A program made the position numbers and the translations under genes. A stretch of 64,000 nt of DNA. Source: Candidatus Undinarchaeota archaeon. Its GTDB lineage: Archaea; SpSt-1190; JASMDC01. This document shows, one piece after another, positions 1 through 64,000 of the stretch. The stretch is from contig CAZFHY010000001.1 of NCBI GenBank assembly GCA_964519305.1, positions 96,001 to 160,000 of the forward strand, read 5' to 3'. Position 1 is the stretch's first letter, and every line of letters begins with the position of its first letter. A model generated the notes under the pieces. The model did not search any database, was not told the DNA's origin, and saw only the letters and a list, made by a program, of their open reading frames with translations.

Positions 1-149
1 GAGCAACCGGACGCAAGGAGCGATGAAGCAACGGAGGCGAGGTTGACCGGGAACTCTACGACGTCCACGGGAGGTGTGTCGCCGAATAGTATGTCGCGGA
101 ACTGGTAGCAGCCCTGCGGCGGTGGATTGAGGAGGAGGATGCCTCCCAT
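1..149 (-). CDS. 5' part of a probable cobalamin-binding (B12) radical SAM protein; runs off the window edge
   Basis: Manual translation MGGILLLNPPPQGCYQFRDILFGDTPPVDVVEFPVNLASVASSLLASGC resembles the 'ILLxNPP...PxxLAxxAxxL..G' N-terminus of B12-binding domains; TATA-like CTTATAA at about 173-179. Confidence 0.5.
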   Translation of the reverse strand, partial: MGGILLLNPPPQGCYQFRDILFGDTPPVDVVEFPVNLASVASSLLASGC

Positions 150-196
150 ATAGGAATGACTACGCATGAATCCTTATAACGGTTGCCTCAGGGAAA

Positions 197-229
197 CGCG
201 GCCTTCCCCGAGCGTGTGGGAAGGCCGCG
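197..229. terminator. GC-rich hairpin just downstream of mscS
   Basis: Perfect 12-bp stem CGCGGCCTTCCC / GGGAAGGCCGCG with a 9-nt loop, just past the mscS stop. Confidence 0.55.
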
Positions 230-236
230 AATCCAC

Positions 237-1685
237 CTAGACCTTGTCCACGTGGACCTGGTACTCGATCTGCGTGGGGAAGGGTATCTTGATGCCCGCC
301 TTGTCGAAGCGCTTGAGCACCTCGGTGTTGATCTGGTGCTTGGTGCGCTTGATGTTCCCTTCGCTGGACCAGAACTCCACGTCGAAGATCAGTGCGAAGT
401 CCCCAAGCTCCACCAGGAACACCATGGGCGGCTTATGGCTCGTCTCCATGACGTCCTCGTTCTCGTGTAGGATATCATAGAGGATCTTCTCGGCCTTTTC
501 GAAGTCAGAATCATAGGAAATGCCGATATGCATTATCACCTTCTTCTCTGACGCCAGCTCCTTTGTGAGCTTGGAGGCCAGGGTCTGATTGTAGATGACC
601 CTCTCGGTGATACCTGCGTTGGGCACGGTGATGAGCTCGCCACTCACTGAGCGCAGTCTCATGTTCTTGAGGGACACGGTCTCTACGTAGCCCTCCACCC
701 CTGTGTCGAGCTTGATGTAGTCGCCCTTGCGGAACGGGCGGTCGAGGATGATGAACACACCCGAGAGGATGTTGGAGAGCGTGTCCTTGGCGGCAAAGGA
801 CAGGGCCAGTCCCATGAACGACATCCCTGCCAGCCATGCTGTGATATCGATGCCCGCTGCGGTGACCACGGTTAGGAAAAGTAGGAGCACGAACACGTAG
901 CGGGATACCTGACCGAACATCTGGCATACCTGGATGGCGTACTTCTTGTTCTCCTTCTCGGTGAGCGTCACCATCAGGCGCTCCTTTCCCCGGAAGTCGA
1001 TCTGCGACCAGATGACGTAGGAAACGAGCACTCCGAAGAATATCTTGACGAGGATGAGCCCGAGGTTGAGCGCGTGGCCCACAAGGAAACCGGTGAACAC
1101 CTCTACCTCCTGGAACGCGATCACGAGGCCCATAAGGTAGATCAGCAGGGAGAGCGGGTAGCCTCCCGACACGAACAGGAGGTCGTCGTACTCGAAGTCC
1201 GGTGTGAAGGCCTTAGCGTACTGGAGCCCTTCTGTCTCCAAGGTGGCCCTGAACAGTGATGCGAAAAAACCGGCGACCAGCATGATAGCACAGACCTTCA
1301 GCAAGCTGGTGACGATAATGAAGGAGTTGTCGGCAAGCTCCGCCCTCTTTGCGGCGAGCAGTTCCGGTGTGGAGAACTGGACCGGGTCCAGGCCTGCCTC
1401 CATGAGCATGGGGATCACATCGAGGAAATGGAGAGCCATGATGATGCCCACACCCCAGATGAACAGCCGGGCCGGCGTCTCGAAGTACTCTACGAACCGG
1501 TCATCCAGCTCCGTGGCGACCAGCTTGCTCTCCGCCAGTGTGCGGAGCGCCTCCCAAAGCTTTGTGAGGATCCGCTGCTGGATGAAGTAGGTAAGGATGA
1601 GGATGAGGATCGACACAAGACCTTTGATACGGTTGAACCCGTCGGCTAGGAGCTCTTGTATGATCCATGAATCCACGAGTGCCAT
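237..1685 (-). CDS. mscS: Small-conductance mechanosensitive channel with extended N-terminal membrane region
   Basis: GLALSFAAKDTLSNILSGVFIILDRPFRKGDYI, ITVPN and IPFP motifs; multiple TM helices. Confidence 0.92.
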   Translation of the reverse strand: MALVDSWIIQELLADGFNRIKGLVSILILILTYFIQQRILTKLWEALRTLAESKLVATELDDRFVEYFETPARLFIWGVGIIMALHFLDVIPMLMEAGLDPVQFSTPELLAAKRAELADNSFIIVTSLLKVCAIMLVAGFFASLFRATLETEGLQYAKAFTPDFEYDDLLFVSGGYPLSLLIYLMGLVIAFQEVEVFTGFLVGHALNLGLILVKIFFGVLVSYVIWSQIDFRGKERLMVTLTEKENKKYAIQVCQMFGQVSRYVFVLLLFLTVVTAAGIDITAWLAGMSFMGLALSFAAKDTLSNILSGVFIILDRPFRKGDYIKLDTGVEGYVETVSLKNMRLRSVSGELITVPNAGITERVIYNQTLASKLTKELASEKKVIMHIGISYDSDFEKAEKILYDILHENEDVMETSHKPPMVFLVELGDFALIFDVEFWSSEGNIKRTKHQINTEVLKRFDKAGIKIPFPTQIEYQVHVDKV

Positions 1686-1786
1686 GGCCCGGACCTCACC
1701 CTGTAGATATAAATCCGTTTCGTACGAGGGCGGGGACCGCGCTCACGCTGGGAGACGAACCATGAGGGGAGCGGAACGCGCCCCCC

Positions 1787-2353
1787 TCAGATCTGAGCGA
1801 AGATGTCCTCTTCGGAGAGTGTGGCCCAGTCGGTTATCTCGCCGTCAGCGTCCACGATGACCTTGTACTTCTTCTTCTTCCCTTCGAAGTAGATGTGCCA
1901 GGTCTTGACCTCACGGATGGACTTGTACGGCTTCAGGCGCCCATCGCTCACACGCTTCTTGATGTAATTCTGGGCGAGGTTCTCAGCGTCCTGGACAGTG
2001 AGTCCCTTACGCACTCTGCGAATGTACTCGCGTCGAGCCTCCTCGATCTCCAGAGCGCGCTTCTTCTTGAGCTTGCGATTGATTGCACGGTAGCCAACCC
2101 AGACGACAGACACCAATAAGAGCACTGCACCAAGGGTATACAATTGGTCTATCTCACCAGGAATCCCCGTGAGTTGGCCGGTCTCCTTCAGATAGCCTGC
2201 AGCCCCCAGGACCACACCCGCAACGAGCATGATCTTGATGACGTTGTTGGTCTCGGAGAGGAAGTCCCGGACGGTCAGACTAAGGCTGTCCAGAACGAGC
2301 CAAACCAAGAAAAAGGCGAATAGTACAAGTACACCCAGTATTAGGGGCTCCAT
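1787..2353 (-). CDS. Membrane protein (3 TM) with a C-terminal PepSY-like small domain
   Basis: Hydrophobic N-terminal half; C-terminus 'LTVQDAENLAQNYI...WHIYF...YKVIVDADGEI' resembles the PepSY pattern. Confidence 0.6.
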   Translation of the reverse strand: MEPLILGVLVLFAFFLVWLVLDSLSLTVRDFLSETNNVIKIMLVAGVVLGAAGYLKETGQLTGIPGEIDQLYTLGAVLLLVSVVWVGYRAINRKLKKKRALEIEEARREYIRRVRKGLTVQDAENLAQNYIKKRVSDGRLKPYKSIREVKTWHIYFEGKKKKYKVIVDADGEITDWATLSEEDIFAQI

Positions 2354-2493
2354 GGTGTCACCTAGTGATAGTAAGTCCCTAAGGGGTTATATATAGTTTG
2401 CGAAACGAACCGCCGGGCCCCGGGAGTGCGTTCTCCTGTTCTTGAATCCTGTCCGGTCCCTTAATAAATCTTACCTCCCACCCACCACCGGCG

Positions 2494-3477
2494 ATGAGGC
2501 TCAGGAACAAGGCCAGAGCGGGATGGGCAATACTCAAGGCCCACCTCTTCGGCACCAAGACTCCTGTCTCGGTCGTGCTCATGAGCAACGACTCGTGCAA
2601 CCTCAAGTGCAAATACTGTGCCATCTGGAAGACCAAGCGACGTCAGATGACCACCAAGGAGCTCCTTGACCTCGTGGACGAACTGGCTGACATGGGTTGC
2701 GTTCGCATATCCATCTTCGGTGGCGAACCGCTCGTCCGTGATGACATCGGTCAGATCGTCGACCATATCCATAAGCGCGGTATCAACGTCGGTCTGGGTT
2801 CGAACGGGATCCTCGTTCCCAAGAAGATCGACCAGTTGAAGGATCTGGACCATCTTCATATCAGTCTGGACGGTCCCGAGGACTACCATGATATCCAGCG
2901 CGGAAAGGGGAGCCATGCCTCGGCCATCCGTGCCATCAAGGCCGGGAAGAAGGCAGGTCTCACCGTATGGACTATGACCGTGCTCACCAAGCACAACCTC
3001 CAAGTGGTCGACTACATGCTGGATCTTGCTGACGAGCATGACATGATCGCCTACTTCCATCCGGTCTCTCCGCGGGCAGACTCTGGACCCTATGTAAAGG
3101 ACCTCGTCCCGCCGCTCGATGCATATCGAGCCACGATCGAGCTCATCCTCAAGCGTAAGGCCGAGGGACGGAGGGTGGGTAACTCAACGACTGCCCTGAA
3201 CTACTTCCTGCACTTCCCCAAGCAGACGATGGACTTCAGGTGCTGGGCAGGCAAGCTGTTCTGTCACATCGATGCGAACGGCGATGTGTTCGGGTGCCTG
3301 GAGAACAAGGACAAGTCTCCGCCCAACAACCTCCTTGACAAGGGATTCCGCAAAGCGTGGGACGAGATCACGAGAGGACCATGCCCGGGATGTTGGAGCT
3401 ATTCCACGTCCGACTTCAACTTCCTGTTCTCCCTCGAGCCCCATGTCATCTGGAACACCATCAAGCTGACCCGTTGA
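2494..3477 (+). CDS. Radical SAM protein with Twitch/SPASM-like C-terminus
   Basis: CNLKCKYC, GGEP, ISLDG, CWAGKLFCHIDANGDVFGC...CPGC. Confidence 0.9.
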   Translation: MRLRNKARAGWAILKAHLFGTKTPVSVVLMSNDSCNLKCKYCAIWKTKRRQMTTKELLDLVDELADMGCVRISIFGGEPLVRDDIGQIVDHIHKRGINVGLGSNGILVPKKIDQLKDLDHLHISLDGPEDYHDIQRGKGSHASAIRAIKAGKKAGLTVWTMTVLTKHNLQVVDYMLDLADEHDMIAYFHPVSPRADSGPYVKDLVPPLDAYRATIELILKRKAEGRRVGNSTTALNYFLHFPKQTMDFRCWAGKLFCHIDANGDVFGCLENKDKSPPNNLLDKGFRKAWDEITRGPCPGCWSYSTSDFNFLFSLEPHVIWNTIKLTR

Positions 3478-3491
3478 TATGGCCGGGATGT

Positions 3492-4304
3492 TCATTCCTT
3501 CGTTGCCAGGAGCGAGAACATCAATGGGACGGAGCCCTTCTGTCCTTTGAGCCGCCACCACCCGTCCTCGCCCTCCTCCATGAAGGGGAAGTAGGCGTAG
3601 GTGCACACGGGATGCTCTTCGAGCCGCTTGATCCGAAGGCCGGCACCTGCGAGGGCCGATACCACGTCCCCCAGAGTGTGGGTCCACTCGTACGATGGAC
3701 CGGGTACGGTGATGGACGGATCTGCGTATGAGGGAAGACCGTCCCATCGCACGGGCCCATCGCCGGGGAAATAGGAGCTGGCCACCTCGAGACGGTCCGC
3801 ACCACCTTCGCTGTGGAACGTCGTGAGGAATGGGTGGAAGTCGGCGATGAAGAAGGTACCCCCCGGCTCAAGGGATTGGGCGATAACCTGGGCCCAGCGC
3901 TCGAGGTCCGGCAGCCAGCACAGCACCCCATATGAGGTGAAAACGATGTCGAACGTCCCGTCCAGCACGTCGGGGAGATCATCCACCGCGGCCTGCACGA
4001 ACGTGGCGTCGATACCCTGCTCACTGGCCAGGGAACGCGCCAGCTCGATGGCCTTGCCGGAGATGTCCACGCCCGTCACCGTCGCACCGAGCCGGGCCCA
4101 TGAAAGGGTGTCGAGCCCGAAGTGGCACTGGAGATGGAGAAGACGCTTGCCCTTCACGTTACCCAGCGCCTCGCGCTCGATGCTCCGAAGGGTGCTCTTC
4201 CCCGACCTGAATCCCTCAACGTCGTAATACGCGGACCGGGCGTTGATCGCGACCAGCCCATCCCAGAGCCGCTTATTGGCCTCCAAGGGGGTCTCACTGC
4301 TCAT
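3492..4304 (-). CDS. Class I SAM-dependent methyltransferase
   Basis: LLHLQCHFGLDT, TGVDIS and FDIVFTSYGVLCWLPDL motifs. Confidence 0.9.
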   Translation of the reverse strand: MSSETPLEANKRLWDGLVAINARSAYYDVEGFRSGKSTLRSIEREALGNVKGKRLLHLQCHFGLDTLSWARLGATVTGVDISGKAIELARSLASEQGIDATFVQAAVDDLPDVLDGTFDIVFTSYGVLCWLPDLERWAQVIAQSLEPGGTFFIADFHPFLTTFHSEGGADRLEVASSYFPGDGPVRWDGLPSYADPSITVPGPSYEWTHTLGDVVSALAGAGLRIKRLEEHPVCTYAYFPFMEEGEDGWWRLKGQKGSVPLMFSLLATKE

Positions 4305-4615
4305 CCGGTGACCTCGTCCACCCAGTCAAGATAGGGTTTGTGCCCGGCCTCTATAGGGAGGACCAGCACGCACGGTACATCGTAGGAGTGGAGCTCGACG
4401 ATGCGTGCCATGGCCTTCTCCACCAGGTCCGCACGCGTCTTGGCGAACAGCACGGTCTCGGTGTCGTGCTGGACTGCGCCCTCCCATCGATAGACGGACC
4501 GGACCGGGACCATTGTGACGCAGGCCACGAGCCGTTCCTCCACCAAGGTGGTGGCGATGGCCTCGGCCTCGTTCTCATCAGAAGCGGTGATATAGAGCAT
4601 GCGATACATCGGCAT
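4301..4615 (-). CDS. cutA: Divalent-cation tolerance protein CutA
   Basis: LVEERLVAC, SVYRWEG, HSYDVPC. Confidence 0.95.
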   Translation of the reverse strand: MPMYRMLYITASDENEAEAIATTLVEERLVACVTMVPVRSVYRWEGAVQHDTETVLFAKTRADLVEKAMARIVELHSYDVPCVLVLPIEAGHKPYLDWVDEVTG

Positions 4616-4678
4616 CCCCGTTGCAGGTCGTTCTGGCCAGGCTTATAAGATTACCTCACGACCGGGACCGGACGGCCC

Positions 4679-5839
4679 TCACCCGTGATACCCATAGCGG
4701 CGCAAGGCCTCGATGAAGTCAGGGCCGAGCACCTTCGCCTGCCATCGCCGCAAGCCCTCAATGCCTTCGAGCTCCTCCGGTCGTCGGGGGTCCACGCGCG
4801 CCACCTCGTACATCACCTGTGTCGGGCACAGCACACCCGGATCGAGTTGAAGCTCGGACGATTTGGCCTCCCGCACGGGTTTGAGCGCCTCGTCGACCCG
4901 ACGCTCCACCGAGCGCGTGCGGCTCTTGCCCTTTCGCTTCGGTGGTAGGGGGAGCTTGGACTCGGGTACGTTCATCCCCGTCTTGACCGCGGCTATGACC
5001 TGGCGGCCCAGACGTCGGACCAGCCAGTCCCGGACGTCCGGTACTCGGGAAAGTTCCTCCAGGCTCCGGGGGCGGGCCTCGGTGATCGCGCCGAGTAGAC
5101 GGTTCCCCACTACCTTGAAATGAGGGACGTCACGCTTCCGGGCTATATGGTCCCGCATCTTGAGCAGGCTCTCGAGCACGGCAAGTCCTCGCCGGTCGAA
5201 CTTCCCAAGGCCCTTGAAGGAATATAGGAGCGACGCCTTGGGGTCCACATAGGGTGCACAATCGCAAGCGAGCGCGAACTCTTCCCGCGCCCACTCCATG
5301 CGTCCCTTCTCCTCAAGTCGCTTAGCGAGTATGTCCCGCAGCTGGAGGAGATGGTGGGTGTCCCTGATTGCGTACTCCAGCATGTCGTGACTGAGCGGCC
5401 GTCGTGACCAGTCGGCCTTCTGGAACCGCTTGTCCACCTCGATCCCCAGCAGGTCACCGAGCAACGATGCCAGGCCCACTGCCTCGAACCCGAGGAGCTG
5501 GGCGGCGAGCTGTGTCTCGAAGAGGTTACGGATGGTTATCCCCTGCATCGCCAGGAGCCTGACATCGTATGCACAACCGTGGAACACCTTTTCCACGGAG
5601 GGGTCGGCCAGTATACGCCCCAATGGCCCAAGGTCGTCCATGGCCAGAGCGTCCACAATGAAGTTCTCCTCCGGCGTGGATATCTGGATGAGGCACAGTT
5701 TCTCATCGTAATGGTGCAGTCCGTCCGCTTCCAGGTCCACGGCGAACACGGGATGATGTGCCAACACCACGGTCAGGGGCTCTAGGTCCTCCTGGTTCTC
5801 GATGATGGTAGCTGAGACCTGCTCGGTCGCGAGGGTCAT
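4679..5839 (-). CDS. rnd: Ribonuclease D (DEDDy exonuclease plus HRDC domains)
   Basis: AVDLEADG, LCLIQI, KVFH, QKADWSRRPL, YAIRD; C-terminal HRDC-like segments. Confidence 0.88.
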   Translation of the reverse strand: MTLATEQVSATIIENQEDLEPLTVVLAHHPVFAVDLEADGLHHYDEKLCLIQISTPEENFIVDALAMDDLGPLGRILADPSVEKVFHGCAYDVRLLAMQGITIRNLFETQLAAQLLGFEAVGLASLLGDLLGIEVDKRFQKADWSRRPLSHDMLEYAIRDTHHLLQLRDILAKRLEEKGRMEWAREEFALACDCAPYVDPKASLLYSFKGLGKFDRRGLAVLESLLKMRDHIARKRDVPHFKVVGNRLLGAITEARPRSLEELSRVPDVRDWLVRRLGRQVIAAVKTGMNVPESKLPLPPKRKGKSRTRSVERRVDEALKPVREAKSSELQLDPGVLCPTQVMYEVARVDPRRPEELEGIEGLRRWQAKVLGPDFIEALRRYGYHG

Positions 5840-5942
5840 CTTGTCATCTCCGTATATCCTGTTCGGGAAGGCCAGCTTGGCTTACGAGGATACCTCGACG
5901 ATGATGACTTATATATCGTTGGGACCGCGCGATGATGCGGGA

Positions 5943-6224
5943 TCACGCCTCTGGTTTGGCCAACGTGATGGCGATCGTCGATACGTTGATGTTCCTACCG
6001 TCCTCTGCGATGAGGTGCTCGGTGGAGATCTCGATCTTTGTGTCCTTGACACCCGGCATGGCCCGGTTCTTGACGATCTCGGCAACGTCAACAGCACGTG
6101 TGATCGACTTGCCACGAGCCTTGAGACAGACCTCTTCGGCTCCGCTCTGGAACTGGGTCAAGACCGCCATGACGTAGCTCATGGGCGGTTTAATACCTAC
6201 AAATACTACGTACTCATCCGTCAT
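5943..6224 (-). CDS. albA: DNA/RNA-binding protein Alba
   Basis: VFVGIKPPMSYVMAV, LKARGKSITRAVDVAE, NVSTIAITL. Confidence 0.95.
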   Translation of the reverse strand: MTDEYVVFVGIKPPMSYVMAVLTQFQSGAEEVCLKARGKSITRAVDVAEIVKNRAMPGVKDTKIEISTEHLIAEDGRNINVSTIAITLAKPEA

Positions 6225-6294
6225 CGATATCCTTCCTGTGTCGTCGCCGTTGTCGTTGATCGTTGTCGTCGTTGCCCGATGCCGGATTCAGTGC

Positions 6295-7155
6295 TCACAG
6301 GAGTATAGGCCAATCCTGGGAGCGCTGGAAACGCCCCTCCGGAGGAGTGGCCTCAGGGGCGTCCTCCTTCTCCTCGATGACCCTCGGTTCTGCGTCGTAG
6401 ATATTGAAGAGGGCGTTGTAGGTGAGGTCACCCACTTCCGCGAGCTGGTCCGGGTTGTTGTTCTCGGGTTTATCATTTGGCGAGTGGATATCGGGGATTG
6501 AGTGCCCTTCCATGCGGCAGATAAAGGTGGCGTCGATCCCGGCCTTGATAAGGGCGGCCTGGTCGCTGGCACCGAAGCCGATGGAACGCTCCTCATAGGT
6601 GATGCCCATGGAGTCGGCGGTCTTCTCGATCTCCTCATTGATCCACGGGGTGGTCTTTCCGTAGTAGTCCTTGGTGATGATGACGAGGTCGGAGCCGTTA
6701 CCAATGCAGTCGAGGTTGACGGCACCCTTGATGTAGGACTTGTCCTCCTCGCTGAGAGAGGCCGCGTACTTGCGTGCACCGATGAGCCCCTTCTCCTCAA
6801 GACCGAAGGATGCGAACCTGATGTTGATCTTGGCCTCGTTGCGCACGAGCGCGTCGGCTAGCTCAAGGAGCATCACCGAGCCCGAACCGTTATCGTTGGC
6901 GCCAGGTGAGTTGGAAACGGTGTCGTGGTGGGCGCAAACGACAAGGTACTGGTCGGAGTCCGGGTCGCCGCGGTAGTCCGCGAACACGTTCTCGTCCTCG
7001 TTGGAGTACCAGCTGATGGGGGTCACTTCAGTGGCAAGGCCCAGCGCCTCGAACTGCTCGCGCATGTACTCACCACGTCCGGTGTTATCCTCTATCTCGC
7101 ATAGCTCGTAGAGATGGGCTATGGCCGCATCTCCATCTATAATACTCTCATACAT
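6295..7155 (-). CDS. M28 family metallopeptidase/aminopeptidase (start refined to MYESII)
   Basis: AHHDT, PGANDNGSG, EEKGLIG, VNLDCIG, SD and IHSPND zinc-binding motifs. Confidence 0.85.
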   Translation of the reverse strand: MYESIIDGDAAIAHLYELCEIEDNTGRGEYMREQFEALGLATEVTPISWYSNEDENVFADYRGDPDSDQYLVVCAHHDTVSNSPGANDNGSGSVMLLELADALVRNEAKINIRFASFGLEEKGLIGARKYAASLSEEDKSYIKGAVNLDCIGNGSDLVIITKDYYGKTTPWINEEIEKTADSMGITYEERSIGFGASDQAALIKAGIDATFICRMEGHSIPDIHSPNDKPENNNPDQLAEVGDLTYNALFNIYDAEPRVIEEKEDAPEATPPEGRFQRSQDWPILL

Positions 7156-7225
7156 AGCAGTATCCCCGTCAGCCAATTCCAGCAGGGTCCGATGCTTTAA
7201 TATCTTTCCCTCGAAAGGATAGACG

Positions 7226-7552
7226 ATGCCGAAGTTGACGTGCCCCGCCTGCGGGCACGGGTGCTGGGTGGAATCGAGACTGTTCACCATCGTCAAGTGC
7301 CCTCAGTGCGAGGACCCGTTCGTCGTTAGCGAACGGGATGGAGAGCTCGTGGCCCAACCGGCCTTGTGCACCGGGTGTGGAAAGGACACACACCCGGACC
7401 AACTTTCCCAGAGATGGGACTCAGGGTACGGCTGGGGCCTCTTGTGCCAAGAATGTCAGGAGGAATGGGACCGGGAGTTCCCGACAATGACACTTGAGGG
7501 CGCTGTCGCCCGGTTGCGAGAGGATAACGGGCTACCGAAATGGAGGGCGTGA
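7226..7552 (+). CDS. Small double zinc-ribbon protein
   Basis: Four CxxC pairs (CPAC, CPQC, CTGC, CQEC); TTTAATAT about 25 nt upstream. Confidence 0.65.
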   Translation: MPKLTCPACGHGCWVESRLFTIVKCPQCEDPFVVSERDGELVAQPALCTGCGKDTHPDQLSQRWDSGYGWGLLCQECQEEWDREFPTMTLEGAVARLREDNGLPKWRA

Positions 7553-9876
7553 TGCCCCTGCGCGTTCACCGCGCACGAACGGTCGTGCTCGTCCTCCTCG
7601 TGTTGCTCGGGTGCGGTGCTGCGATCTCAGTGGACGGTACCTCCGAGGAATGGGACCATTCGAAGGCCGTGCAGGACCCTGCTGATGACACGCTCCTGGA
7701 CGTCCCAGGCCTCGACATAAGCTCGTTCTCCGTAGAGGTCGACAACGATACGGTCTACCTGATGGTCGGTACATGGTACCCGCTCCGTTCCGATGACCTC
7801 CTCCTAGAGCTAACTCTGGGGGATATGGTGTTGAACATTGACGGAAAAGGAGCGCGGTGGTGGCGGGACGGGACGGACTACCCGCCGGTCTGGATCGAGG
7901 AGGCCCAGGTGGCCTTCGACGAGGTCATCGAGCTGTCCATCCCTCGCTCGAAGGTACGGGGCGACCCGTTACATATCGAGCGCCTGAACCTCTGGGTCTC
8001 GGGTGACACCAGCGCGGCGGACGTGGCGGATGCCTGTCCCTTGAGTTTCGGAGAGCACCAAATCGCTCCCGTCCTCGCCGGGGTACATCAGGTCGACGGG
8101 CTCGCCAGCGAGTGGGGTGCGCCAATAGCACGTGACAGGGAGGGCGATGCTCCCGGACCGGACAGGGACATCTCTGCGATATACCTCGAGGTAGAGGGGG
8201 AGGACCTACATCTCGCCATGTCCACTGCAGGTGACAGTGTGCCGCTCAACGCCATGTTGGAGCTCACGCTCGGGGACGCAATCCTCAACATCGATCGAGA
8301 GGGAGTGCGTTGGTACGACAAGGGTACCGAGTTCCCGCCGCGGAAGCTCGAGGGGGCCGCGGTCGCCCTCGGCGAGCTGTTCGAGGTGAAGCTACCGATC
8401 GAGCACGTCCTCATAGGTGATGTGGTATACATCGAGCGCCTGAACCTCTGGACGGAGGGGCGTCCTGACGATCAGGGTGATTTCGCTCCATTGGCGTTCA
8501 ACACGACGACCAACACCATAGCCGATCCCGTCGCCTCCCTTTCCGTCGATATAAGACACGGAAAAGGCACCCATCTGGAGGTCAAGCTGACCGTCGAGGG
8601 TGCCGATGGCTTTGTGGACATGGGGTTCTTTCGTGGCACCTGCCCATTCGTCCGGCAACCGGCGGGAGGACGCGCTCGGGGCCGTGGGACATGTGGGTTC
8701 AGGATCACCCTCCCCTCCGCGCCCGTGTATTACACGGTCGACCTTGAGACCATTCAAGGGAGCGATCCGTTCGCACGGCTCGCTAACGATGTATGGGTCA
8801 TCCCGCTAGCGGTGCTGCTACCAGAAGTACGCAACGCCCGGATCTCCGAGGTGTCCCTGCACTTCGACCTACCGGATGGTTGGAACGCCGTTGCACCGAT
8901 GGTCCAGAACGAACCGGGGGTCTTTTTCGCACAGGGATTGCCGTTCACGGAGGTGCGGATGCTACGTGTCCTGCTCGGTCGGTTCGAGCGCTTGGACGAC
9001 AGGATAGAGGATGTGAGCTTCTCCCTCTTCCACGCAGGTATCCCTGCCGAACGCGTCAAGCTGTCCGTGGAGCGTATCAAGCGATACCTCCCCTATTGTC
9101 AGAAGGTGTTCGGTGAGTGGCCGGGTGGTGACCTCTCCGTTGTCGTCATCGGTCCACGCGATCCCTCATCAGGTTTCTGCCACGGGGTGGTCGAAGGTGG
9201 TATGGTGGTCGTCGACGCGCGACAACAGTGCAACGAGGAGGCTCACGAGGTCGTCCATCTCTGGATGATGGGCTCCATCCGCATCGCATCTCTCAAGGAC
9301 CGATGGCTCGGCGAAGGTGTGGCAGAGTACTATGGCCTCAAGACACGGCTGATGACCGATGAGTGGGACGAAGCGAGATTTCTCAGTGAACTGCGCGAGC
9401 GTGCAGCCCAGCCGCCAGGTTGGTACGTGGACCTCGTGAACGCCGGTGAACGGAGCGAGACCGATCCCCAGGCCGTCCAGGCCCTCTATGCAAAAGGTGC
9501 ACTTGCCATCTACCTGCTAGATAAGGAGATGGTCGAAAAGACGGGGGATGTGCGTGGGCTCGACCTCCTCATGCAGCGCCTGTACAATGAGTATGGACGA
9601 ACCGGACGGGCGGTCACGACGAGCGATGTCATCGAAGAGGCATCGTCCATAGTGGGCGAGGACCTAGGGCCGTTCATCCGGGCCCTGCTCGACGGCACAG
9701 CGCCGATCCCGGAAGAGCTAACTCCCTCCCTGGCAGCCGTGAAGGCCGATCCTAGTGACGAGAGGTGCGAGATAGAGCTGGCCCGACTCCAGAGGCGGGA
9801 ACGTTCGCTGCTCGTACTGCTCGCCCTACTCGCAGTATTCGCACTTCGGAGAGGCCGACAGGTGAGCGAGGACTAG
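7540..9876 (+). CDS. Secreted, C-terminally anchored gluzincin metallopeptidase (M1/M61-like) with two tandem N-terminal beta domains
   Basis: Signal peptide; HEVVH plus WLGEGVAEY; YAKGAL; internal duplication (LELTLGD...NID..G.RW...GT.[YF]PP...IERLNLW twice); C-terminal TM. Confidence 0.8.
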   Translation: MEGVMPLRVHRARTVVLVLLVLLGCGAAISVDGTSEEWDHSKAVQDPADDTLLDVPGLDISSFSVEVDNDTVYLMVGTWYPLRSDDLLLELTLGDMVLNIDGKGARWWRDGTDYPPVWIEEAQVAFDEVIELSIPRSKVRGDPLHIERLNLWVSGDTSAADVADACPLSFGEHQIAPVLAGVHQVDGLASEWGAPIARDREGDAPGPDRDISAIYLEVEGEDLHLAMSTAGDSVPLNAMLELTLGDAILNIDREGVRWYDKGTEFPPRKLEGAAVALGELFEVKLPIEHVLIGDVVYIERLNLWTEGRPDDQGDFAPLAFNTTTNTIADPVASLSVDIRHGKGTHLEVKLTVEGADGFVDMGFFRGTCPFVRQPAGGRARGRGTCGFRITLPSAPVYYTVDLETIQGSDPFARLANDVWVIPLAVLLPEVRNARISEVSLHFDLPDGWNAVAPMVQNEPGVFFAQGLPFTEVRMLRVLLGRFERLDDRIEDVSFSLFHAGIPAERVKLSVERIKRYLPYCQKVFGEWPGGDLSVVVIGPRDPSSGFCHGVVEGGMVVVDARQQCNEEAHEVVHLWMMGSIRIASLKDRWLGEGVAEYYGLKTRLMTDEWDEARFLSELRERAAQPPGWYVDLVNAGERSETDPQAVQALYAKGALAIYLLDKEMVEKTGDVRGLDLLMQRLYNEYGRTGRAVTTSDVIEEASSIVGEDLGPFIRALLDGTAPIPEELTPSLAAVKADPSDERCEIELARLQRRERSLLVLLALLAVFALRRGRQVSED

Positions 9877-10796
9877 AGAAGTGTATCGCGGGACACAGGC
9901 GTGCCCTGGACCGGGATGAGCTCGTCCGTACCGAAACGCTCGGCGTATTCGCGCCACACGCCTTCACAGATCAGGTTGTACCTGCACACATGACATTGCG
10001 GCCCCTTACGCTTGTCATCCTCTCTGCGTGACCGCCTGTACTCACGCTCCACACGCCCAGGCTCACGCACCTCGCACGAGGCCATATGCAGCTCGATGGC
10101 CTGTTGCTTATGGTCCGGCATGAGACAGTAGGGTATGGCTTCATAGAAGGCAGGGATCCCCGCAGAGGTGGTCACGTCCAGGGCCTCGGCCACGTACCTG
10201 GCCGCCTGGGATATGACTGGGACTATGGTGTCCGCTTCGACTTCAGCGTTGCCCATGGGATGGACGAAGTCGAACTGCATGGAGTCCGGCCCGAATTCGA
10301 TAAGGAACCTCGCGATGTCAGGGAGCACTGCATAGTTCGGTTTCGCGACCACCGTATTGGTGATGACGGTCAGCGGGGCATCGCACACGTTACGCAGCCC
10401 CGCGATGGCCTGGTCAAAAGCGCCCGGCGATTTGGTGAGGTGATCATGGAGCGCGGCCACGTGCCCATGGACGGCCGGTACAACCTGGGTGAGGCCCGCG
10501 GCAACAAGGTCGTTCACGAGGTCACGATAACTGAGCATCCGGGCATTCGTCTGGAGCTGGACATCGCGATAGCCTAGACGATGCGCCATGGTGATTATGT
10601 CGACAAGTTTGGGGTCAAGGGTGGGCTCGCCACCCGTGATCACGAGGAAGTCGGCACCATCAGCTCGACCTGCGCGAAGGTCACCCTCAACATCTGTTAG
10701 GTTCTTGGACCTGCGGCCCCGCTTGTCAGCTACAGCACAGAAGCGGCAGTTATTGTTACAGCTGTAGCCCAATTTTAGGTCTAAACGATGCACCAT
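9873..10796 (-). CDS. HxsC-like radical SAM protein (paralog 1)
   Basis: LDLKLGYSCNNNCRFC, TGGEPT, QTN, PYC, CHVCRYNLICEGVWREY..FG; directly downstream of the HxS-repeat peptide. Confidence 0.85.
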   Translation of the reverse strand: MVHRLDLKLGYSCNNNCRFCAVADKRGRRSKNLTDVEGDLRAGRADGADFLVITGGEPTLDPKLVDIITMAHRLGYRDVQLQTNARMLSYRDLVNDLVAAGLTQVVPAVHGHVAALHDHLTKSPGAFDQAIAGLRNVCDAPLTVITNTVVAKPNYAVLPDIARFLIEFGPDSMQFDFVHPMGNAEVEADTIVPVISQAARYVAEALDVTTSAGIPAFYEAIPYCLMPDHKQQAIELHMASCEVREPGRVEREYRRSRREDDKRKGPQCHVCRYNLICEGVWREYAERFGTDELIPVQGTPVSRDTLL

Positions 10797-10821
10797 CTGT
10801 CGCTACTAGTCCCCGTCCGGC

Positions 10822-11160
10822 TTAATGGCTGTTGCAGTGAGACCCGTGCGAGGTATGGCTGTCGTGGTTCGAGTGGGCAGGGTCGTAGTGGGAGTGCACA
10901 GCCTTTATGGTCGAACCGGAGTAGTGGATTCCCGCAGCGCTCTGAGAGTGATCGTACGGGTTGTTGGTATGCGACGCATGTGAACTGTGGCTGCCATGGC
11001 TCGTATGCCAACTTGTCGCTGGTTTGGCTATGAGGCTGGAGAACGCATAGCCCGACAGGATGGCCCCCATGGAAAACAGATTTCTCTTTGTGATCCTGCC
11101 CTCCTCCTCTACGAGGAAGGACTTGATGCTTTTCTGAATCTTTGGTAGTGTCTTTGTCAT
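10822..11160 (-). CDS. hxsA: His-Xaa-Ser repeat precursor peptide (HxsA-like)
   Basis: HTSHGSHSSHASHTN and HSNHDSHTSHGSHCNSH blocks after a basic/hydrophobic leader; GGAGTGA SD upstream. Confidence 0.88.
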   Translation of the reverse strand: MTKTLPKIQKSIKSFLVEEEGRITKRNLFSMGAILSGYAFSSLIAKPATSWHTSHGSHSSHASHTNNPYDHSQSAAGIHYSGSTIKAVHSHYDPAHSNHDSHTSHGSHCNSH

Positions 11161-11165
11161 CGTTG

Positions 11166-11223
11166 ATCACTCCAGCTAGTACTCACTCTCTGTTACATAC
11201 TATAGATTAGCTAGCTTATAAAC
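11166..11223 (-). promoter_or_regulatory. Own TATA box and SD for hxsA
   Basis: Minus-strand TTTATAAG at about 11223-11216; GGAGTGAT at 11173-11166. Confidence 0.55.
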
Positions 11224-11256
11224 CTATCGTCGGCTTAAAAGGCATCCGGTACCCCT

Positions 11257-12684
11257 TTAGTCAAGCGTTCTCGCCCATTCGAGAAGGATCGAGCGGTCCT
11301 TTGGATCCACGATGATTTTATGGAATAGGTGCTCAACGAGCCCGCCCCGTATCGCGCATTCCTTATCCATGGGGAGCTTGGACACCAGATTCCCTTGGGA
11401 ACCATAGGTGCAAACGGCACACGAGCCGCAATAGGGGTGCCAGATACAGGTGTCGCACATGGTGCATACATGGGATGTCAGCCCCACGAGGTGTTGGACC
11501 TGAGGTGAGGTGAACACTCCCTTGTAAGTATCATCCCGCACATTGCCGATGCGGAATATATCGAAGGAACGTGATTCATCACATGCGTAGATATCGCCGT
11601 CCTGGGTATAGGCCACCTGGTTGAGGGCCGCACCGCAGGGTGAACCGAAGCACGTGTACGTAGAGGCTTTCAAGCACAGGATCTTACGCAGAACGATCGT
11701 GGCCATGTTCTCATGCATGCGCACGCCCTGTCGGTTGAGGTCGATTATGTACTCGAGCGTGTCCTTGTAGAAGCGCATGAACTCGTCGGCGGAGTAGCCC
11801 ACCTCTTTCCATCGCTCGGCTGCGAACCCTGCGTCATTGAGCTGGCGGATCCGGATGTTGGGGAAGCCCCATTTCACGTACTCGTCGACGATCTCCTTTC
11901 CGTACGAAAGGGAGTGCTTCGAGATGGTCGGAAGAGCTGAGAGGCCTACATGCTTGATGTTGCGGATGCGGTTGATCCAGTAGGTGACATTCTCGTATGA
12001 ACCAGCGCCACCAAAGTACCGTCGGTTCGCGTCGTGGACCTCCTCGGGCCCGTCCAGTGATGTGCAAAGGCCGAACCTGTTGGAGGCAAGATAGTCGAGC
12101 TTGTCGTCCGTCATCAGGGAGAGGTTGGTGACCATGAGGAAGGTCATCCGCTTCTTCTTGAGATGGGCCTGGTCCTTGGCGTACTCGGTTATGTAGTGGA
12201 CCATGTCGAACGCCGCCAGAGGCTCACCCCCCTGGAACTCGAGTGTAAGGTCCCGGCCAGGAGACTGCATGATGAAGTCCACCGTAGCACGGGCGGTCTC
12301 CTCGTCCATGTCCACGCCTGTCGTATCCATGGGGCGGGATTTCGCATGACAATAGACACAGGTGAAGTTGCACCGCAGGGTGGGGACCACTATGTGGAGC
12401 ACGACGCCACGGTCGAGGTGGGCGAAGCGACTGCGATATTGCTCTGCCAGTCCGTCCATGTCATCTTCATGCACCATGACACCGATACCACGGAGCGTGA
12501 GCATCAGGTTCGGGTCCTCGGTGATGCGGCCTAGTCGAAGGAGATCGTACTCACGCTTGGTAAGAACCGCCCACGAACCATGATCCGCGGTGATCAGGTA
12601 CTTGTCCTTCGCCAAACGCTTCGTCTGATAGCGGTTGATGAGGTGCGGTCCCTCGCTGAGTCCCTCAAAGAAGGTCTCTACCAT
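11257..12684 (-). CDS. hxsB: His-Xaa-Ser system radical SAM maturase HxsB (SPASM)
   Basis: LHIVVPTLRCNFTCVYCHA, EFQGGEPL, SLDGP..HD.NR, SPCGAALNQVAY..DGDIYACDESR, CDTCIWHPYCGSCAVC. Confidence 0.9.
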   Translation of the reverse strand: MVETFFEGLSEGPHLINRYQTKRLAKDKYLITADHGSWAVLTKREYDLLRLGRITEDPNLMLTLRGIGVMVHEDDMDGLAEQYRSRFAHLDRGVVLHIVVPTLRCNFTCVYCHAKSRPMDTTGVDMDEETARATVDFIMQSPGRDLTLEFQGGEPLAAFDMVHYITEYAKDQAHLKKKRMTFLMVTNLSLMTDDKLDYLASNRFGLCTSLDGPEEVHDANRRYFGGAGSYENVTYWINRIRNIKHVGLSALPTISKHSLSYGKEIVDEYVKWGFPNIRIRQLNDAGFAAERWKEVGYSADEFMRFYKDTLEYIIDLNRQGVRMHENMATIVLRKILCLKASTYTCFGSPCGAALNQVAYTQDGDIYACDESRSFDIFRIGNVRDDTYKGVFTSPQVQHLVGLTSHVCTMCDTCIWHPYCGSCAVCTYGSQGNLVSKLPMDKECAIRGGLVEHLFHKIIVDPKDRSILLEWARTLD

Positions 12685-12688
12685 GCAT

Positions 12689-12931
12689 CTACGCCTTCAT
12701 GATGCCGAGCACGTAGTTCAGGAACTCATAACCGAGCTGGTTGATCCTGATCTTCTTGCTCCGTGGAGTGAGGGTCACTCGCACGAGGCCTTCAGCATCT
12801 CCATCAACGTACACCCAGCAGGTCTCGAGATAGGCCTGGGAGGCCTGCATTACCGCGTCCATCGGATAGAAACGGGTATCAAGGTCGAGCACGACGGTCC
12901 TGAGATCCTTATCGACAGTGACGATCTTCAT
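12689..12931 (-). CDS. hxsD: HxsD-like small protein (copy 2)
   Basis: LDTRFYPMDAVMQASQAYL...EFLNYVL pattern; directly upstream of hxsB. Confidence 0.75.
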   Translation of the reverse strand: MKIVTVDKDLRTVVLDLDTRFYPMDAVMQASQAYLETCWVYVDGDAEGLVRVTLTPRSKKIRINQLGYEFLNYVLGIMKA

Positions 12932-12934
12932 GCG

Positions 12935-13420
12935 CTACTCCTCCGTTCCGCTCCAGGGCTTGGCGATCCCTTCAGGATCATCCCTGTACGAGGAGTCTCC
13001 CTCTGATGGAGGGCACCCGCACGGATCGGCGCCGGAGTCGGCGCTCTCGCTGGTCAGGAATGCGCGGCGCACGATGGCGTCCCGCACGTCCTGGTTCCGC
13101 GCTGTCTGGATCGTGTAGACCGCGTAGTTGATGAGCTCGTTGTTGAACTCTCTACCGAGCTTCTCGAGGCTCTCCCGCTTGCTCTTCGGCCGGATCTCCA
13201 CAAGGACCTCTTCCTGCGGATCACCGCCGAGGATCAGGTACGCCCTGTCCATGAGGACATAGGCTGCTGAGTAGATGATCTGGAGCGGATAGATCCGGGG
13301 ATTCACGGATACGAGTATATACCCCTCCTTTTTGTGAATCTCGAGATTATTGATCACGCTAAAACCCTCGTTCGGGTCTTTCTTCGATTCTGGTTTTTTC
13401 TTCGTCGCACGCTTAGCCAT
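12935..13420 (-). CDS. hxsD: HxsD-like protein (copy 1) with C-terminal extension (start refined to MAKRAT)
   Basis: VNPRIYPLQIIYSAAYVLMDRAY...REFNNELINY...RDAIVRRAF; tail DDPEGIAKPW. Confidence 0.8.
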   Translation of the reverse strand: MAKRATKKKPESKKDPNEGFSVINNLEIHKKEGYILVSVNPRIYPLQIIYSAAYVLMDRAYLILGGDPQEEVLVEIRPKSKRESLEKLGREFNNELINYAVYTIQTARNQDVRDAIVRRAFLTSESADSGADPCGCPPSEGDSSYRDDPEGIAKPWSGTEE

Positions 13421-13440
13421 GGAACGCACCCCGGAAGGCC

Positions 13441-13483
13441 GGAAGGCCTTGCAAAGCTTTAATAGTTTGCGCTCGGCCTTTCC
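13441..13483. promoter_or_regulatory. Bidirectional promoter with dyad symmetry between the two arms of the hxs locus
   Basis: GGAAGGCC..GCAAA-GCTTTAATAG-TTTGC..GGCCTTTCC; TATA-like on both strands (TTTAATA on +, TATTAAA on -). Confidence 0.55.
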
Positions 13484-13530
13484 CATTGCCTGCTCTTCCT
13501 ATGCTGGCCTCTCGTTTGGATGTTTTGGCG

Positions 13531-14463
13531 ATGGGGATCAAGAGACTTGATTTGAAGGTTGGATTCGCCTGTAACAACAACTGCCGGTTCTGTGTCGTCG
13601 CCGACAAGCGGAGGCTCGGGAACCTGAGCACAGGACAGCTCAAGGAGAACATCGTTAACGGCGCCCGCTCGGGTGCCAAGGAGATCGTCTTCACTGGTGG
13701 TGAGGTCACCCTCCGCAAGGACCTTCTGGAACTCATCCGGTTCGCCAAGAACCAAGGTTTCACAAGGCTCCAGCTCCAGTCGAACTGTAGGATGCTGTTC
13801 TACAAGGATTTCATCCACAAGCTCCTTGACGCCGGTATCAATGAGTTCTCCCCTTCGATCCATGGATCGACCCCCGAGGTGCATGATGGTCTAGTTCGCG
13901 CTCCCGGCGCATACAAGCAGACGCTGGGCGCCATCCGTAACCTCGTCGACATGGACCTCCGAGTACTCACGAACACGGTCATCACACGTCAGAACTACGA
14001 GCAGCTGCCCCAGATTGCCCAGATACTCATCGATATCGGTGTCATGCAGTACCAGTTCGCCTTCGTACATGCGGAGGGGAACGCCTACAAGTACTTTGAC
14101 GAGATAGTCCCCCGGAAGTCGGTGATACAGCCCTATGTCCACAAGGGCGTGGATCTGGGAGCGGAGTCCGGTACATCGATGATGGTAGAGGCCTACCCGT
14201 TCTGCTTCATGGTGGATCGGGAGCAGTACTGCTCTGAGCTATTCATCCCCGAGACCGAGGTCCGCGAGGCCGATCGCGTTCTTGAGAACTTCAGTGATGT
14301 CCGTCGGAACGTCGCCAAGCTCAAAGGCCCGGACTGTCCTCGATGCAGATACTACCCTATCTGCGAAGGACCATGGAAGGAGTATCCCGAGAAATTCGGA
14401 TGGGAAGAGTTCGTGCCAGTGCCCGGTCAGCCCATCACCGATCGGCTAGAACTGCTCCACTGA
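13531..14463 (+). CDS. HxsC-like radical SAM protein (paralog 2; start refined to MGIKRLDL)
   Basis: LDLKVGFACNNNCRFC, FTGGE, YPFC, CPRCRYYPICEGPWKEY..FG. Confidence 0.88.
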   Translation: MGIKRLDLKVGFACNNNCRFCVVADKRRLGNLSTGQLKENIVNGARSGAKEIVFTGGEVTLRKDLLELIRFAKNQGFTRLQLQSNCRMLFYKDFIHKLLDAGINEFSPSIHGSTPEVHDGLVRAPGAYKQTLGAIRNLVDMDLRVLTNTVITRQNYEQLPQIAQILIDIGVMQYQFAFVHAEGNAYKYFDEIVPRKSVIQPYVHKGVDLGAESGTSMMVEAYPFCFMVDREQYCSELFIPETEVREADRVLENFSDVRRNVAKLKGPDCPRCRYYPICEGPWKEYPEKFGWEEFVPVPGQPITDRLELLH

Positions 14464-14472
14464 GGGGCCATC

Positions 14473-15441
14473 ATGGCGACCCACCTTTTACGGCTAGGCC
14501 ATTCCTGTGACCACGCATGCCGCTATTGCACCGTGGCGGACGATCCCGATCCAGAGCTCTCCCGGGAGGATGCGCTGGCCCGCGTCGATGCAGTGCCCAA
14601 GGGCGAGGGATTGACCATCACCGGTGGAGAACCTACTCTGCACCCCGACCTACTGGAGATAGTCCGGCGGGCGAAGGAGCGGGGACTCTTCCCCGTTGAC
14701 CTCCAGACGCACGGAGCGCACCTGTGCGATGCATCCCTGGTGGAGCGTCTACAGGAAGCGGGGCTCGATATAGCCCTTGTGTCCGTACCGTCACATGAGA
14801 AGAAGGTCTATCACGAGCTCACCGGCAAGGACGACCTTGACAAAGTACTGGCCGGTATCAGCGCGCTCCTGGAGGTCGGTATCGAGACGAACATAGACCA
14901 CGTCATCACAGCACGCACTTACCGTTCCCTCCCGGACTTCGTAGACGTCATCGGCAAGCGATTCCCGGGGGTCAACCGTATCCTCCTTGGGATGGTGCGG
15001 CCCAATGGAGCATGCGCCCGGCATCCCGAGCTGGTTCCCCGTCTGGTAGAGCTGGAACCTTTCCTGTATGATGCGCTGGACCGCCTTCGGAACAGGCGCG
15101 CGTACTACGAGGTGGAAGGTGTGCCCTTGTGCTATCTTCAGGGATACGAGCATCATAACGCTGAGACGCAGCGCGCCCTTGACGCCCCTGTTTCCTACGC
15201 TGGAGGTAAGCGGCGGCGCGATATCCACGGATTCGTGCATTCCCAGTTGAAACGCAAAGCGGCCGTATGTGAGCGCTGCCTTCTGGACCCGCTCTGTGTA
15301 GGGGTGTGGGTGGAGTATGCCCAGCTCAACGGGACGAACGAACTGTTCCCGGTGTTCACTCCACCGGACCGTGTGCGTGAACGGATGGAACGGTACTATC
15401 AGCGATGGAGGGAGGAGTATCGTAGACGTAGGTCTAGGTAA
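14473..15441 (+). CDS. HxsC-like radical SAM protein (paralog 3)
   Basis: CDHACRYC, TGGEPT, VPLC, CERCLLDPLCVGVWVEY. Confidence 0.85.
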   Translation: MATHLLRLGHSCDHACRYCTVADDPDPELSREDALARVDAVPKGEGLTITGGEPTLHPDLLEIVRRAKERGLFPVDLQTHGAHLCDASLVERLQEAGLDIALVSVPSHEKKVYHELTGKDDLDKVLAGISALLEVGIETNIDHVITARTYRSLPDFVDVIGKRFPGVNRILLGMVRPNGACARHPELVPRLVELEPFLYDALDRLRNRRAYYEVEGVPLCYLQGYEHHNAETQRALDAPVSYAGGKRRRDIHGFVHSQLKRKAAVCERCLLDPLCVGVWVEYAQLNGTNELFPVFTPPDRVRERMERYYQRWREEYRRRRSR

Positions 15442-16258
15442 CGCATGCAACAACTCGTGCGTCATGTGCACTTCCATCATGCCGCCTCCTAAGGACGTGG
15501 ATCCCACCACCGAGCAGATCAAAGCCCATATCAATGGGCTCGATGAGCCGGACATCATCATCTTCACCGGCGGCGAACCGACCCTCCGCCCCGACCTCGA
15601 GGAACTCGTCCGATATGTACGCCAGCGGTTCCCGGACACTCCGTTCAGGCTCCTCACGAACGGTCGGATGTTCTCCTATCGTGACTACACAGAAAGGATG
15701 GTATCGGCTGGAGTCGATGACGTCGAAGTATCGCTCTGCGGACCCTCCGCCGAGGTGCACGATGCAGTGACCCGCGCACCAGGCTCTTTCATCCAGTCGC
15801 TCGAAGGCATCCGGAACCTCGTGTCGGCAGGAGTGCATACGAACGTGCGCTACGTGCTCCATGAGCTCACCTACAAGAGCGTGGTCGACGTCCCGGACCT
15901 TCTGGACAGGGAAGCGCCGGGCATAGGGCAGCTGGTCGTCATGTATATGGACATAATCGGTAACGCCCTGCGCCACCGGAAGCAGCTCATCGTCCCGTAC
16001 AGGGATGTCGCACCCTACGTGGAGCGCACCGCTGATGTCGCTGTCGAACGGGGGATATCACTGGCCTTGTACCATATACCGTCCTGTGTCATCGCCCCTG
16101 CCTACCGTCATCTCTCAGCGGGCGTCACCGTCATCGAGCGACGCATCACCTATCCACCCCAATGCGAGCGATGTACCGTCCGAAGCTCGTGCTGTGGTGT
16201 GTGGAAGACCTATACCAAGGACGTGGGCGTAGATGAGTTCGTCCCGGTCATCGAATGA
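15377..16258 (+). CDS. hxsC: HxsC-like radical SAM protein (paralog 4; start uncertain, GTG at 15371 or 15377)
   Basis: CNNSCVMC, FTGGEPT, LLTNGRMF, IPSCV, CERCTVRSSCCGVWKTY. Confidence 0.85.
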   Translation: MNGWNGTISDGGRSIVDVGLGNACNNSCVMCTSIMPPPKDVDPTTEQIKAHINGLDEPDIIIFTGGEPTLRPDLEELVRYVRQRFPDTPFRLLTNGRMFSYRDYTERMVSAGVDDVEVSLCGPSAEVHDAVTRAPGSFIQSLEGIRNLVSAGVHTNVRYVLHELTYKSVVDVPDLLDREAPGIGQLVVMYMDIIGNALRHRKQLIVPYRDVAPYVERTADVAVERGISLALYHIPSCVIAPAYRHLSAGVTVIERRITYPPQCERCTVRSSCCGVWKTYTKDVGVDEFVPVIE

Positions 16259-16270
16259 TATGACCGCTGT

Positions 16271-18628
16271 CTAGAGGCCCTCATCACCGAATATGTCCGC
16301 ATCCTCTTCTTCCTTGTCGGATGAGGTCTCGTCAGCGGTTTCCTTCGTCCCCTCATCCCCCGCCCCGGGGGCTGCCGGGTAGCGGCCTGCCGACGGGTAG
16401 CGGCCCGCGTAGGCGTCCTTTGGACCGGCCTCTTTATCCCCTCGGTGGTAATGGGCCGGTCGCGCCATCTTGGCACGAGCGTAGTAGCCCGCTTCCTCCT
16501 CCGAGCTCTCGTCCTTGAAGTGGTCCACCAACTCGCTGATTAGTCCGGTGATCATCTCCTTCTTCTCACCGAACACGGTCACATAGATCACACCAAGCCC
16601 CAGGTCCATGCGCACCCAGATGCCCAGGAACTTCTTGGAGTAGGCGCCCATCCCCGAGTAGATCAGGTCCACGGATCGCTTCTCCTTGTTCACCAGCTGC
16701 TTGACCGTGTGGATGCCTGAGAACCGCTCCGCGATACGCTTGATCGCCTCCTTGGGAGGGATGGTGAGCTCGATGGTCTGCTGGTTCGACTCAAGCTCGG
16801 TGATCCTCTTCTTGAACGTTATGGTGTCCATCGGCACACCTACGAGGAACGGACACACGCTCCCCACGTTTATTGGATCGAACTCCTCCATCTTACGCTC
16901 TCCGCGGTTGTCATGGTAGACGACAGTACCACCGATCTTGGCGTTAACGCACCGGTGTGGGATGAGCAGGAAGATGGCCGACTGGAACTCATCCGGTTTG
17001 ATGGCCCCTAGAGAGATTAGCTTCGAGCCGTGCTCCACCTCGAAGGCCTCCGGTACGTCGAGGTTCACATCCACGTCGGTTATGGAGAAGGTGGAATGGT
17101 TATGTACCTTGATGCCGATCTTGATGTGGTTACCCTCACGTGTGACACCCCGCATGATATCGACCTCCTCGTGACCGATCACACGCTTCTTGGCGAACTG
17201 GAGGCCTAGGTAGATAATACCCATGAGACCGAATATGTCGATCCACTCAGTAACGGCATCGAGCATGTTCAGGTCGAGCTTCTCCTCCATGTTACCGATC
17301 TCCACCTCGGCAAGGTTCATGTCGCTCTGGGCCTTGCATTCCTTCATGATGGTCTCGATCTTCGTCATGGAGGCGTTGAACCGTAAGGCGTCGTCGTCAG
17401 TGACGCGGAACATCACTCGCCAGACACTGCTCTTGAGGTTCGTGTCGTACATCTGGAGAACGTTGTAATACCGGTCCTTCAGCTCGACCGGTACGGTGCA
17501 GTCCTCCGAGGAGATGAGCTTGCGAACGGCTTCCAGCTCGTCAGGATTGCTGGCCACCTCGGTGGAATTACCATAGAAGAGCCTGACGTTCTTGAGCACG
17601 GGTGTGCAGAACCCATCCGAGGAGAAGAGGGCCTTGTACTGTATCCAGCGGTCGCCGATGTGGAGGCTGTTCACCCCGGAGGGCGATATCGTGTAGTGGT
17701 CTGTATTCTTATCGGGACCGAGCCACGTCGCATCCTCCAGCTCTATCTCGGTACGCGCGCTCCGGGTCTGGAGATTGATCGTGCACGGTGAGGGCGTATC
17801 CTTATCCCACGAAATCGTGGTGTAGACCGCGTCGGGCATCCCAGTATCGAACGGAGGTGACAGGAGCGTTCCCTGATTGATCCGCTTCATCTGCTTTCCA
17901 CTTGCGATATGTAAGGTCTTCATATAGAGCTTCGCAGGTCGCTCACGGGTACCGGTAGTAGATATCCTGATCGAGTTGACCTGGCTGCCGCTTTGCGTCC
18001 CCCGCAGTGCGTCACCGTGGGAAAGGAGTCGGATACCATCGCGGTAGACATTGAAGCTGGCCGAGACACCGACGAACATGATTCGCCATGTATGGTAGTT
18101 CTCCGTATCGGTCTTGCCCTCCCACTGACGGAAGCGCCGGTCCTGATTGTCAACCATGTCGATACCACTTCCATGGAACACGAAGCATGGACCACGGACC
18201 ACGGCATGGACGCAGATCCTCAGACCGCCCTGTTCTTCCATCCTGAACGTGGTCTCCAGGGTCCAATCGCTCTTGTCGGGTATGGACTCTGACCTGACGA
18301 TCATCGGATTTACCTTATCATTGCCATCATAGATGAACAATGTACCAGGTGGATCGACATCGATCACGGCCTTGACGTCATGCTGGTTCCGCTCCCATCC
18401 ATCCAGTGAAGGCCAGTTCGTGGAAAAAATGTTCCAGAGGGGGGTTTCGAAGTCAAGACGCACGGAGCCGTCAGGACCGGGAGTTGTCACATTGGAACGC
18501 GTGGTCAACAGGAAGTCATCGAGTGTATCAGTGTTCCAGATCCTGCCGGAGGCCATGGTGAGGGCTAGGAATAGAACGAGCACGATCCATCGTGCAGGGA
18601 GCCTGCTCGGGAGAATTCCCTCTACCAC
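16271..18628 (-). CDS. Single-pass membrane protein: extracellular beta-sandwich/lectin-like region, helical stalk, TM, conserved cytoplasmic Ig-like plus alpha/beta domain
   Basis: Signal peptide; YHTWRI lectin-like strand; TM IFGLMGIIYLGL; C-terminal domain is homologous to that of ORF 49854-51203. Confidence 0.75.
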   Translation of the reverse strand: MVEGILPSRLPARWIVLVLFLALTMASGRIWNTDTLDDFLLTTRSNVTTPGPDGSVRLDFETPLWNIFSTNWPSLDGWERNQHDVKAVIDVDPPGTLFIYDGNDKVNPMIVRSESIPDKSDWTLETTFRMEEQGGLRICVHAVVRGPCFVFHGSGIDMVDNQDRRFRQWEGKTDTENYHTWRIMFVGVSASFNVYRDGIRLLSHGDALRGTQSGSQVNSIRISTTGTRERPAKLYMKTLHIASGKQMKRINQGTLLSPPFDTGMPDAVYTTISWDKDTPSPCTINLQTRSARTEIELEDATWLGPDKNTDHYTISPSGVNSLHIGDRWIQYKALFSSDGFCTPVLKNVRLFYGNSTEVASNPDELEAVRKLISSEDCTVPVELKDRYYNVLQMYDTNLKSSVWRVMFRVTDDDALRFNASMTKIETIMKECKAQSDMNLAEVEIGNMEEKLDLNMLDAVTEWIDIFGLMGIIYLGLQFAKKRVIGHEEVDIMRGVTREGNHIKIGIKVHNHSTFSITDVDVNLDVPEAFEVEHGSKLISLGAIKPDEFQSAIFLLIPHRCVNAKIGGTVVYHDNRGERKMEEFDPINVGSVCPFLVGVPMDTITFKKRITELESNQQTIELTIPPKEAIKRIAERFSGIHTVKQLVNKEKRSVDLIYSGMGAYSKKFLGIWVRMDLGLGVIYVTVFGEKKEMITGLISELVDHFKDESSEEEAGYYARAKMARPAHYHRGDKEAGPKDAYAGRYPSAGRYPAAPGAGDEGTKETADETSSDKEEEDADIFGDEGL

Positions 18629-18686
18629 GGAACCATCGTTCTCTGCGTAACAATTTATTCATTTGCCCGAGGTTCCCGGGTCCAGC

Positions 18687-20006
18687 TCACTTAACGACCT
18701 TCTCCACCAGCTCCCGGAGGGGGGGGCCTGTTCGCTGCTCAAGGTCGTACCGCACCCTGAGCGCGATCTTTCCCTTGATATCGACCAGCCGCCGCAGATC
18801 GATGGGAGTTCCGATGAGCACAAGATCGGCATCGGTCCCGTTAATGGTCGTTTCAAGCTCCTTGACCTGCTTATCTGAATAGCCCATGGCAGGTAGCACC
18901 GGGCCCAGGTGGTCGAAGTTCTTGAACACGGTCTTGATGGAACCTACTGCGGCGGAGCGGGGATCGACTATCTCACCGGCCCAGAGCCGGCGGGCGGCCA
19001 CCATGCCTGCGCCATATGGCATCTCGCCATGTGTGAGCGTCGGCCCGTCCTCGACCACGAGCACCCGTTTCCCCTTCACGCTATCGGGTTCCTCAACAGT
19101 TATCGGAGATGCTGCCTCGATGACCACGGCGTCAGGATTGGCCAATGCGACGTTGTCCACCACCTCATGAAGATGGTCAGGGCGGGCGGAATCCACCTTG
19201 TTGATGATTATCACGTCGGCCATCCGCAGGTTGGCCTCACCAGGATAGTACGCGACCTCGTGGCCGGGGCGGTGGGGATCGGCAATCACGATGAAGAGGT
19301 CCGGTTTGTAGAAGGGCAGGTCGTTGTTACCCCCGTCCCACACGATGACATCGGCCTCCTTCTCCGCCTCACGGAGGATGCGCTCATAGTCCACGCCCGC
19401 GTACACGATTGCGCCCATGTCGATATGCGGCTCGTACTCCTCTCGTTCCTCGATAGTGCACTTGTTCTTCTCGAGGTCCTCGTAAGTTGCGAATCTCTGG
19501 ACCGCTTGAGCGACGAGGTCACCGTACGGCATTGGATGCCGGATCACGACTACCTTCTTCCCAAGATCGCGCAGGATCTGGAGGATGTACCGGGCGGTCT
19601 GGCTCTTGCCGCAACCCGTGCGCACCGCACAGACCGCGATCATCGGTTTGTTGGATTTTATCATGGTGGTCTTTGCGCCCATGAGACGGAAATCCGCACC
19701 TGCTGCAAGGGTGATCGATGCCCGGGTCATTACATGCTTGTAGGAAAGGTCGCTGTATGCAAGAACGACCTGATCAATATCGTGCTTCCTGATGAGCTCG
19801 GGGAGTTCTTCCTCCTTTCGGATCGGGATCCCCTTCGGATAAAGGTCCCCGGACAGTTCGGGCGGGTACCTGCGTCCGGCGATGTTTGGGATCTGTGTGG
19901 CGGTGAACGTCACGACCTCATAGTCCTCATTATCGCGGAAGAATACGTTGAAATTGTGGAAGTCACGGCCTGCGGCTCCCATAATGATGACCTTTATCCG
20001 TCCCAT
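18687..20006 (-). CDS. Cyclic 2,3-diphosphoglycerate synthetase-like P-loop protein (CpgS-related GTPase)
   Basis: IMGAAGRDFHNFN, AVRTGCGKSQT, RHPMPYG, CTIEEREEYEPH, WDGGNND, VEDGPTLTHG. Confidence 0.85.
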   Translation of the reverse strand: MGRIKVIIMGAAGRDFHNFNVFFRDNEDYEVVTFTATQIPNIAGRRYPPELSGDLYPKGIPIRKEEELPELIRKHDIDQVVLAYSDLSYKHVMTRASITLAAGADFRLMGAKTTMIKSNKPMIAVCAVRTGCGKSQTARYILQILRDLGKKVVVIRHPMPYGDLVAQAVQRFATYEDLEKNKCTIEEREEYEPHIDMGAIVYAGVDYERILREAEKEADVIVWDGGNNDLPFYKPDLFIVIADPHRPGHEVAYYPGEANLRMADVIIINKVDSARPDHLHEVVDNVALANPDAVVIEAASPITVEEPDSVKGKRVLVVEDGPTLTHGEMPYGAGMVAARRLWAGEIVDPRSAAVGSIKTVFKNFDHLGPVLPAMGYSDKQVKELETTINGTDADLVLIGTPIDLRRLVDIKGKIALRVRYDLEQRTGPPLRELVEKVVK

Positions 20007-20059
20007 GGCGGCGCCCATAAGGCCAAGGTTTTAGAAGGTTGGCCATGCTACGTGCATAC

Positions 20060-20314
20060 ATGTCAATCAAGTGCCCGATCCTGAAGAAGGCAGTCAAGCC
20101 CTCCCTCTGCAAGGGACGGAGCATGGGCGAAAAGGCCGTCGAGGCTTACGCTGAGCTCAAGGTCAATATGGGTAAGCCCTGCAAGCATTGGGAGCAGAAG
20201 TGCGCCCACAAGGACCACGGCCCGACCACGAAGAAGGTAGCCAAGAAGCCCGCGAAGAAGGTCGCGAAGAAACCGGCCGCCAAGAAGAAGGCCTCCACAA
20301 AGAAGAAGGAGTAG
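20060..20314 (+). CDS. Small basic protein: Cys/His-rich head plus histone-H1-like (PAKK) tail
   Basis: MSIKCPIL...CKHWEQKCAHKDH followed by KKVAKKPAKKVAKKPAAKKKASTKKKE. Confidence 0.7.
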   Translation: MSIKCPILKKAVKPSLCKGRSMGEKAVEAYAELKVNMGKPCKHWEQKCAHKDHGPTTKKVAKKPAKKVAKKPAAKKKASTKKKE

Positions 20315-20398
20315 GTCCGACATGGTCGTGGGGGCCGTGCATGGCGTCCTAATCCTCGTGCTAGCCCGCTGCCTCGACCTTTCCCTGAAGTCATCGGT

Positions 20399-21247
20399 AT
20401 GCCGGTGGGGACGTTCGTGAGCGGTCGCGATGCTATAGTCGTGCTTGTTCTGCTCGCTCTTCTCTACGGACGACCGGTGCCGATAAGTGAGGAGCTCCTT
20501 CCTTTCCTGGGCGTCATCGGAGGGCTCTATCTCATGATCCTCATCCTTTTCACAGCTCCCATGGCAGCGCTCGGACGGCTCACCCTCCCCACCAAAGCAC
20601 CATCTGCCCTCGATCTAGACGCGCTGGCCGAACGGGTGGAGGCACGTCGGGCAGAAAAACGCAGGAGCGCTATCATCCTCGACGAGCCGGTAGCGGACAT
20701 CCCGGCCCAGTTCGTCCAGGTCGCTCAAAGGTTCGTCAACGAAGGAGGGGACGGTCCTTTGGCCGCATCGGTCATCTCCGGGGCCGTAAGCACCTTGTTG
20801 CGTCCGAGCCCTCTACCGGGGCTCCGATTAGTGACCGGGGCAGGTGTGCTCGCTATGACCGCGCTCGCCTACACAGGAGATGGGCGGACAGGTGCGGCAG
20901 GGGCCACCGTGCTCATATTGGTCACTCTTTCTCTCCTTCCAGAGATACGGAAGGTCGTGATCATGGGCAAGGAGCGGGCTGTTGAGCAGGCATGGGGTGA
21001 GCCGTTCGGTACCGGCACACTTATCCGAAGGAGCGAGGTCGAGGGGATGCGCACGTCCCCCATGTGGGTGATGTACGGCGCTGCTCTGGACCTCATCTGG
21101 CTCGGATGCCTACAACAGAGCGAGGACCTGTGCGAGCACGGACGGACGACCATGAGCGAGGTGGAGGCATGCTACTCAAGTGTCGAGACGTCCAAGGAGC
21201 TGTGGGGGCGGAACGAGAGGAAGAAGCGGTTCGGGACGGCATACTAA
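20399..21247 (+). CDS. Hypothetical membrane protein
   Basis: Several hydrophobic segments; abuts the next gene. Confidence 0.55.
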   Translation: MPVGTFVSGRDAIVVLVLLALLYGRPVPISEELLPFLGVIGGLYLMILILFTAPMAALGRLTLPTKAPSALDLDALAERVEARRAEKRRSAIILDEPVADIPAQFVQVAQRFVNEGGDGPLAASVISGAVSTLLRPSPLPGLRLVTGAGVLAMTALAYTGDGRTGAAGATVLILVTLSLLPEIRKVVIMGKERAVEQAWGEPFGTGTLIRRSEVEGMRTSPMWVMYGAALDLIWLGCLQQSEDLCEHGRTTMSEVEACYSSVETSKELWGRNERKKRFGTAY

Positions 21248-21248
21248 G

Positions 21249-22580
21249 ATGAGCCTCGCGAGGACAGTACTCGTTCTCGGAGCAGGGATGGTGGCGCAGC
21301 CTCTCGTGCGATATATCCTGGACCTCACGGACGTACGTGTGATCGTTGCCGACCTGGACGTTGAGCGGGCCCGACGGCTCATCGCAGACCATCCCTGCGG
21401 TGAGGCGCGTTCCCTGGACGCGGACGACCTTGGGGCAATGGTCCCCCTCGTGCAGGACGCTGACATCGTGGTCAGCCTCCTCCCCCCCGCCCATCACCAG
21501 ATTATCGCAGAGCTATGTGTCGAGAACGGCAAGCACATGGTGTGCACCTCCTATGCTGATGATGCGCTCCGCGCGCTGGACGCCCCTGCCCGGGAAGCAG
21601 GAGTGCTCATACTAATGGAGCTCGGCCTCGATCCGGGTATCGACCATATGTCCGCCATGTCCATGATAGCCCGGGAACGGGATGCTGGCTTCAAGATCGT
21701 GGGATTCCGCTCGCTGTGTGGCGCCCTGCCCGCCCCGGCAGCAGCTGATAATCATTTCAGTTACAAGTTCTCCTGGAATCCGCGCGGTGTGCTCACAGCC
21801 TCAAAACGACCTGCACGCTACCTTGAGAACGGCCAGGAGGTGGTCATCTCGAGCGATGCCCTGTTCGAGCACTACCGGTTAATGGATGTCGAGGACACCG
21901 GTTCGTTCGAGGACTACCCCAACGGCGATTCGATTCGATATCGGGACATCTACGATCTCGGTGACGTACACACGCTCTACCGTGGGACTCTGCGGTACAA
22001 GGGGTGGTGCGATACCATGAACGCCATCGGCCGGTTGGGATGGCTGGACGAGACCGACCGGGAGTGGATTCCCGGAATGAGCTATGGGGACGTAACGGCC
22101 CAGCTCATCGGCGCTCCCGCGGGTGAGGACCTCATTCAACGGGTTGCCGAGCGTCTCGGGATCGCACCGACATCACCTGCTATCGAGCGTCTCACATGGC
22201 TGGGCATCCTCAGCGACGGGGCCGTACGCGAGGAGGCGACGACACCCCTCGACGCACTGTGCGCTCTCATGGTCGCGCGGCTCGCCTACGGAGAGAGAGA
22301 GCAGGATATGGTGGTCATGCGCCACGAGCTCGAGGTGGAGCGGGAAGGGGCATGTGAACGAGTGGTGGCAACGCTCGTACAATACGGTGACAGGGGCGGC
22401 GATACTGCCATCGCCAGGACCGTCGGACTCCCAGCAGCTATCGGCGTACGTCTGCTTATCGAGGGCCGAATTGATCTTACAGGAGTGCACGTCCCCGTCC
22501 ACCCGGAGGTGTACGTCCCGGTCCTGGCCGAGCTCGAAGGTCTGGGGATCAGGTTCACCGAGCATCGACAGGAGCTTTAA
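21249..22580 (+). CDS. Saccharopine dehydrogenase (reductase type)
   Basis: VLVLGAGMV, ELGLDPGIDHMSAM, CGALP, YKFSWNPRG, YPNGDS, RGTLRY, ARTVGLP. Confidence 0.9.
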   Translation: MSLARTVLVLGAGMVAQPLVRYILDLTDVRVIVADLDVERARRLIADHPCGEARSLDADDLGAMVPLVQDADIVVSLLPPAHHQIIAELCVENGKHMVCTSYADDALRALDAPAREAGVLILMELGLDPGIDHMSAMSMIARERDAGFKIVGFRSLCGALPAPAAADNHFSYKFSWNPRGVLTASKRPARYLENGQEVVISSDALFEHYRLMDVEDTGSFEDYPNGDSIRYRDIYDLGDVHTLYRGTLRYKGWCDTMNAIGRLGWLDETDREWIPGMSYGDVTAQLIGAPAGEDLIQRVAERLGIAPTSPAIERLTWLGILSDGAVREEATTPLDALCALMVARLAYGEREQDMVVMRHELEVEREGACERVVATLVQYGDRGGDTAIARTVGLPAAIGVRLLIEGRIDLTGVHVPVHPEVYVPVLAELEGLGIRFTEHRQEL

Positions 22581-22584
22581 TGGC

Positions 22585-25338
22585 CTAAGCGTCCGTCGGG
22601 CATCGGTTGTTCACCCATCCGCCGGGATTGGGAACGATGATTATCGTCTCTGAAGAGGTCACCTCTGTACCGTCCGGTGTCGAGCCGCGCAACGTGACCA
22701 GTTCCTCACCGGTCGTGATTATATCGGGGCAGAAGCGGACATTGACCATGCTCGCTCCAAAGGACTCCTGATATGGTGTTACAAGCACATCATAGTCCTT
22801 TCCGCGCACTGTCGCTGAGATGCGTTGGATATCTCCCTGAAGCAGGAGGTCCATGGTCAGGTCGAAGCCCCATATGGTCTGGGCTTGGAACAACTTCTTG
22901 GGCGTGACCTCGCGAATGACGATACGTGCAGGCAGCTGCTCCACAAGCTTGACAGAGCGCTCGGCCATCCCCTCCATCCCCAGGTGTGAGATATACACCG
23001 AGAACGGGACATCCGACTCCTCGAACTCGCCCATGCCTAAGAGGGTGGCGCGCCAATGGCCGCGGGCGCGATCGTACTCCAGGGAGTCGATATTGAGCAC
23101 CCGCCACCCCAGCGAGAAGGTGAAATCGTCCTGCATTAGGTCGGTGAGCTCCGTACCCGAAGCGTCGAAGGCCCGGAACTTCACGTCTAACCGCTCTCCC
23201 TTCTCGAGGCGGCGTGTGGATAGCGTTGTGGGTGCGTCAAGAATCGTTACGGCCACGTCCGCCATCCATCGCGGGTACCATACCTCCACATATGACCGCA
23301 CACTGTACACGGCATCACCATACCTGCCCGTGAGGAGCAGTGGGTACTTGCCCGGTGCGAGAGGGATGGACACGCTCCCCGGGATGTGCCAGAGGCCTTC
23401 ACCCCGTGACTCTATGGCGCCCAGCTCGATGGGGGAGCCGCCAAGGTCCAGAGAGAACGTCGGCTTGTCGGCAAGCACGTTGCCCTTGTACGTCGCCAGT
23501 ACCGTGAGCTCGAACTGTGTGCTCGCGAGCGCATCGGCCCGAACGCTCTGGGGCTCGATATGTGTGAGCTTGAGCACGAGGTCTGGTTGGACACAGCCGT
23601 CCGGAGTACAGGCCTCCCCGAAGTAACAGTTGTCCACCACCCGCGGGCCGTCCGTGCAGGCACAGAAGCCCGAGCAGACCTCACCATATGCGATGCACGG
23701 GAAGCTCTCGAGACCTTTCCGCACCATGCAATCCCCCGCGTCCCTGGCGACGACATAGGGCTGGAGCCCGAGTTCTTCACAGCCATTATCAGCGCACTTC
23801 TGGGTGTGGGTGCATACACCGACGAACGTACCTGCCCCGGCGAAGCATAAACAACCAGGGAGCTGGACCGAGGTGGGATCACAACGTTGCCCGGTATCGA
23901 TACAACGCAGCTTGCCAAGAGTGAGTGCGAACGCGCCCCCCGGACAATATCTGGAACGGTCACTGTCCACGGCGGCCTCTGGACGGGTTATGACCACCTG
24001 CTTCCGAGCAGTGGCCACGACCACGTCATCGCTGACGACCTTGATGAGAAGTGTGTACGTCCCCGACCGTAGCGTCTGAGGAGTGTCCAGGAGCACTTTA
24101 GTACACGGGTTCGGCTCGCCCATGGCCACCACATAACCTTCGGCGCTGACCATCTCGGATCGACATGTCATACCAGGGAGGTTCAGGTCGGCGATGACCG
24201 TCTCACCCGGTGCATAATCGCCCCTTTCGATCTCGACCTCGGGATCGGCGGTAGTGCTGGAAGGGAGGATGCGCAGCGGTCGCGTGGTGATTGTACGACC
24301 GGAGGAAGACTCACGGACCTCCATGATGTAATCACCGGGCGGTATATCGAGGGTGACCAGCCGAGCCTCTCCATTACACGGGACGGCGCGTGTCACCGAC
24401 ATTCGACCGTGAACGTCCGCAAGGTGGAGCGAGCACCGGGAGTCAGGATCGGGAGAGGTCAGGTGAACTGACAAAGGTTCGCCCACGAACCAGATATCTC
24501 CGGTCTTGTCATGCATGACCACTGACACGGGCACTGCAATGTCATCACCTGCAACCACGAGACGGTCCAGGGAGAGTTGGTCGGTGTCCGTGCCCAGCGC
24601 CACACCGTCGAGGAAAAAGGAGGTAGCCGTCGTCCTGACCTCGTACTCGCCCGGGGACCATGACTCGCTGGTGCCGAAGTAGGTCGGGACACAGCCCTTG
24701 ACGATCTTGGTGTCCAGATTATGAGTGCCGTTGGCAAGGGTATGTACGCACATAACCACCCGAGGTCTGTTCGCCGGGAGCAACGTCGTGAGCGACACAA
24801 TCTGCCCCAGCTGGAGTTCGGGCCCTTCCAGTTCCACGTCAAGTGGGAGGGGGGCGAGCACGGGAAAGGTGTACCGGACGTCCAACCGCGTGGGCTTCGT
24901 CCCGGTGAACGAGAGGCGTTGGCGATCGGGCATGGTCACCTTGATGGACCAGCGGTCCATATCGACTGGGAGGCGCGTGAACAGTGGATGATATCCGATA
25001 GTGAGGGTGAGCCGGTCCTCCTCCTGACCTATGTCGAGGATAGCTTCAGATATATCCTCTATTCGCACCTGGAAGAAGACCTTGCGGTTCGCTTCGTCAA
25101 TTGTACCATAGCAGGATGAGATCGGGCTGGTGAGCGTTCGTCTACACAGTTCTTGGCGTAGACCTTCGATACCAGCAGGAAAAATGTCACCTGACGCGTA
25201 CGTCACTTTTACGAACACATCTGCTTCTGGTAGGGCTGATAGGTCGAGTCGTTCCTCTACCCGGATGGCGCCACTCATAGCGAGCAGCACCACAAGTGCG
25301 GTCAGCAGCATGCGTCCGTTCTGGTCACGAATTCCCAT
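22585..25338 (-). CDS. Large secreted multi-Ig-like protein with a central Cys-rich region
   Basis: Signal peptide MLLTALVVLLAM; repeated PG.Y beta-sandwich motifs; Cys cluster; overlaps the upstream pilin-like gene. Confidence 0.65.
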   Translation of the reverse strand: MGIRDQNGRMLLTALVVLLAMSGAIRVEERLDLSALPEADVFVKVTYASGDIFPAGIEGLRQELCRRTLTSPISSCYGTIDEANRKVFFQVRIEDISEAILDIGQEEDRLTLTIGYHPLFTRLPVDMDRWSIKVTMPDRQRLSFTGTKPTRLDVRYTFPVLAPLPLDVELEGPELQLGQIVSLTTLLPANRPRVVMCVHTLANGTHNLDTKIVKGCVPTYFGTSESWSPGEYEVRTTATSFFLDGVALGTDTDQLSLDRLVVAGDDIAVPVSVVMHDKTGDIWFVGEPLSVHLTSPDPDSRCSLHLADVHGRMSVTRAVPCNGEARLVTLDIPPGDYIMEVRESSSGRTITTRPLRILPSSTTADPEVEIERGDYAPGETVIADLNLPGMTCRSEMVSAEGYVVAMGEPNPCTKVLLDTPQTLRSGTYTLLIKVVSDDVVVATARKQVVITRPEAAVDSDRSRYCPGGAFALTLGKLRCIDTGQRCDPTSVQLPGCLCFAGAGTFVGVCTHTQKCADNGCEELGLQPYVVARDAGDCMVRKGLESFPCIAYGEVCSGFCACTDGPRVVDNCYFGEACTPDGCVQPDLVLKLTHIEPQSVRADALASTQFELTVLATYKGNVLADKPTFSLDLGGSPIELGAIESRGEGLWHIPGSVSIPLAPGKYPLLLTGRYGDAVYSVRSYVEVWYPRWMADVAVTILDAPTTLSTRRLEKGERLDVKFRAFDASGTELTDLMQDDFTFSLGWRVLNIDSLEYDRARGHWRATLLGMGEFEESDVPFSVYISHLGMEGMAERSVKLVEQLPARIVIREVTPKKLFQAQTIWGFDLTMDLLLQGDIQRISATVRGKDYDVLVTPYQESFGASMVNVRFCPDIITTGEELVTLRGSTPDGTEVTSSETIIIVPNPGGWVNNRCPTDA

Positions 25339-27068
25339 TTCCCATCCACTTGTACTGGAACCAGAGGTTCCATGACTATCTCATAATTGTTCTCGGTATC
25401 GGGCTCAATCTCGACCGATCCCATATACGTCTGGACCTTGAAAGCAGTGTTCCCCATGCTATCCTTGTTCGGGTCCGCGATGACCACATAGTCGCCCGGC
25501 ACCAGGCCGTCTATAGTGTACTGTCCCTCTTCATCTACGACCGAGGTATGCTCCTCGCCGGTGGCAAGGGCCGCTGCGATGATCGTGACAAAGCTGGGTG
25601 GGTTCCCCTTGACGTACCCTAGGCGGTCTAGCCCTTCTTCCACCACGCGGTCGCGCTGGCCAGCGCAGGATTCCCGTGTACAGTACACTCGGTTCCGTCG
25701 CGATACCGAACCGGATAGGCTACCGAACTGTTTCAGCACTAGCTCAGCACTGGCCGCACGGTCAGGGTGGAGATTCACCGTGAGCTCTGCTGGGGCGAAG
25801 CCCTCCTTAGCCACATGTAGCGAGTGTGTCCCGCAAGGGATCTCACGGTACTCGTCCGAGGCGGACCCAAGGAGACACGGCCCCAAGAACACAGGAGCAT
25901 CGCCCACACCATCACCCTCACGAAGTGTGAGGTCCAGTGAGCATCGTCCCTTGCAGAGGGGTGATACGAGCGAGGGGCCTTCGAAAGGTACGTTATCGGC
26001 GAGAGCCAGTTCTACCGCCACTTTGAACTCCAGAGGTCGGGCCGTGAGCACGCTCTCGCCCCTTACTCGGGAGATGGGCTGGGTATCCATCACGGTCACC
26101 CTGATTGGAAGTGTCACGTTGTAGAACGCTTTCCAGACCCTGAAGCACTGTGCCCCGAAGGAGGTCACCTCCTTGACGACACGGTCGGTGTTACCGCGCT
26201 GGTCCAGGAGCCTCACGATGAGGTCCTTATCTTCATAATCGAGGGACCACTGGATGTTGCTCTCCTGGAGCTCGGATTCACGTACAAGGGAGAGCTCCTC
26301 GGACACGGTTAGTACCATGTTCTCCTGAAGATGGAGCCTTATCTCGTCCACGGTGACGGTCTCCTCCTGACACCCGAACTCAGGCGGGCTGTTCGGAGAG
26401 AATATACGCGGATCCTCGATGATTAGATGGCCAAGGGACTTCTCAAGCCGGCGACCGTTCTTATGTATGGTCACATACTCCTCTGCCAACCGACGAAGGA
26501 GGAGCAGGCGGACGGGGAGGTCAGCTGTGACTTCCATCCGAGCGGTGCGCTCTTGCGCATCAGTTACATCGATCGAGACAGTGGTAGTGATACGGTTCTC
26601 GTCAGCATAGCTGACGTCGACCTCGGGAGGACCAAATGTCAGGTCGGCGATATCCTTGTCCAGTATCTTGATCGCCTCTCCGAACCGGGCCCAAGTCTCC
26701 CTCTTCAGAGCGTTGGTTACCTGTTCAATAGAGGGGATCGTGGACACGTTGCCTCGGACGAACCAGTAGGGCGTAGGTCCATGACGCAGGAACGGGAGGT
26801 GTTCCCGGCGATATCCCCCATGTAGCGCGAGCTCCTCGCACGCCCCGAACGTAGCGTCCTCCAAGGCCTTGGTGAGCACGACATCGAGCTTAACCGCTTC
26901 CCCCGCATCGGTCTCGGCTTCAAGCTCATGCTGCCGGACATCCGTCTCGGCGCTGCTACGTGAGTACTGGAGGTACATGACCATGGCGACCATGAGAGCG
27001 AACGCCATCATGCCCATGAGAGCTATCTGTCCCCGGCGACCCACCACGACACCGAGCCATCGCAGCAT
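25302..27068 (-). CDS. Large type IV pilin-like protein (class III signal peptide) with C-terminal carboxypeptidase-regulatory-like domain
   Basis: RRG|QIALMGMMAFALMV prepilin-type cleavage motif; C-terminal DEEGQYTIDGLVPGDY. Confidence 0.7.
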   Translation of the reverse strand: MLRWLGVVVGRRGQIALMGMMAFALMVAMVMYLQYSRSSAETDVRQHELEAETDAGEAVKLDVVLTKALEDATFGACEELALHGGYRREHLPFLRHGPTPYWFVRGNVSTIPSIEQVTNALKRETWARFGEAIKILDKDIADLTFGPPEVDVSYADENRITTTVSIDVTDAQERTARMEVTADLPVRLLLLRRLAEEYVTIHKNGRRLEKSLGHLIIEDPRIFSPNSPPEFGCQEETVTVDEIRLHLQENMVLTVSEELSLVRESELQESNIQWSLDYEDKDLIVRLLDQRGNTDRVVKEVTSFGAQCFRVWKAFYNVTLPIRVTVMDTQPISRVRGESVLTARPLEFKVAVELALADNVPFEGPSLVSPLCKGRCSLDLTLREGDGVGDAPVFLGPCLLGSASDEYREIPCGTHSLHVAKEGFAPAELTVNLHPDRAASAELVLKQFGSLSGSVSRRNRVYCTRESCAGQRDRVVEEGLDRLGYVKGNPPSFVTIIAAALATGEEHTSVVDEEGQYTIDGLVPGDYVVIADPNKDSMGNTAFKVQTYMGSVEIEPDTENNYEIVMEPLVPVQVDGKWEFVTRTDACC

Positions 27069-27122
27069 TATATGTTTTTAGGATGATGAAAATATAATAC
27101 TTGAGCGGCCTATTGCTGAACG

Positions 27123-30100
27123 GTGGAAGCGAGAGCTGTCGTGATGGCCCTGTGCCTTGCGCTCGTGACGGTGTCCGCACTGGACGTAGCGCCCTCTTGC
27201 ACCGGCGCGTTCACAGATTCCGGGCCTCTTGATAAGGGTGCGGCTTCGACAACAGTAGGCGCTCTTGCGGCCTACGCTCACCAGAAGTGCGCCCAACGTG
27301 CCATCGAAGGATGCTGTTACTTCGTCGTCGGCTCGGTACCAGACGGATTCGACCACTGCGCCGTCGCCTCCAACGGTTACATCTGCGACACGGACGGCGA
27401 TCCCTGCTATCACGTGAACCAAGTAGTTGATGGCGGACATCCAAAGTGCTGCCAGGACCTTACGTCCCAGACCGCTCATGGTTCGTTCGTGGCATTCTCC
27501 CTCGAGAGTGTGGCCCCGTTCTCCTCAGTATCTCTCCGCCTCACGGCGACCTGTTCCCCCGGGACGTCCACGGTGTGCGAAGCGGGACCCTCTGTCGCTC
27601 TGGCGACGTGCACATCATCATCATGCGATGACAGCTCAATGGATGATTGTTCCCCGCGTCCCGCCGTCACTTTCACCGCGTCCGGGGAAATCCTCACCGC
27701 TGACATTTCGGCCGATGTGCTCGATACTCTGGCCGCAGGGAGCACCTCTTTAGGGCTCAGGCTCACTGCACCAGCAACGACCCATACCTTCTCCTGGCCG
27801 ACCGATACGCTCTGCACAGAGGTCTACTATGAGGATAAGGGACGGTGCGATGTCGTTGATGGGACGAAGCACACTGGCGTGCAGCTCATTGGAGACGGTG
27901 CACCAGCGCTCATCATCGACCGTTCCTGTACGAACGGGAGGGATTGTGGCCCCGGAGATACCTGGGAATGCATCCTCTCGCAGGGGATCACCGGCCAGTG
28001 CGGCGAGTGCTCGGACAATCCCGGAGCACCATGCACGACCCGGGAGGGAGCCAACGGTTTCTGCTGTGGTTCGGTCTGCGCACCCGTCCCGTTCATCTGG
28101 GCCGATGCCAGCGGGGACGGTCGCCCGCCGGGTGAGGTGTGCGGGTCCAGTACGTGCTCAGGCACCATCGACTGCAGTAATGCGGCATGGGTCTGCTCCT
28201 CGACAGGGAACACATGTTGTAAGGAGGACGCTGTGCGCTCGTGCTCGACCGCCGGGGTGTGCGATGCCGAGGTCACGACGGAGTGCGCTCCCTATCTATG
28301 CACGAACGGCTCGTGCGCCACCACATGCGTGGACGATGACGGGTGCGCGAACGGGTACGCCTGTATCGAGGGGGCCTGCCGCCAGCGGTGCTCGTCCACG
28401 CTAACCTGCGCAGGTAATCCCTGCGTGGATACTAACAGTGACGCTAAGCTTGATGCCTGTATGCCCTGCGCTTCGGGAGGGCAGCGATGCGGGCTTCCCG
28501 ATGGGGGATCAGGTTTCTGTTGTGGTGGTTCCTGTAAAGTGCCTCCGTTCAACGTCGACAAGAGCGTCGGTGTGCTCTCAGCCGATGTCGGGTGCGGGAC
28601 CGGCCAGTGCGCAGGAAAGGCCCTCTGCACCGAGGACTGGCTCTGTGATACCAAGGGCACGGGCTGCTGTACCGACGACCGCCAGGGCGCGTGTACCTCC
28701 GCGGGTTCCTGTGAGACGAAAACGGACTGCAATCCCTTCAGGTGTGACGGGAACTCATGCGCTACAAGCTGTACAGACTACAAGGGATGCACGACAGGGT
28801 GCTGTGCCGGAAAAGTATGCGTGGCCTTCGGTTCCGTGAGCGAGGGCGACCCATGCCTTGAGGGATGTCAGTGCGCCACAGGTCTGTGCGACAAGGGCGT
28901 TTGCCGCACAGCGCCCACCTGCATCAGGGCCGACGAGTGCGAGAGCGGACTGTGCGTGGAGGGGGTGTGCCGTGATACCTGTGGACCGGACGGTGCTACC
29001 TGTCGTACCTTGTCCGGTGTGGGTAACTGCTGCGCAGGCTCATGCCTGGCCGCACCTACCGGTCTCTCCCCGGACGGGGCGTGTGGGGCAGGCAACTGCA
29101 CGGGCACGGTCATCTGCCGAGGAACGTGGATATGCTCATCGAACAGTACCGCCTGCTGCTCCACAAGCGATGCTGGTTCCTCGGCTGCTGGGTCATGCTC
29201 GTCCCTGGGCGAGTGCCTGCCGTCCGAGGTTTGCCTTCCCGGATGCGATGGTGTCCTCTTCCTGGTCCGTGGATGCTCTGCAGGAGCATGTACACCGGTA
29301 AAGCAGGAGGTCTGTACGGGACGCTGTACGTCCGAAGGGTGCGTAGGATGCCTAGAGACGACCGACTGCCCTCCCACTGAATGCGAGGGTACCGTACTAG
29401 TAACACGCTCGTGCGTGGACACTACCTGCATCGAGGAGGAAGCGGACTGCGGGGCGGACGGGCTCGTATGCACGCCCGACGGTTGTACTGGCTGCAAGGG
29501 GGATACGGCGTGCACCGAACTCTATGGTGAAGGATACGCATGCCATCTACCTAGCGGTACATGTCGCCTTGCCGTCTGCAGGTCCGATGACGAATGCCCC
29601 GGCACCTGCGCTAATAATACCTTCGTCCCGGGACAATGCCATGACCTGGTATGTGTCCAAGGTGAGCCCGTACCTTGTACCCTGGGCGAGGTCTGCTCGC
29701 TCCAGGGATGTACTGCATGCACCCATCGCGTGAACTGCAGCATAGCGTACGGCCTCGGGCGCTCATGTGTCGCAGGCAGGTGCGTGGACCTCTGCGGGGA
29801 CGGTACTTGTGATGCCGAGGAGAACTGTCGTCTCTGTCCCCCGGATTGTGGATGTCCCACCGAGATCATGTGCGATCCCCTTGCCACGCAGGGTGATACG
29901 GCCGGGTGCGTTGGGGATGAGGACGATGATGGGATCATCGACTCGCGGGACCCCCGTCCCCGCGACGGGGACAACATATGCGCACGTAACCAGGACTGCC
30001 AGCCGGCCTGCTACACCAACGTACTCTACCAGTTCCGGTGCGTGAACGGGGGCTGCACGATCCTTGAGAAAACACCCTGTAGTGACGAGCATCTTGTGTG

Positions 30101-31421
30101 CGATCCTGTCGTTGGGACGTGCGGACGATGTTCTGATGACGGTCCATGCCGCACCCTCATAGGCCCCCATGGACAGTGCTTCAAAGGCACCTGCCTTCCT
30201 GATTCGGACGAGGATGGTGTGCCAGATACCATCGATCCCTGCCGCCTCGATCCCACCAACACCTGCACGATCCGGTGCGGGGACGAACTGTGTGACGATG
30301 GTGAGGACTGCGTCACCTGTCCCCAGGACTGTGGATGCGATGACGGCAACCACTGCACTAAGGACGTGTGCGATCCGGACGCCCGCATTTGCGCCAATAC
30401 ACCCCTTCCCTGTGGTAGCGGGTGCGGTGGGGGTAATGTGTGCGACGGACGCGGCGGGTGCGGTGAACCGGGTGGCGAAGCCGCCTCATGCGGCTGCACG
30501 GAAGTCTGTCGACGTGGCCTCATGTGCCTCCAAGGATCATGTATTGTAGCGACATGCGGTGACGGTAAATGCGAGAACGAATGTGGCGTCTGCCCAGAGG
30601 ACTGCCCACCGTCAACGTGTGCCGGGGACGGGACGTGCGATCCTACGACCGGCGAGGACTGTCTCACATCAGCCGACTGCGCCTGCACGACAGGGGACCT
30701 GTGCGATCCGAGATCCCCTCTCGCTGACGTCAACGGATGTGTTGGCGGATGCGGGGACGGGCGGTGCCATCCCGATGAGTGCGCCTTCTGCGCAAAGGAC
30801 TGCTCCGTGTCCGACTGCAGCGGGAATGGTGTCTGTGACACGGCCATCGGTGAGAGCTGTACCACCAGCAACGAGGACTGCGTGTGCCATGCCGACGTGA
30901 ACGTGACGTCCGAGGTCGAGTCCGAAGCAGGTACGTGGACATCCATACCCATTCAGGTCCATAACGACGGGACGCTCGCGGACCGCTTCGTCATCATGGT
31001 CAGCACGTCGCTCGATAGCAAATGGGAGCGCGTGGAGACCTCTGAGATGGAACCGAACGCCACCCAGTTCCTCACGCTCGAGGTACAGGTCCCGGAGAAG
31101 GCAGGTCGTCATCCCGTCCGGATCCGTATCACGCCCAAGAGCGACCCATCAAGTGAGGTCGAGCGCACGGTGATGGTCGAATCGGCGGTCAAGGGATGGC
31201 TCGAACGGACCCTGGAGGGCACGATCCTTGGCTGGGTCCTGGACATAAAGGACCTCCTTGAACTTGTGTTCATCATCGTGTCGCTGGCCGGAGCAGTCGT
31301 ACTTGCCTTCCGCAAGCGCGGTCAGCTGGCGCGTTCGGCCCAGACTGGTGCCCCGGCGGTCTACAACCAGCCACAGTCCATGTACAACAATATGCGGTAC
31401 TATGGACCGTACTACCGGTGA
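27123..31421 (+). CDS. Giant cysteine-rich repeat surface protein with C-terminal Ig-like domain and TM anchor
   Basis: Signal peptide; very many Cys; CGDGxC...CxxCPxDC repeats; DxDxDG Ca-binding loops (DEDDDGIIDSRD, DSDEDGVPDTID); TM; Tyr-rich tail. Confidence 0.8.
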   Translation: MEARAVVMALCLALVTVSALDVAPSCTGAFTDSGPLDKGAASTTVGALAAYAHQKCAQRAIEGCCYFVVGSVPDGFDHCAVASNGYICDTDGDPCYHVNQVVDGGHPKCCQDLTSQTAHGSFVAFSLESVAPFSSVSLRLTATCSPGTSTVCEAGPSVALATCTSSSCDDSSMDDCSPRPAVTFTASGEILTADISADVLDTLAAGSTSLGLRLTAPATTHTFSWPTDTLCTEVYYEDKGRCDVVDGTKHTGVQLIGDGAPALIIDRSCTNGRDCGPGDTWECILSQGITGQCGECSDNPGAPCTTREGANGFCCGSVCAPVPFIWADASGDGRPPGEVCGSSTCSGTIDCSNAAWVCSSTGNTCCKEDAVRSCSTAGVCDAEVTTECAPYLCTNGSCATTCVDDDGCANGYACIEGACRQRCSSTLTCAGNPCVDTNSDAKLDACMPCASGGQRCGLPDGGSGFCCGGSCKVPPFNVDKSVGVLSADVGCGTGQCAGKALCTEDWLCDTKGTGCCTDDRQGACTSAGSCETKTDCNPFRCDGNSCATSCTDYKGCTTGCCAGKVCVAFGSVSEGDPCLEGCQCATGLCDKGVCRTAPTCIRADECESGLCVEGVCRDTCGPDGATCRTLSGVGNCCAGSCLAAPTGLSPDGACGAGNCTGTVICRGTWICSSNSTACCSTSDAGSSAAGSCSSLGECLPSEVCLPGCDGVLFLVRGCSAGACTPVKQEVCTGRCTSEGCVGCLETTDCPPTECEGTVLVTRSCVDTTCIEEEADCGADGLVCTPDGCTGCKGDTACTELYGEGYACHLPSGTCRLAVCRSDDECPGTCANNTFVPGQCHDLVCVQGEPVPCTLGEVCSLQGCTACTHRVNCSIAYGLGRSCVAGRCVDLCGDGTCDAEENCRLCPPDCGCPTEIMCDPLATQGDTAGCVGDEDDDGIIDSRDPRPRDGDNICARNQDCQPACYTNVLYQFRCVNGGCTILEKTPCSDEHLVCDPVVGTCGRCSDDGPCRTLIGPHGQCFKGTCLPDSDEDGVPDTIDPCRLDPTNTCTIRCGDELCDDGEDCVTCPQDCGCDDGNHCTKDVCDPDARICANTPLPCGSGCGGGNVCDGRGGCGEPGGEAASCGCTEVCRRGLMCLQGSCIVATCGDGKCENECGVCPEDCPPSTCAGDGTCDPTTGEDCLTSADCACTTGDLCDPRSPLADVNGCVGGCGDGRCHPDECAFCAKDCSVSDCSGNGVCDTAIGESCTTSNEDCVCHADVNVTSEVESEAGTWTSIPIQVHNDGTLADRFVIMVSTSLDSKWERVETSEMEPNATQFLTLEVQVPEKAGRHPVRIRITPKSDPSSEVERTVMVESAVKGWLERTLEGTILGWVLDIKDLLELVFIIVSLAGAVVLAFRKRGQLARSAQTGAPAVYNQPQSMYNNMRYYGPYYR

Positions 31422-31431
31422 TGGAGCGGTT

Positions 31432-32151
31432 TCAGGCCTGGCCTTCCCAGCCACCCTGACCTGCGGCCGGGTAATGGTTCCGGTAGTAGTAGTAGGATAG
31501 TCCCTCGTACCCGCCATCGTAGTATGTCGTCACGGGCACTGGGGCTTGCTGTTGTTCGGTGGATCCCCCCGTGCGGACCACGGACAGCGCCGCCAGTACG
31601 AGAGCCAGGGCGACCAGTCCTGCGAACACCATGGTCCGACGGTCCGTGTAACCCTTCGAGCGGACCACGAGCGGTTGCTGTGGTTTCGTGGCGACCGGTG
31701 TCGCGGCGGGCGAGTCCTCCACCAGATCGAGGGGGACGCACTCAGAGTCGGGGCAGACGGACGTGACCTTGATCGTCCCCGTGGTCTTCACCGCAACGGA
31801 CGTGTCCTTGATGGCAGCAGTGATCGTGTACTCGAGCGGGCCGCTCTTGTCCTTGGGCACACGGAACGGGAGCTTGAGCACCTCGGTGGTGCGCATACCA
31901 AGGTTGTAGTGCTTTGCGTCCTTGAATAGCGCGGCGCCCTGCCCCTGGAGATCCAGCTCCAATAAGGCCGAGCTTGTGAGGTAGTTGGTAATCACGACGT
32001 TGACAACGCCCCTCCCACCAGCACATGTCGGGACGGATTCGTCCACGAGCTCCACACCGATCGTCTTTAGACCGAGGCCCGAGGGTACGCAGAGCAGTGC
32101 AAGGACGAGTGCGATCGTGCACTGACCGGTGACGGACCTGCGGATGGCCAC
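31432..32151 (-). CDS. Membrane-anchored surface protein with one Ig-like domain (start refined to GTG)
   Basis: Signal peptide, beta-rich domain, TM, Tyr-rich tail; TTTTAAAA about 25 nt upstream. Confidence 0.65.
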   Translation of the reverse strand: MAIRRSVTGQCTIALVLALLCVPSGLGLKTIGVELVDESVPTCAGGRGVVNVVITNYLTSSALLELDLQGQGAALFKDAKHYNLGMRTTEVLKLPFRVPKDKSGPLEYTITAAIKDTSVAVKTTGTIKVTSVCPDSECVPLDLVEDSPAATPVATKPQQPLVVRSKGYTDRRTMVFAGLVALALVLAALSVVRTGGSTEQQQAPVPVTTYYDGGYEGLSYYYYRNHYPAAGQGGWEGQA

Positions 32152-32202
32152 GATGCCTTGATACCGGTGGGATTTTAAAAAAGTATCCGCGGGGCCGAGC
32201 AA

Positions 32203-33033
32203 TCACTCATCGGCACGGTGGACCATGAACACTTCAGGTCCTCCGTTGAAGAGATAGGGTGCGGGATGGACATAGAACTGGACCTCGGCCACTGTTGCCG
32301 GCCCGAAGCCCTCGACGTACCGCTCCACAGCGCCGATAGCAGAGCCATTGAACCGGAAGTCGTCCACGACAAGGACGTTCCGGCCGGCGAACCGCTTGAT
32401 GTGCTCATCCGCCTGGGGCGGGGCAATGACCTCACGGTCCATGCGGGTCTGTGACGAGTAGCGCACGGCCTCCACATCGAAACCGGAGTATCCCATGGCC
32501 TCGAGCTCCTCGCACACGATACCGGCTGGTTCCACGCCTCCTGACTCCACTGCCAGCACCAAAAGGTCGTCGGTATATGATGGGTCCCGAGCGACCTCGC
32601 GCTCGATGTGCGCGCGGACCTTCTGGCGGAAGGCATCCTCCCATCTGTCCCGGAAAGGCAGGTCGTCCAGTGTCCGTCGGGTCACGGGCACGTCGCTCAC
32701 GGCCGCGGTTAGCTCGTCCTTATGTCCGTCGAGCGTGTTCTGTAGTGAATCCAGGTAGGTCGAATCGCCCGTATGAGCGTAAGCAACGGCGTCCTGGGCA
32801 GCATCGAGTGTCAGATGGATACGCTCGTAGGCGTTCTCCACCTCCTCAGGAGCGGCCATCATACCGTGGTAGTGCTGGGCATAAGCATCGAAGACCACCT
32901 GGTTGAGGTACATGGCCAGTTGTCTGACCTCGGTCCGGTTCCCGGGATTGTGTTCGAGCTCATTGTAGAGGCGATCAACGACCTGAGCTCCATCCGTCAC
33001 GCCATAAAGCGGTTCCGGTCGGTCCTCGAGCAC
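32203..33033 (-). CDS. Protein with C-terminal phosphoribosyltransferase-like domain
   Basis: PRPP-binding-like GRNVLVVDDFRFNGS; LAVESGG. Confidence 0.6.
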   Translation of the reverse strand: MLEDRPEPLYGVTDGAQVVDRLYNELEHNPGNRTEVRQLAMYLNQVVFDAYAQHYHGMMAAPEEVENAYERIHLTLDAAQDAVAYAHTGDSTYLDSLQNTLDGHKDELTAAVSDVPVTRRTLDDLPFRDRWEDAFRQKVRAHIEREVARDPSYTDDLLVLAVESGGVEPAGIVCEELEAMGYSGFDVEAVRYSSQTRMDREVIAPPQADEHIKRFAGRNVLVVDDFRFNGSAIGAVERYVEGFGPATVAEVQFYVHPAPYLFNGGPEVFMVHRADE

Positions 33034-33084
33034 AGGAGGGCGGGCACGGCAGGGGGTACTTATAGTTTTCCCGGAGGTAGGCCG

Positions 33085-34122
33085 CTAGCGGGTGACGGTC
33101 ACCTTGGATAGACCCCGGGGATTGTCCGGGTCCAATCCTCTACGTAATGCGAGGTGACAGGCGGCCACCTGTGCAGGTACCACGAGAGGGATGGGTGAGA
33201 GGCACTCGGGGATGCCATCGAGCGGGAGTCCGACTGCGGCCGTGGCCCGGTCGAGGAGAGGAGAGCCTTTCGAACCCACCACTACCGCGGGTCCCGCTGC
33301 TGACAGACGCTCGATGATAGGTCCCATGGAAGGTGCGGTAGCATCCTCGGGCGCGAAGATAAGCGCCGGCGCCTTCCCGGCCACGGCAACGGGGCCATGG
33401 AGGTACTCCGCTCCGGACCATGCCTCCCCGGGCAATAGTGCGGTCTCCTTGAGCTTCAGCGCGGCCTCCAGGGCGGTGGAGTAGTTATAACCCCGCCCAA
33501 GCACAGAAAGCCCGTCATGGTCGATGATCGGGGCCAGCCCGGCATACTCCTGTTCATCTTCGAGCGTTCGTTCCAACACCCGGGGCACATCACGAAGCCC
33601 ATCAAGCACTTCGTCCTGTCGTGCCATGGTGGCCACGAGCAAGGCCAGGGCGGCCAGCTGCGATGTGTAGGTCTTTGTAGCGGGAATGGCACGTTCCTTT
33701 CCAGCCTGAGTGAGGAGCACGTGGTCGGCCACATCGGCGAGGGGCGAGTCGGGGACGTTGGTAACAGCGACCGTTACGGCACCCCCCTCCTTCGCCGCGG
33801 TCAGCACTTCTCCAACGTCGGCTGCGGCCCCGGATTGGGAGATGCCTACGGCCAGAGCACCCTCCAAAGGGAGTCGGGCTCGGTAGAGCGTGAGCACCGA
33901 TGGGGCCGAGAGCGAGACGGGTACACGCCACAGCACCTCGAACAGGTACTTTGCATAATGGGACGCGTTATGTGACGTCCCGCGCGCGGCCACGAGCACC
34001 AGGGGCGGTCGCTTTGGGAACGCCGCGGCCACCTCGGCGACAGGTCCTCTGAGCGCTTCGACGGTCCGCGACACAGTGCTGGGCTGCTCGCGCACCTCGG
34101 TAAGCATCACCGCTTCGGCCAT
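33085..34122 (-). CDS. Double-SIS sugar-phosphate isomerase/deaminase (GlmS isomerase-domain / GlmD-like)
   Basis: MLTEVREQP, ARGTS, ISQSG, ATKTY, ALEAALKLKET, HGP, DNPRGLSKVT; no glutaminase domain. Confidence 0.85.
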   Translation of the reverse strand: MAEAVMLTEVREQPSTVSRTVEALRGPVAEVAAAFPKRPPLVLVAARGTSHNASHYAKYLFEVLWRVPVSLSAPSVLTLYRARLPLEGALAVGISQSGAAADVGEVLTAAKEGGAVTVAVTNVPDSPLADVADHVLLTQAGKERAIPATKTYTSQLAALALLVATMARQDEVLDGLRDVPRVLERTLEDEQEYAGLAPIIDHDGLSVLGRGYNYSTALEAALKLKETALLPGEAWSGAEYLHGPVAVAGKAPALIFAPEDATAPSMGPIIERLSAAGPAVVVGSKGSPLLDRATAAVGLPLDGIPECLSPIPLVVPAQVAACHLALRRGLDPDNPRGLSKVTVTR

Positions 34123-34123
34123 C

Positions 34124-34834
34124 TCACACCAGCCTGAAGTACACCCGTCGGTTGCCCTTGCCCTTGTTCTCGCACTTCATTACCTCAAGGGTACCTATCT
34201 CCGATGTGTTCTGGACATGGGTCCCACCGTCCGCCTGGACGTCGAAGTCCTCGATCTCTACGATGCGCAGGACCTTGAGACCCTCGGGGAGACCTTTGGC
34301 CAGCTTCGTGAGCCCACGTTGCTCCACTTCCTCCCTAGAGAGGTAGTACACCTTCACAGGTCGGCCTTCGCGGATGAGCGCGTTGGCCTTGTCAACACAG
34401 GTCTGGATGAGCTCCCGATCGAAATCCTTGATATTGAAGTCGAATCGTGAGCGGTCGCAGTTGAGCTGGTTCCCCGTGATGAGCGCCCCACAGTCCTTAT
34501 GGAACACCGTGGAGAGCACATGGGCGGCCGTATGATAGCACATGAGCGTATGGCGGCGGTCCCAGTCAACGATGCAGTGAACAGCATCGCCCTCCTTGAG
34601 CGCTCCCTCGGGCTCGACCTGATGGGACACCTTCCCACCGAACTTTCCGACGTAGATTATCCGCACTTCACGACCGTCCTCGGTCACCATCCGCCCGGTG
34701 TCATGTGGCTGACCTCCGCCCGTGGGGTAGAACGCGGTCCGGTCCAGCACCACGAACTTACCATCTGTGACACTGGCAACGGTAGCATCGAACTCCTTGA
34801 GATAGGCGTCGTCAAGGTAGAGCGCGTCTTTCAT
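34124..34834 (-). CDS. alaX: Alanyl-tRNA editing protein AlaX (start refined to MKDALYLDD)
   Basis: LDRTAFYPTGGGQPHD, HTAAH, DGGTHV, NKGKGNRRVY. Confidence 0.92.
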   Translation of the reverse strand: MKDALYLDDAYLKEFDATVASVTDGKFVVLDRTAFYPTGGGQPHDTGRMVTEDGREVRIIYVGKFGGKVSHQVEPEGALKEGDAVHCIVDWDRRHTLMCYHTAAHVLSTVFHKDCGALITGNQLNCDRSRFDFNIKDFDRELIQTCVDKANALIREGRPVKVYYLSREEVEQRGLTKLAKGLPEGLKVLRIVEIEDFDVQADGGTHVQNTSEIGTLEVMKCENKGKGNRRVYFRLV

Positions 34835-34883
34835 GGATTGACCGGGCCCGTAAATGCTTATTAATCCTCTTGTGATGTCGCGG

Positions 34884-37730
34884 TCAGCCACCGTTCTGGC
34901 GCGGCCCCCGGCCTTCCTGCGAGCCTCGCCACTCGGGTGCATGATACCAATTGCTACGACCAGCGGCGGCGTTCTGACCGGGAGCGCTTGCAGGATAGTA
35001 CCCGGCTGTGTGCTGGTAAGTCGTGCGGCCCGTCGTGCCCTCTGTCGATGGGACTGTCTTGGCCACTCCATGTGAACTGCGTGCTAACGCAACGGAACCG
35101 GCGATCACTACCAGTAGGACCACACCGATGAAGATGCTCAGCCAGTTGATGGCACTGTCTGCACCACCGAGCCCGCCGATCCGCACCTCGGGTCGCGGAT
35201 TCAGTTCCTTGCACCGCCATCCCGGGAGCTTGACGAAGGTTATCTTCATGTCGCTCATGGCAGCGTTGTCCACCTGCTTCTTCACCGAGAAGGCGAGGTC
35301 CACCTTCTTCTTCCCCTTGAGACGGTCAACGCTCCACAGTACGACAGGGTCCTCAACTACAACCTTCACGTCCTGCTTGAACGTGAGGCCCTTCACGCTC
35401 TCGGCGAAGGTCTTGGGTATTACCTGCACTATACAGAAGTCCTCCTGGTCCTCTTCTTTTGTGTTCTCCACCGTTAGCTTCACCATGGTCGCTGTGGCCG
35501 CCTCTCCATCCGTCAACTCGCTGCCCTCCGAGTCGACCTGGACCACCTGACCGGTCACGCTCACGTCCATGACGGTACGGATGTTCTTCGAGGTCTCGAG
35601 CGCGTTCTCGGTCAGCTCCTCGGCGTCACCTCCGAACAGCTTCGAAAGATCGAACAGCTCCATTACGGCCGGGATGGCCACTGCCTCCGACTCCTGCTGA
35701 GGTACGAACTCGTGACGTGTAAGCGTGGTCACGCCCGTGTCGTCGTTCCGTACCGCATCGACCTCGTCCCTGATGCGGCCGATGGTCTCCCGGGCACCGG
35801 CGAGGTCCCCGTCCCCCAGCGACCGCCACGCGGCCTGCACCAGCCCATCGAGGTCAGGAGGTCGCTCTCCCTTGAGCGCCATCAGCACGAGCATCTTATC
35901 CTGGAACACAGGAGAGGTCAGGAGCCTTTCGAGCTCTAGCAGGTCGGCGCAGTTGTCGTTACACTCCACGGGCATCCCCGTGCACACCGCTGCGCATCCC
36001 GCCTCCTTGGCCATATCAGAGATTGCCGCTGCCAGCGGATCAGATGGGACGCTCGCAGGAGCACCTCCTTGGTCGAGGGTCGATTCGTCCAGCGTCGGCC
36101 GAGGTCCTGGCGTGCTGGCCGGACCGTCCTCAGGTTCGTCTGGTGAGGGCCCCGTACCGTCATCGGGAGCATCGGTGGGTGCGGCCGTGGCGACGGTTGT
36201 GGGCACAGTGGTGGCGTACTGTGTCGGGACAGTGGTGGGAACTAGGGTCACATCACCGTCAGGGAGGGTCGTGGGCACAACGGTCGGGACCGTGGTTGGG
36301 ACCAAGCTAGGGATGATGGTGGGGACCACGGTCGGGAGCGGAGTGGGGACCGGAGTAGGATTTGGGTCAGGTGTCGCTCCCGGTGAAGGGTCCGGGTACG
36401 GGTTCGGATCATCCTCCGGATCATCCTCCGGATCGGGTTCGGGTGTGGTTTCTGGGATGGTGGTCGCTGCCGGAGGCGTACCCTCGGGCTCCTCCTCGGG
36501 AAGGATCGTGACGTTGGGGAGCGGAAGAGGTGTCGGCTCGGCCATGTCATCGGGATCGGGTGTAGGTGTAGCAATCTCCAGAGGGCCTGCCCGGGGCCAG
36601 AACTCCACGTGGTAGAGGTCCGAGTGCCCGCGTGACGTTCCCTGCCAGACTATGTGCACTTTCCCCCGGTACGTGACGGCGATGGATGGGTTCGAGTCCT
36701 CTCCCTCGGCATCGCTCACCTGCTGTACGTCCCAGGTCCGGCCCAGATTGCTGGAGAAACCGTACACAATCTCGGAGGACATGCTCGTCCTGTGCTCGGC
36801 GGTCAGGAGCACACGCTTTTTCCCGGATGTGACGATCGAAGGACGGGACAGCTCCATCCCAGCTACTGCGTTCATCTCCCAGGTCGCACCACTGTTGCTT
36901 GAGCGGGCGATGTTGACCGTGATAGGACAGTAGGTCGCATTGCATGCAGGGTCCATCCCCTCCCAGGCCACGTACACGTCGTTACCGCGCACGGCTATGT
37001 CGGGATTCGTCTGACGCAAGGTGTCGGCGGTGATGTTGTGCAGGTCCCAGCTCAGCCCATTATCCTCAGAGACCGCGTGCAGGATGTCAACATCGATGCC
37101 CTCGTGTCGTTGCCAAGCCACGTGAAGGCGCCCGTTAGTTGTCACGCCCACCACTGGATTGCTATCGTCCGAGACCACTGTCGAGACCGCGCCTTGTGTC
37201 CAGGTCCGCCCCTTGTCCCAGGAGCTCGCCACCATGATGTCCCGTGCCCCCTCGGGCCCACGCTCCCAGGTCATGTGTACATCGCCGTTCGAGCGGACGA
37301 AGAGGGCAGGATTGACATCGAGCTCAGGCCCGTCGGTCACCCTCGTCACCGCCCAAGACTTCCCACCATCCGTGGAACGACCATGGAATATGTCGAATCC
37401 CTCATCCTGGACCTGGTACCATGCAACATGGATGGCCCATTTATGATGGTCGACGGCATGACGCGGGCCCAGCCCACAGGCGCTACCCCCTCCAGTCACC
37501 CTATGGGTCCGCCATTTCTTGGAGCGGAAGTCCTTGACGTACACGTTGAAGGTGTCGTCCCAGTCGGTGAACCAAGCGATCGTACGTTTGTGCTTGGAGT
37601 GATCTATGTTGATGATGGGGAAGAGATTGGCCCCCGCGTTGGAGGTGAGCCGGACAATCTTGCCGTCCTTGGCAGATCCCAGGAGGAGGAGCAAGACCAT
37701 AACCAGGACGAGTTGTCGTGTGCTCACCAT
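34884..37730 (-). CDS. Surface protein: BNR/Asp-box beta-propeller, Pro/Thr-rich linker, C-terminal domain and TM anchor
   Basis: Five SxDxGxxW-type boxes (STDGGKSW, SWDKGRTW, SEDNGLSW, SSNSGATW, SSNLGRTW); PTTVPT repeats; TM. Confidence 0.8.
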   Translation of the reverse strand: MVSTRQLVLVMVLLLLLGSAKDGKIVRLTSNAGANLFPIINIDHSKHKRTIAWFTDWDDTFNVYVKDFRSKKWRTHRVTGGGSACGLGPRHAVDHHKWAIHVAWYQVQDEGFDIFHGRSTDGGKSWAVTRVTDGPELDVNPALFVRSNGDVHMTWERGPEGARDIMVASSWDKGRTWTQGAVSTVVSDDSNPVVGVTTNGRLHVAWQRHEGIDVDILHAVSEDNGLSWDLHNITADTLRQTNPDIAVRGNDVYVAWEGMDPACNATYCPITVNIARSSNSGATWEMNAVAGMELSRPSIVTSGKKRVLLTAEHRTSMSSEIVYGFSSNLGRTWDVQQVSDAEGEDSNPSIAVTYRGKVHIVWQGTSRGHSDLYHVEFWPRAGPLEIATPTPDPDDMAEPTPLPLPNVTILPEEEPEGTPPAATTIPETTPEPDPEDDPEDDPNPYPDPSPGATPDPNPTPVPTPLPTVVPTIIPSLVPTTVPTVVPTTLPDGDVTLVPTTVPTQYATTVPTTVATAAPTDAPDDGTGPSPDEPEDGPASTPGPRPTLDESTLDQGGAPASVPSDPLAAAISDMAKEAGCAAVCTGMPVECNDNCADLLELERLLTSPVFQDKMLVLMALKGERPPDLDGLVQAAWRSLGDGDLAGARETIGRIRDEVDAVRNDDTGVTTLTRHEFVPQQESEAVAIPAVMELFDLSKLFGGDAEELTENALETSKNIRTVMDVSVTGQVVQVDSEGSELTDGEAATATMVKLTVENTKEEDQEDFCIVQVIPKTFAESVKGLTFKQDVKVVVEDPVVLWSVDRLKGKKKVDLAFSVKKQVDNAAMSDMKITFVKLPGWRCKELNPRPEVRIGGLGGADSAINWLSIFIGVVLLVVIAGSVALARSSHGVAKTVPSTEGTTGRTTYQHTAGYYPASAPGQNAAAGRSNWYHAPEWRGSQEGRGPRQNGG
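36170..36570 (-). repeat. Coding low-complexity repeat (PTxVPT / PEDD / PDP linker)
   Basis: Imperfect 12-nt periodicity encoding VPTT and PEDD repeats. Confidence 0.7.
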
Positions 37731-37815
37731 CTTATGTCCCGACCAGATTCTACAGATTACTCAATCTCTCGCCTGAGAGCTATTTATAGCTTAAGCTCTC
37801 CCCGGACTGCATCCG

Positions 37816-38256
37816 ATGGACGAGGAGACGGCAACACTCCTGCGACGGCTAGACAAGCGCGTGCGTGGCAGGGACCACTATCTTTCGTTCCCCACACGGT
37901 TCTGCATCGAAGGGATCGAGGAGGAGTTCTTCTCAAAGTTCCTCGTGGCCGCCGTGGCCCGCCAGAAGTACCCTGCATTCTTCCAGCTCGTGCGCAGACT
38001 GCGCTCCCGTATTATCGCGCTTCCCTGCGACACCATCTCCGAGCGCGTGGAGGAGGAGCTGGACCGGGACCGGATACCTCTCCTCCTCCTCCCTGCCGAC
38101 GTCCCCTCGAACCGCTATGAACGCGTGGACGGGCTCAACGTATGCGTTATGGACGTTGCCCTCGAAGAGTTCGAGCATATGGCTGCTGATCCGTTCATGG
38201 GCGACCTCTTCCCACCCGAGGTAGTCCGAGAGGTCAGGAAGGCGGCTCAGGCATAG
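37816..38256 (+). CDS. Hypothetical protein
   Basis: 146-aa ORF with TTTATA about 30 nt upstream; typical codon usage. Confidence 0.6.
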   Translation: MDEETATLLRRLDKRVRGRDHYLSFPTRFCIEGIEEEFFSKFLVAAVARQKYPAFFQLVRRLRSRIIALPCDTISERVEEELDRDRIPLLLLPADVPSNRYERVDGLNVCVMDVALEEFEHMAADPFMGDLFPPEVVREVRKAAQA

Positions 38257-38699
38257 GCAGCCTCCAGGAGCTGTTCACCCTCGCTGAAGATGCCATAGGC
38301 TCCCGATGCAGCTTCCTTGAACCGTCCGTGGAGCCTGTGCCAGTTGATGCGGCAGGACTCGATCGTCTCGAGGTCCCGGGCCATGGTGGCGATGCTCCGC
38401 AGGCACGCCCGAACAACGATCTCCTCATAGAGATACTTCTCCGTCAGTTTCATCGACACCTCGACAGGGCTCACGTCGCAGTGGACCGCCTGGGTCAGCA
38501 GGAAGTCCCTCGCCTCCCTGAAGGCGTGGCCGTGCCGCACCGCCTCGAACATGAGAGCGATGTAGCTGCGCAGAGCGCGAGGAAGCTCGTCCTCGTCCGC
38601 ACTGCTCCGGATCTCGGACGCAACTAGCGAGGCCTGCTCGCACACGCTCCGTTCGTACGCCCAGATTAGTTCCGATATGGTGTTCGATGTAGATTCCAT
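38247..38699 (-). CDS. Hypothetical helical protein (start refined to ATG 38699)
   Basis: GGTGA SD 6 nt before the ATG; coherent all-alpha composition. Confidence 0.6.
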   Translation of the reverse strand: MESTSNTISELIWAYERSVCEQASLVASEIRSSADEDELPRALRSYIALMFEAVRHGHAFREARDFLLTQAVHCDVSPVEVSMKLTEKYLYEEIVVRACLRSIATMARDLETIESCRINWHRLHGRFKEAASGAYGIFSEGEQLLEAAYA

Positions 38700-38703
38700 A
38701 GCA

Positions 38704-38796
38704 CTCACCGAGAAGAAGCTCGCGGTGCCTATCGCATAATAGGTACGACGGGTTTCTTCCCGGTCGTCCCTACCAGCAAGCTGGTATGCGATGGCA
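38704..38796 (-). ncRNA. Candidate structured 5' leader / cis-regulatory RNA (three-way junction plus SD-sequestering hairpin)
   Basis: Three nested stems found by eye; TATA TTTTAAAT about 25 nt upstream on the minus strand. Confidence 0.5.
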
Positions 38797-38900
38797 TAGC
38801 AGGAACTACTTCTTCATCGTATTTAAAATTAGACCGGGGGCGGGGATTCGTAAACGTGGTACGGGACTGATACCGGAGGCGTGTACCATTTTGGATGTAT

Positions 38901-40121
38901 CTAGAAGAACCTCAATCTCGCGAGGTTGACGACCGCCATACTGAGCGGGAACCCGACGGTCGACAGGAACTTCGTCAGCGTCTCCTTGTCGAAAGGCCAG
39001 ACGGGCATATCGCTGGCCTTCCTGTACAGCTCTTCAAGGTCATTGAGCTTTCTGAGCTTCTCGGGATCCACGTCCCGGTCCTCGTCAAGGACCTCGTTGT
39101 ATATCGATTCGTAATAGGAATTGGTCTTCCGGCTCAGCCGGTCGAGCAGGTCGATCTTCTTCTCGCTCATGAGATGGTGGACCTTATGGAGGGGGTAGAA
39201 GAAGAGGAGCGTGGCGAGGGCCATGTAGACCACTATCCCGGAATAGACCACCCACAACTGGGACGGGCTAGCGGTGAACAGCCCGACGCTGAGCCAGATA
39301 CCGACGGCCAGGAGGACCGAGTCGACGGAGAAGCTCAGGTCGCCCAGAGGCTTCAGTCCGCCGGAATGGTCGGGGTGAAGCGGCTGGACGTTCAGGTCGA
39401 ACTCATCGCTCAGCCGTCTCAGGTAGAACACGGTCACGAGCACCTTCCATACAATGAGAGCGAAGAAGACCGCTATGAGCATGTCCCCGAGGACGTAGGA
39501 GCCTCTCGTCACCGGGAACCGGTCCACGGTGCACCAGTCGTACTCGCCTACGGGGATGCTGAAGTTGACCACACCGACGATGAGCGCGAACACGAGAGCG
39601 AGGAGGTATGCGTCCTTGTGATTGAGACGTCGCTCGAAGTCCTTGAGGAAGCTTCGGTACTCCTCGCGGAGCTGCTCGAGGTCCGAACTATCCCCCTCCT
39701 TCAGAGAGATTGTCTGCTGGTCCCACAATCGGTCGTAGCAGAGATTGGTATTGCGGAAAAGACGCTTGATCAGAGGGATGGAGAGGATGAGTATCAGATA
39801 GCCCGGAACGCGCCATCGCGATGAACAGGGCAGGTGCCACAACGCCCAAGCTCCAGAGGCGAGGCGACTCCCCCCGAAGGGAGCGATGCTACGGGCGCTC
39901 GTGCCAGTGGCATCGGCCATCTGTTCCGCGGTGGGGAGGCCGTGGTACCCGATTATGGATAGCAGGATGCATAGGAAAAGAACGACAATGAGATGGAAAT
40001 TATCCATGAGCCCCTTGACGTAGGGATTGTCGACCAACGTGATCTCATAGAAGATGCCAGCTACATCGTCATCTTTTAGATCCAAGGTAGATACCAACCC
40101 CCGCAATAAGGTCCTGAACAC
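38901..40121 (-). CDS. Polytopic membrane protein
   Basis: Multiple TMs; motifs PLHPDHSGGLKPLG and MPVWPFD. Confidence 0.7.
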   Translation of the reverse strand: MFRTLLRGLVSTLDLKDDDVAGIFYEITLVDNPYVKGLMDNFHLIVVLFLCILLSIIGYHGLPTAEQMADATGTSARSIAPFGGSRLASGAWALWHLPCSSRWRVPGYLILILSIPLIKRLFRNTNLCYDRLWDQQTISLKEGDSSDLEQLREEYRSFLKDFERRLNHKDAYLLALVFALIVGVVNFSIPVGEYDWCTVDRFPVTRGSYVLGDMLIAVFFALIVWKVLVTVFYLRRLSDEFDLNVQPLHPDHSGGLKPLGDLSFSVDSVLLAVGIWLSVGLFTASPSQLWVVYSGIVVYMALATLLFFYPLHKVHHLMSEKKIDLLDRLSRKTNSYYESIYNEVLDEDRDVDPEKLRKLNDLEELYRKASDMPVWPFDKETLTKFLSTVGFPLSMAVVNLARLRFF

Positions 40122-40166
40122 TCACCTATAAAAAAATGTGGCACCATCAGCATCTCGGGTTCTACC

Positions 40167-40370
40167 ATGGAAAAGGGTTCTATCAAGATCGTGGGATACG
40201 GCGTACACTCCGGCGAGGGCCGGCTCAGCTGGACATGCAACTGCGAGGGCGAGCACGCGCCCCATCACGGGCTCCAGATGCAGTACGGGCTGCTGGCGAA
40301 GATCCGCTGCCCCAAGTGTGGGACCGAGGCCACTATACTTGGCGACGAGGTCCCCAAGATCCTCGAGTAG
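40167..40370 (+). CDS. Small zinc-ribbon protein
   Basis: WTCNC...RCPKCG; CTATAAAAAA about 35 nt upstream. Confidence 0.55.
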   Translation: MEKGSIKIVGYGVHSGEGRLSWTCNCEGEHAPHHGLQMQYGLLAKIRCPKCGTEATILGDEVPKILE

Positions 40371-40434
40371 TTAACAGGCCTGACGGCTCCTTCAACGGAC
40401 AGGTGACGGTCCGAGCCTTAGCGCTAATAAGCTA

Positions 40435-42891
40435 CTACCGGACGCTCGCCTCGAACTTCGCGCGGAAGTCCTTGTCCTGGCTGAACCGGGTTATGTAGTC
40501 CATGAACACCGGTAGGCTAAGGCTGCCCGGCTGCTGTTTGTGCCTGTAGTACAGGCTCTCCAGGAACTTCATCCGGACGTACCGCTCCCGTTCGTACTCC
40601 TGGTCGGTCATGTCCATGTTGTACTCGGCGATACGTCTCTCCAGGGGCGAGAGGCCTTTCACCATGCGCACCACCTGCTTGGACTTGGTGTCGTACTTGT
40701 ACACCTGCAGGAGCGGGGGGATGTCCAGTTCGGCGGGCTTGGACTTGTCGATCTCCACGATCTCGATGACGCGACGGAGCTGAACACGCTTGCGCTCCTT
40801 GGAGTCGTAGAACGAGAGTCGCCGCTGTACGAGGATGATGTCCAGGGTCTGGATATCCATGGGAGCGATGTTCATGGGAGGATTCTTCATGCGCTTGGCG
40901 GCCGACGTGGCGTCCAGTGCGTGGAACGTGCACATACATCCGCGTGCCTGTCCGGCCAGCACCGAGTTGATGAAGGCCCGCGCCTCTTCGCCCGAACGCA
41001 CCTCACCCACGATGACCCGGTCAGGCCGCATACGCAGAGTATCCTCCAGCAGGTCCTCCATCCCGATCTCGGCCTGGGGAACGGTGACGACCCGGGCCTG
41101 GTGGTTGTGGGGCAGGTTGATCTCGGGGGTTGACTCCAGAATGATGATGCGCTCGTCGGGCGGGATGAACGTCGAGATGGCATTGAGGGTGGTGGTCTTT
41201 CCCGAGCCGGTGTTTCCGCCGATGAGCATGGAGATCTCGTTCTCCAATGTCAGCCACATGTAGGTGAGCGCGTCGATCGACATGGTACCGAACTCGGCGA
41301 TCTCGATGGGGGTGAGCGGGTTCGCCCGGAACTTGCGGATGGTGATGAGCGAACCGGTCAGGGTCATGGGACTGATGCACGCATGGAGACGGGAGCCGTC
41401 GGGAAGCCGGGTGTTGACCCGAGGGTGCATATCATCGATCTTTGCCCCCGGCTGGGATCGCACCATGCGCTCGATGATGGCCCGCACCTCCATCTGACCT
41501 CCCTTGTCGGGATTGAAGAAGATGTTGGTCTTGAGCATCCCGTACTTGCGGTGGTAGACGTAGATAGGCCGCGCCTGGCCCACACCGATACCCATTACCT
41601 CCTCCAGGGCGTCGTCCTTGAGCAGGAGGTCGAAGGGACCGAACCCCGTGGAGTTGAGGGTCGCGAGCATGGAGAGAGGGTCCAGCTTCTCCGGGTCCAC
41701 GCCAGCACCCATGTACCGGGCCACCTCTAGGATGAACGCTTTCATCTGTTCGTACGTGGACGTGTTGAGCGAACCCGACTCGATGAACCGGTCGATGGAG
41801 CGCTTGATGATGGTACGTTCCACATCAGAGATCGAGGGTATGACGTTCACGTAGTACACGGGCTTGGGTTCGCTGGGGACCATGGCGATGGAACCGAAGG
41901 TACGGGCGGTGCCCTCGTCATTGATCACGATTGGCTCGAGCTCACGGATCGACTGGGCAGGGAAGACCGACAGCGACCATGTACCCGTGTCGACGGCAGC
42001 GCTGACCTGCTCGGCATGGACGGCCTCGATGGCGTTGAAGCCCTGGTTGGCGCATTCCTCTAGACAGAGGGGATGGTCGGCGACGCCGTAGCAGATGTCG
42101 CACTTCCGGGCGATGTCCCCGAGCACCCAGATGGAATCGTAGGGGCATGCTTTGACGCACTCGCCGCAGCCAGTACACCTGTCCTCCTGCACGCTGAGGA
42201 TGTCCTTGCCCGGCCCCACGGGCACGATGGCCTTCTCGGGGCACGCCTTGGCACAGTCCGCGGTCTCGGGCGTACAATGCTTGCACATGATGGGTGCATT
42301 GTCGAATTTGATCGCCTGCTTGGGGCACACAGGGACGCACTTGGCGCATCGCGTGCATGAGTTGTAGTTGATCGCGATCTTTGAGGACATGGGTGCCGAG
42401 GTGTTGGCAATCTTTATATGGGGTGTGTTTTCGGGCAGTTCCGATGGTGGGGATTCATCCCCCTTGCCCTTCTTCTTCCCGGTCTTTGCCTTCTGCGTCT
42501 GTCCTTTCCCCTTCGCAGGAGGCGCTTCCTTCTTCGGCGGGGCAGGGCTAGGAGCAGGGGGCGGGGTCTTTTTCTTTGGAGGCACCTCCTTCGGCGGTGT
42601 CGGCTTCGGGACCGGAGGCGGGGATTCCTTCTTGGAGGGTGCATTCTTCGGCGGTGAGGGCTTGGGTGCGGGCGGAGTCGTCGCCTCCGGAGGCGGAGAC
42701 TGTTCCTCCTTCTTGGGAGGTACCTTCTTCTTAGGAGTTGTCGGGATGGATACCCGTCGGGATTGTTTCTTTGTGCTGATGGCGTCGGGCATCCGTTCGA
42801 TACGCTGGAGCTTGGCGCCCTTCGCGCCTGCAGGCAGCCGTGGTGGTGGTGGTGGAGGTGCCTTCTTCTTCCCCTTCTTTTCCGGGCTCAT
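40435..42891 (-). CDS. VirB11/TadA/CpaF-family secretion ATPase with fused multi-[4Fe-4S] ferredoxin and Pro/Lys-rich N-terminus
   Basis: Walker A GGNTGSGKTT, LRMRPDRVIVGEVR, TFHA, RLPDGSR, ITIRKF; four Cys motifs upstream. Confidence 0.88.
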   Translation of the reverse strand: MSPEKKGKKKAPPPPPPRLPAGAKGAKLQRIERMPDAISTKKQSRRVSIPTTPKKKVPPKKEEQSPPPEATTPPAPKPSPPKNAPSKKESPPPVPKPTPPKEVPPKKKTPPPAPSPAPPKKEAPPAKGKGQTQKAKTGKKKGKGDESPPSELPENTPHIKIANTSAPMSSKIAINYNSCTRCAKCVPVCPKQAIKFDNAPIMCKHCTPETADCAKACPEKAIVPVGPGKDILSVQEDRCTGCGECVKACPYDSIWVLGDIARKCDICYGVADHPLCLEECANQGFNAIEAVHAEQVSAAVDTGTWSLSVFPAQSIRELEPIVINDEGTARTFGSIAMVPSEPKPVYYVNVIPSISDVERTIIKRSIDRFIESGSLNTSTYEQMKAFILEVARYMGAGVDPEKLDPLSMLATLNSTGFGPFDLLLKDDALEEVMGIGVGQARPIYVYHRKYGMLKTNIFFNPDKGGQMEVRAIIERMVRSQPGAKIDDMHPRVNTRLPDGSRLHACISPMTLTGSLITIRKFRANPLTPIEIAEFGTMSIDALTYMWLTLENEISMLIGGNTGSGKTTTLNAISTFIPPDERIIILESTPEINLPHNHQARVVTVPQAEIGMEDLLEDTLRMRPDRVIVGEVRSGEEARAFINSVLAGQARGCMCTFHALDATSAAKRMKNPPMNIAPMDIQTLDIILVQRRLSFYDSKERKRVQLRRVIEIVEIDKSKPAELDIPPLLQVYKYDTKSKQVVRMVKGLSPLERRIAEYNMDMTDQEYERERYVRMKFLESLYYRHKQQPGSLSLPVFMDYITRFSQDKDFRAKFEASVR

Positions 42892-43601
42892 GCGGAGAAC
42901 CCGGCCTCCTTCTCCATCTCCACGAGCTCCGAATCGAGCTGTTCGTCGTCGACCTTCACTGAAGCGGATTGGATGTCCCGCTTCTTGTCGCGGAGGTCTG
43001 CGAGCTTTTCTTCATAGCCCTCAAGGTCACGGTCGATGAGGGACAGCGTCTCCACGATGAGGTGGAAAGGATCCTCGTCCTGGAGCACCTCTTCCCGACG
43101 GCCCAAGCTCTCGGTCTCCTCCCTGGATATCTTCAGAGACTGCTGATGGTTGGCGATGCCTTCCACCATCAACCGACATTTCTTGACCAGGTTCTGCAGG
43201 TTCTCTTTGCTCTTGAGCTTGGCCTTTATTGCGAGCTTGTTCATGATGAAGGTCCTCGCCCCAGTGGCGTTCCCGCCCCGGAGGGTCATGAACGCCTCCT
43301 GATGGAAGTGCATGATCTGGTTGTTGTAGGTCACGTCCTTCTGCCGGATAATGTCGATCTCTTCCTCCGTCTTATCGACGAAGTCCTCGACCTCGATCCG
43401 CCTCTCCTTGAGCCGGTCATCGAGCGCCTCTATGTTCTGGATGATCTCGTAGGCGCGCGGGTCCGTGAAGGAACCACCCTTCCTCTTCTTCTTCAGAAGG
43501 AGGATGAGCACGATGGCGAGCACCCCGATCCCCCCAACTCCGAGGAAAAGGTAGAGCGGATCGATACCCAAGATGGGGTCCATGCCTTCAAAGGGGTTCA
43601 T
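42888..43601 (-). CDS. Membrane-anchored coiled-coil protein, PspA/Vipp1/ESCRT-III-like (start refined to MNPFEG)
   Basis: N-terminal TM plus KKKRK; long helices; AFMTLRGGNATGARTFIMNK hairpin; C-terminal VDDEQLDSELVEMEKE; ATGA overlap with the ATPase. Confidence 0.6.
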   Translation of the reverse strand: MNPFEGMDPILGIDPLYLFLGVGGIGVLAIVLILLLKKKRKGGSFTDPRAYEIIQNIEALDDRLKERRIEVEDFVDKTEEEIDIIRQKDVTYNNQIMHFHQEAFMTLRGGNATGARTFIMNKLAIKAKLKSKENLQNLVKKCRLMVEGIANHQQSLKISREETESLGRREEVLQDEDPFHLIVETLSLIDRDLEGYEEKLADLRDKKRDIQSASVKVDDEQLDSELVEMEKEAGFSA

Positions 43602-43635
43602 GCGCTCGGACCTCGGTGTTGAAATGATATAAAGC

Positions 43636-45798
43636 CTATGTGCCGGTCCTGCGGAGCACGAGCGCCGTTCGGGACGGTATGTACACCTGCACGGACTGTG
43701 CCTGATCGTGGGCCGGGACCTCTTGGCTGGACAGTGCGATCGAGTCATCTACACGCCCATGACCGCCGAGGTCGCTCGCATCGCTATCCAGCACGATGCT
43801 GTACTCGCCCGCCTCGGGTACACCGAACCGGTAGTCCGGGATGGATGCCGATGGATTGAAGTTGAAGATGAAGACGAGCCCCCCCCGCTCGAAAATGAGC
43901 ACGTTGTTGGCCTCGTCCACGTTGAGCCGACGGGCAGGGCCCGCGGCAAGCATGCTAGTCTCAGTGGCGAGCCCGATCATGACCTTGTCGAACGCGAGCA
44001 GGTATCTGTAGCGGAGGTCCTTGTCATCGGCCAGCGACCACTGGCGGCGGGCGTGCTTGTAGCTCCAGCTGTTGCCCTCTCGTGGGAAATCGATCCACTC
44101 CGGATGGCCGAACTCGTTGCCTATGAAGTTAAGGTACCCTTCACCGCCCAGGGCGAGCGTGATGAGCCGGATCATCTTGTGGAGGGCCATACCGCGGTCG
44201 ACGCGAAGGCTCTGATCGCCGGTGCGCATGAACCAGTACATGTCCGCATCCATGAGCCAGAACGCGAGGGTCTTGTCCCCCACCAGCGCCTGATCGTGGC
44301 TCTCCGCGTAGGCTATGGTCCGCTCTGACGGACGCCGGTTGGTGAGCACGTTCCACAGCTCGTTCATGCTCCAGTTCTCGTCGGGAACGTGCTTTAACAG
44401 CTTGATCCAGTAGTCCGGGATGCCCATGCCCAACCGGTAGTCGAAACCAAGGCCTCCCTCGATGACAGCACGTCCGAGTCCCGGCATACCCGACATATCC
44501 TCGGCGATGAGCCAGGAACAGGGTTTCACCTCCTTACAGATAGTGGCAGCCAGCTGGATATACGTGATCGCCTCATGGTCGATGTTGTGCTTGAAGTACA
44601 TGTCGTAGTGTGTGAAGTCCACCCCGAACCCGTGATGTAGGTACATCATGGAGGTGATGCCGTCGAACCGGAATCCATCGAAATGATACTCTTCCAGCCA
44701 GTACCGCAGATTGGACAGGAGGAAGTGGACTACCTCGATCTTCCCGTAGTTGAATAGCATGGAGTCCCAAGATATGTGTTCCCCGCGAGGACCCTCGTGG
44801 AAGAACTGCCATACGGTGCCGTCGAACCGGTTGATACCCTCTGCCAGGTTCTTGACGGCATGGGAGTGCACGAGGTCGAGCAGCACTCGGATGCCTAGGC
44901 GGTGAGCGGTGTTCACTAGGTACTTCAGGTCCTCAGGAGTGCCGAACCTCGATGAGGGGGCGAAGAAGTTCGAGACGTGATAACCGAAGGAGCCGTAATA
45001 GGGGTGCTCCTGGACGGCCATGAGCTGGATTGCGTTGTACCCCAGCTCCTTGATTCGAGGAAGGACGTTGTCCGCGAACTCGCGATAGGTGCCGATGCCC
45101 TCCCGTTCCTGGGCCATTCCTACATGTGCTTCATAGATGACGAGCGGCTCGTCCTTCTGTGGCTTGAATCTGCCGTCGGTCCACTTGAACGGCTTCGGGG
45201 GCAGCCATACCTGGCCTGCGAAGTCCTTGGTATCATCGTCCTGTACAGCACGACGGACATAGAGCGGGATACGGTCCATGCTCCCCTCCTCGGAGACCAC
45301 GTGGACCTTGACCTTGCTACCATGGGTGAACGTCTTCTTGTACTCCTTCCGGGGCAGGAAGATCTCCCACTGGCCCATCTCCTTCTGCTCCAGTGGATGT
45401 GATGTGCGGTCCCAGCCGTTGAAGTCGCCTGTGAGATAGAGGGCATTGGCATTGGGCGCCCACTCGCGGTACACCCACCCGTCCTTCACCTCGTGGATGC
45501 CGAACCAGAGGTGGCCGGAGGCGAACTCCGTGAGAGAGGAGTTATGTGCGTAGATGTGGTCGAGCATGCGTTCGTAGCGTTCATGACGGAGCCTCAGCTC
45601 ACGCTTGTAAGGCTCGAGCCATGGATCGACGACGATGAGACCGGTGCCGTCGGTGGGCAGGGAAGGTCTTTCCGGCTCCTGTGCTAGAGCGTTCGCTGGG
45701 GCCTTACGAGCCTTGGACGGCGGTTTCGTATTCACCACCCGCTCGATGCGGGGTCCTTTGACCCGTATCTCCGTCCTAGATCGCTTCTTCCCCGTCAC
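43636..45798 (-). CDS. glgB: 1,4-alpha-glucan branching enzyme, GH13 (eukaryote/Bacteroidetes-type)
   Basis: YREWAPNA, IYEAHVGM, EHPYYGSFGYHV, LDLVHSHA, FDGFRFDGITSM, IAEDMSG, YAESHDQALVGDKT, GNEFGHPEWIDFPR. Confidence 0.93.
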   Translation of the reverse strand: MTGKKRSRTEIRVKGPRIERVVNTKPPSKARKAPANALAQEPERPSLPTDGTGLIVVDPWLEPYKRELRLRHERYERMLDHIYAHNSSLTEFASGHLWFGIHEVKDGWVYREWAPNANALYLTGDFNGWDRTSHPLEQKEMGQWEIFLPRKEYKKTFTHGSKVKVHVVSEEGSMDRIPLYVRRAVQDDDTKDFAGQVWLPPKPFKWTDGRFKPQKDEPLVIYEAHVGMAQEREGIGTYREFADNVLPRIKELGYNAIQLMAVQEHPYYGSFGYHVSNFFAPSSRFGTPEDLKYLVNTAHRLGIRVLLDLVHSHAVKNLAEGINRFDGTVWQFFHEGPRGEHISWDSMLFNYGKIEVVHFLLSNLRYWLEEYHFDGFRFDGITSMMYLHHGFGVDFTHYDMYFKHNIDHEAITYIQLAATICKEVKPCSWLIAEDMSGMPGLGRAVIEGGLGFDYRLGMGIPDYWIKLLKHVPDENWSMNELWNVLTNRRPSERTIAYAESHDQALVGDKTLAFWLMDADMYWFMRTGDQSLRVDRGMALHKMIRLITLALGGEGYLNFIGNEFGHPEWIDFPREGNSWSYKHARRQWSLADDKDLRYRYLLAFDKVMIGLATETSMLAAGPARRLNVDEANNVLIFERGGLVFIFNFNPSASIPDYRFGVPEAGEYSIVLDSDASDLGGHGRVDDSIALSSQEVPAHDQAQSVQVYIPSRTALVLRRTGT

Positions 45799-45874
45799 AG
45801 TAACTCCCGCTACCGACCTATCCCTTCGTTAATATGAAGCTTTGCTTTACGTAGAAGGAGGCTTGCTCGCCCCT

Positions 45875-45890
45875 GAGAAAGCCTTTTTAA
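45875..45890 (+). promoter_or_regulatory. BRE/TATA promoter of the tRNA pair
   Basis: GAGAAAGCC-TTTTTAA about 30 nt upstream of tRNA-Val. Confidence 0.65.
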
Positions 45891-45918
45891 CCTTTGCCCC
45901 CTGTGGGGAGGCTGCGGC

Positions 45919-45993
45919 GGGCCTGTGGTCTAGTTGGTCCATGACATCCGCCTTACTAGCGGGGGATCGCCGGTTCGAATCCGGCCGGGCCCA
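45919..45993 (+). tRNA. tRNA-Val(TAC)
   Basis: Acceptor GGGCCTG/CGGGCCC-A; anticodon stem TCCGC/GCGGG with loop CT-TAC-TA; T-arm GCCGG TTCGAAT CCGGC; CCA not encoded. Confidence 0.9.
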
Positions 45994-46007
45994 TAGGCCG
46001 TCGCGGA

Positions 46008-46084
46008 GCCGATGTGGTGTAGCCTGGTTAGCACCGGGGACTGTGGATCCCCGAGCTCGGGTTCAAATCCCGGCATCGGCCCCA
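46008..46084 (+). tRNA. tRNA-His(GTG)
   Basis: GCCGATG/CATCGGC-C-CCA; anticodon arm GGGGA CT-GTG-GA TCCCC; TTCAAAT T-loop. Confidence 0.95.
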
Positions 46085-46154
46085 TCTTCACAGTGCTAGT
46101 GTGAGCGCTCAACCATGAAGTAATCCCGGATGTCAAGTACCGGGATAACCGGAC

Positions 46155-47405
46155 CTAGTATGTCTTGTACTTCTTCACGGACCCTGACCGGAAGGAGCCC
46201 CTGAACCGCCTTGGCGGGCCCCGGGATTGCCTCGGGGGCGGCCGCGCGGCCGCTCCGAACGCGTCCATCGCACGGTTCGAATGGAACCTGTGGTCCACGA
46301 GCGTCATTTTCACCCGTGTGAGCCGCTCGATATCGCGCAGGAGGTCGCGTTCCTCCGCCGAGCACAGAGAAAGGGCCATGCCTGACGCCCCGGCCCGCGC
46401 CGTACGCCCTATGCGGTGGATGTAGACCTCGGACTCATTAGGGAGATTATAGTTGACAACGTGTGAGATGTTATCGACGTCGATACCGCGTGCAGCGATG
46501 TCCGTAGCAACGAGCACCTGAATGCGGCCCGATTTGAAATTGTTCATCGCCTGAGTTCGTCGGTTCTGAGTCTTATTGCCGTGGATGGCATCGGCCTCGA
46601 TCCCGTGCTTGTTGAGCACGCGGGCCACCTTGTTCGCCCCGTGCTTCGTGCGGGTGAACACCAAGGCGGATGTCACGTGTCGCATACGGAGGAGCTCGAT
46701 CAACAATGCATCCTTGGCGTTGCGATCCACGAAGAAGACGCATTGGTCAACGCTCTCTACTGTGGTCGCCTGAGGAGCCACCTCCACACGGACCGGATCT
46801 ACGAGAAACTGTTGGACGAGCTCACGTATCGTCGCTGACATGGTAGCTGAATAGCATTGTGATTGGCGTAGGCGGTGGAACTTGGCAACGATCCGGCGGA
46901 CGTCATTGATGAAGCCCATGTCTAGCATCCTGTCCACCTCGTCGAGCACGAAGTACTCGACACCGTTCAGCTTGATGTAACCCTGGTTCATCAGGTCGAG
47001 AAGCCGTCCCGGTGTGGCTACGAGGATGTCGACGCCCCGGGAAAGGGCCCTGACCTGTTGCCCCTGCTTGACGCCTCCGAACACGACCGTGTGCCTGAAC
47101 TTGAGGAACCGGCCATAGGTACCAAAGCTCTCGTCGATCTGTGCAGCGAGCTCTCGCGTGGGCGCGAGAACGAGCACGCGGGGAGATCCCGGAACGGGGA
47201 CCCAGCGCTCTTCGGACAGTTTTTGAAGAATAGGCAATACGAATGCAGCGGTCTTGCCCGTGCCCGTCTGGGCGATGCCGATCAGGTCGCGTCCATTCAT
47301 GAGATGGGGGATGGCCTGCTCCTGTATCGGCGTGGGCGTGGTGTATCCTTCTTTATCCAACGCCCGCTGGAGTGGCTCAATGAGATTCAGTTCTTCAAAT
47401 GACAT
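46155..47405 (-). CDS. rhlE: DEAD-box RNA helicase, RhlE-like (start refined to MSFEELNL)
   Basis: PTPIQ, AQTGTGKT, PTRELA, TPGRLLD, DEVD, SAT, ARGID, HRIGRTAR. Confidence 0.9.
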   Translation of the reverse strand: MSFEELNLIEPLQRALDKEGYTTPTPIQEQAIPHLMNGRDLIGIAQTGTGKTAAFVLPILQKLSEERWVPVPGSPRVLVLAPTRELAAQIDESFGTYGRFLKFRHTVVFGGVKQGQQVRALSRGVDILVATPGRLLDLMNQGYIKLNGVEYFVLDEVDRMLDMGFINDVRRIVAKFHRLRQSQCYSATMSATIRELVQQFLVDPVRVEVAPQATTVESVDQCVFFVDRNAKDALLIELLRMRHVTSALVFTRTKHGANKVARVLNKHGIEADAIHGNKTQNRRTQAMNNFKSGRIQVLVATDIAARGIDVDNISHVVNYNLPNESEVYIHRIGRTARAGASGMALSLCSAEERDLLRDIERLTRVKMTLVDHRFHSNRAMDAFGAAARPPPRQSRGPPRRFRGSFRSGSVKKYKTY

Positions 47406-47631
47406 GTTTTTACCTCGGGATGATCTGTAGAACGTTGATAGATGACCTGAGGATGGCCGGGGGTATTTAAATACCGGGGGTGGGTCCTTCTTTCGGATAT
47501 GTCCTCGAGCGGGATATCCGTTCTCAGCCCCAATCATCGGCCTTCACATGCTGCACTGCTATCCAACACCGGGCTTTGAATGGGCCCGGACCCTCAACCT
47601 TATTAAAACACTGATGCGATGACCGCCCGGG

Positions 47632-49230
47632 ATGGCGATGATCCACCTCCTCAACGACCTCCTGCGGCCGTTGATACCCGATTCGGTCCTCATCGCCTTC
47701 TTCCTGTTCCTTGCAGCGCTCCTCACCGCACGTCGGTCCCTATCATGGCAGTTCCGACGTATCGGCCAAGGGACATGGTCGCTTCTGGCGGTCGTGGTCC
47801 TCATCACGTTATGGATCAGGCTGACCATCCCGCCTCTACAGCACGTGATATACGTGGACGAAGCACAGTACATGGAGGCCGGTAAGGAGATGCTGCGGAC
47901 GGGCCACCAGGGCGAACTGATCCTGTCCGTGGGATGGCCGTTCGTTCTCAGGCTTGCGTTCGCACTCTTCGGGACATCTAACTGGGTGGCCATCAACACT
48001 TCGATCCTGCTCGGAGCGCTCTCCGTCGTTCCCCTCTTTCTCCTCGCCTACCTAGTAACGGACCGTACCGATCTGGCACTTGTTGCCTCGATGGTGTTGG
48101 CGCTCTATCCTCCGCACATCAGGTGGTCGGCCACCGCTGCGAGCAACGCGTCCTCCCTCTTCTTCATGCTCCTGACGCTCGTGTTCTTCATGGTCTATTA
48201 TCGGACGGAAAGGACATCCGTGGCGTGGCTCGCCTGGATGAGCATCGCCTTCACGGCCCAGTTCCGGCCCGAGAACCATGCTCTTATCGTCCTGTTCCTC
48301 ATCGGTCGGGTCATCATAGGTGGTAGAGGCAAGCGCATGCCGGGCTCGATATATTTGATCCAGGGCCTCATCATGGTGCTCCTCGTCCTCCCCAATCTTG
48401 CACAGGTGCTCGAGGACAATGTGTACACGAACTGGATAGAGAGCGATAGTGACGGACGCATGACGGGCAGCAACTGGAGCCTCGCCAATCTCGTCAACAA
48501 CTCCCGTGAGTACGGTCCGGAACTGTTCGGCGGCATCTACCACCCGTTGATCGTACCAGTGATGATGGTCATCGGTATGGTCGTTCTTACCACCAGGAAA
48601 CAGCCCGAGAGCCAGTTCCTCATGACATGGTTCGTGGTCTTGTGGCTTATCTACTTCACGTCCTGGTTCCAGACCCTGGCGGGGAGGGATAGGTTCTACA
48701 TGGTCCTGTATCCGGCCATCGCCATCTATGCGGCAGCGGGAGCTGTCCATCTGGCTGACGCACTATCGACCCACCTCACGAGTTCATGGACGCGGTGGGG
48801 CGCCCTCATCATAGTAGCGGTCCTCACCGTCCATATCTACGTTCCATATACGGTGTTCGGCTCGAAGACGTACTCGCAATCCGCCCTTGCTCTCGAGACG
48901 AGGATACCGGAACTGGCGGAACAAGAACTCCCGCCCGATTGCGTGATCGTCGCGAACTGGCCTGTGATCCTGAGGTCCACTACAGAGCTCGAGGTCGTCG
49001 ACCTCGATGATTTCGTCCAGCTCCTCCCTGTCCAGGAGGGATTGTTCGGACGGACCCAGTGCATCCTCTTCTTCGAGGACTACACCTGTCTGGACTGGAA
49101 ACCCTACCTGGCCCAACGTTGCGACCTTTTCCGAAGGATGTTCGAGACCGAACCATACAGGAGCTATCAGGAAGGAGAGACCCGGTACACTTTCCATCGC
49201 ATTACGCGGAGAAATATCGCAGTAGGGTGA
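47632..49230 (+). CDS. GT-C fold membrane glycosyltransferase (ArnT/PMT-like)
   Basis: YVDEAQY after the first TMs; many TMs; FRPEN; DRFY. Confidence 0.75.
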   Translation: MAMIHLLNDLLRPLIPDSVLIAFFLFLAALLTARRSLSWQFRRIGQGTWSLLAVVVLITLWIRLTIPPLQHVIYVDEAQYMEAGKEMLRTGHQGELILSVGWPFVLRLAFALFGTSNWVAINTSILLGALSVVPLFLLAYLVTDRTDLALVASMVLALYPPHIRWSATAASNASSLFFMLLTLVFFMVYYRTERTSVAWLAWMSIAFTAQFRPENHALIVLFLIGRVIIGGRGKRMPGSIYLIQGLIMVLLVLPNLAQVLEDNVYTNWIESDSDGRMTGSNWSLANLVNNSREYGPELFGGIYHPLIVPVMMVIGMVVLTTRKQPESQFLMTWFVVLWLIYFTSWFQTLAGRDRFYMVLYPAIAIYAAAGAVHLADALSTHLTSSWTRWGALIIVAVLTVHIYVPYTVFGSKTYSQSALALETRIPELAEQELPPDCVIVANWPVILRSTTELEVVDLDDFVQLLPVQEGLFGRTQCILFFEDYTCLDWKPYLAQRCDLFRRMFETEPYRSYQEGETRYTFHRITRRNIAVG

Positions 49231-49259
49231 GGCCTGCTATTCTGGACGTGGTGTCCAGT

Positions 49260-49781
49260 TCACGTTGCGCCTGAAAAGAACGTGTGCGCGATGAGACCAG
49301 CGATCGGTGCGAAGAGGATCGTGCTGGCGATGTGGATGAGGGTTATCTTCCATCCCAGGATACCCACTGCCATCGGGAGCCGGGCGATCGACAAGAGCCC
49401 CCAAGCGGTCAGGAACGCGACCAAGGTCCCAACGCCGGCACCTGCCTTGAGGAAACCGGCTGCGATGGGGAAGGTCACATGGGGTCCGCCGGGAGCGAGA
49501 GTACCGGCCGCCGTACCGATGAGGATCCCCCGCGTGCCCGATTCAGCGCTCACCCACTCGGAGACCAGCTCCTCGGGCACTAGGACCTGTACCATCCCGG
49601 CCACGACGAACGCAGCTATCAGGAGGGGCAGGACCTGTACCGTCATGTCCAGGCCGGCCTTCAGACCGGTGATGTGCAGGTCACCTCCCTTTGAGTAGCC
49701 AATGTAGAGAAGCACGAGCGCGAGTGCTCCCATCAGTAAAGTAGGTGCCAACATGGACGGTTTCCTCCTTTTTACTTCCAT
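49260..49781 (-). CDS. Predicted permease (DUF318/ArsP-like)
   Basis: GILIGTAAGTLAPGGP...FPIAAGFLKAGAGVGTLVAFLTAW. Confidence 0.8.
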   Translation of the reverse strand: MEVKRRKPSMLAPTLLMGALALVLLYIGYSKGGDLHITGLKAGLDMTVQVLPLLIAAFVVAGMVQVLVPEELVSEWVSAESGTRGILIGTAAGTLAPGGPHVTFPIAAGFLKAGAGVGTLVAFLTAWGLLSIARLPMAVGILGWKITLIHIASTILFAPIAGLIAHTFFSGAT

Positions 49782-49853
49782 ACGCCAGCATCAGCGAGGT
49801 TATCCCGACAAGAAAAAGAACCTTTATTAATGGGCAGTGGCGGACGCCACAAC

Positions 49854-51203
49854 GTGGGAAGGCATGCACGTGTCGCGTTTATGTTCATCGCCATCGTGAT
49901 ATCCATTTCCTTAGCCCAACAGCTGAATTTCTACATGAAGCTCCATCATACCTGGAGCGGGACTGTGTTCTTCCCGGACGGCACGAAGCGGCTCATCGGC
50001 ACATTCCCCCAGCTGGAGGTCGGGAGCGGGTATCGGCTCGAACTGGAGCATCAGGACGCACGGATCGTTCTCGGGCTTAGGGACGCTACCGTGGCCTCCG
50101 ACATCGACCTCGACCTGACCGGGATGAAGGTTGTTTCCAGTGGCAAAGGTCACTTCATCGGTATCCCTCAGGCCGGATGGCGGGCGATCGCTGACCAGTT
50201 AAGGCCCAGGTCCGTCCTCATCTCTTTCCCGACGACGGGCGACAAGCTCTATTCATGCGCCAAGGAGGACCCTGTCAACTGCACGACCGCCGACTGGAAA
50301 GAGTGTACGACGTGCTCCAAGACCGGACAGGGATGGATCGTACTCCCGCAGGGGAGCTATGGTACTTCGAGCGATAGCCAGGCACCCGTCGATGTCGTCA
50401 AGAAGGCCGACGAACTGCTGAAGTGGAAGGAGATCCTGATGGCACTTGTGGCACTGGCCGGTATGGGCTGGGGTGCACTGAAGCTCGCAAAGCGGCACAC
50501 GCTCGGTGAAGAAAAGGTAGAGCTCCTGCGGGACATCGCTCTCGAGGGAGGCCACGTCAAGCTCACGCTCACAGTGCTCAACCACTCGACCTTCGCCATA
50601 CGTAAGGTCGAGGTGCACCTGGACGTCCCCGACCACCTCAAGGTAAAGGAGCCCGCGGTACTCCCGCTGGAGATGGGCGACGTCGAGGCCGAGGAGCGGA
50701 TGACGGCGGTGTTCCGGCTCATCCCCATCCAGCGCGTGACGGGGAACATCCAAGGTACGATAACCTACCTCGACAGGCGTGGGGAGCGCGTCTCGGTAAC
50801 CCTCAAGGAGGTGCCGGTCCCCTGCCTCTGCTCGTTCATGGTGAAGACCGCCATCCCAGAGGAGGAGTTCGATGAGAAGCATGGGCATATGGAAACGGTG
50901 GTCCGACACAGGAAAAGCACCCAGGAACAGGACCCCGTCATCGACGGGCTCAAGGAGCGGTGCAGCGTGCTGGAGGTCATAGCTGAGCGCTGGGATTCCG
51001 ACGAGGAGTGGATCGGCAAGTACTTCGCCAAGGAGCGGCACAGCAACCGCGAGTTCGGCCTGGTCATCCGGTACAGCAAGGCCGGGCAGGAAGGAGAGAA
51101 AGCCCCGATCGAGATCACCGCCTTCGGCGAGGACAGGGACACGATCACAGGTCTTGCCGAGGAGATCGCTGCCTTCCTCGATTACGAGGAGGAGAACCAG
51201 TAG
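49854..51203 (+). CDS. Single-pass membrane protein sharing its cytoplasmic domain with ORF 16271-18628 (start uncertain)
   Basis: Signal/TM, small Cys-containing external domain, TM, then GEEKVELLRDIALEGGHVKLTLTVLNHSTFAI...FGEDRDTITGLAEEI. Confidence 0.7.
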   Translation: MGRHARVAFMFIAIVISISLAQQLNFYMKLHHTWSGTVFFPDGTKRLIGTFPQLEVGSGYRLELEHQDARIVLGLRDATVASDIDLDLTGMKVVSSGKGHFIGIPQAGWRAIADQLRPRSVLISFPTTGDKLYSCAKEDPVNCTTADWKECTTCSKTGQGWIVLPQGSYGTSSDSQAPVDVVKKADELLKWKEILMALVALAGMGWGALKLAKRHTLGEEKVELLRDIALEGGHVKLTLTVLNHSTFAIRKVEVHLDVPDHLKVKEPAVLPLEMGDVEAEERMTAVFRLIPIQRVTGNIQGTITYLDRRGERVSVTLKEVPVPCLCSFMVKTAIPEEEFDEKHGHMETVVRHRKSTQEQDPVIDGLKERCSVLEVIAERWDSDEEWIGKYFAKERHSNREFGLVIRYSKAGQEGEKAPIEITAFGEDRDTITGLAEEIAAFLDYEEENQ

Positions 51204-51284
51204 ACAACTCCAATTCACCCCGACTCCCTATCGGTTTTTTATTTCATAACCGGTACGGCCACGCATAGCGAGGTTGAACGAGTC

Positions 51285-51776
51285 ATGGCGTTGAAAATGA
51301 AATGGCCCACAGCCTGCATCGGATGTGGTGCGACTGAAGAGGACTCTCCTCTAGGCAAGGAGGAGAACCGGTGGGAGGCTGCACCTGGTGAGGAACTACC
51401 GACCGAGGGCAAGGAACGGAAGGCCGCTCGGAAAGCCCGGTCCCTGTGGGCGACCACCTACGTCTGCAGCGAGTGCAAGGGAAAGGCCCGGAAGAACAGG
51501 TTGACCGCCGCTGCCCCGTATCTGGCGGGATCCGTGCTTCTTGCCGGTTTTGGTTTCACGTCCCTGGGCGATGGAGCTAGCTCCCTTCCACTCGTGCTCA
51601 TGGGTGCTGGTGCTCTCCTGCTATTCCCTGCCATCCACCATATCGAGCAGGGCTCGCATCTGTTCTACTACAACGTCGACCTGGACGCGGATCCCCGCAC
51701 CGTAACCTTCGACTCAGATGCGTTCCGGAAGAAGTTCACCGAGGCGAATCCTGACCTGGATATCGAGGTACGCTGA
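51285..51776 (+). CDS. Zinc-finger (CxxC...CxxC) membrane protein
   Basis: WPTACIGCG...VCSECK followed by two TM helices. Confidence 0.6.
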   Translation: MALKMKWPTACIGCGATEEDSPLGKEENRWEAAPGEELPTEGKERKAARKARSLWATTYVCSECKGKARKNRLTAAAPYLAGSVLLAGFGFTSLGDGASSLPLVLMGAGALLLFPAIHHIEQGSHLFYYNVDLDADPRTVTFDSDAFRKKFTEANPDLDIEVR

Positions 51777-51777
51777 G

Positions 51778-52743
51778 TCAGTACCTGCAGTTAAGTGGTC
51801 TGGCCAGGCGTTGCTTCATGAGCGCAAGCTGCTCGCGCATCTGGTCGATGACCTCGCGTGACCGCGCGTCCGGGCTACCGGCCGCCAGCCGCTCGACCTC
51901 GCCCTCGAGCTCCTCGATGTACCCGCTGGGATTCTTGTTGCGGTTCCCCCAGTCACCGATGCGGCACTGGCGCTCGGCAACGTAAGGCCCCAGAGCTTCG
52001 ATGACCTCTTCCTGTAGGTCATCGCTATGCACGGCGTGAGGACCGAGGAACGAGAGGGTAGTCCCGTCCTTCTTCATGTCCAGCGCGGCGGTCGAATAGA
52101 ACACGTTCATATGGAACGTGGGGTACACCTCCCTGATGCGGTCCTCCAGTCGCTTGAACAGCTCGAGGCTCTGACCTGAGCCCCCAAGGCTGAACATGCT
52201 GGCCGACGCCCACTCCAGCCCGGGGCGTTGCTGGAAGTCCTCGAGGATGGCAGCGTAGGCTGCCTCGACAGAGCTACCGGTGGCCACCGTGTCACCGGTG
52301 AGGAGGTGGATGCGTCCCGTCTCGGGCATGGCCTCGAAGTTCTTGTATGTCACCTCGGCCGTGAAGTCACCATCGTTGCCCACAGCATGACGCTTGATAC
52401 CAAGGAAGTTGATGGGCAGCTGCTCACCGAACACCTTCTGGAAGGCGCGTTCGATGTGATAGTACAGCCCGCCGCTGAGGAGGATGACCTCAACTACCTC
52501 GCCCTGGGGCGTGTCGTTGAGCGGGACGAGCTCGGCCGCGACCTTGAGCGCGTTCTTCATGGCCTCGAGCGAGGTGGCCTGCAGCGGCTCACCGGCCAGC
52601 CACGGCTTGAACAGCATCTCCCTACCGTACTGCTCATCGATGATGTAGGTCCGCTCGGGGACGCCGTCCATCACCACCCGGTACACCCGGATACCCTTGA
52701 TCGTCCGCCGTTCGAGCTGGTAGTCATTTGCCTCGGCCATCAT
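51778..52743 (-). CDS. Type I phosphoribosyltransferase-fold protein (UPRT-like)
   Basis: ILLSGGL, GIKR and LLTGDTVATGSS PRPP-loop-like motif. Confidence 0.6.
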   Translation of the reverse strand: MMAEANDYQLERRTIKGIRVYRVVMDGVPERTYIIDEQYGREMLFKPWLAGEPLQATSLEAMKNALKVAAELVPLNDTPQGEVVEVILLSGGLYYHIERAFQKVFGEQLPINFLGIKRHAVGNDGDFTAEVTYKNFEAMPETGRIHLLTGDTVATGSSVEAAYAAILEDFQQRPGLEWASASMFSLGGSGQSLELFKRLEDRIREVYPTFHMNVFYSTAALDMKKDGTTLSFLGPHAVHSDDLQEEVIEALGPYVAERQCRIGDWGNRNKNPSGYIEELEGEVERLAAGSPDARSREVIDQMREQLALMKQRLARPLNCRY

Positions 52744-52823
52744 AATCCACCTTGGAGTGGATTGACGCCAAACGCGTAGAAATAAAAGTCTCCGTTCGCC
52801 CCGGGGTCGCGGGAAAGGGAACC

Positions 52824-53444
52824 ATGTCGATCCACGATATCACCGTGAACTTGCGCGAGGGCATGACCATCTATCCGGGCGATCCGACCTTCACTCGCGA
52901 GGTAGTGTCGACCGTCGCCGAAGGATGCGCCCTCTCCAAGCTGCACCTCGGCGCCCACACGGGCACCCATGTCGATGCGCCCGCCCATATGGTGGAAGGG
53001 GGATCGACCATCGATGCTGTTAATCCCGACGTGCTCGTTGGCCCTGCGGTGGTCGTGGAGGTCACCCACCCCCTGCGCATCACCCGGGAGGAGCTGACCA
53101 CCCATCACTGGGACGGTGTAGAGCGGGTGCTGTTCCGAACAGGGAACGCAGGGAGCCTCGGTACGGCACACTTCAGGGAGGACTACGTGTACCTGGACGA
53201 GGAGGCCGCCCGGTTCCTCGCCGAGAAGGGCGTCCGACTGGTGGGTGTGGACTATCTCTCCGTCGATCCACCCCATAGCGGGACACATCCTGCTCACATG
53301 GCCCTTTTCGCCGCTGACATCGTAATCATCGAAGGCCTCGACCTATCGCATGTGAGCCCCGGCAGGTATGAGCTCATCTGCGCTCCTTTGAAAGTGAAGG
53401 GTGGCGACGGTGCTCCCGCTCGCGTGTTCCTTAAGGACCTTTGA
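52824..53444 (+). CDS. Cyclase / kynurenine formamidase family metal hydrolase
   Basis: YPGDP, HTGTHVDAPAH, GVDYLS, IIEGL, GGDGAPARV. Confidence 0.9.
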   Translation: MSIHDITVNLREGMTIYPGDPTFTREVVSTVAEGCALSKLHLGAHTGTHVDAPAHMVEGGSTIDAVNPDVLVGPAVVVEVTHPLRITREELTTHHWDGVERVLFRTGNAGSLGTAHFREDYVYLDEEAARFLAEKGVRLVGVDYLSVDPPHSGTHPAHMALFAADIVIIEGLDLSHVSPGRYELICAPLKVKGGDGAPARVFLKDL

Positions 53445-53463
53445 GCCGGGACCGTCCGTTATA

Positions 53464-54306
53464 CTATACTTTCACTCCGTTGGCGACGAGCCCCTGATAG
53501 ACCACGGACCAGACGTACTGGGCGTTCGGTGTGTATCCATCTGGAAGGAGCTGGGCACGGTCGAAGGTCACGTTCGTGCGCTTGATGTCCTTGCCGACGG
53601 CGGCCTTCAGGTAGTCGGTGATCCCCTTCTCCTGAAGGTTGATGGCCATGACACCGGCGAGCGGCCCTTGGGAAGGACGCAAGGTGAGGACTATCTCGTC
53701 GATCTCCTTGGTCAGCTCACCCGTCGGTGTGAACGTAACCGACACTAGCCCTTCCCGGGTGGAAGTGGGGCGCTTGGTGGTGAAACCATACTGCTCCAGC
53801 GACCGCATCAAGGCGATGATGTCGCGGGACGGTCCGACCTCGATCCGTTCAGCGTGCATGGCATCGCTCGACATGGAGATCTCCCCCTGGCCAACTACCT
53901 TCCATCGCTGCTCCTGGGAGCTCAGCTCTGCCGCTGACGGCACCTCGACCTCGAAAGGATAGCTCTGCTGGAAGCCTGGCCCGACCTGTAGGTTCATGGC
54001 AAGGACCTTCTGGTCCTCGACCTCTCTCTTGACTACCTTCCGGCGCCGACTCCTGTGATGGATGTCGGGACCGTCGTCATCGTCGTCATCGTACTCATGA
54101 ACGGTCTGGTGCTCGGTGACGTACTCATCCCACTCCTCTACGAGCATGACCTTGAGCGTGTTCACCGTCTGTTGCGTGTTCCCGCCGACGATTGTCAGCG
54201 TCCCCTGTATGGCGTCACCCTGCGCAAATCGAGTGTCGCCAAGCTGGACCCTTACATTTGCCCCTCCGACGCCCACTGTAGCGCCGATCTGTCCTAGGAT
54301 TCCCAT
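53464..54306 (-). CDS. SpoOM-family (arrestin-fold) protein
   Basis: IGATVGVGGANVRVQL...GDAIQGTLTIVGG..QQTV matches the SpoOM N-terminus. Confidence 0.7.
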   Translation of the reverse strand: MGILGQIGATVGVGGANVRVQLGDTRFAQGDAIQGTLTIVGGNTQQTVNTLKVMLVEEWDEYVTEHQTVHEYDDDDDDGPDIHHRSRRRKVVKREVEDQKVLAMNLQVGPGFQQSYPFEVEVPSAAELSSQEQRWKVVGQGEISMSSDAMHAERIEVGPSRDIIALMRSLEQYGFTTKRPTSTREGLVSVTFTPTGELTKEIDEIVLTLRPSQGPLAGVMAINLQEKGITDYLKAAVGKDIKRTNVTFDRAQLLPDGYTPNAQYVWSVVYQGLVANGVKV

Positions 54307-54402
54307 TCCCGTCCCGGAGAACTTCAACATACAACGATAAAAAGATACTTGGGAGGCGACCCCCGGACAACACATAAAACTCTAGGTGGACCATAACGCC
54401 CC

Positions 54403-55506
54403 ATGGCTGAACGCTCGTATCTCCCTGTCGATGTCGTAGAACGGTTCATGACGGATGTCTTCATCGCCCTTGGCGTTCCAGAAGAGGACGCCCAGGTCTC
54501 GACCGACGTCCTCATCTCCAGCGACCTGCGGGGCATAGAATCCCATGGAGTTGGACGACTGAAGTACTACTACGACCGGATCGTCTCGGGCAGGCATCTG
54601 GCGACCACCGATTTCGATATCGTTAAGGAGACCGAGACCACCGCACTGATCGACGGGCACCACGGTATGGGTCACCCTATCGCCAAGCGCGCCATGCGCA
54701 TGGCCATGGACAAAGCGAAGCAGTACGGTACTGGAGCGGTGTCGGTACGCAACGGCACCCATTTCGGGATCGCCGGGTACTATCCGCTCATGGCGGCCGC
54801 CGAGGGCATGGTGGGCTTCTGTTTCACCAACGCAAGACCATCCATCCCACCCACGTTCGGTACCGAGCCCATGATGGGTACGAACCCAATAGCGTTCGCC
54901 GCCCCCTCTGACCAGGACTTCCCCTTCTGCTTCGACGGAGCTACCGCAATCATACAGCGGGGTAAGGTGGAGTGCGCAGCTCGCGATGAGAAGCCTCTGC
55001 CCGATGGAACGATCGTCGATCCTAGTGGGGAGTGTCTCACGGACCCGGACGTCATCCTTCGCGAGATGGTCAAAGGCAACGCTGCTGCCCTGGCCATCGG
55101 TGGAGCCGGTGAAGAGCATGGGGGACACAAGGGCTACGGTCTCGCTGCCATGGTGGAGGTCATCTCGGCCTCGTTCTGCAACGGTGCGTTCCTCAAGGAC
55201 CTCTCCGGACTTGCCGAGGACGGTTCGCCCGCCCACTTCCGGCTGGGCCACTTCTTCCTGGCCATCGACGTGGAGCACTTCCTACCCCTGGAGGAGTTCG
55301 AGCGCACGACCGGCGCCATCATGCGCGCGCTCCAGTGTTCGCGCAAGGCACCGGGCCAGGACCGCATCTATGTGGCAGGGGAGAAGGAACGGGATAACGA
55401 GCAGCGCATCCGCAAGGAGGGCGTTCCGGCAAATCCCAACCTTCTCAAGGACCTCGCCACGGTGCGCGACGAGCTGAGTATCAAGGGGTACGAAGAGTAT
55501 TTCTAG
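54403..55506 (+). CDS. Ldh_2 family NAD(P)-dependent oxidoreductase (malate/L-lactate/sulfolactate dehydrogenase-like)
   Basis: DLRGIESHG, THFGIAG, GTNPIA, GHKGYGL. Confidence 0.9.
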   Translation: MAERSYLPVDVVERFMTDVFIALGVPEEDAQVSTDVLISSDLRGIESHGVGRLKYYYDRIVSGRHLATTDFDIVKETETTALIDGHHGMGHPIAKRAMRMAMDKAKQYGTGAVSVRNGTHFGIAGYYPLMAAAEGMVGFCFTNARPSIPPTFGTEPMMGTNPIAFAAPSDQDFPFCFDGATAIIQRGKVECAARDEKPLPDGTIVDPSGECLTDPDVILREMVKGNAAALAIGGAGEEHGGHKGYGLAAMVEVISASFCNGAFLKDLSGLAEDGSPAHFRLGHFFLAIDVEHFLPLEEFERTTGAIMRALQCSRKAPGQDRIYVAGEKERDNEQRIRKEGVPANPNLLKDLATVRDELSIKGYEEYF

Positions 55507-56165
55507 GCACGCTTTGCGTCCACCTTGATGGTAAGGAGGTCTCCCAGAGAGGCCTCTAGAACGTCGCCGTCGACCACTGGCCCGACGCCCTCGGGTGTAC
55601 CGGTGAGGATCACGTCACCCCGTTCCAGCGTCATGATGTCAGAGACGAAGGAGATTATGTGCGCTACCGAATGGACCATGTAGCGTGTGTTCGAGCTTTG
55701 ACGCACCTGGCCGTTCACACGCAGCTCGAGATTTAGGTCGTGCGGATCGGGAACAGCGTCCCGAGGGATTACAGGACTGAGGGGCGCGAAGGTGTCGAAT
55801 CCCTTGGCGATGGACCAGGGTAGGCCCTTCTTCTTCGCCTCGGCCTGTACGTCGCGGGCGGTGAGGTCCAGTCCGAGCAGGTACCCGAGCACGTGGTCCC
55901 GGGCAGTTTCTTCAGTGACATGACTGCACGTGTCGCCGATCACTATTCCGAGTTCGACCTCGTGATGCACATCCATGGAACGTGGGGGCAGCACCACCGT
56001 TCCACCGTCCGGGATTATTGCGGAGGCGGGCTTGAGGAAGAGCACCGGGTCTGGCGGGAGCTCTGCATGCATCTCCTCGGCATGCTTGCGGTACGTGCGC
56101 GCCAGGCACACGAGCTTCCCGCACCGGATCCGCTCACCGGTGTCCTTCATAATGAGCTCGGCCAT
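55503..56165 (-). CDS. Fumarylacetoacetate hydrolase family protein
   Basis: FLKP, HHEVEL, DLTARD, KGFDTF, GDVILTGTPEGVG. Confidence 0.92.
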   Translation of the reverse strand: MAELIMKDTGERIRCGKLVCLARTYRKHAEEMHAELPPDPVLFLKPASAIIPDGGTVVLPPRSMDVHHEVELGIVIGDTCSHVTEETARDHVLGYLLGLDLTARDVQAEAKKKGLPWSIAKGFDTFAPLSPVIPRDAVPDPHDLNLELRVNGQVRQSSNTRYMVHSVAHIISFVSDIMTLERGDVILTGTPEGVGPVVDGDVLEASLGDLLTIKVDAKRA

Positions 56166-56215
56166 GGAATTGCTTAGGACCCGGACAGCTTATAACGGTT
56201 GCCCCGGGGAGGAGT

Positions 56216-57292
56216 TCAGCGCGCGATGCTCCATGTGGAAAGGGCACCGGGATCCTCGACCTTCTCGAACGCATCTGCGATCTCGATGTCACGTGAGTGC
56301 TTCTCGCCGATATAGGCGTTCACACGGTTAGCGAACTCCTTGTCCTTCTCGAAGTCGTTCTGGAACTCCTCGATGGTCGAGTAGCTTGTTCCGAGATCCT
56401 TGTTCACCCAGCCCCGGATCATGTCGATGACCTCTGGTGTCTCCCTCTCATCTGTGATGGTAGAGCTGTACGAGTCTATAGCGCTTAGACGAACAGGCTC
56501 TCCCTTATCGTTCGTGAGCACGTGGGTCGTGCCCACTTGTCCATAGGCGAGGGCATCAATCTTTCCTATTGGGGTTTCCACCGCCATCTTGACAAGATCG
56601 TAGTGACTGTTAGGATTGTACAAGTTCTCAGATGCATGCAAAGGTCGGACCTGGCGATCGGTGATGAAGGTCACCCATGCTTCGGCCTCACCCGCAGTAT
56701 CTTTTGACGGGGGGACGTAGAGAGCGAACGGCTGCTGGTAGTTGTGTGAGACGCGGTTGATATAGACTACATTGCCGGGTCCTTTCCCCTTGACCATGAC
56801 GATGGGGTCCTGTGTCGCTCTGTGCTCGTCCGTGGTCAGCTTGATGTCGAACAGGTCCTCGTACTTTGAAAAGCTCTTCTCTGAGAACTTGTCGACCATT
56901 TGTGCTGGATTCCTGTTCGATCCGTATCCGACGAAGGGGAGGAGGTTGTCTACTCCCTTCTCGCTTAGGTAGTGACGGAGCGTCATCTCTTCGCTCTTTC
57001 CCGTGCGAGCATCCTCATAGAGGAGGGTACCGTTCAGCATACGTTCTACACCCTCCTTTTCCTTGTCCAGCTTGAGCTCGTAGACCATCGAGGTCTCAGG
57101 GTCCACCACGCATGCATCGTCGCTATACTTTGGTCCAGGGTACCAGCTGTGGTTGGGAGTGCCGTCCGGTGCATTGGTCTTGCGCAGTTCGGGATCGGCC
57201 CGGGGAGCAGTGAATGTCGAAAGGGAGACGTTGTGATATGTGTCGAGCTGGTAGGGTCCGACGTTGCCCTCCAAGCCTTCGCCTATCATCAC
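56216..57292 (-). CDS. Hypothetical protein with gamma-glutamylcyclotransferase-like motif
   Basis: FVGYGSNRNP; LHASE...Y; sequence looks less GC-rich than its neighbours. Confidence 0.55.
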   Translation of the reverse strand: MMIGEGLEGNVGPYQLDTYHNVSLSTFTAPRADPELRKTNAPDGTPNHSWYPGPKYSDDACVVDPETSMVYELKLDKEKEGVERMLNGTLLYEDARTGKSEEMTLRHYLSEKGVDNLLPFVGYGSNRNPAQMVDKFSEKSFSKYEDLFDIKLTTDEHRATQDPIVMVKGKGPGNVVYINRVSHNYQQPFALYVPPSKDTAGEAEAWVTFITDRQVRPLHASENLYNPNSHYDLVKMAVETPIGKIDALAYGQVGTTHVLTNDKGEPVRLSAIDSYSSTITDERETPEVIDMIRGWVNKDLGTSYSTIEEFQNDFEKDKEFANRVNAYIGEKHSRDIEIADAFEKVEDPGALSTWSIAR

Positions 57293-57314
57293 CCATAGTA
57301 TATGGTTCCCTGTC

Positions 57315-57344
57315 TATTTAAAGTTTACTACTTTTGAGTAGTAA
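57315..57344. promoter_or_regulatory. TATA box plus perfect inverted repeat (candidate operator)
   Basis: TATTTAAA (57315-57322) followed by TTACTACT-TTTG-AGTAGTAA (57325-57344). Confidence 0.55.
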
Positions 57345-57391
57345 CATGGTGAGTCGTGCATAGGATCCGCTATCACAAACCTTGAAATGCC

Positions 57392-57961
57392 TTGATGAAC
57401 CACCCACTCGACATCACCGCGAACGATATCCTGACAATCCTGGCGGGTCTTGGCCCCCATCCACTAGTCACTATCAGCCTTGCTGTCGGGGCCATCGCCG
57501 CGCTCCTCACCTATCGCTCAAAAGGAAGCGCGCGGGACGCGGTTATCGTTTTCATGGTGGCGACGATCGCCGCCGTCACCCCCTTGCATCCCCTCATCAT
57601 CCTCGTTCTAGCAGCGGTCTGGACGAACCGATGGCTCTATGAACGGACCGATGACAACGGCCTCGCTCTCGTCCTATCGTTCCCCGTGGGCATCGCCGTG
57701 TTCGCCGTCCTGGTAAGGTTCATGCTCATATGGGGTTTCGTCGCCCTGTATCAACCACAATCCGCATCCGAGACCACCCAGACGGGGGCGCTCATCGGCC
57801 TGATGTTCTTTCTGGCGCCCCTCTATATCATATCCACTGTCATCGGCCTCGCCGGATTCGTATTCGTGAGCACGGGTATATCAGTACGACGATCGTGGTA
57901 TCACGCTGAGATGCTCGAGAAGGCACAGGATGGATCGGGCGATCCAGGGGACCAGGCTTAA
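57392..57961 (+). CDS. Hypothetical membrane protein
   Basis: About 5 hydrophobic segments. Confidence 0.55.
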   Translation: MMNHPLDITANDILTILAGLGPHPLVTISLAVGAIAALLTYRSKGSARDAVIVFMVATIAAVTPLHPLIILVLAAVWTNRWLYERTDDNGLALVLSFPVGIAVFAVLVRFMLIWGFVALYQPQSASETTQTGALIGLMFFLAPLYIISTVIGLAGFVFVSTGISVRRSWYHAEMLEKAQDGSGDPGDQA

Positions 57962-57986
57962 AAAGGTGCTGCCTCCTCAAACGGTC

Positions 57987-58319
57987 ATGGCCGACGAGAA
58001 CCTCTCCGAGAAGGTTGCCTACTGTGGCCTCTACTGCGGCTCTTGCGGTTCCCACACACGGGGCAGGTGCCCCACATGCAAGAAGAGCGAGGGGAACGAC
58101 TGGTGCGATGTTCGTAAGTGCTGCATCGAGAAAGGATTTGCATCCTGCGCGGAGTGCACTGAGTTCGAGGACCTCAACGAGTGCCAGAACCTCAACAATA
58201 TCATGTCCAAGATCTTCGGCTTCCTCTTCCGCTCGGACCGTGTCGGCAGTCTCGAGATGATCCGCAAGGAAGGCATCGAGGACTACGCCAAGCGGAAGGA
58301 TGAAGCAGGGATGATGTAG
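57987..58319 (+). CDS. DUF3795-like Cys-rich protein
   Basis: AYCGLYCGSC, CPTC, WCDVRKCC, CAEC. Confidence 0.8.
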   Translation: MADENLSEKVAYCGLYCGSCGSHTRGRCPTCKKSEGNDWCDVRKCCIEKGFASCAECTEFEDLNECQNLNNIMSKIFGFLFRSDRVGSLEMIRKEGIEDYAKRKDEAGMM

Positions 58320-58335
58320 CCCCTCTTGTGAGAGC

Positions 58336-59151
58336 ATGGTCACCTTGGAGAATCCACCCTGTATGTCGGCCGTCCTATTCCCCAGTCACGGCCATCGTAT
58401 CATCGGGTCCATCCTGATGGCCGAGGGCGCTGGCCCTCACCCAACGCTCGTTCTGCTCCACGGGCTCCCCGGATATGAACGCAACGGGGATCTGGCGCAC
58501 GAGGTACGACGGGCCGGATGGAACGTGCTCGTGTTCTCATATCGTGGCTCATGGGGGTGTGAGGGCTCGTTCTCCATCGCCAACTGCATAGAGGACGTGG
58601 ATTCTGCGCTGACGTTCCTGCGTGGCCCAAAGGCCTGCGACCTTCGGGTGGACCGCGAGCGTCTCGTGCTGGCCGGGGCCAGCCTCGGAGGATTCGTCGC
58701 GCTCCATGCTGCCGCCAGGGATCCAGCGATCATCGGTGTCGCGTCCATCGCAGGGTATGACTTCGGGGCGGTCGCGCTGACGCGGGCAGACGATCCCAAA
58801 GCGCGGGATGAAGCTGTGACATCGCTTGGGGAAGCGAGCCTGGCACCACTTACAGGGACATCAGCTGCGGCGATAGTGGATGAGGTGGCATGCCGAGCGA
58901 TGGACTGGCAGCTGTCCCGCACGGTCCCGGCGCTGAAGGACCGGCATGTTTTCCTTTTAGGAGGGAGCAGAGACACAGTAGCTCCACCAGACGTCCATCT
59001 ACGAAACCTCGTGGGAGAGTTCGAGCGAGCGGGAGCTCGCCACATGTCCCATGTCGTGCTCGAAGGTGATCATAATTTCTCAGAGGTCCGGACTGATCTC
59101 GCACATCAACTGATCGCTTGGCTCAGTGAGGTCCGCACGGCCGAGCAATAG
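58336..59151 (+). CDS. Alpha/beta hydrolase
   Basis: LLHGLPG, YRGSWG, GASLGG nucleophile elbow, D and DHNF. Confidence 0.85.
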   Translation: MVTLENPPCMSAVLFPSHGHRIIGSILMAEGAGPHPTLVLLHGLPGYERNGDLAHEVRRAGWNVLVFSYRGSWGCEGSFSIANCIEDVDSALTFLRGPKACDLRVDRERLVLAGASLGGFVALHAAARDPAIIGVASIAGYDFGAVALTRADDPKARDEAVTSLGEASLAPLTGTSAAAIVDEVACRAMDWQLSRTVPALKDRHVFLLGGSRDTVAPPDVHLRNLVGEFERAGARHMSHVVLEGDHNFSEVRTDLAHQLIAWLSEVRTAEQ

Positions 59152-59183
59152 TGTTTTAAAACCTGTCGTCCGCACCATCTCCG

Positions 59184-60749
59184 GTGGCAACCAAGGACGA
59201 GATAGTGGTCGTACTCGACTTCGGCGGGCAGTACTGTCATCTCATCGCCCGACGACTCCGTGAGCTCGGGGTCTACTCGTTCATCCTCCCATACACCGTG
59301 AAGGTCAAACGGCTCAAGGAGCTCCCCATCAAGGGGATTGTGCTCTCAGGCGGACCCTCATCGGTGTACGAGAAGGGTGCGCCCAAGCTCCCCAAGGCGG
59401 TCCTTTCGTACGCCTTGGAAGAAGGTATCCCCATGCTCGGTATCTGCTATGGCCATCAGCTCTTGGCCAAGATGCTCGGTGGGACAGTCAAACCCGGTAA
59501 GGAACGAGAGTACGGACGGGCCATGTTCTACCCGAGGCGATGTACGGGACTCTTCGAAGGGCTATGGGAGGAGGAGACCGTGTGGATGTCCCACGGCGAC
59601 CTTGTGGAGGAGCCGCCGGAAGGGTACGAGGTGCTCGGTACCACTAACACATGTCCGGTAGCCGCATTTGGGAGCGAGGACACCCATGTCTACGGTATCC
59701 AGTTCCACCCAGAGGTCGCTCATACGCCTTGCGGGCGCAAGGTCCTCGGAAACTTCCTGGACATCACGGGAGCGGCGCGTACCTGGTCGATGGCACCGTT
59801 CGTTGAAGAGACGGTAGCACGCATCAAGGAGGAGGTCGGTAAGGAGCGTGTGCTCCTGGGCCTTAGCGGGGGTGTGGACTCATCCGTCGTTGCAGCGCTC
59901 CTACACAAAGCAGTGGGGAACTCACTCCACTGTGTGTTCGTTGACAACGGGCTCCTGCGGGACAACGACCGGCCGTTCGTCGAGGAGGTATTCTCCAAGA
60001 ACGTGCCCGTCAAGAACCTCCATATCGTCGATGCGACGGACCGCTTCCTGAACGCGCTCAAGGGCGTCACCGATCCGGAGGAGAAACGACACATCATCGG
60101 CCACACCTTCATCGACGTGTTCGAGGAGAAGGCCAAGAGCCTGGACAAGGAAGCAGGCCACATCGAGTTCCTGGCCCAGGGCACGATCTACCCTGACCGG
60201 GTGGAGAGCGCGTCCACCTCCAAGCACTCGGCCAAGATAAAGTCCCACCACAACGTGGCCCTCCCCGAAGGGATGCGGTTCTCCCTCATCGAGCCACTGG
60301 CCGAGCTCTACAAGGACGAGGTCCGTGCCATCGGTGCCACGCTCGATCTCCCTCGTGAGCTGGTGGACCGTCAGCCGTTCCCCGGCCCTGGCCTGGCAGT
60401 ACGTTGCCTGGGCGAGATCACCCGGGAGCGCCTCGATACCCTCCGCCTCGCCGACCGCATCGTACGCGAAGATGTCGCTGCCGCGGGGATAACCAAGGAG
60501 TTGTGGCAGTACTTTCCGGCGCTCCTGCCCGTGCGCACGGTAGGCGTAATGGGCGACGCACGCACCTACAACGAGGCCATCGCAATCAGGTGCGTCCAGA
60601 GCATCGATGCCATGACGGCCAACGTCTATCCTTTCGACTGGGATGTCCTGCGTGCCATGGCCGCACGTATAGTTAACGAGGTCAAAGGGGTCAACCGCGT
60701 GTTCTACGACATCACGGACAAGCCCCCGGCCACAATCGAGATGGAGTAG
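59184..60749 (+). CDS. guaA: GMP synthase, fused glutaminase plus synthetase
   Basis: LDFGGQY, GICYGHQ, QFHPEV, SGGVDS, KSHHN, PFPGPGL, KPPATIE. Confidence 0.97.
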   Translation: MATKDEIVVVLDFGGQYCHLIARRLRELGVYSFILPYTVKVKRLKELPIKGIVLSGGPSSVYEKGAPKLPKAVLSYALEEGIPMLGICYGHQLLAKMLGGTVKPGKEREYGRAMFYPRRCTGLFEGLWEEETVWMSHGDLVEEPPEGYEVLGTTNTCPVAAFGSEDTHVYGIQFHPEVAHTPCGRKVLGNFLDITGAARTWSMAPFVEETVARIKEEVGKERVLLGLSGGVDSSVVAALLHKAVGNSLHCVFVDNGLLRDNDRPFVEEVFSKNVPVKNLHIVDATDRFLNALKGVTDPEEKRHIIGHTFIDVFEEKAKSLDKEAGHIEFLAQGTIYPDRVESASTSKHSAKIKSHHNVALPEGMRFSLIEPLAELYKDEVRAIGATLDLPRELVDRQPFPGPGLAVRCLGEITRERLDTLRLADRIVREDVAAAGITKELWQYFPALLPVRTVGVMGDARTYNEAIAIRCVQSIDAMTANVYPFDWDVLRAMAARIVNEVKGVNRVFYDITDKPPATIEME

Positions 60750-60794
60750 CTGCTGGCCGCGCGTTTTTTAAAGATTGCACGGCAGCCCCCGGTC

Positions 60795-62462
60795 GTGGCC
60801 CGGACCCTCATCATCCGCAACGCCTGCGTGTACGACCCGCTGGCAGGGACCGATGGTGAGGTCATGGACCTATGTTGTCGCGACGGCCGGATGGTCGATG
60901 ACGTCAAAGAACGCGATGCCTTGGAGCTGGACGCGGGAGGGCGCGTCACCATGGCCGGCGGAGTGGACATCCATTCACATATCGCTGGTTCGAAGGTCAA
61001 CCGGGCCAGGTGTCTGCGCCCCGAGGATTCATCACATCAAGTACGTAATCACGATCCTGTCGCCGGTATAGGGGCAGGTTCGGGCCTCACGGTCCCGTCC
61101 ACACGGCTCACCGGGGCCCTGTACGCCGAGATGGGGTACACCACCGTCATCGAGCCCGCCATGGCCCCGCTCAAGGGCCGCCACACTCATGAGGAGCTGG
61201 CCGACACACCCTTGTTGGATACCGGGGCACTGGTGCTGGCGGGGAATCACCACCGGTTGCTCGAATACATCAGAGATGGACACGAGGAGCTCGTGGCACC
61301 CTGGTGCGCCTGGCTAATCCACGCCACGCGGGCTCTCGGGCTAAAAGTGGTCAACCCGGCCGGGAACGCCGCCTGGGAGTGGGCCAAGAACGTCAACGCT
61401 CTCGACGAGCCGACACCCCACTTCGGCGTCACCGCTGCAGAGGTCCTGACGAACCTTCAGAACGCGGTCGCCGTTCTCAAGCTGCCCCACCCCATTCACG
61501 TCCACCTCAACAACCTTGGGATCCCCGGGAACGCGGACATCACCATAGAGTCCCTACGTCTCCTGGGTAAGAACGGACAGGCACATGTAACGCATCTCCA
61601 GTTCCACACCTATGGCGGTGGATCATGGAAGGACTTCTCCTCTAGGGCAGAGGAGGTTGCCGGTGAGCTCTCACAGCATCCCGGGCTCACAACCGATATC
61701 GGACAGGTCATGTTCGGCGACACCACCACGCTCACCGCCGACGGCCCCGCCGAATGGCACCTTGGTCGTATCAACCGCCTCAAGTGGGTGAACACCGATG
61801 TAGAGAGGGAGACGGGTGGCGGCATCGTCCCCTACGTCTATCGTCCGACCAGTGGTGTGAACGCTATCCAGTGGGCGGCCGGCCTCGAACTCGCCCTGCT
61901 CATCGACGATCCTTGGCGCGTGTTCCTCACAACCGATGCTCCCAACGGCTGCCCGTTCGCTCGATACCCAGATATCATGACGCTGCTGGCGAGCCAGAAG
62001 GCACGGGAGCGGGCCCTGGACGACGTCCATGAGCGTGCATCCTCGGCCACCACTCTCCCCTCCCTCGATCGTGAGTACTCGCTGTCAGAGCTGGCAATCA
62101 TGACCCGGGCCGGCACAGCAAAGCGTCTCGGTCTGGGTACCAAGGGCGGCCTCAGCCCCGGAATGGACGCGGACATCGCTGTGTACGACTTCCTGCCCGA
62201 TGACGTTAATGACCCGAAAAAGCTCCGTCAGGGACTCGGCCGAGCCTTCCTCACTGTCAAGAGTGGCGAGGTCGTTGTGCGGGACGGACGTGTCGTGACG
62301 ACGGTCCCAGGGTCCACGCTATTCACTCGTCCGAAGTACGACGATGAGGCCGTCCGCGAGGACCGTGTCGCCTTCTTCAAAGACCACAGCACCATCACCG
62401 AGGCAAACTATACGGTACAGGAAGACTATCTGCCCCATCCCCGGGAGGTGCCCTGTTGCTGA
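60795..62462 (+). CDS. fwdA: Formylmethanofuran dehydrogenase subunit A (amidohydrolase)
   Basis: GVDIHSHIAG.KVN, MGYTT, HTHEE, KVVNP, HLNNLG.PGN, HLQFH, TADGP, QWAAGLEL, TTDAPN. Confidence 0.92.
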   Translation: MARTLIIRNACVYDPLAGTDGEVMDLCCRDGRMVDDVKERDALELDAGGRVTMAGGVDIHSHIAGSKVNRARCLRPEDSSHQVRNHDPVAGIGAGSGLTVPSTRLTGALYAEMGYTTVIEPAMAPLKGRHTHEELADTPLLDTGALVLAGNHHRLLEYIRDGHEELVAPWCAWLIHATRALGLKVVNPAGNAAWEWAKNVNALDEPTPHFGVTAAEVLTNLQNAVAVLKLPHPIHVHLNNLGIPGNADITIESLRLLGKNGQAHVTHLQFHTYGGGSWKDFSSRAEEVAGELSQHPGLTTDIGQVMFGDTTTLTADGPAEWHLGRINRLKWVNTDVERETGGGIVPYVYRPTSGVNAIQWAAGLELALLIDDPWRVFLTTDAPNGCPFARYPDIMTLLASQKARERALDDVHERASSATTLPSLDREYSLSELAIMTRAGTAKRLGLGTKGGLSPGMDADIAVYDFLPDDVNDPKKLRQGLGRAFLTVKSGEVVVRDGRVVTTVPGSTLFTRPKYDDEAVREDRVAFFKDHSTITEANYTVQEDYLPHPREVPCC

Positions 62463-63247
62463 CCGTGCGCGAGCTAGTTCTAAGGCCAATCGACCAACCC
62501 GCCGTCGGGCTCGAGGCAGAGAGCATCTGCCCCAACACCTTCGCGGGAAAGACGAGTGACCGCATCTCAGAGCTCCCCATCTGGCGGGGCAACCGCAAGG
62601 TCGCGCTCGGCGACCACTTCGAAGTGGAAGGACGTGCAGGCTCCATCGCGGGACGCACACGCATCATCATCGAGGGCGACGTGGCACGGACCAAGCGCAT
62701 CGGTCAGGGGATGACCGGCGGCGAGTTGGTGATCAAGGGTGCCGCGGGAATGCATACTGGCAGCGGTATGTCGGGCGGGCGTCTGGAAGTGGAAGGTGAC
62801 TGCGGCGACTGGGCAGGTATGGCCATGACGGGCGGCGACCTGGTGGTCCGAGGTTCGGTAGGGCACCATCTTGGCGCAGCTCTACCCGGCGACTGGACGG
62901 GCATGACCGGAGGCCGCATCGAGGTCGCTGGTGACTGCGGTGTCGAGGCTGGCGCATGGATGACCGGTGGTACGCTCATAATCAGAGGAACGGCCGGGCC
63001 ATTCCTCGGCGTCCATATGCAGAACGGGGAGATACTGGCCGGCGCCTGTCCCCGCCGTGTCGGTGGCGAGATGCGGGGCGGACTGATCGTCGTCCTCGGG
63101 CCCGTTCACGTGCTCCCATCCTTCGTATCCGACGGCAACATAGATGACGTCGATATCGCTGGAGAACGGCTCTCGGGCCCTTTCGCACGGTACTTGGGTG
63201 ACGTTGCAGAGAAGGGCAAGGGGACGCTGGTCGTGCGCGAGGGGTAG
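62456..63247 (+). CDS. fwdC: Formylmethanofuran dehydrogenase subunit C
   Basis: LEAESICP; GXGXG beta-helix repeats G..MTGG.I.I.G. Confidence 0.9.
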   Translation: MLTVRELVLRPIDQPAVGLEAESICPNTFAGKTSDRISELPIWRGNRKVALGDHFEVEGRAGSIAGRTRIIIEGDVARTKRIGQGMTGGELVIKGAAGMHTGSGMSGGRLEVEGDCGDWAGMAMTGGDLVVRGSVGHHLGAALPGDWTGMTGGRIEVAGDCGVEAGAWMTGGTLIIRGTAGPFLGVHMQNGEILAGACPRRVGGEMRGGLIVVLGPVHVLPSFVSDGNIDDVDIAGERLSGPFARYLGDVAEKGKGTLVVREG

Positions 63248-63285
63248 GCTTCTTATAGTTTGTCCCCCCTGCCGGGACCATGGGC

Positions 63286-64000
63286 ATGAAGGCGGTGATA
63301 CTGGCCGCTGGACAGGGGACGCGTCTCCATCCGCTCACGGCCACACGACAGAAGTCCATGATCCCTCTTGCAGGAAAGCCGATCCTCTATCACGTGCTCT
63401 CGGCCGTGAAGGCTGCCCGCATCTCGGAGGTCGTGCTCGTCGTCAACGAGTTCGCGGACGAGATTCGCCAGTACTTCGGTACAGGTGAACGGTTTGGCCT
63501 TTCCATCAGCTACGTGGACCAAGGTCAATGCCTGGGGACGGCCCATGCCCTTCACACTGCGGCCGAGAACACCAAGCTCAACGATGAATTCCTCCTCATC
63601 CATGGTGACCTCATCTTCGACCACGCGATAATGGAACAGCTGCGTGCCGTCAAGGGTGGCTCAGTGATCGTCGGTGCCCATGTTGACAATCCCTGGGAGT
63701 ACGGGGTGCTAACATGCAACGGCTCCCACCTCACCGAGGTGCGTGAGAGACCACCCGAGCAGGAGGCGAAGGGATGCATGGTCAACGCCGGCATCTACCT
63801 CCTTGAGCCCGCCTTCCTGGACACAGTCGCCAGGGGAGAGACCGAGCGACAGGAGTACGACATCCCCCATGCCCTCAACCACTACCTCAAGGGTGGTAAC
63901 CGAGTGGAAGTGCTCGAGCACCGTGGTTACTACCGTGACGTCGGACGCCCTTGGGAGCTCCTGGAGGCCAACGAGTTCATCATGAAGAAGATCGATCACA
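63286..64000 (+). CDS. Sugar-phosphate nucleotidyltransferase (GlmU-like), 3' end outside the window
   Basis: Manual translation MKAVILAAGQGTRLHPLT...LGTAHA...HGDL...VNAGIY...DVGRPWELLEAN. Confidence 0.85.
   Translation, partial: MKAVILAAGQGTRLHPLTATRQKSMIPLAGKPILYHVLSAVKAARISEVVLVVNEFADEIRQYFGTGERFGLSISYVDQGQCLGTAHALHTAAENTKLNDEFLLIHGDLIFDHAIMEQLRAVKGGSVIVGAHVDNPWEYGVLTCNGSHLTEVRERPPEQEAKGCMVNAGIYLLEPAFLDTVARGETERQEYDIPHALNHYLKGGNRVEVLEHRGYYRDVGRPWELLEANEFIMKKIDH

Follow-up and report, generated by a model that had tools for sequence, protein, structure and literature searches.

Gene content and layout of the locus

Positions 9873–16258 of the window (the whole stretch of 64,000 nucleotides that was analysed) carry eight genes in two divergent, operon-like arms, each of which was verified at its coordinates. 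The minus arm consists of HxsD, an HxsD-like protein, HxsB, a 112-aa protein with His-Xaa-Ser (HxS) repeats that we call HxsA-like, and the radical SAM (rSAM) enzyme C4a, with intergenic gaps of 3, 4, 96 and 25 nt. The plus arm consists of three rSAM genes, Cp1, Cp2 and Cp3; the first junction is a gap of 9 nt and the second an overlap, with the Cp3 start lying within the Cp2 end. This agrees with a preliminary description of the DNA, which had listed one precursor, five rSAMs and two HxsD proteins in two diverging arms. The sister genome carries all eight in synteny, with 89–97% amino-acid identity between the products. The source genome of the window is 3.6 Mb in size and is not reduced.

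The two arms are separated by a spacer of about 110 nt (13421–13530), which holds the AT-rich, TATA-like element GCTTTAATAGTTT at approximately 13455–13470; an identical element is found in the sister genome. Judged from its sequence, the spacer is a putative promoter region from which both arms are probably co-expressed. Among the sequencing runs listed for the locus none is of RNA, and 8 DNA runs from 2 marine studies may be those it came from.

Families were assigned by searching the eight proteins against the NCBIfam and Pfam profiles. Curated NCBIfam cut-offs were passed by HxsB and the HxsD-like protein only, and the remaining parts are best matches below the cut-off. Accordingly, the proposed membership in the families HxsA, HxsB, HxsC and HxsD was borne out at that level for HxsB and the HxsD-like protein, whereas the HxsA, HxsC and HxsD candidates fell short of it. 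Pfam Radical_SAM was present in all five enzymes (5/5), and SPASM in HxsB. PADLOC (2023 release, which predates the HXS description) returned just generic rSAM, viperin-like or partial-domain matches for the eight proteins and for 17 neighbours of the locus, and no known defence genes were found in the flanks. The flanking proteins of 778 and 785 aa were rejected as parts of the system; they have no Pfam family and were matched in the sister genome only.

Enzymes, candidate substrate and HxsD proteins

HxsB (475 aa; 11257–12684, minus strand) scored 424.7 bits against TIGR03978 (cut-off 370, E = 4.3e-127), is the sole such match in the genome, and over 461 aa shows 32.8% identity to HxsB as annotated on an Aeromonas plasmid. 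It shares the rSAM and SPASM architecture of the RiPP maturases PapB, SCIFF/CteB and anSME, with scores of 156.8 bits against the PapB profile, 123 bits against the SCIFF maturase profile and, among solved structures, 93.9 bits against CteB (5wgg). Those maturases form Cys thioether links or oxidize Cys/Ser, whereas the Aeromonas HxsA that we examined contains no Cys. For this reason, we dropped the idea of Cys thioether formation by HxsB at the C-terminal Cys of the HxsA-like protein.

The other four enzymes are of the HxsC type. C4a (307 aa; 9873–10796, minus strand) and Cp1 (310 aa; 13531–14463, plus strand, from a conserved ATG at 13531 in an ORF open from 13486) scored 181 and 177 bits against HxsC4 (NF038332), below its cut-off of 500, which was reached by 0 of 12 HxsC-type proteins among the 18 proteins of related loci that were scanned. 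Cp3 (about 278 aa; 15422–16258, plus strand, ORF from 15317), whose start is likely the GTG at 15422, had HxsC (TIGR03977) as its best match at 177.8 bits; the cut-off of 267.9 is passed by no genome of the phylum, and C4a, Cp1 and Cp2 scored 66–91 bits against the same model. Cp2 (322 aa; 14473–15441, plus strand) scored 75.6 bits against Radical_SAM, 74 against HxsC4, 66 against HxsC and 75 against MoaA.

In the phylogenetic tree, C4a, which is 43% identical to Cp1, took a basal position on a long branch in the Cp1 clade, as sister to its remaining 35 rows (SH-aLRT 96). Cp2 fell into a clade of 19 rows (SH-aLRT 99) including orthologues from class relatives, Micrarchaeota and Parcubacteria. 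Cp3 clustered with HxsC from L027, an archaeal system of four genes, and of the four paralogues it also gave the best BLASTP match when compared with an annotated HxsC from a bacterium (100 bits, 25.7% over 265 aa). Judged by this tree, the four additional rSAMs did not arise by recent copying. The local expansion of 'four HxsC-like paralogs' suggested in the preliminary description is replaced by three old subfamilies conserved across phyla, namely a canonical HxsC-like one (Cp3, the nearest counterpart of canonical HxsC), an 'HxsC4-like' one (Cp1 and C4a) and a third type (Cp2). CxxxCxxC, GGE, C224, C268, C271 and C277 are invariant in the four paralogues and two reference sequences, and the four extra Cys residues are probable ligands of an auxiliary Fe-S cluster.

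The HxsA-like protein (112 aa; 10822–11160, minus strand) had HxsA3 (NF038309) as its best profile match, at 49.8 bits below the cut-off of 65. It comprises a conserved Lys-rich leader, a hydrophobic segment (residues 27–45), HxS repeat clusters and a C-terminal Cys; 15 of the 112 residues are His, and eight HxS triplets lie in two clusters that contain no Arg and no Lys. A Pfam search found no domain in the protein, including PG_binding_1. The leader, LPKIxKxIKSFLxEEEGxIxK, could be aligned with 21 homologues, which come from loci of DPANN and of bacteria. Across these 22 sequences K25 is invariant and the motif is conserved, and the length of the repeats varies. Homologues have 3–27 HxS/T triplets. 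The HxsA3 model matched 22/22 related HxsA-like proteins, and the HxsA4 model 18/22.

A conserved N-terminal leader followed by a variable repeat core is the form of a RiPP precursor, the nearest characterized relatives of HxsB are RiPP maturases (PapB, SCIFF maturase and CteB), and His-rich repeats are plausible metal ligands. These points favour a RiPP natural product, the view taken in the preliminary description, for which the leader would be cleaved and the cross-linked, His-rich core secreted as a small peptide, for example a metallophore. However, neither a leader protease nor an exporter lies within the two arms or is conserved with the cluster among related loci. An A24 prepilin-type peptidase, found in only 3 loci by phmmer (single-sequence), was rejected as a core part. 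Moreover, the leader is followed by a hydrophobic segment, as in exported or anchored proteins, and in bacteria the system yields a processed effector protein in place of a small peptide, according to the main text of Li et al. (Nat Commun 2026, PMC13128918). We regard a secreted small peptide as improbable.

HxsD (D1; about 161 aa from M23, 12935–13420, minus strand, ORF 12935–13486) scored 48.5 bits against TIGR03976, 1.5 bits short of the cut-off of 50; M23 (13420) is the likely start, because the sister genome carries a 1-nt indel upstream of it. The HxsD-like protein (D2; 80 aa, 12689–12931, minus strand) passed the cut-off of 41 for NF038315 with 43.2 bits. An alignment of 23 homologues showed that D1 consists of an HxsD domain and an acidic tail with a terminal conserved DPEGIAxPW motif. 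Tandem D1–D2 pairs are also found in L036, L042, L043, L071, L072, L094 and L097. The Nanohaloarchaeota loci (3/3) encode a fusion of HxsD with a ferredoxin domain, which fits HxsD working at rSAM enzymes. In the class relatives, an A24 prepilin-type peptidase gene adjoins HxsD.

An AF2 model of D1 (pLDDT 81.7) gave an alpha/beta sandwich. Its best Foldseek match, an Rpb11-type RNA polymerase subunit, reached just E = 0.014, and the fold was not assigned on this basis. The best VIA-align Z of 7.3 is within the range that the tool rates as common, the similarity to type III secretion chaperones is weak and undistinctive (Z about 6), and no RRE/PqqD-like fold was listed in the fold searches with this model. 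A complex prediction for Cp1 and HxsD (score 0.11, mark 0.32) counts neither way.

Distribution and co-occurrence of the genes

The layout is found again in relatives from the same class that have small genomes, in several further DPANN phyla and in some bacteria. The class relatives (0.6–0.9 Mb) carry HxsD, HxsB, HxsA (11–21 HxS/T repeats) and Cp1- and Cp2-type rSAMs together, and their Cp1 orthologues are 43–47% identical to Cp1. In the phylum of the window, HxsB was detected at E ≤ 1e-30 in 10/17 genomes (one further genome, G013, has a fragment), and the Cp1 family likewise in 10/17, with no genome containing Cp1 but lacking HxsB. HxsB is retained in 9/10 genomes of one family of 0.6–0.9 Mb and occurs in 0/5 genomes of two other families.

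We further analysed an independent sample of 101 genomes from another DPANN phylum. Strong HxsB was found in 20 and Cp1 in 14 of them; all 14 Cp1-positive genomes contained HxsB, and the two genes lay within 7 kb of each other in 13 of the 14 pairs. These results support the earlier proposal that the plus-arm rSAMs belong with hxsAB; the outcome named there as a refutation, a lack of co-occurrence in related genomes, was not observed. In contrast, the 1:1:2:4 architecture given in that description is not fixed, since related loci carry from one to seven HxsC-type genes.

The plus-arm rSAMs, and perhaps C4a, could instead be neighbours outside the Hxs pathway with a separate substrate, such as a cofactor or a lipid. 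In a complete 1.05 Mb Aenigmatarchaeota chromosome Cp1 is present and HxsB absent, HxsB is missing within 10 kb at 14 of the 27 fully flanked loci retrieved with Cp1, and the genome of the window itself contains four more Cp1-like genes at three other loci, where HxsA, HxsB and HxsD are all absent from the surroundings. The nearly equal scores of Cp2 for MoaA and HxsC4 point the same way. However, this possibility is at odds with the independent sample, in which Cp1 mostly adjoins HxsB, and with five loci (L043, L067, L036, L071 and L097) in which Cp1-, Cp2- and Cp3-type genes form a single string with HxsD, HxsB and HxsA. The HxsC-specific C-terminal Cys motif is, moreover, common to all four enzymes and the HxsC of the four-gene system. 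A separate substrate is therefore the least probable of the explanations that we weighed.

Proposed pathway and relation to known systems

According to the main text of Li et al. (PMC13128918), bacterial HXS blocks phage DNA entry via rSAM-matured HxsA, and a +8 Da modification has been mapped. Processing of E. coli HxsA requires HxsB, HxsC and HxsD, and HxsC pulls down HxsD; in vitro reconstitution failed, and the chemistry is described there as unsolved. Of the HXS systems reported, 99.7% are in Pseudomonadota and 99.6% show the canonical gene order (PMC13128918).

Our principal reading, to which we assign a probability of roughly two-thirds, is that the locus is an expanded, divergent relative of HXS, a cassette that matures, in several steps, an HxsA-like protein that is exported or anchored in the membrane. 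Gene content, homology, conserved catalytic motifs, layout conservation and co-occurrence are its directly established basis, and from these we infer that all five enzymes act on the HxsA-like protein. The hydrophobic segment of this protein would be a signal or membrane anchor, with the His-Xaa-Ser repeats facing outward. The repeats would be covalently modified step by step, before or during export, by HxsB (SPASM type) and the four HxsC-type rSAMs of three subfamilies, and the two HxsD-type proteins would serve as adaptors, by docking onto the enzymes or by presenting the substrate.

If bacterial HXS is a guide, this maturation cassette may ultimately act as an envelope barrier to viral DNA entry, to which we give about a one-in-three chance; a role at the surface in metal binding or cell contact is about as likely. 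A lack of the peptidoglycan-binding domain in HxsA, of Arg/Lys in the repeats and of known defence genes in the flanks speaks against the defensive role.

Alternatively, the same machinery might have a surface role in tiny episymbiotic cells, for instance in contact with the host or in the capture of metals, and not in antiviral defence. Among the best 80 Cp1 loci, 30 bear DPANN and 5 bear CPR lineage names, but this tally is biased because an archaeal query was used and the loci are its best matches; they were retrieved with Cp1 itself, and related genomes are not independent samples. The retention of HxsB in the 0.6–0.9 Mb family, the repeats without basic residues and the absence of a defence-island context in the window are also consistent with this explanation. 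However, the distribution is patchy elsewhere (about 20/101 in the other DPANN phylum and 0/5 in the two further families of the window's own phylum), so that the cassette looks accessory, and the genome of the window is not a reduced one. A function specific to tiny episymbionts is thus unlikely, though less so than a secreted peptide.

Equally doubtful is a bolder reading, in which the DPANN/CPR-type cassette would be a distinct, ancient and horizontally shared pathway by which ultra-small cells make a His/Ser polymer with multiple cross-links on their surface. HxsB, two HxsD-type adaptors and at least three HxsC subfamilies would then act on a leader-bearing (His-Xaa-Ser)n protein with chemistry well beyond the single +8 Da of E. 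coli, in a role (host contact, metal capture or nucleic-acid gating) unlike the antiphage function of bacterial HXS.

The preliminary description had presented the locus as the best candidate in the window for an undescribed system. Bacterial HXS now has an experimental role and a mapped modification in the main text of PMC13128918, and the system is not wholly undescribed because NCBIfam already holds models for HxsA3, HxsA4, HxsC4 and HxsD-like. Our literature searches, with subscription journals and supplements outside their scope, found no paper on an archaeal or multi-HxsC Hxs system and none that uses these four names. The locus extends the HXS kind to archaea, a word absent from the main text of PMC13128918 (supplements apart), and offers a concrete, recurring gene cluster for testing in DPANN biology. 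With five enzymes and a short, domain-free substrate, it provides a simpler substrate and separable enzyme steps for HXS chemistry. The Cp1-type enzyme family is also large, with 463 confirmed stretches in species-representative genomes and 875 related proteins at E ≤ 1e-20, whose names are generic among the matches listed.

The locus shares several parts with bacterial HXS (TIGR03976–03978): a SPASM rSAM of the HxsB type, which passes the family cut-off here; an rSAM of the HxsC type that has a second cluster of Cys residues; a small HxsD protein with an N-E-L-x-N-Y type motif; and a substrate that combines an export-like region at the N terminus with HxS repeats in tandem. Of the NCBIfam variant models HxsA3 (NF038309), HxsA4 (NF038313), HxsC4 (NF038332) and HxsD-like (NF038315), only the last was passed here, and HxsA3, HxsC4 and HxsD-like are the best matches for HxsA, C4a/Cp1 and D2, respectively. 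However, the locus has five rSAMs, compared with two in bacterial HXS, and two HxsD-type proteins, and its eight genes are split between two divergent arms, in contrast to the D-B-C-A order, which we also saw on the Aeromonas plasmid. The HxsC-type enzymes, of about 280–310 aa, are without the N-terminal part of some 110 aa of the 401-aa bacterial HxsC. The 112-aa HxsA lacks the PG_binding_1 domain and HRSHRS repeats of its Aeromonas counterpart; a peptidoglycan-binding domain and basic repeats are likewise features of the characterized E. coli HxsA. Finally, the host is archaeal, whereas Pseudomonadota hold 99.7% of the systems in PMC13128918.

Gene content and layout of the divergent arms

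In the ORF list, the minus arm comprises D1 (HxsD; 183 aa, 12935–13486), D2 (HxsD-like; 80 aa, 12689–12931), HxsB (475 aa, 11257–12684), a His-rich HxsA-like ORF (112 aa, 10822–11160) and the radical SAM (rSAM) gene C4a (307 aa, 9873–10796), and the plus arm comprises three rSAM ORFs, Cp1 (13486–14463), Cp2 (14473–15441) and Cp3 (15317–16258). Genes within both arms are separated by 3–96 nt or overlap. The Hxs gene content given in the preliminary description was borne out by NCBIfam and Pfam matches far above chance. Against NCBIfam, HxsB scored 424.7 bits (cut-off 370), D2 scored 43.2 bits with the HxsD-like family (cut-off 41) and D1 scored 48.5 bits with HxsD, slightly below the cut-off of 50. 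The His-rich ORF reached 49.8 bits with HxsA3 (cut-off 65), Cp3 177.8 bits with HxsC (cut-off 267.9), and C4a and Cp1 181 and 177 bits, respectively, with the 'rare' HxsC4 family (cut-off 500); Cp2 was ambiguous (HxsC4 74, HxsC 66 and MoaA 75 bits). Pfam placed Radical_SAM in all five enzymes (5/5) and SPASM in HxsB, and found no domain in D1, D2 or the HxsA-like protein.

Comparison with homologues and with the sister genome, a large-genome close relative, suggests that the true gene starts lie downstream of the longest-ORF starts. For D1 the probable start is M23 (13420), since the frame upstream of this residue is disrupted by a 1-nt indel in the sister genome; Cp1 starts at a conserved ATG (13531), and a start near 15422 is suggested for Cp3. 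These revised starts would thus leave a divergent spacer of ~110 nt. It contains an AT-rich element with an identical copy in the sister genome, and a shared divergent promoter between D1 and Cp1 is plausible.

Large proteins of 778 and 785 aa, each with a hydrophobic N-terminus, are encoded on either side of the locus (7540–9876, plus strand, and 16271–18628, minus strand); neither has a Pfam family, and among the loci compared they were matched only in the sister genome. Approximately 6.4 kb upstream of the locus, a radical SAM/SPASM-like gene (2494–3477, plus strand) encodes a 327-aa protein that scored 103 bits with the mycofactocin maturase model and 100 bits with WgkB, both far under the cut-offs.

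HxsA-like, HxsD and HxsC-type families

The HxsA-like protein carries 7 Lys/Arg among residues 1–26, a leader of the form LPKIxKxIKSFLxEEEGxIxK, a stretch of moderate hydrophobicity (residues 27–45), HxS clusters at 52–63 and 99–107, and a Cys four residues before the C-terminus. The leader could be aligned in 21 HxsA homologues from DPANN, CPR and other bacterial loci, which differ mainly in repeat number, and the HxsA-like set matched the NCBIfam models HxsA3 (22/22) and HxsA4 (18). In contrast, the bacterial HxsA examined has 192 aa, a classical signal peptide, HRSHRS-type repeats and PG_binding_1.

Members of the D1 family carry, after the HxsD domain, an acidic tail that ends in DPEGIAxPW. 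In 3/3 Nanohaloarchaeota loci, a ferredoxin domain of the single-cluster type (Fer4_13, 49–55 bits; L058:13528-14208, L082:3601-4314 and L098:5793-6647) is fused to the C-terminus of HxsD, and this fusion fits a role of the HxsD-type protein at the rSAM enzymes themselves. AF2 modelled D1 as a small alpha/beta sandwich (pLDDT 81.7), for which structure searches found no convincing relative. Directly upstream of HxsD in small-genome archaea of the same class lies a type IV leader peptidase gene (L026:9094-9795, Pfam A24, 29.4 bits; L022:6458-7135; and L023:6883-7419, assigned by its similar N-terminus only), which a single-sequence search recovered in only 3 loci.

The preliminary description had counted four HxsC-like rSAM enzymes; four are present, but they instead represent three old subfamilies in a tree of 96 HxsC-type proteins drawn from loci that contain HxsB, built by a quick method with SH-aLRT as the only support measure. 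Cp1 fell within a 36-row clade (support 96) of which C4a is a long basal branch, Cp2 within a 19-row clade (support 99), and Cp3 within a 15-row group (support 90) that includes HxsC of the plain four-gene archaeal system at L027 and an HxsC-like gene of Fermentimicrarchaeum. Cp3 was also the best match to an annotated bacterial HxsC from an Aeromonas plasmid (100 bits, versus 58.5 for C4a, 51.2 for Cp2 and 33.9 for Cp1). All four paralogues retain CxxxCxxC, GGE and four more invariant Cys residues (PxC, CxxCx5C-G-x-W), and judging from these motifs they are probably catalytically active and hold an auxiliary cluster. Their length is ~280–310 aa, and they lack the first ~110 residues of bacterial HxsC (401 aa). 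No close solved structure was found for them, the best being the BlsE rSAM core (79 bits), and public Cp1 relatives among the protein database matches carry generic names only.

Distribution and host genome

All eight genes (8/8) are syntenic in the sister genome, with 89–97% amino-acid identity. Among class relatives with small genomes, HxsB and HxsD, frequently accompanied by another HxsD-like gene, are grouped with several rSAM genes and an HxsA-like gene. The rSAM genes are an extra SPASM rSAM, orthologues of Cp1 (43–47% identity) and Cp2 (29–34%), and an rSAM of ~500 aa; their HxsA has a leader of the same kind, 11–21 HxS/T repeats and a Cys-bearing tail. Candidatus Fermentimicrarchaeum limneticum, whose genome is complete, has in a single string HxsD, HxsD-like, HxsB (378.4 bits), HxsA, a SPASM rSAM, four HxsC4-like genes and one HxsC-like gene (209 bits).

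When species-representative genomes were searched with a Cp1 alignment, 463 confirmed stretches were obtained. By record name, the best 80 were 47 archaeal (30 DPANN-named) and 33 bacterial (Elusimicrobia 7, CPR 5, Myxococcota or 'delta' 10, plus others), a tally that is biased because the query was archaeal and the top matches were taken. Among these 80, HxsB of at least 250 bits was found in 29, an HxsD-type gene in 24, three or more HxsC-type genes in 31 and an HxS-repeat ORF in 18; for the 27 loci flanked by 8 kb or more on either side, the numbers were 13, 10, 14 and 12, respectively, and at 14 of these 27 HxsB was absent within 10 kb.

Co-occurrence was followed in two phyla, in genome sets not chosen through Cp1, and because related genomes are not independent, counts are given without a statistic. 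In the window's phylum, HxsB was detected in 10 out of 17 representative genomes (E ≤ 1e-30), with a fragment only in a further one (G013), and the Cp1 family in 10 out of 17 (E ≤ 1e-40). Cp1 without HxsB was seen in 0/17; one genome (G015) had HxsB, on a 1.6-kb contig, without Cp1, and both were absent from five genomes of two other families (84–94% complete) and from one 72% complete genome. In 101 genomes from the phylum of locus L038 (named Candidatus Iainarchaeum; HxsB E ≤ 1e-30, Cp1 family E ≤ 1e-80), 23 carried HxsB, 20 strongly (324 bits or more) and three weakly (~105 bits). The Cp1 family occurred in 14, all among the 20 strong-HxsB genomes (14/14), with the pair at most 7 kb apart in 13. 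Across the two phyla, the earlier grouping of the plus-arm rSAM genes with the Hxs genes clearly withstood this check. Pointing the other way are a complete Aenigmatarchaeota chromosome that carries Cp1 and lacks HxsB, the 14 flanked loci without HxsB noted above, and the further Cp1-like genes of the window's own genome described below. Overall, the distribution is patchy: frequent in one small-genome family, approximately one-fifth of genomes in another phylum and none in two sister families.

Cp1-profile matches in seven genomes (G042, G069, G079, G091, G094, G126 and G144; 280–308 bits) each contained one internal stop, mixed among TAA, TAG or TGA; these may reflect alignments overrunning the gene end, or broken copies.

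The window's own genome (G000; 3.63 Mb, 42 contigs, 99.83% complete, 4.29% contamination) has three TBP genes and a full-length match to the archaeal SSU model (1508 bits), and no RpoD-type sigma factor was found in it; the host is archaeal. Its sister carries the name Candidatus Undinarchaeales archaeon. Apart from G000 and this 3.8 Mb sister, all class and phylum representatives in the collection are 0.6–1.2 Mb; such a large-genome lineage amid reduced DPANN-type genomes is unusual, and could also reflect a placement or binning problem. G000 carries four further Cp1-like rSAM genes (204–347 bits to the Cp1 profile) on three other contigs, at L111 (G000:C4:157000-173000), L112 (G000:C16:9000-25000) and L113 (G000:C5:1-10000), where no HxsA, HxsB or HxsD was found nearby; one adjoins a membrane protein with an A24-peptidase-like 'SYTDIREGKIRN' motif.

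Comparison with the known HXS system

Our literature search found one study of the HXS system, with its preprint, and no paper in which the names HxsA3, HxsA4 or HxsC4 appear. In that study, HXS of E. coli blocks phage DNA entry, a +8 Da change is located at an SHRSS motif, HxsC pulls down HxsD, Pseudomonadota account for 99.7% of systems, and more than 99.8% of systems have four genes (PMC13128918). The word 'archaea' is absent from its main text, to which the supplements may add distribution. In the accessible part of a 2022 JBC paper, HxsB and HxsC are mentioned only as annotated clusters (PMC9062424).

The E. coli DNA-binding model rests on a peptidoglycan anchor and basic repeat residues, and because the archaeal cassette lacks both, the E. 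coli end function cannot safely be transferred to it. No defence-island context was seen around the locus within the window. We consider the interest of the cassette to be moderate and to lie in its chemistry and in DPANN biology. The best-supported reading is a cassette of the HXS plan that matures an HxS-repeat protein in several steps, the protein being either exported or anchored in the membrane; to this plan the cassette would add two more subfamilies of HxsC type and one more adaptor of HxsD type.

Follow-up and report, generated by a model that had tools for sequence, protein, structure and literature searches.

The open reading frame at positions 10822 to 11160 (minus strand, 112 aa, stop codon included in the coordinates) of the window, a 64,000-nucleotide stretch of a Candidatus Undinarchaeota genome, encodes an HxsA-type precursor with a His-rich core. 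On balance this protein is probably the substrate of an archaeal Hxs system and has a two-part leader, in which a docking element would be followed by a pilin-type export signal cut by an A24 prepilin peptidase. Hxs systems were predicted in 2011 by Haft and Basu (via PMC9062424) and were first given a function in 2026, that of blocking phage DNA entry in Escherichia coli (PMC13128918). The window contains an archaeal Hxs branch missed by the curated models, in which HxsC is present as four paralogs and the repeat block is duplicated, and the much larger HxsA3-type family combines a prepilin-type protease in the operon with a matching G/A site in the leader. A limited literature search found no paper linking His-Xaa-Ser systems to prepilin peptidases, none describing archaeal Hxs systems and none on the HxsA3, HxsA4, HxsC4 or HxsD_rel families.

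The precursor gene and its conserved core

The translated product agrees with the architecture first described for it, namely a leader followed by two (Hx[S/N])5 blocks separated by a spacer of about 30 residues with extra His and Tyr. The leader comprises residues 1-50 and is followed by W51 and block 1 (residues 52-66, H52-N66; 10963..11007, minus strand), made of the five units HTS, HGS, HSS, HAS and HTN. A 29-aa spacer (residues 67-95; 10876..10962, minus) with the motifs PYDH, HYS and HSHY leads to block 2 (residues 96-112, H96-H112; 10825..10875, minus), which consists of HSN, HDS, HTS, HGS and HCN plus a final SH, runs to the stop codon and contains the only Cys of the precursor, C109. 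The core has 15 His, three Asp and a single Lys, and no Arg. A six-frame scan of the 3,634,172-base genome revealed just two runs of at least three tandem Hx[SN] units, which are the two blocks of the precursor, indicating that they did not arise by chance.

The precursor matched the NCBIfam HxsA3 model (NF038309) from residue 5 to 73 (profile positions 2-68 of 81) with 49.8 bits and an E-value of 2.2e-13, below the cut-off of 65. Thirteen homologs were found in a search of a 5.8-billion-protein set, and a profile of the precursor retrieved 899 cluster representatives at E <= 0.001, all matches listed aligning from the N-terminus. Putative expression signals (11165..11222, minus) lie upstream: a TATA-like TTTATAA (11216-11222) and a Shine-Dalgarno-like GGAGTGATC (11165-11173), the latter 4 nt 5' of the ATG. 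Judged by the HxsA3 match, the homologs, the 899-representative family and these two signals, the open reading frame is a real gene. It is represented by 12 DNA runs from three marine or seawater studies among the runs listed, which include no RNA run.

In eight close variants (85-100% identical) all differences in the core fall at the x or the third position of Hx[S/N] triplets, while every His, every spacer residue and C109 are unchanged. Block 1 is lineage-specific, the DPANN relatives having just two AH-x-x units at that place. The His and Ser residues of block 2 are invariant in an alignment of 14 sequences, and the end of the spacer, HSHYDPA(H), is invariant in the archaeal subgroup alignment (columns H89-H96) and recurs in the precursors of loci L003-L008. 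The archaeal subgroup thus has a core motif of its own, HSHYDPAH, together with a Cys located within the last block or behind it.

The Hxs cluster and the maturation enzymes

The genes adjoining the precursor support the original prediction that it belongs to a radical-SAM Hxs system. Upstream, and ending 96 nt from the precursor, lies the gene for HxsB, a radical SAM/SPASM maturase (11257..12684, minus; TIGR03978, 424.7 bits, cut-off 370). It is preceded by genes for a small HxsD-like protein, HxsD_rel (12689..12931, minus; NF038315, 43.2 bits, cut-off 41), and for a probable HxsD (12935..13486, minus; TIGR03976, 48.5 bits, cut-off 50), whose start codon is uncertain and whose conserved domain covers residues 42-146 approximately. 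The cluster also contains four HxsC-like radical SAM paralogs. Paralog 1 (9873..10796, minus) scored 181 bits with HxsC4 and 91.1 bits with HxsC, each below the cut-off, and has CxxxCxxC at residue 13 and CxxCx5C at residue 268. Both Cys motifs are also intact in paralog 2 (13486..14463, plus; HxsC4, 177.1 bits), paralog 3 (14473..15441, plus; HxsC4, 74.3 bits; HxsC, 66 bits) and paralog 4 (15317..16258, plus; TIGR03977, 177.8 bits, cut-off 267.9), which is nearest to canonical HxsC and has an uncertain start codon. HxsC4 (NF038332) is the best match of two of the paralogs, at up to 181 bits against a cut-off of 500. By these scores the four paralogs are related to the curated TIGR03977 family and fall outside it.

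Related loci were located with a six-sequence subset of the 14-sequence alignment. The gene order HxsD, HxsD_rel, HxsB, precursor is found again in L003-L005, the loci in which none of these genes was missed; in L002 HxsD was not detected, in L006 neither small protein was, and L008 begins at HxsD_rel. HxsB scored 378-418 bits in L002-L006 and L008. The large membrane proteins flanking the cluster (7540-9876 and 16271-18628) were considered as parts of the system and left out, since they are conserved in the same genus only and the DPANN loci lack them.

By sequence, HxsB is matched best in the PDB by the SCIFF thioether maturase CteB (5wgg, E 8.2e-26), and the HxsB structure model aligned with CteB 5why over its full length (469-471 columns, about 19% identity). 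In the model the N-terminal domain has strands at residues 19-25, 28-33 and 38-42 and helices at 43-50, 58-67 and 73-86. The RRE topology is three strands followed by three helices, and HxsB residues 19-86 are accordingly predicted to be RRE-like. The predicted presence of such a domain in HxsB suggests that the leader motif may double as a recognition motif, in line with one of the two readings first offered for it. The HxsD model gave no Foldseek match at E <= 0.001; in a structure search its best score was a Z of 7.7, within the common range, to a pterin dehydratase-like two-layer sandwich, and the model showed no RRE and no clear secretion-chaperone fold.

The suggestion that different paralogs act on different blocks was not borne out, since in L004, a Micrarchaeota locus, five HxsC-like paralogs accompany a precursor with one long block. 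As PapB and QhpD are among the next-best NCBIfam matches of HxsB, a thioether between C109 and D93 formed by this enzyme was considered by analogy; it is kept as speculation, bacterial HxsA3 proteins such as P0006 being free of Cys.

The leader motif and its link to A24 prepilin peptidases

The conserved leader motif (residues 5-27; 11080..11148, minus) reads LPKIQKSIKSFLVEEEG followed by RITKRN and is proposed to be cytoplasmic, with G21 (11098-11100) as the putative -1 residue of an A24 cleavage site between the two parts. P6, E19 and G21 are invariant across the 14 aligned sequences. Among 160 family proteins examined the strict motif occurs in 132, the remaining 28 being G or A variants; read by eye, the position of G21 is occupied by G in 150 proteins and by A in the other 10, and the preceding residue is acidic in nearly all. 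The FLxxEEG element, for which a leader alignment had been proposed, is therefore a conserved feature. In the family logo the Gly is followed by N-I-[PTS]-R-x-K and then by about 18 hydrophobic residues, and the architecture of FPxIxKSIxxFLxEEEG, basic stretch, h-region and HxS repeats is shared with HxsA3.

The operons of the relatives associate this leader with a peptidase. In metagenome loci the bacterial HxsA3 operon comprises HxsD, HxsD_rel, A24, rSAM, HxsB, a MORN protein and HxsA3, and of the 19 bacterial loci with at least 4.8 kb upstream, 17 contain an A24-like ORF. Seven of ten archaeal loci (L003, L004, L006 and L013-L016) have an A24-like ORF directly upstream of HxsD, whereas no A24 gene was found in the window's cluster, in L002, which is from the same genus, or in L005. 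Searched with PF01478, 11 bacterial A24-like ORFs gave seven matches over the cut-off, two below it and two without a match, and Pfam hmmscan gave no match for the ORF of L003. Both catalytic Asp motifs are invariant in all 13 Hxs-linked A24s.

In a midpoint-rooted tree of 23 A24s a single split (98/94) contains the 13 Hxs-linked proteins, an A24 of the window genome (C5:1400-2569) and a paralog from the genome of L005. The window genome's protein, encoded by a gene unlinked to the Hxs cluster, joins the Micrarchaeota Hxs-linked A24s at 100/100 and retains both Asp motifs; the seeds of the A24 profile included the window genome's copies, so that their profile scores follow by construction. From the position of C5:1400-2569 in this midpoint-rooted tree we infer that it may act in trans on the window precursor. 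The class III, prepilin-like reading of the leader in the original prediction thus gains independent support from the G or A found at -1 in every one of the 160 proteins, an A24 gene in most related operons and a member of the clade in the window genome.

The putative export signal

Pilin precursors require G, A or S at -1 and, in archaea, a charged -2 residue as well, cleavage taking place ahead of the H-domain (PMC4371748). The window precursor has G21 and E20 at these positions, and a cognate peptidase can be named in the A24 of the related operons and the unlinked clade member of the window genome. The leader shares with class III prepilin signals a G or A at -1, a charged -2, a proposed cut before the hydrophobic segment and an A24 aspartyl protease of its own, which retains both Asp motifs and is operon-encoded in the relatives. 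The H-domain of a classical class III signal begins at +1, whereas six polar or basic residues (RITKRN; NI[PTS]RxK in the family) separate the Gly of the precursor from its hydrophobic segment. Known archaeal class III sites carry Lys or Arg at -2, while that of the precursor is acidic. The leader differs further in that the 20 residues N-terminal to the Gly are conserved, cleavage here being proposed, and in that no pilus assembly ATPase or platform gene was recognized in the window's cluster. A Flp-type site consists of G followed by xxxxEY; this candidate was rejected by eye, R and N occupying +5 and +6.

The h-region (residues 28-45; 11026..11079, minus) has a best 15-residue Kyte-Doolittle mean of 1.48, the lowest of 133 family members (mean 2.39, sd 0.29). 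Together with T-K-R-N-L-F, a KR variant of the Tat motif S/T-R-R-x-F-L-K, this could point to export of a folded, cross-linked peptide by the twin-arginine translocase. The window genome does encode TatC (170.7 bits, C3:148502-149146), the lineage has KR where its TatC-less relatives carry KE, KQ or KN, the c-region contains a Lys, and the h-region resembles the Ala/Gly/Ser-rich ones of candidate RR signals in the same genome, identified by a crude scan with many false positives. TatFind, however, requires RR, which is present in those candidate substrates and absent from the precursor. In the family RR occurs in one of 133 proteins and KR or RK in five, three of which are the window precursor and its two close relatives; basic-x-basic, usually R-x-K, occurs in 93 and is followed by a strongly hydrophobic h-region. 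The h-regions of the other archaeal relatives are likewise weakly hydrophobic, yet four DPANN genomes that encode homologs showed no TatC, so that low hydrophobicity is a trait of the subgroup. The Tat-like signal of the original prediction therefore does not hold as a family feature; KR, the least hydrophobic h-region and a genomic TatC make it conceivable for the window lineage alone, where we regard it as highly unlikely.

A plain Sec signal is a further alternative. In this case the leader motif would be a docking site for the maturases only, signal peptidase I would make the sole cut, immediately ahead of the first His, and the A24s encoded close to related clusters would have some other purpose. 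Across the family an [AV]-x-A is conserved directly in front of the first His (commonest contexts FAA, FAG and FAK), and the signals are about 53 residues long in all. This site fits signal peptidase I and would make an A24 cut unnecessary for release, and the window's own cluster is free of A24. Bufferins, RiPP precursors with Sec signal peptides cut at a signal-peptidase site (PMC11626156), and E. coli HxsA, for which a signal peptide is predicted (PMC13128918), offer precedents. However, docking alone does not account for the strict G/A at the position of G21, and the frequency of A24 within bacterial and archaeal operons, in a clade of its own, argues against an unrelated purpose, as does the retention in tiny DPANN genomes of two A24 genes each, one of them inside the Hxs cluster. 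The c-region of the window precursor, KPATSW (residues 46-51; 11008..11025, minus), lacks an A-x-A site and has TSW before the first His, with a possible signal-peptidase site between ATS and W. We consider Sec-only export unlikely.

Proposed mechanism and function

We favor, with modest confidence, the two-part leader with A24 cleavage. Its first part, residues 5-21 (PKIxKSIxSFLxEEEG), would stay in the cytoplasm, held by the maturation enzymes, most likely through the RRE-like domain at the N-terminus of HxsB, while HxsB and its four HxsC-like partners, aided by the two HxsD-like proteins, would modify the His-rich core. The second part, comprising the basic stretch and the hydrophobic segment, would insert into the membrane with its N-terminus inside and carry the core outside. 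A dedicated A24 aspartyl protease, in the window genome presumably C5:1400-2569, away from the cluster, would then cut after G21 and before the hydrophobic segment, as in class III signal peptides. The product might keep its membrane anchor, or it might be freed by further cleavage directly ahead of W51/H52; once exported it would be a 62-residue array with 15 His, and at seawater pH most likely a multivalent metal-binding surface peptide.

The main alternative for the product is an antiviral barrier like E. coli HxsA, in which the matured peptide would lie under the S-layer and block entry of viral DNA. The E. coli system is the only studied relative: according to PMC13128918, HxsB, HxsC and HxsD mature HxsA, a periplasmic location is required, one HxS repeat carries a +8 Da change and defence depends on every repeat. 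The window encodes members of these core enzyme families too. However, the E. coli model rests on positive charge, the HxsA repeats being described there as enriched in basic residues (PMC13128918), whereas the window core has one Lys and no Arg. In addition, the precursor has no Pfam domain match, and so no recognizable peptidoglycan-binding domain, it does not match TIGR03979, and none of its neighbours was recognized as a defence gene. HxsB-like genes occur in both genomes of the genus and in eight of ten genomes (0.6-0.9 Mb) of a sister family, so that an entire archaeal family keeps the system in spite of its tiny genomes; its distribution is lineage-wide and not patchy. An antiviral role like that in E. 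coli is, in our judgement, somewhat unlikely.

More broadly, although we hold this to be less likely than not, HxsA3- and HxsA4-type systems including the archaeal one might constitute an undescribed class of surface proteins that combine a RiPP recognition leader with a class III signal, in which the His-rich core is modified by radical-SAM enzymes in the cytoplasm and removal of the leader by A24 at the membrane then gates export. On this reading, retention of the system in DPANN archaea with 0.6-1.2 Mb genomes would mean that it meets an essential need of the cells, for instance metal capture or host contact, and is not an optional defence. If cleavage is confirmed, it would give a testable answer to the question raised for E. 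coli of how N-terminal processing is tied to maturation, and would represent a new way to couple peptide modification with export.

Comparison with known systems

The canonical HXS system of Pseudomonadota (HxsD-HxsB-HxsC-HxsA; TIGR03976-03979; Li et al., Nat Commun 2026, PMC13128918) is described as a four-gene antiphage system in E. coli without A24. The window system has in common with it an HxsB-type SPASM radical SAM enzyme, an HxsC-type radical SAM enzyme, a small HxsD-like protein and a substrate that carries five or more His-x-Ser units behind an N-terminal export signal; cytoplasmic maturation followed by export is also shared, although for the window system it is proposed. The precursor nevertheless gave no match with TIGR03979 at E <= 0.01 in spite of its 10 repeat units. 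It also differs in lacking the peptidoglycan-binding domain, in having repeats without basic residues and in its leader, which has 50 residues with a conserved acidic motif, whereas E. coli HxsA has an ordinary signal peptide of 22 residues (PMC13128918). The window cluster has four HxsC-like and two HxsD-like proteins against one each, and its host is an archaeon, while the survey in PMC13128918 is of bacteria and its text makes no mention of archaea.

The variant families of NCBIfam, HxsA3, HxsA4 (NF038313), HxsC4 and HxsD_rel, are closer: the leader aligns to HxsA3 and HxsD_rel scores above its cut-off. The HxsA3 and HxsC4 scores, however, are below the curated cut-offs, and the core of the archaeal subgroup differs from HxsA3 in its HSHYDPAH and Cys. 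The HxsA3 cut-off was passed by all 10 bacterial-type representatives and failed by all seven archaeal-type ones. With HxsA4 (cut-off 55 bits) the precursor gave no match at E <= 0.01, and its relatives scored 27-40 bits.

Among the enzymes of other modified peptides, CteB provides a fold match for HxsB over its full length, N-terminal domain included, in spite of the low identity in the fold alignment and a different substrate. Bufferins, the MNIO RiPP metallophores, resemble the window system in having a long precursor, modification in the cytoplasm and general export through an N-terminal signal instead of a dedicated transporter. They differ in using an MNIO and not radical SAM enzymes, in having Cys and not His/Ser as targets and in belonging to unrelated protein families (PMC11626156). 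A role in metal binding, shown for bufferins (PMC11626156), is plausible for the window peptide.

Results and Discussion

The precursor gene (10822-11160, minus strand) comprises 112 codons in an open frame, and its translation agrees with the original prediction of a leader and two five-unit blocks separated by a spacer. The leader (residues 1-50) is followed by W51 and by block 1 (H52-N66), which holds five Hx[S/N] units. The 29-residue spacer (residues 67-95) contains PYDH, HYS and HSHY, and block 2 (H96-H112), five Hx[S/N] units plus SH, runs up to the stop codon. Past residue 50, His occurs 15 times and Asp three times, Lys and Cys (C109) occur once each, and Arg is absent. The two precursor blocks were the only tandem Hx[SN] runs of at least 3 units in a six-frame scan of the genome (3,634,172 bases, 42 contigs, 59.6% G+C), and a search of the genome revealed no second precursor copy. 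Upstream, on the coding strand, TTTATAA (11222-11216) and GGAGTGATC, 4 nt 5' of the ATG, resemble an archaeal promoter and a ribosome-binding site that may serve the precursor alone. In eight close variants (85-100% identical), core substitutions were confined to the second (x) and third positions of the triplets, and every His, the whole spacer and C109 were unchanged.

NCBIfam models assigned the neighbours of the precursor to the His-Xaa-Ser (Hxs) system. HxsB (11257-12684, minus strand) matched TIGR03978 with 424.7 bits (cut-off 370), an HxsD-like protein (HxsD_rel; 12689-12931, minus) matched NF038315 with 43.2 bits (cut-off 41) and HxsD (12935-13486, minus) matched TIGR03976 with 48.5 bits (cut-off 50). 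Three HxsC-like proteins, encoded at 9873-10796 (minus), 13486-14463 (plus) and 14473-15441 (plus), matched HxsC4 with 181, 177.1 and 74.3 bits (cut-off 500), and a fourth (15317-16258, plus) matched TIGR03977 with 177.8 bits (cut-off 267.9). CxxxCxxC and a C-terminal CxxCx5C were kept in all four. Two proteins of about 780 aa flank the cluster (7540-9876, plus; 16271-18628, minus). Each has an N-terminal hydrophobic segment, neither matches an NCBIfam model, and their conservation is limited to the genus (81-84% identity to L002, the same-genus locus); in the former, an HExxH motif is accompanied by a weak match to M1 peptidases (16.8 bits). Two more genes lie 6-8 kb from the cluster: a stand-alone radical SAM gene of 327 aa (2494-3477, plus) and a gene for CutA1, a divalent-ion tolerance protein (4301-4615, minus).

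A search using one genome per species found seven related loci. L002 has the gene order of the window and is 87.4% identical to it in DNA over 15 kb; the other six came from three Micrarchaeota, one unclassified archaeon, one Aenigmatarchaeota and one genome labelled Campylobacterales. The order HxsD, HxsD_rel, HxsB, precursor was common to L003-L005, where all four genes were detected; HxsD was not detected in L002 and both small proteins were missing from L006, while L008 begins at HxsD_rel. HxsB scored above its cut-off in all six loci holding the whole gene (378-418 bits). Within the class of the window, HxsB-like genes were present in 2/2 genomes of the genus and 8/10 of the sister family (0.6-0.9 Mb genomes), and in none of five genomes from two other families; 44 further archaeal genomes gave four weaker matches.

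L008, a 2.8-kb contig labelled Campylobacterales bacterium, is 88.6% identical over 2.1 kb of DNA to L005 and 87.7% to the Aenigmatarchaeota locus L007, and probably represents archaeal sequence misassigned to a bacterial MAG. The genome containing the window measures 3.63 Mb (completeness 99.8%, contamination 4.3%) and its only congener 3.8 Mb; all other genomes sampled from the class span 0.6-1.2 Mb. The nearest public record is labelled Undinarchaeales. Either the genome is misplaced or it is unusually large for a lineage of small genomes. Immediately upstream of the A24-HxsD-HxsB-precursor block (A24, prepilin-type aspartyl peptidase), the Micrarchaeota locus L003 encodes two KaiC-like ATPases (Pfam PF06745; L003:1466-2937) and a protein of about 730 aa without Pfam matches. 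ORFs at L004:1828-3305 and L006:1907-3393 resemble these genes in size and position. KaiC-like ATPases occur in archaellum operons. Some DPANN loci encode membrane proteases 3' of the precursor, one Rce1-like CPBP (L003:11535-12530; 40.5 bits) and one weakly M50B-like (L006:10340-10900; 20.4 bits, below cut-off).

No Pfam domain was matched in the precursor, and HxsA3 (NF038309) was its only NCBIfam match. Residues 5-73 aligned to positions 2-68 of 81 in this profile, and the score of 49.8 bits lies below the cut-off of 65. All ten bacterial-type proteins tested scored above this cut-off (87.8-114.9 bits) and all seven archaeal-type ones below it (31.9-49.8 bits); five of these seven matched HxsA4, at 27-40 bits, below its cut-off of 55. 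The window precursor belongs to an archaeal branch outside the curated HxsA3 and HxsA4 models. Archaeal precursors have in common the leader, HSHYDPAH immediately ahead of the final repeat block and Cys within or beyond that block. Block 1 is unique to the genus of the window, and other archaeal precursors have two AH-x-x units at that place. In every archaeal precursor read (including L003-L008, L013 and L016), the last HxS block contains, or is closely followed by, one or two Cys, C109 (10834-10836) in the window, and Cys is absent from bacterial HxsA3 proteins such as P0006. A thioether link at this Cys is conceivable, since the next-best NCBIfam matches of HxsB are thioether-forming maturases.

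A profile built from 14 homologs was searched against 1.84 billion cluster representatives and matched 899 at E <= 0.001 and 263 at E <= 1e-10; among the matches listed, all aligned with it from their own N-terminus. Conservation of FLxxEEG among homologs, the check named with the original prediction, was confirmed: the motif [FLIYMV][LIMFV]x[DE]3G was present in 132 of 160 family proteins, and the remaining 28, inspected by eye, comprised 18 G variants and 10 proteins with Ala for Gly. The Gly is followed by N (101/133), I (123/133), P/T/S, R (98/133), x and K (112/133), then by about 18 hydrophobic residues and most often [FY]-A-[AGK] before the first His.

An A24 peptidase gene was first sighted directly upstream of HxsD in sister-family loci, and the link was tested on separate data, 44 loci that bacterial HxsA3 queries retrieved from metagenomes. 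The recurrent bacterial operon was HxsD, HxsD_rel, A24-like (329-354 aa), radical SAM (366-374 aa), HxsB, MORN-repeat protein, HxsA3. Of the 19 metagenome loci extending 4.8 kb or more upstream of the precursor, 17 had an A24-like ORF; the other two are arranged differently, HxsD following the precursor, and their sequence stops within about 1.3 kb. Pfam PF01478 scored over its cut-off in seven of 11 bacterial A24-like ORFs and below it in two, with no match in two. The ORF directly upstream of HxsD was A24-like in 7 of 10 archaeal loci with this region available (L003, L004, L006 and L013-L016), the exceptions being the window, L002 and L005. The MORN-repeat protein (259-460 aa) lies between HxsB and the precursor in L024, L027, L028, L031 and L038, sometimes with a second after the precursor; none was found in archaeal Hxs clusters.

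Both catalytic Asp motifs were kept in 13 Hxs-linked A24 proteins. Four of five DPANN-type genomes searched had just two A24 genes, one of them in the Hxs cluster, and the L005 genome had three, none in the cluster. In a maximum-likelihood tree of 23 proteins, a 98/94 split, which midpoint rooting alone does not make a proven clade, joined the 13 Hxs-linked proteins with a paralog from the L005 genome and with C5:1400-2569, an A24 gene that the window genome carries outside the cluster. The latter (389 aa, both Asp motifs present) grouped with Micrarchaeota Hxs-linked A24s at 100/100. Archaeal pilin processing is described as needing G, A or S at -1, with a charged residue at -2 being important and the site preceding the H-domain (PMC4371748). 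The Hxs leader is alike in G/A at -1 and a charged -2, but differs in the six polar or basic residues between the site and the hydrophobic segment. The proposed class III prepilin-like character of the leader is supported by G/A at -1 and by the A24 genes in most related operons.

A Tat-like KR had also been proposed, and the window leader has K25-R26 at this site. In the leader family RR occurred in 1/133 and KR or RK in 5/133, three of these being the window and two close relatives, and basic-x-basic in 93/133. TatC was present in the window genome and the same-genus genome and was not found in four DPANN genomes with homologs (that of L004 is labelled complete), whose precursors have KE, KQ or KN. 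Hydrophobicity of the h-region was lowest in the window (1.48; family mean 2.39, sd 0.29), with other archaeal leaders likewise at the low end. We conclude that Tat export is not a family feature and would be no more than a minority possibility in the lineage of the window, given its KR and TatC.

The HxsB model (mean pLDDT 76.5) showed strands at 19-25, 28-33 and 38-42 and helices at 43-50, 58-67 and 73-86 before the radical-SAM core. Three strands followed by three helices is the topology of RiPP recognition elements (RREs). Foldseek aligned the whole model to CteB, also the best PDB sequence match, over 469-471 columns (E 1.1e-18), with further matches to leader-bound ChlB and precursor-bound SuiB. 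The model suggests that an RRE-like domain of HxsB may bind the leader. The HxsD core was predicted with high confidence as a small two-layer sandwich, and structure searches with this model found no informative fold match. Three HxsC subtypes were common to the window and Micrarchaeota L004 (best BLAST hits). L004 has five HxsC-like genes, one further SPASM enzyme and a precursor with a single long block, so that paralog number does not track block number, contrary to the suggestion of different paralogs for different blocks. It is more likely that HxsC paralogs differ in chemistry or target residue.

A full-text search, outside which papers and supplements may hold more, found no literature on HxsA3 or archaeal Hxs systems and none joining His-Xaa-Ser systems with prepilin peptidase; HxsB with archaea gave an incidental mention only. 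Among the matches listed, those concerned with the Hxs system by title or abstract were the HXS study, as a preprint and in its journal form, and incidental mentions. Only one relative has been studied, HXS of E. coli. In that system, as reported, HxsA has to arrive in the periplasm in matured form, a mass change of +8 Da was located to a single repeat, and HxsC is a binding partner of HxsD; the authors propose that basic repeats capture incoming phage DNA electrostatically (PMC13128918). Unlike that system, the window core is almost without basic residues and has no wall-binding domain. Since, in addition, the system is kept across a tiny-genome family, we rank a putative metal-binding surface peptide slightly above a putative antiviral barrier. 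A precedent is provided by bufferins, metal-binding RiPPs described as exported through signal peptides of a general pathway (PMC11626156). The Hxs system and the HxsA3 and HxsA4 models are already known, and the archaeal version is a variant of them.

Follow-up and report, generated by a model that had tools for sequence, protein, structure and literature searches.

Type IV filament motors rank with the most thoroughly studied machines of prokaryotes, and we know of no studied motor of this kind that carries a redox cofactor. The gene analyzed here joins a secretion-type ATPase to a polyferredoxin, which raises the question of whether such a fusion is genuine and what an iron-sulfur domain might do on a filament motor. 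It occupies positions 40435..42891 (stop codon included) on the minus strand of the window, by which we mean the whole 64-kb stretch of archaeal DNA under study (C1:96001-160000); all features of the gene given below lie on the same strand. According to the open reading frame list, the translation and Pfam, the encoded protein of 818 aa has three parts, i.e., a Pro/Lys arm (residues 1-168), a 16-Cys ferredoxin domain (169-293) and a FlaI/afGspE-type ATPase (~309-818).

Such a gene could be an artefact: the assembly might be chimeric, two genes might be read through as one, or the frame might belong to a pseudogene in decay. However, the fused gene is a single open frame with zero internal stops, and contigs from four runs in two studies traverse all of it unbroken, with 0 differences and no joints. 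The sole caveat is that these four runs are possibly the source of the assembly itself; no support for an artefact was found. The same architecture is present in a congener at 92% identity (G001) and on a metagenome contig at 96% identity (L110), in two homologs ~70% identical which lack the arm (P0003 and P0004), and in dozens of distant homologs. The search of metagenome contigs for related loci returned 4 loci, all from the same genus-level group. The fusion proposed in the sequence-only reading therefore survives on the run contigs, the congener and the metagenome contig alike, and the artefact explanation is rejected with practically no probability left to it. Judging by the alignments, the layout of ferredoxin and ATPase is far beyond chance, and recurs with identical cysteines in 30/30 aligned homologs. 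We consider it very nearly certain that the gene encodes an archaeal T4F/secretion ATPase of the afGspE/FlaI kind with an N-terminal 16-Cys double-ferredoxin module.

The motor part had been described as a complete VirB11/TadA ATPase, of which the completeness stands while the class assignment does not. From residue ~309 to the C-terminus it superposes on the archaeal enzymes afGspE (A. fulgidus, 2OAP) and FlaI/ArlI (S. acidocaldarius, 4II7/4IHQ), with Z 36.6 to FlaI 4ihq_A (residues 314-818) and Z 35.7 to afGspE 2oap_1 (residues 309-818) over 469-471 aligned residues. Foldseek gives E 7e-39 for the afGspE/FlaI-type fold, and the sequence E-values are 1e-56 (afGspE) and 5e-44 (FlaI). Both TadA/CpaF (TIGR03819, 151.5 against a cut-off of 373.15) and VirB11 (TIGR02788, 114.9 against 249.95) score below cut-off. 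The FlaI equivalog NF058587 also stays below its cut-off (222.2 bits against 550), and no archaellum genes lie near this gene; the genes around it encode a GH13 enzyme, a coiled-coil protein and proteins of unknown kind. The N-terminal region of the ATPase, consisting of a beta domain, three helices and the N-domain (residues ~309-520, 41332..41967), is placed by the alignments to 2oap_1 from 309 and 4ihq_A from 314. It is followed by the RecA-like ATPase domain (residues ~526-745, 40657..41316) and by a C-terminal helical extension as in afGspE and FlaI (residues 749-818, 40438..40647), where helices span 749-817 and the 2oap and 4ihq alignments reach 818. The RecA-like domain is defined by Pfam T2SSE (PF00437, 128.4 bits against a cut-off of 24.9, residues 476-693), by the PilT C-domain 2eyu_B, which aligns to residues 526-738, and by its conserved motifs. 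Walker A (GNTGSGKT, 559-566), the Asp box (ERIIILESTPE at 580) and Walker B (DRVIVGE, 624-630) all fall in columns that are invariant in 30 homologs.

The fourth motif of the domain departs from the canonical His box, in which the two histidines stand as TGH...HA. As noted at the outset, the box AGQARGCMCTFHA (residues 646-658) reads AGQ..TFHA, i.e., the first His is replaced by Gln and the second is retained. The Gln is invariant in 30/30 family members, and among the fused representatives 18/24 have Q and 0 read H. On the aligned members, AGQ in place of TGH is a clade trait that includes unfused proteins, and not a defect or a sign of decay. Unlike the fused ATPase, the solved afGspE and FlaI have TGH at this site, and neither an Fe-S domain nor a disordered arm.

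The ferredoxin domain (residues 169-293, 42013..42387) holds 16 cysteines in four groups, the only cysteines upstream of residue 505, and is predicted from motifs, conservation, fold and Pfam to bind four [4Fe-4S] clusters. Placed by motif and conservation, group I is CTRCAKCVPVC(P) at residues 179-189 (42325..42357), spaced C179-x2-C-x2-C-x3-C189-P, and group II is CKHCTPETADCAKAC(P) at residues 203-217 (42241..42285), spaced C203-x2-C-x6-C-x3-C217-P. Group III, CTGCGECVKAC(P), spans residues 239-249 (42145..42177) with the spacing C239-x2-C-x2-C-x3-C249-P, and group IV, CDICYGVADHPLCLEEC, spans residues 264-280 (42052..42102) with the spacing C264-x2-C-x8-C-x3-C280. C203, C206 and C213 of group II and C264, C267 and C276 of group IV are invariant. 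Across 30 homologs, the most distant at 31% identity, each of the 16 cysteines is either invariant or conserved to 90% or more. Pfam reports Fer4 at 51.4 bits, while Fer4_11 (25.4 against a cut-off of 26.2) and the NCBIfam models DmsB TIGR02951 (33.5 against 214.1) and HydN (32.5 against 260) are below cut-off. Residues 167-293 superpose on 9mqx_E, 7qv7_G and 6x6u_B (Z 13.8, 13.3 and 12.5) and on 8c0z_F, 6cz7_B and 2vpw_B (Z 11.9, 11.2 and 10.8), with rmsd 2.0-5.4 over 116-132 residues, which is most of each small subunit. The proteins concerned, among them HDCR (7QV7 chain G), the WOR5 small subunit (6X6U_B), AorA (8C0Z), ArrB (6CZ7_B) and PsrB (2VPW_B) together with 9MQX_E, have both the four Cys groups and the fold in common with it, and the double-ferredoxin call is made on a predicted model whose block pLDDT is 67-91 and in which AF2 is confident from residue 169 on. 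The four motifs are present as first quoted, and spacing and predicted fold (Z 10.8-13.8) are those of the four-cluster DmsB/NrfC/HycB type.

In the available part of its description, AorA has a double-ferredoxin fold that binds four Fe4S4 clusters (PMC10413684). The 16-Cys domain is laid out like the electron wires of the AorA/HycB/PsrB type that bind four [4Fe-4S] clusters, and is predicted to do the same here. However, known polyferredoxin subunits are separate proteins bound to a catalytic redox enzyme, whereas here the ferredoxin is part of a motor ATPase chain. Because the ATPase follows directly, the domain has no filament-forming C-terminal helix. Low pLDDT at residues 289-296 marks a flexible linker between ferredoxin domain and ATPase, so the ferredoxin would be a module rather than a rigid core. 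In structure and sequence searches, none of the solved secretion and pilus ATPase chains gave an alignment over the Fe-S part, in agreement with the earlier claim that characterised pilus motors carry no such domain. The portion of PMC13705601 available does describe AapX (arCOG07320), a separate protein with an Fe-S cluster that is encoded in the Aap pilus loci of Sulfolobales, among others. Compared by this description, AapX resembles the present case in that it too is an Fe-S protein with a genetic link to an archaeal T4F machine, but it is its own gene product and not fused to the ATPase.

The Pro/Lys-rich disordered arm, also recognized in the sequence-only reading, covers residues 1-168 (42388..42891) and is delimited by pLDDT, composition, indels and alignment. 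It contains 27% Pro and 20% Lys with a net charge of +26, and its pLDDT is <50 in the AF2 model. Comparison of the congeners gives four indels, each in frame (3, 3, 18 and 18 nt), and the arm therefore behaves as coding sequence. It is missing from the ~70%-identical homologs and from every other aligned homolog but P0002; as far as these alignments reach, it is specific to, and new in, the genus-level group.

A search for the Fer4 plus T2SSE architecture across archaea found a conserved family. The fusion occurs in 46/121 sequences of the ATPase tree, in 24/150 representative clusters and in 20/31 genomes of one DPANN-type phylum, 5 of these 20 being confirmed by sequence. Within the class of the host it is limited to the host genus (2/17 genomes). 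By these counts, Fer4-fused T4F ATPases form a conserved family that appears common in DPANN-type archaea. A search of genome contigs for related loci gave 79 loci, and of the 43 with a parsed T2SSE ORF 0 were fused, a figure that reflects their selection by generic ATPase motifs and not rarity of the fusion. On the tree, which was built with FastTree, midpoint-rooted and has many open forks, the fused state is patchy, with at least 13 changes of which at least 6 are forced, and we claim neither a single origin nor a donor. Since close relatives work without it, the basic motor does not need the ferredoxin domain. The present gene and its paralog sit in a separate clade of five (98% local support), and differ from other DPANN Fer4-fused T4F ATPases in this placement, in their 3.6-Mb genome, the four Cys groups, the duplication and the extra arm. 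The fusion is not described in the literature searched, including the main texts of PMC4858521, PMC13705601 and PMC8561730, and is likewise absent from the portions examined of the supplements of PMC4858521 (a small share) and PMC13705601.

The two copies of the fused gene in this 3.6-Mb marine genome differ in their surroundings. According to the available part of PMC13705601, a T4F system comprises an ATPase, a platform, a pilin as well as a signal peptidase of class III. Directly downstream of the paralog lie two T2SSF platform genes (locus L028, 8691-9968 and 9996-10898; C1:46690-47967 and 47995-48897 in the genome), and the paralog is the likely assembly motor; the fused gene of one genome of the DPANN-type phylum (G027) also has a T2SSF gene next downstream. 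Two platform genes are a feature of the T4F 'System 1' (Epd-like) in the same portion of that source (PMC13705601), and occur here at the paralog locus only. T2SSF has zero matches in the whole 64-kb window. With no platform gene in the window, the copy encoded there is an orphan paralog and is linked to a filament only indirectly. A 313-bp gap holding a convergent small ORF separates it from the next downstream gene. Beyond this gap, a 406-aa ORF (38901-40121) was considered as a hidden platform protein and rejected, as it matches neither T2SSF nor any other family. Elsewhere in the genome there are two platform-like genes without a nearby T2SSE match, one of which scores under its Pfam cut-off, and four A24 prepilin-peptidase homologs above cut-off. 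The pilin HMMs PF07790 and PF04021 gave 0 matches in the genome, and the same models hit just 5 and 1 of 14 control genomes.

Immediately upstream, a 236-aa membrane protein is encoded at 42888..43598 on the minus strand, and its stop codon overlaps the ATPase start (ATGA). It has one TM helix followed by a cytoplasmic coiled coil, only 8 homologs (71-93% identical), and no Pfam, NCBIfam or PHROGs family above cut-off. From the overlap, the window copy reads as translationally coupled to this lineage-restricted coiled-coil protein, which is a candidate partner. The predicted model of the protein is all-helical at low confidence (mean pLDDT 49.8), and a single lead (0.82) points to PspA/IM30-type clusters and nothing further. 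A complex prediction of ATPase residues 169-818 with residues 43-236 of the coiled-coil protein, run without controls, scored 0.00 and is evidence neither way.

Why would a filament motor carry an iron-sulfur module? We favour an afGspE/FlaI-type motor on which the module serves as sensor input, and the chances of this whole explanation stand about even. The Fe-S clusters would form an input module on the motor ATPase, reading a redox, oxygen or cluster-occupancy state that is probably set by the reduced-ferredoxin pool. Their state would alter the packing of the N-terminal domain or its choice of docking partner, which in turn would switch the activity of the hexamer, and hence filament assembly, on or off. 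Of the two copies, the window one has gained its 168-aa basic arm and is coupled to the membrane coiled-coil protein. That the Fe-S state switches the ATPase in this manner is held tentatively, at somewhat less than an even chance. In bacteria, ATPases of the PilB/MshE type employ sensor domains at the N-terminus in a similar manner. Four-cluster polyferredoxins are normally electron conduits rather than sensors, which counts against a gate. The patchy fused state, the dispensable domain, the platform-free window and the null result with the weak pilin models are further observations on that side. Overall, our results suggest that redox gating is plausible, with filament assembly tied to the redox state of the cell. 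The available text of PMC13705601 proposes that the N-terminal extensions of archaeal T4F ATPases, which are subsystem-specific, serve as interaction interfaces.

This proposal would also suit a purely structural or mechanical Fe-S domain with no redox role, whose clusters would do no more than keep a stiff lever or docking knob in shape as it relays the movement of the ATPase to the platform or another partner. The ribosome-recycling twin ATPase ABCE1/Rli1, universal in archaea in the source text available, likewise belongs to the P-loop ATPases and bears a ferredoxin-like Fe-S domain at its N-terminus. Its ATPase is of ABC type and not secretion type, the ATPase parts are non-homologous, and the likeness is an architectural analogy only; ABCE1 also binds two clusters, not four. 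In the part of PMC5105147 available, the ATP-driven motion of ABCE1 transfers mechanical energy, and its FeS domain probably acts in this structural way. Archaea therefore already offer a non-redox precedent for joining a ferredoxin-like domain to the N-terminus of a P-loop ATPase. However, the present domain is a full four-cluster wire whose best matches are electron-transfer subunits and not the two-cluster ABCE1 type, its flexible linker fits a lever poorly, and it has been repeatedly lost or gained, so that we regard a mechanical role as rather unlikely. That all strong structural neighbours of residues 167-293 are electron-transfer subunits argues instead for a working conduit, which would take electrons supplied by ferredoxin or by a docked redox enzyme and hand them to a membrane partner, with ATP hydrolysis coupled to the flow or the ring acting as a scaffold. 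A membrane polyferredoxin (Fer4 + Fer4_5) does lie ~4.7 kb from the platform genes of the paralog, but on the opposite strand and with unrelated genes intervening. No molybdo-/tungstopterin enzyme, hydrogenase or similar adjoins the fused gene in the window, at the paralog locus L028, at L010 or at L114-L118, where the neighbours were listed without annotation, and a heme-copper oxidase was not found in the host genome. We also know of no electron acceptor in any T4F machine, and a conduit is decidedly improbable.

The window copy might also be no filament motor at all, having been recruited together with its coiled-coil partner and arm to secretion, DNA handling or envelope remodelling, while the other copy alone builds filaments. 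The missing T2SSF gene, the 313-bp gap with its convergent ORF, the coupling to a lineage-restricted TM coiled-coil protein and an arm new to the genus-level group all fit such a recruitment. Yet every catalytic and Cys position is retained, the platform-linked paralog is more closely related to it than anything else outside its own cluster, and two platform-like genes without a close T2SSE match are found elsewhere in the genome. Scattered T4F genes are moreover usual in related archaea according to the available part of PMC13705601, and we judge recruitment improbable. A combined possibility is that the six wires of the hexamer carry electrons of reduced ferredoxin to the membrane machine, with assembly, or the filament's activity outside the cell, driven or licensed by electron flow in addition to ATP, and that the orphan is a second, antagonistic or specialised motor on the same platform. 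This is very improbable; if true, the orphan copy and the paralog would be the archaeal counterpart of an extension/retraction ATPase pair, which archaea, to our knowledge, are said to lack.

In DPANN-type archaea, filament assembly is thought to underlie host attachment. The Fe-S-fused architecture reaches beyond tiny symbiont genomes, as it is present in a genome of 3.6 Mb, where it can be duplicated into a platform-linked and an orphan copy. The latter adds its own lineage-specific candidate membrane partner and a long basic arm. The fused ATPase may also illuminate AapX of Sulfolobales pili. With the sensor reading favoured here, the conserved four-cluster Fe-S module would offer a concrete handle on motor regulation, in which ferredoxin redox, oxygen or iron-sulfur supply may be the switch.

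The gene at 40435..42891 on the minus strand encodes an 818-aa protein in which a ferredoxin (Fer4) region precedes a T2SSE-family ATPase. T2SSE matches residues 476-693 (Pfam, 128.4 bits against a cut-off of 24.9), and several Fer4 families are stacked at about residues 199-284. Only 16 cysteines lie N-terminal of residue 505, and they form four groups, CxxCxxCxxxC at residues 179-189 (I), CxxCx6CxxxC at 203-217 (II), CxxCxxCxxxC at 239-249 (III) and CxxCx8CxxxC at 264-280 (IV). The ATPase has a canonical Walker A, Asp box and Walker B, and its His box reads AGQARGCMCTFHA. Residues 1-168 form an arm (27% Pro, 20% Lys, net charge +26) that is predicted to be disordered, with pLDDT below 50. 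Because four in-frame indels of 3, 3, 18 and 18 nt separate the arm from two congeneric sequences, and because the ATG of the ATPase overlaps the stop of the upstream gene (ATGA), the arm is translated sequence and not a mis-called start.

The sequence-only reading had described a pilus or secretion ATPase fused to a multi-[4Fe-4S] ferredoxin. In each of four public DNA runs (two studies), a run-level contig extends unbroken across 40300-43700 and shows no difference, gap or joint, which supports the continuous frame; the assembly may itself have been made from these runs, and their contigs alone are not independent support. Such support comes from the congeneric genome G001, which has a full-length copy at 92% identity, from the metagenome contig L110 (96%) and from two database proteins of 654 and 652 aa that lack the arm (P0003 and P0004, about 70%), all with the same architecture. 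Thirty fused homologs, aligned down to 31% identity, keep each of the 16 cysteines either invariant or conserved at 90% or more, and the catalytic columns are likewise conserved. An assembly artefact is rejected on these grounds; the gene is genuine and intact, and it is under selection. The original observation of a fused gene is confirmed.

An AlphaFold2 model built on the same alignment (mean pLDDT 76.8) is confident from residue 169 on, except for a linker at 289-296, and was compared with 48,161 representative solved chains. FlaI (4ihq_A) aligns with residues 314-818 (Z 36.6, 469 positions) and afGspE (2oap_1) with residues 309-818 (Z 35.7, 471 positions). The ATPase is thus complete in the model, from its N-terminal region to the helices at the C-terminus. 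By sequence search, its best solved relatives are 2OAP (1e-56), FlaI (5e-44) and CpaF (3e-36). Residues 167-293 of the predicted model match small polyferredoxin subunits, namely those of an electron-bifurcating tungsten aldehyde oxidoreductase (9mqx_E, Z 13.8, rmsd 5.4), hydrogen-dependent CO2 reductase (7qv7_G, Z 13.3, rmsd 2.1), WOR5 (6x6u_B, Z 12.5, rmsd 2.0), the tungsten aldehyde oxidoreductase of A. aromaticum (8c0z_F, Z 11.9, rmsd 2.4), arsenate respiratory reductase, Arr (6cz7_B, Z 11.2, rmsd 2.8), and polysulfide reductase (2vpw_B, Z 10.8, rmsd 3.0). The paper behind 8C0Z describes AorA as a double-ferredoxin fold that binds four Fe4S4 clusters and makes an electron-conducting nanowire, and HycB3/4 as built like it (PMC10413684). 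Together with the 16-Cys layout, these fold matches (Z 10.8-13.8) support the proposed likeness to four-cluster ferredoxins. In the sequence search of solved proteins, the best relatives over residues 197-285 were Fe-S subunits of DMSO-reductase-type enzymes, at 1e-6 and weaker, and the window protein reached none of the curated cut-offs for DmsB, HydN and Fer4_11. The polyferredoxin domain is thus predicted to have a four-cluster wire fold, yet to lie outside these respiratory families.

The sequence-only reading was also right that the His box is AGQ...TFHA instead of TGH, and G647, Q648, H657 and A658 are invariant in 30/30 homologs. The AGQ box is common to four unfused archaeal ATPases too (loci L031, L033, L034 and L035), and bacterial CpaF-like matches have TGH. 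In the DPANN-type phylum of the genome G027, AGQ is found in 4/4 fused genes fetched and TGH in two unfused paralogs. Among the matches listed, 24 representative clusters are fused, with Q in 18 and H in none; the search pattern matched no His box in the other six. AGQ..TFHA is not peculiar to the window gene.

Nor is the architecture unique to the window. At least two N-terminal Cys motifs occur in 46 of 121 sequences (the query and its best 120 matches). When the Fer4-to-N-domain segment alone was searched against 1.84 billion representatives, 24 of 150 clusters among the matches listed were T2SSE-type ATPases with at least two Cys motifs, 12 of them with four. The fused form is present in 3/41 sampled genomes (the host G000, G001 and G027) and in 2/17 genomes of the host's class, both in its genus. 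The suggested search for Fer4 plus T2SSE across archaea did find a family, e.g., in 20/31 genomes of the phylum of G027, where a Fer4 match within an open frame of 535-590 aa was taken as the fused form (5/20 checked by sequence). Source labels on matches are Diapherotrites, Iainarchaeum, Micrarchaeota and plain 'archaeon', and the fused proteins carry automatic names only. An open frame of some 588-607 aa also recurs in G027's phylum and matches the query segment at residues 40-94 only, with one Fer4 motif pair (e.g., G044:C5:8274-8456; G046:C41:17606-17764; G057:C2:51640-51828); by size and position we presume that it may be ABCE1.

On a FastTree phylogeny of the ATPase core, midpoint-rooted only, the fused state changes at least 13 times, with at least six changes forced by well-supported branches, and the ferredoxin domain has thus been repeatedly lost or gained. 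The window protein, P0002-P0004 and a host paralog (P0005) group together in a five-member clade (98% local support), apart from an 89-row DPANN-type group. The sister of this clade (99%) comprises 27 long unfused proteins, some labeled Hydrothermarchaeales. Archaeal secretion ATPases of this sister type (P0006-P0028 and L038 26-3592) have about 1,050-1,190 aa and PF23989 without Fer4, some again with the Hydrothermarchaeales label, and one has the His box TGQNG.

The host genome has six T2SSE and seven T2SSF (platform family) matches over cut-off and four A24 peptidase genes; no heme-copper oxidase was found in it. The paralog (C1:44462-46678) is 48% identical to the window protein over residues 153-811 and has 16 Cys in the same layout. 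Two T2SSF genes (425 and 300 aa) follow directly, an order kept in metagenome relatives (L111, L112), and in G027 a T2SSF gene follows the fused gene. Two platform genes are the stated hallmark of 'System 1' of the type IV filaments (T4F; PMC13705601). A 391-aa membrane polyferredoxin (C1:52435-53610, minus strand, L028 14435-15610; Pfam Fer4 and Fer4_5) is encoded on the other strand, some 4.7 kb away from the platform genes next to the paralog, and could be a redox neighbour or a coincidence. Three genes that lie upstream of the paralog and opposite to it in strand (L028 2339-6674, minus strand) are kept in metagenome relatives (L111 and L113 341-5946). Two of them encode large proteins (521 and about 600-670 aa), with a signal-like segment at the N-terminus and a hydrophobic one at the C-terminus, and the third a protein of 342-413 aa that contains a GLGTFG motif. 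None of the three has a Pfam match, and all are candidates for surface proteins associated with the filament.

No T2SSF match lies within the 64-kb window. The gene order around the window ATPase is common to the congener and L110. Upstream, overlapping at ATGA and translationally coupled, is a gene for a 236-aa protein (42888-43598, minus strand) with one TM helix, then KKKRKGG and a long, highly conserved coiled coil, which by the positive-inside rule would be cytoplasmic. Among 5.8 billion proteins searched it has eight homologs only, all 71-93% identical, and a weak atlas lead (0.82) points to PspA/IM30-type proteins. We take its layout to recall membrane-anchored coiled-coil scaffolds of archaeal motors, e.g., ArlX. 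Directly upstream in the same direction is a branching-enzyme-like GH13 gene (43636-45798, minus strand; Pfam CBM48 and alpha-amylase C domain), and beyond it two tRNA genes (45919-46081, plus strand). On the 3' side, a 313-bp gap holds a convergent 67-aa Cys-rich ORF (40167-40370, plus strand; CxC and CPKC, zinc-ribbon-like), followed by a 406-aa membrane ORF; neither has a family match. A 948-aa protein (34884-37730, minus strand), conserved in the congener, has BNR/sialidase-like repeats and a long linker rich in Pro, Thr and Asp between its signal peptide and a C-terminal TM anchor, and is likely a surface protein. The host genome (3.63 Mb, 42 contigs, 99.8% complete) is large for a class whose genomes are mostly small: the congener has 3.8 Mb and the 15 class-mates outside the genus have 0.6-1.2 Mb. 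Close homologs are labeled 'Undinarchaeales archaeon' and 'Methanopyri archaeon'.

The family thus combines a conserved, complete motor ATPase with a domain of predicted four-cluster wire fold, also conserved and joined to it by a flexible tether; some members stand beside platform genes. The ferredoxin domain would be an input module of the ATPase. Our tentative preference, held at slightly less than even odds, is for a redox, oxygen or cluster-occupancy gate, because N-terminal extensions of T4F ATPases have been proposed as interaction surfaces particular to each subsystem (PMC13705601), the basic motor can do without the domain, no redox enzyme gene lies beside the fused gene in the loci examined, and reduced ferredoxin is the central energy carrier in fermentative DPANN-type archaea. 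The last point is in line with PMC8561730. A gate competes with a domain that is purely structural, as in ABCE1, and with a true electron conduit. A non-filament role is a further rival for the window copy, an orphan whose paralog does have platform genes.

The main texts of two archaeal T4F/T4P surveys (PMC4858521, PMC13705601) and the searched portions of their supplements do not mention a ferredoxin-fused ATPase, and literature searches returned nothing relevant on one. The nearest published link between Fe-S proteins and archaeal pili is AapX (PMC13705601), a separate protein of unknown function, whereas the Fe-S domain of the window protein is fused to the ATPase. The window gene is a variant of T4F motor ATPases of which the literature searched gave no description, and the redox coupling proposed for it is a reasonable and testable hypothesis.
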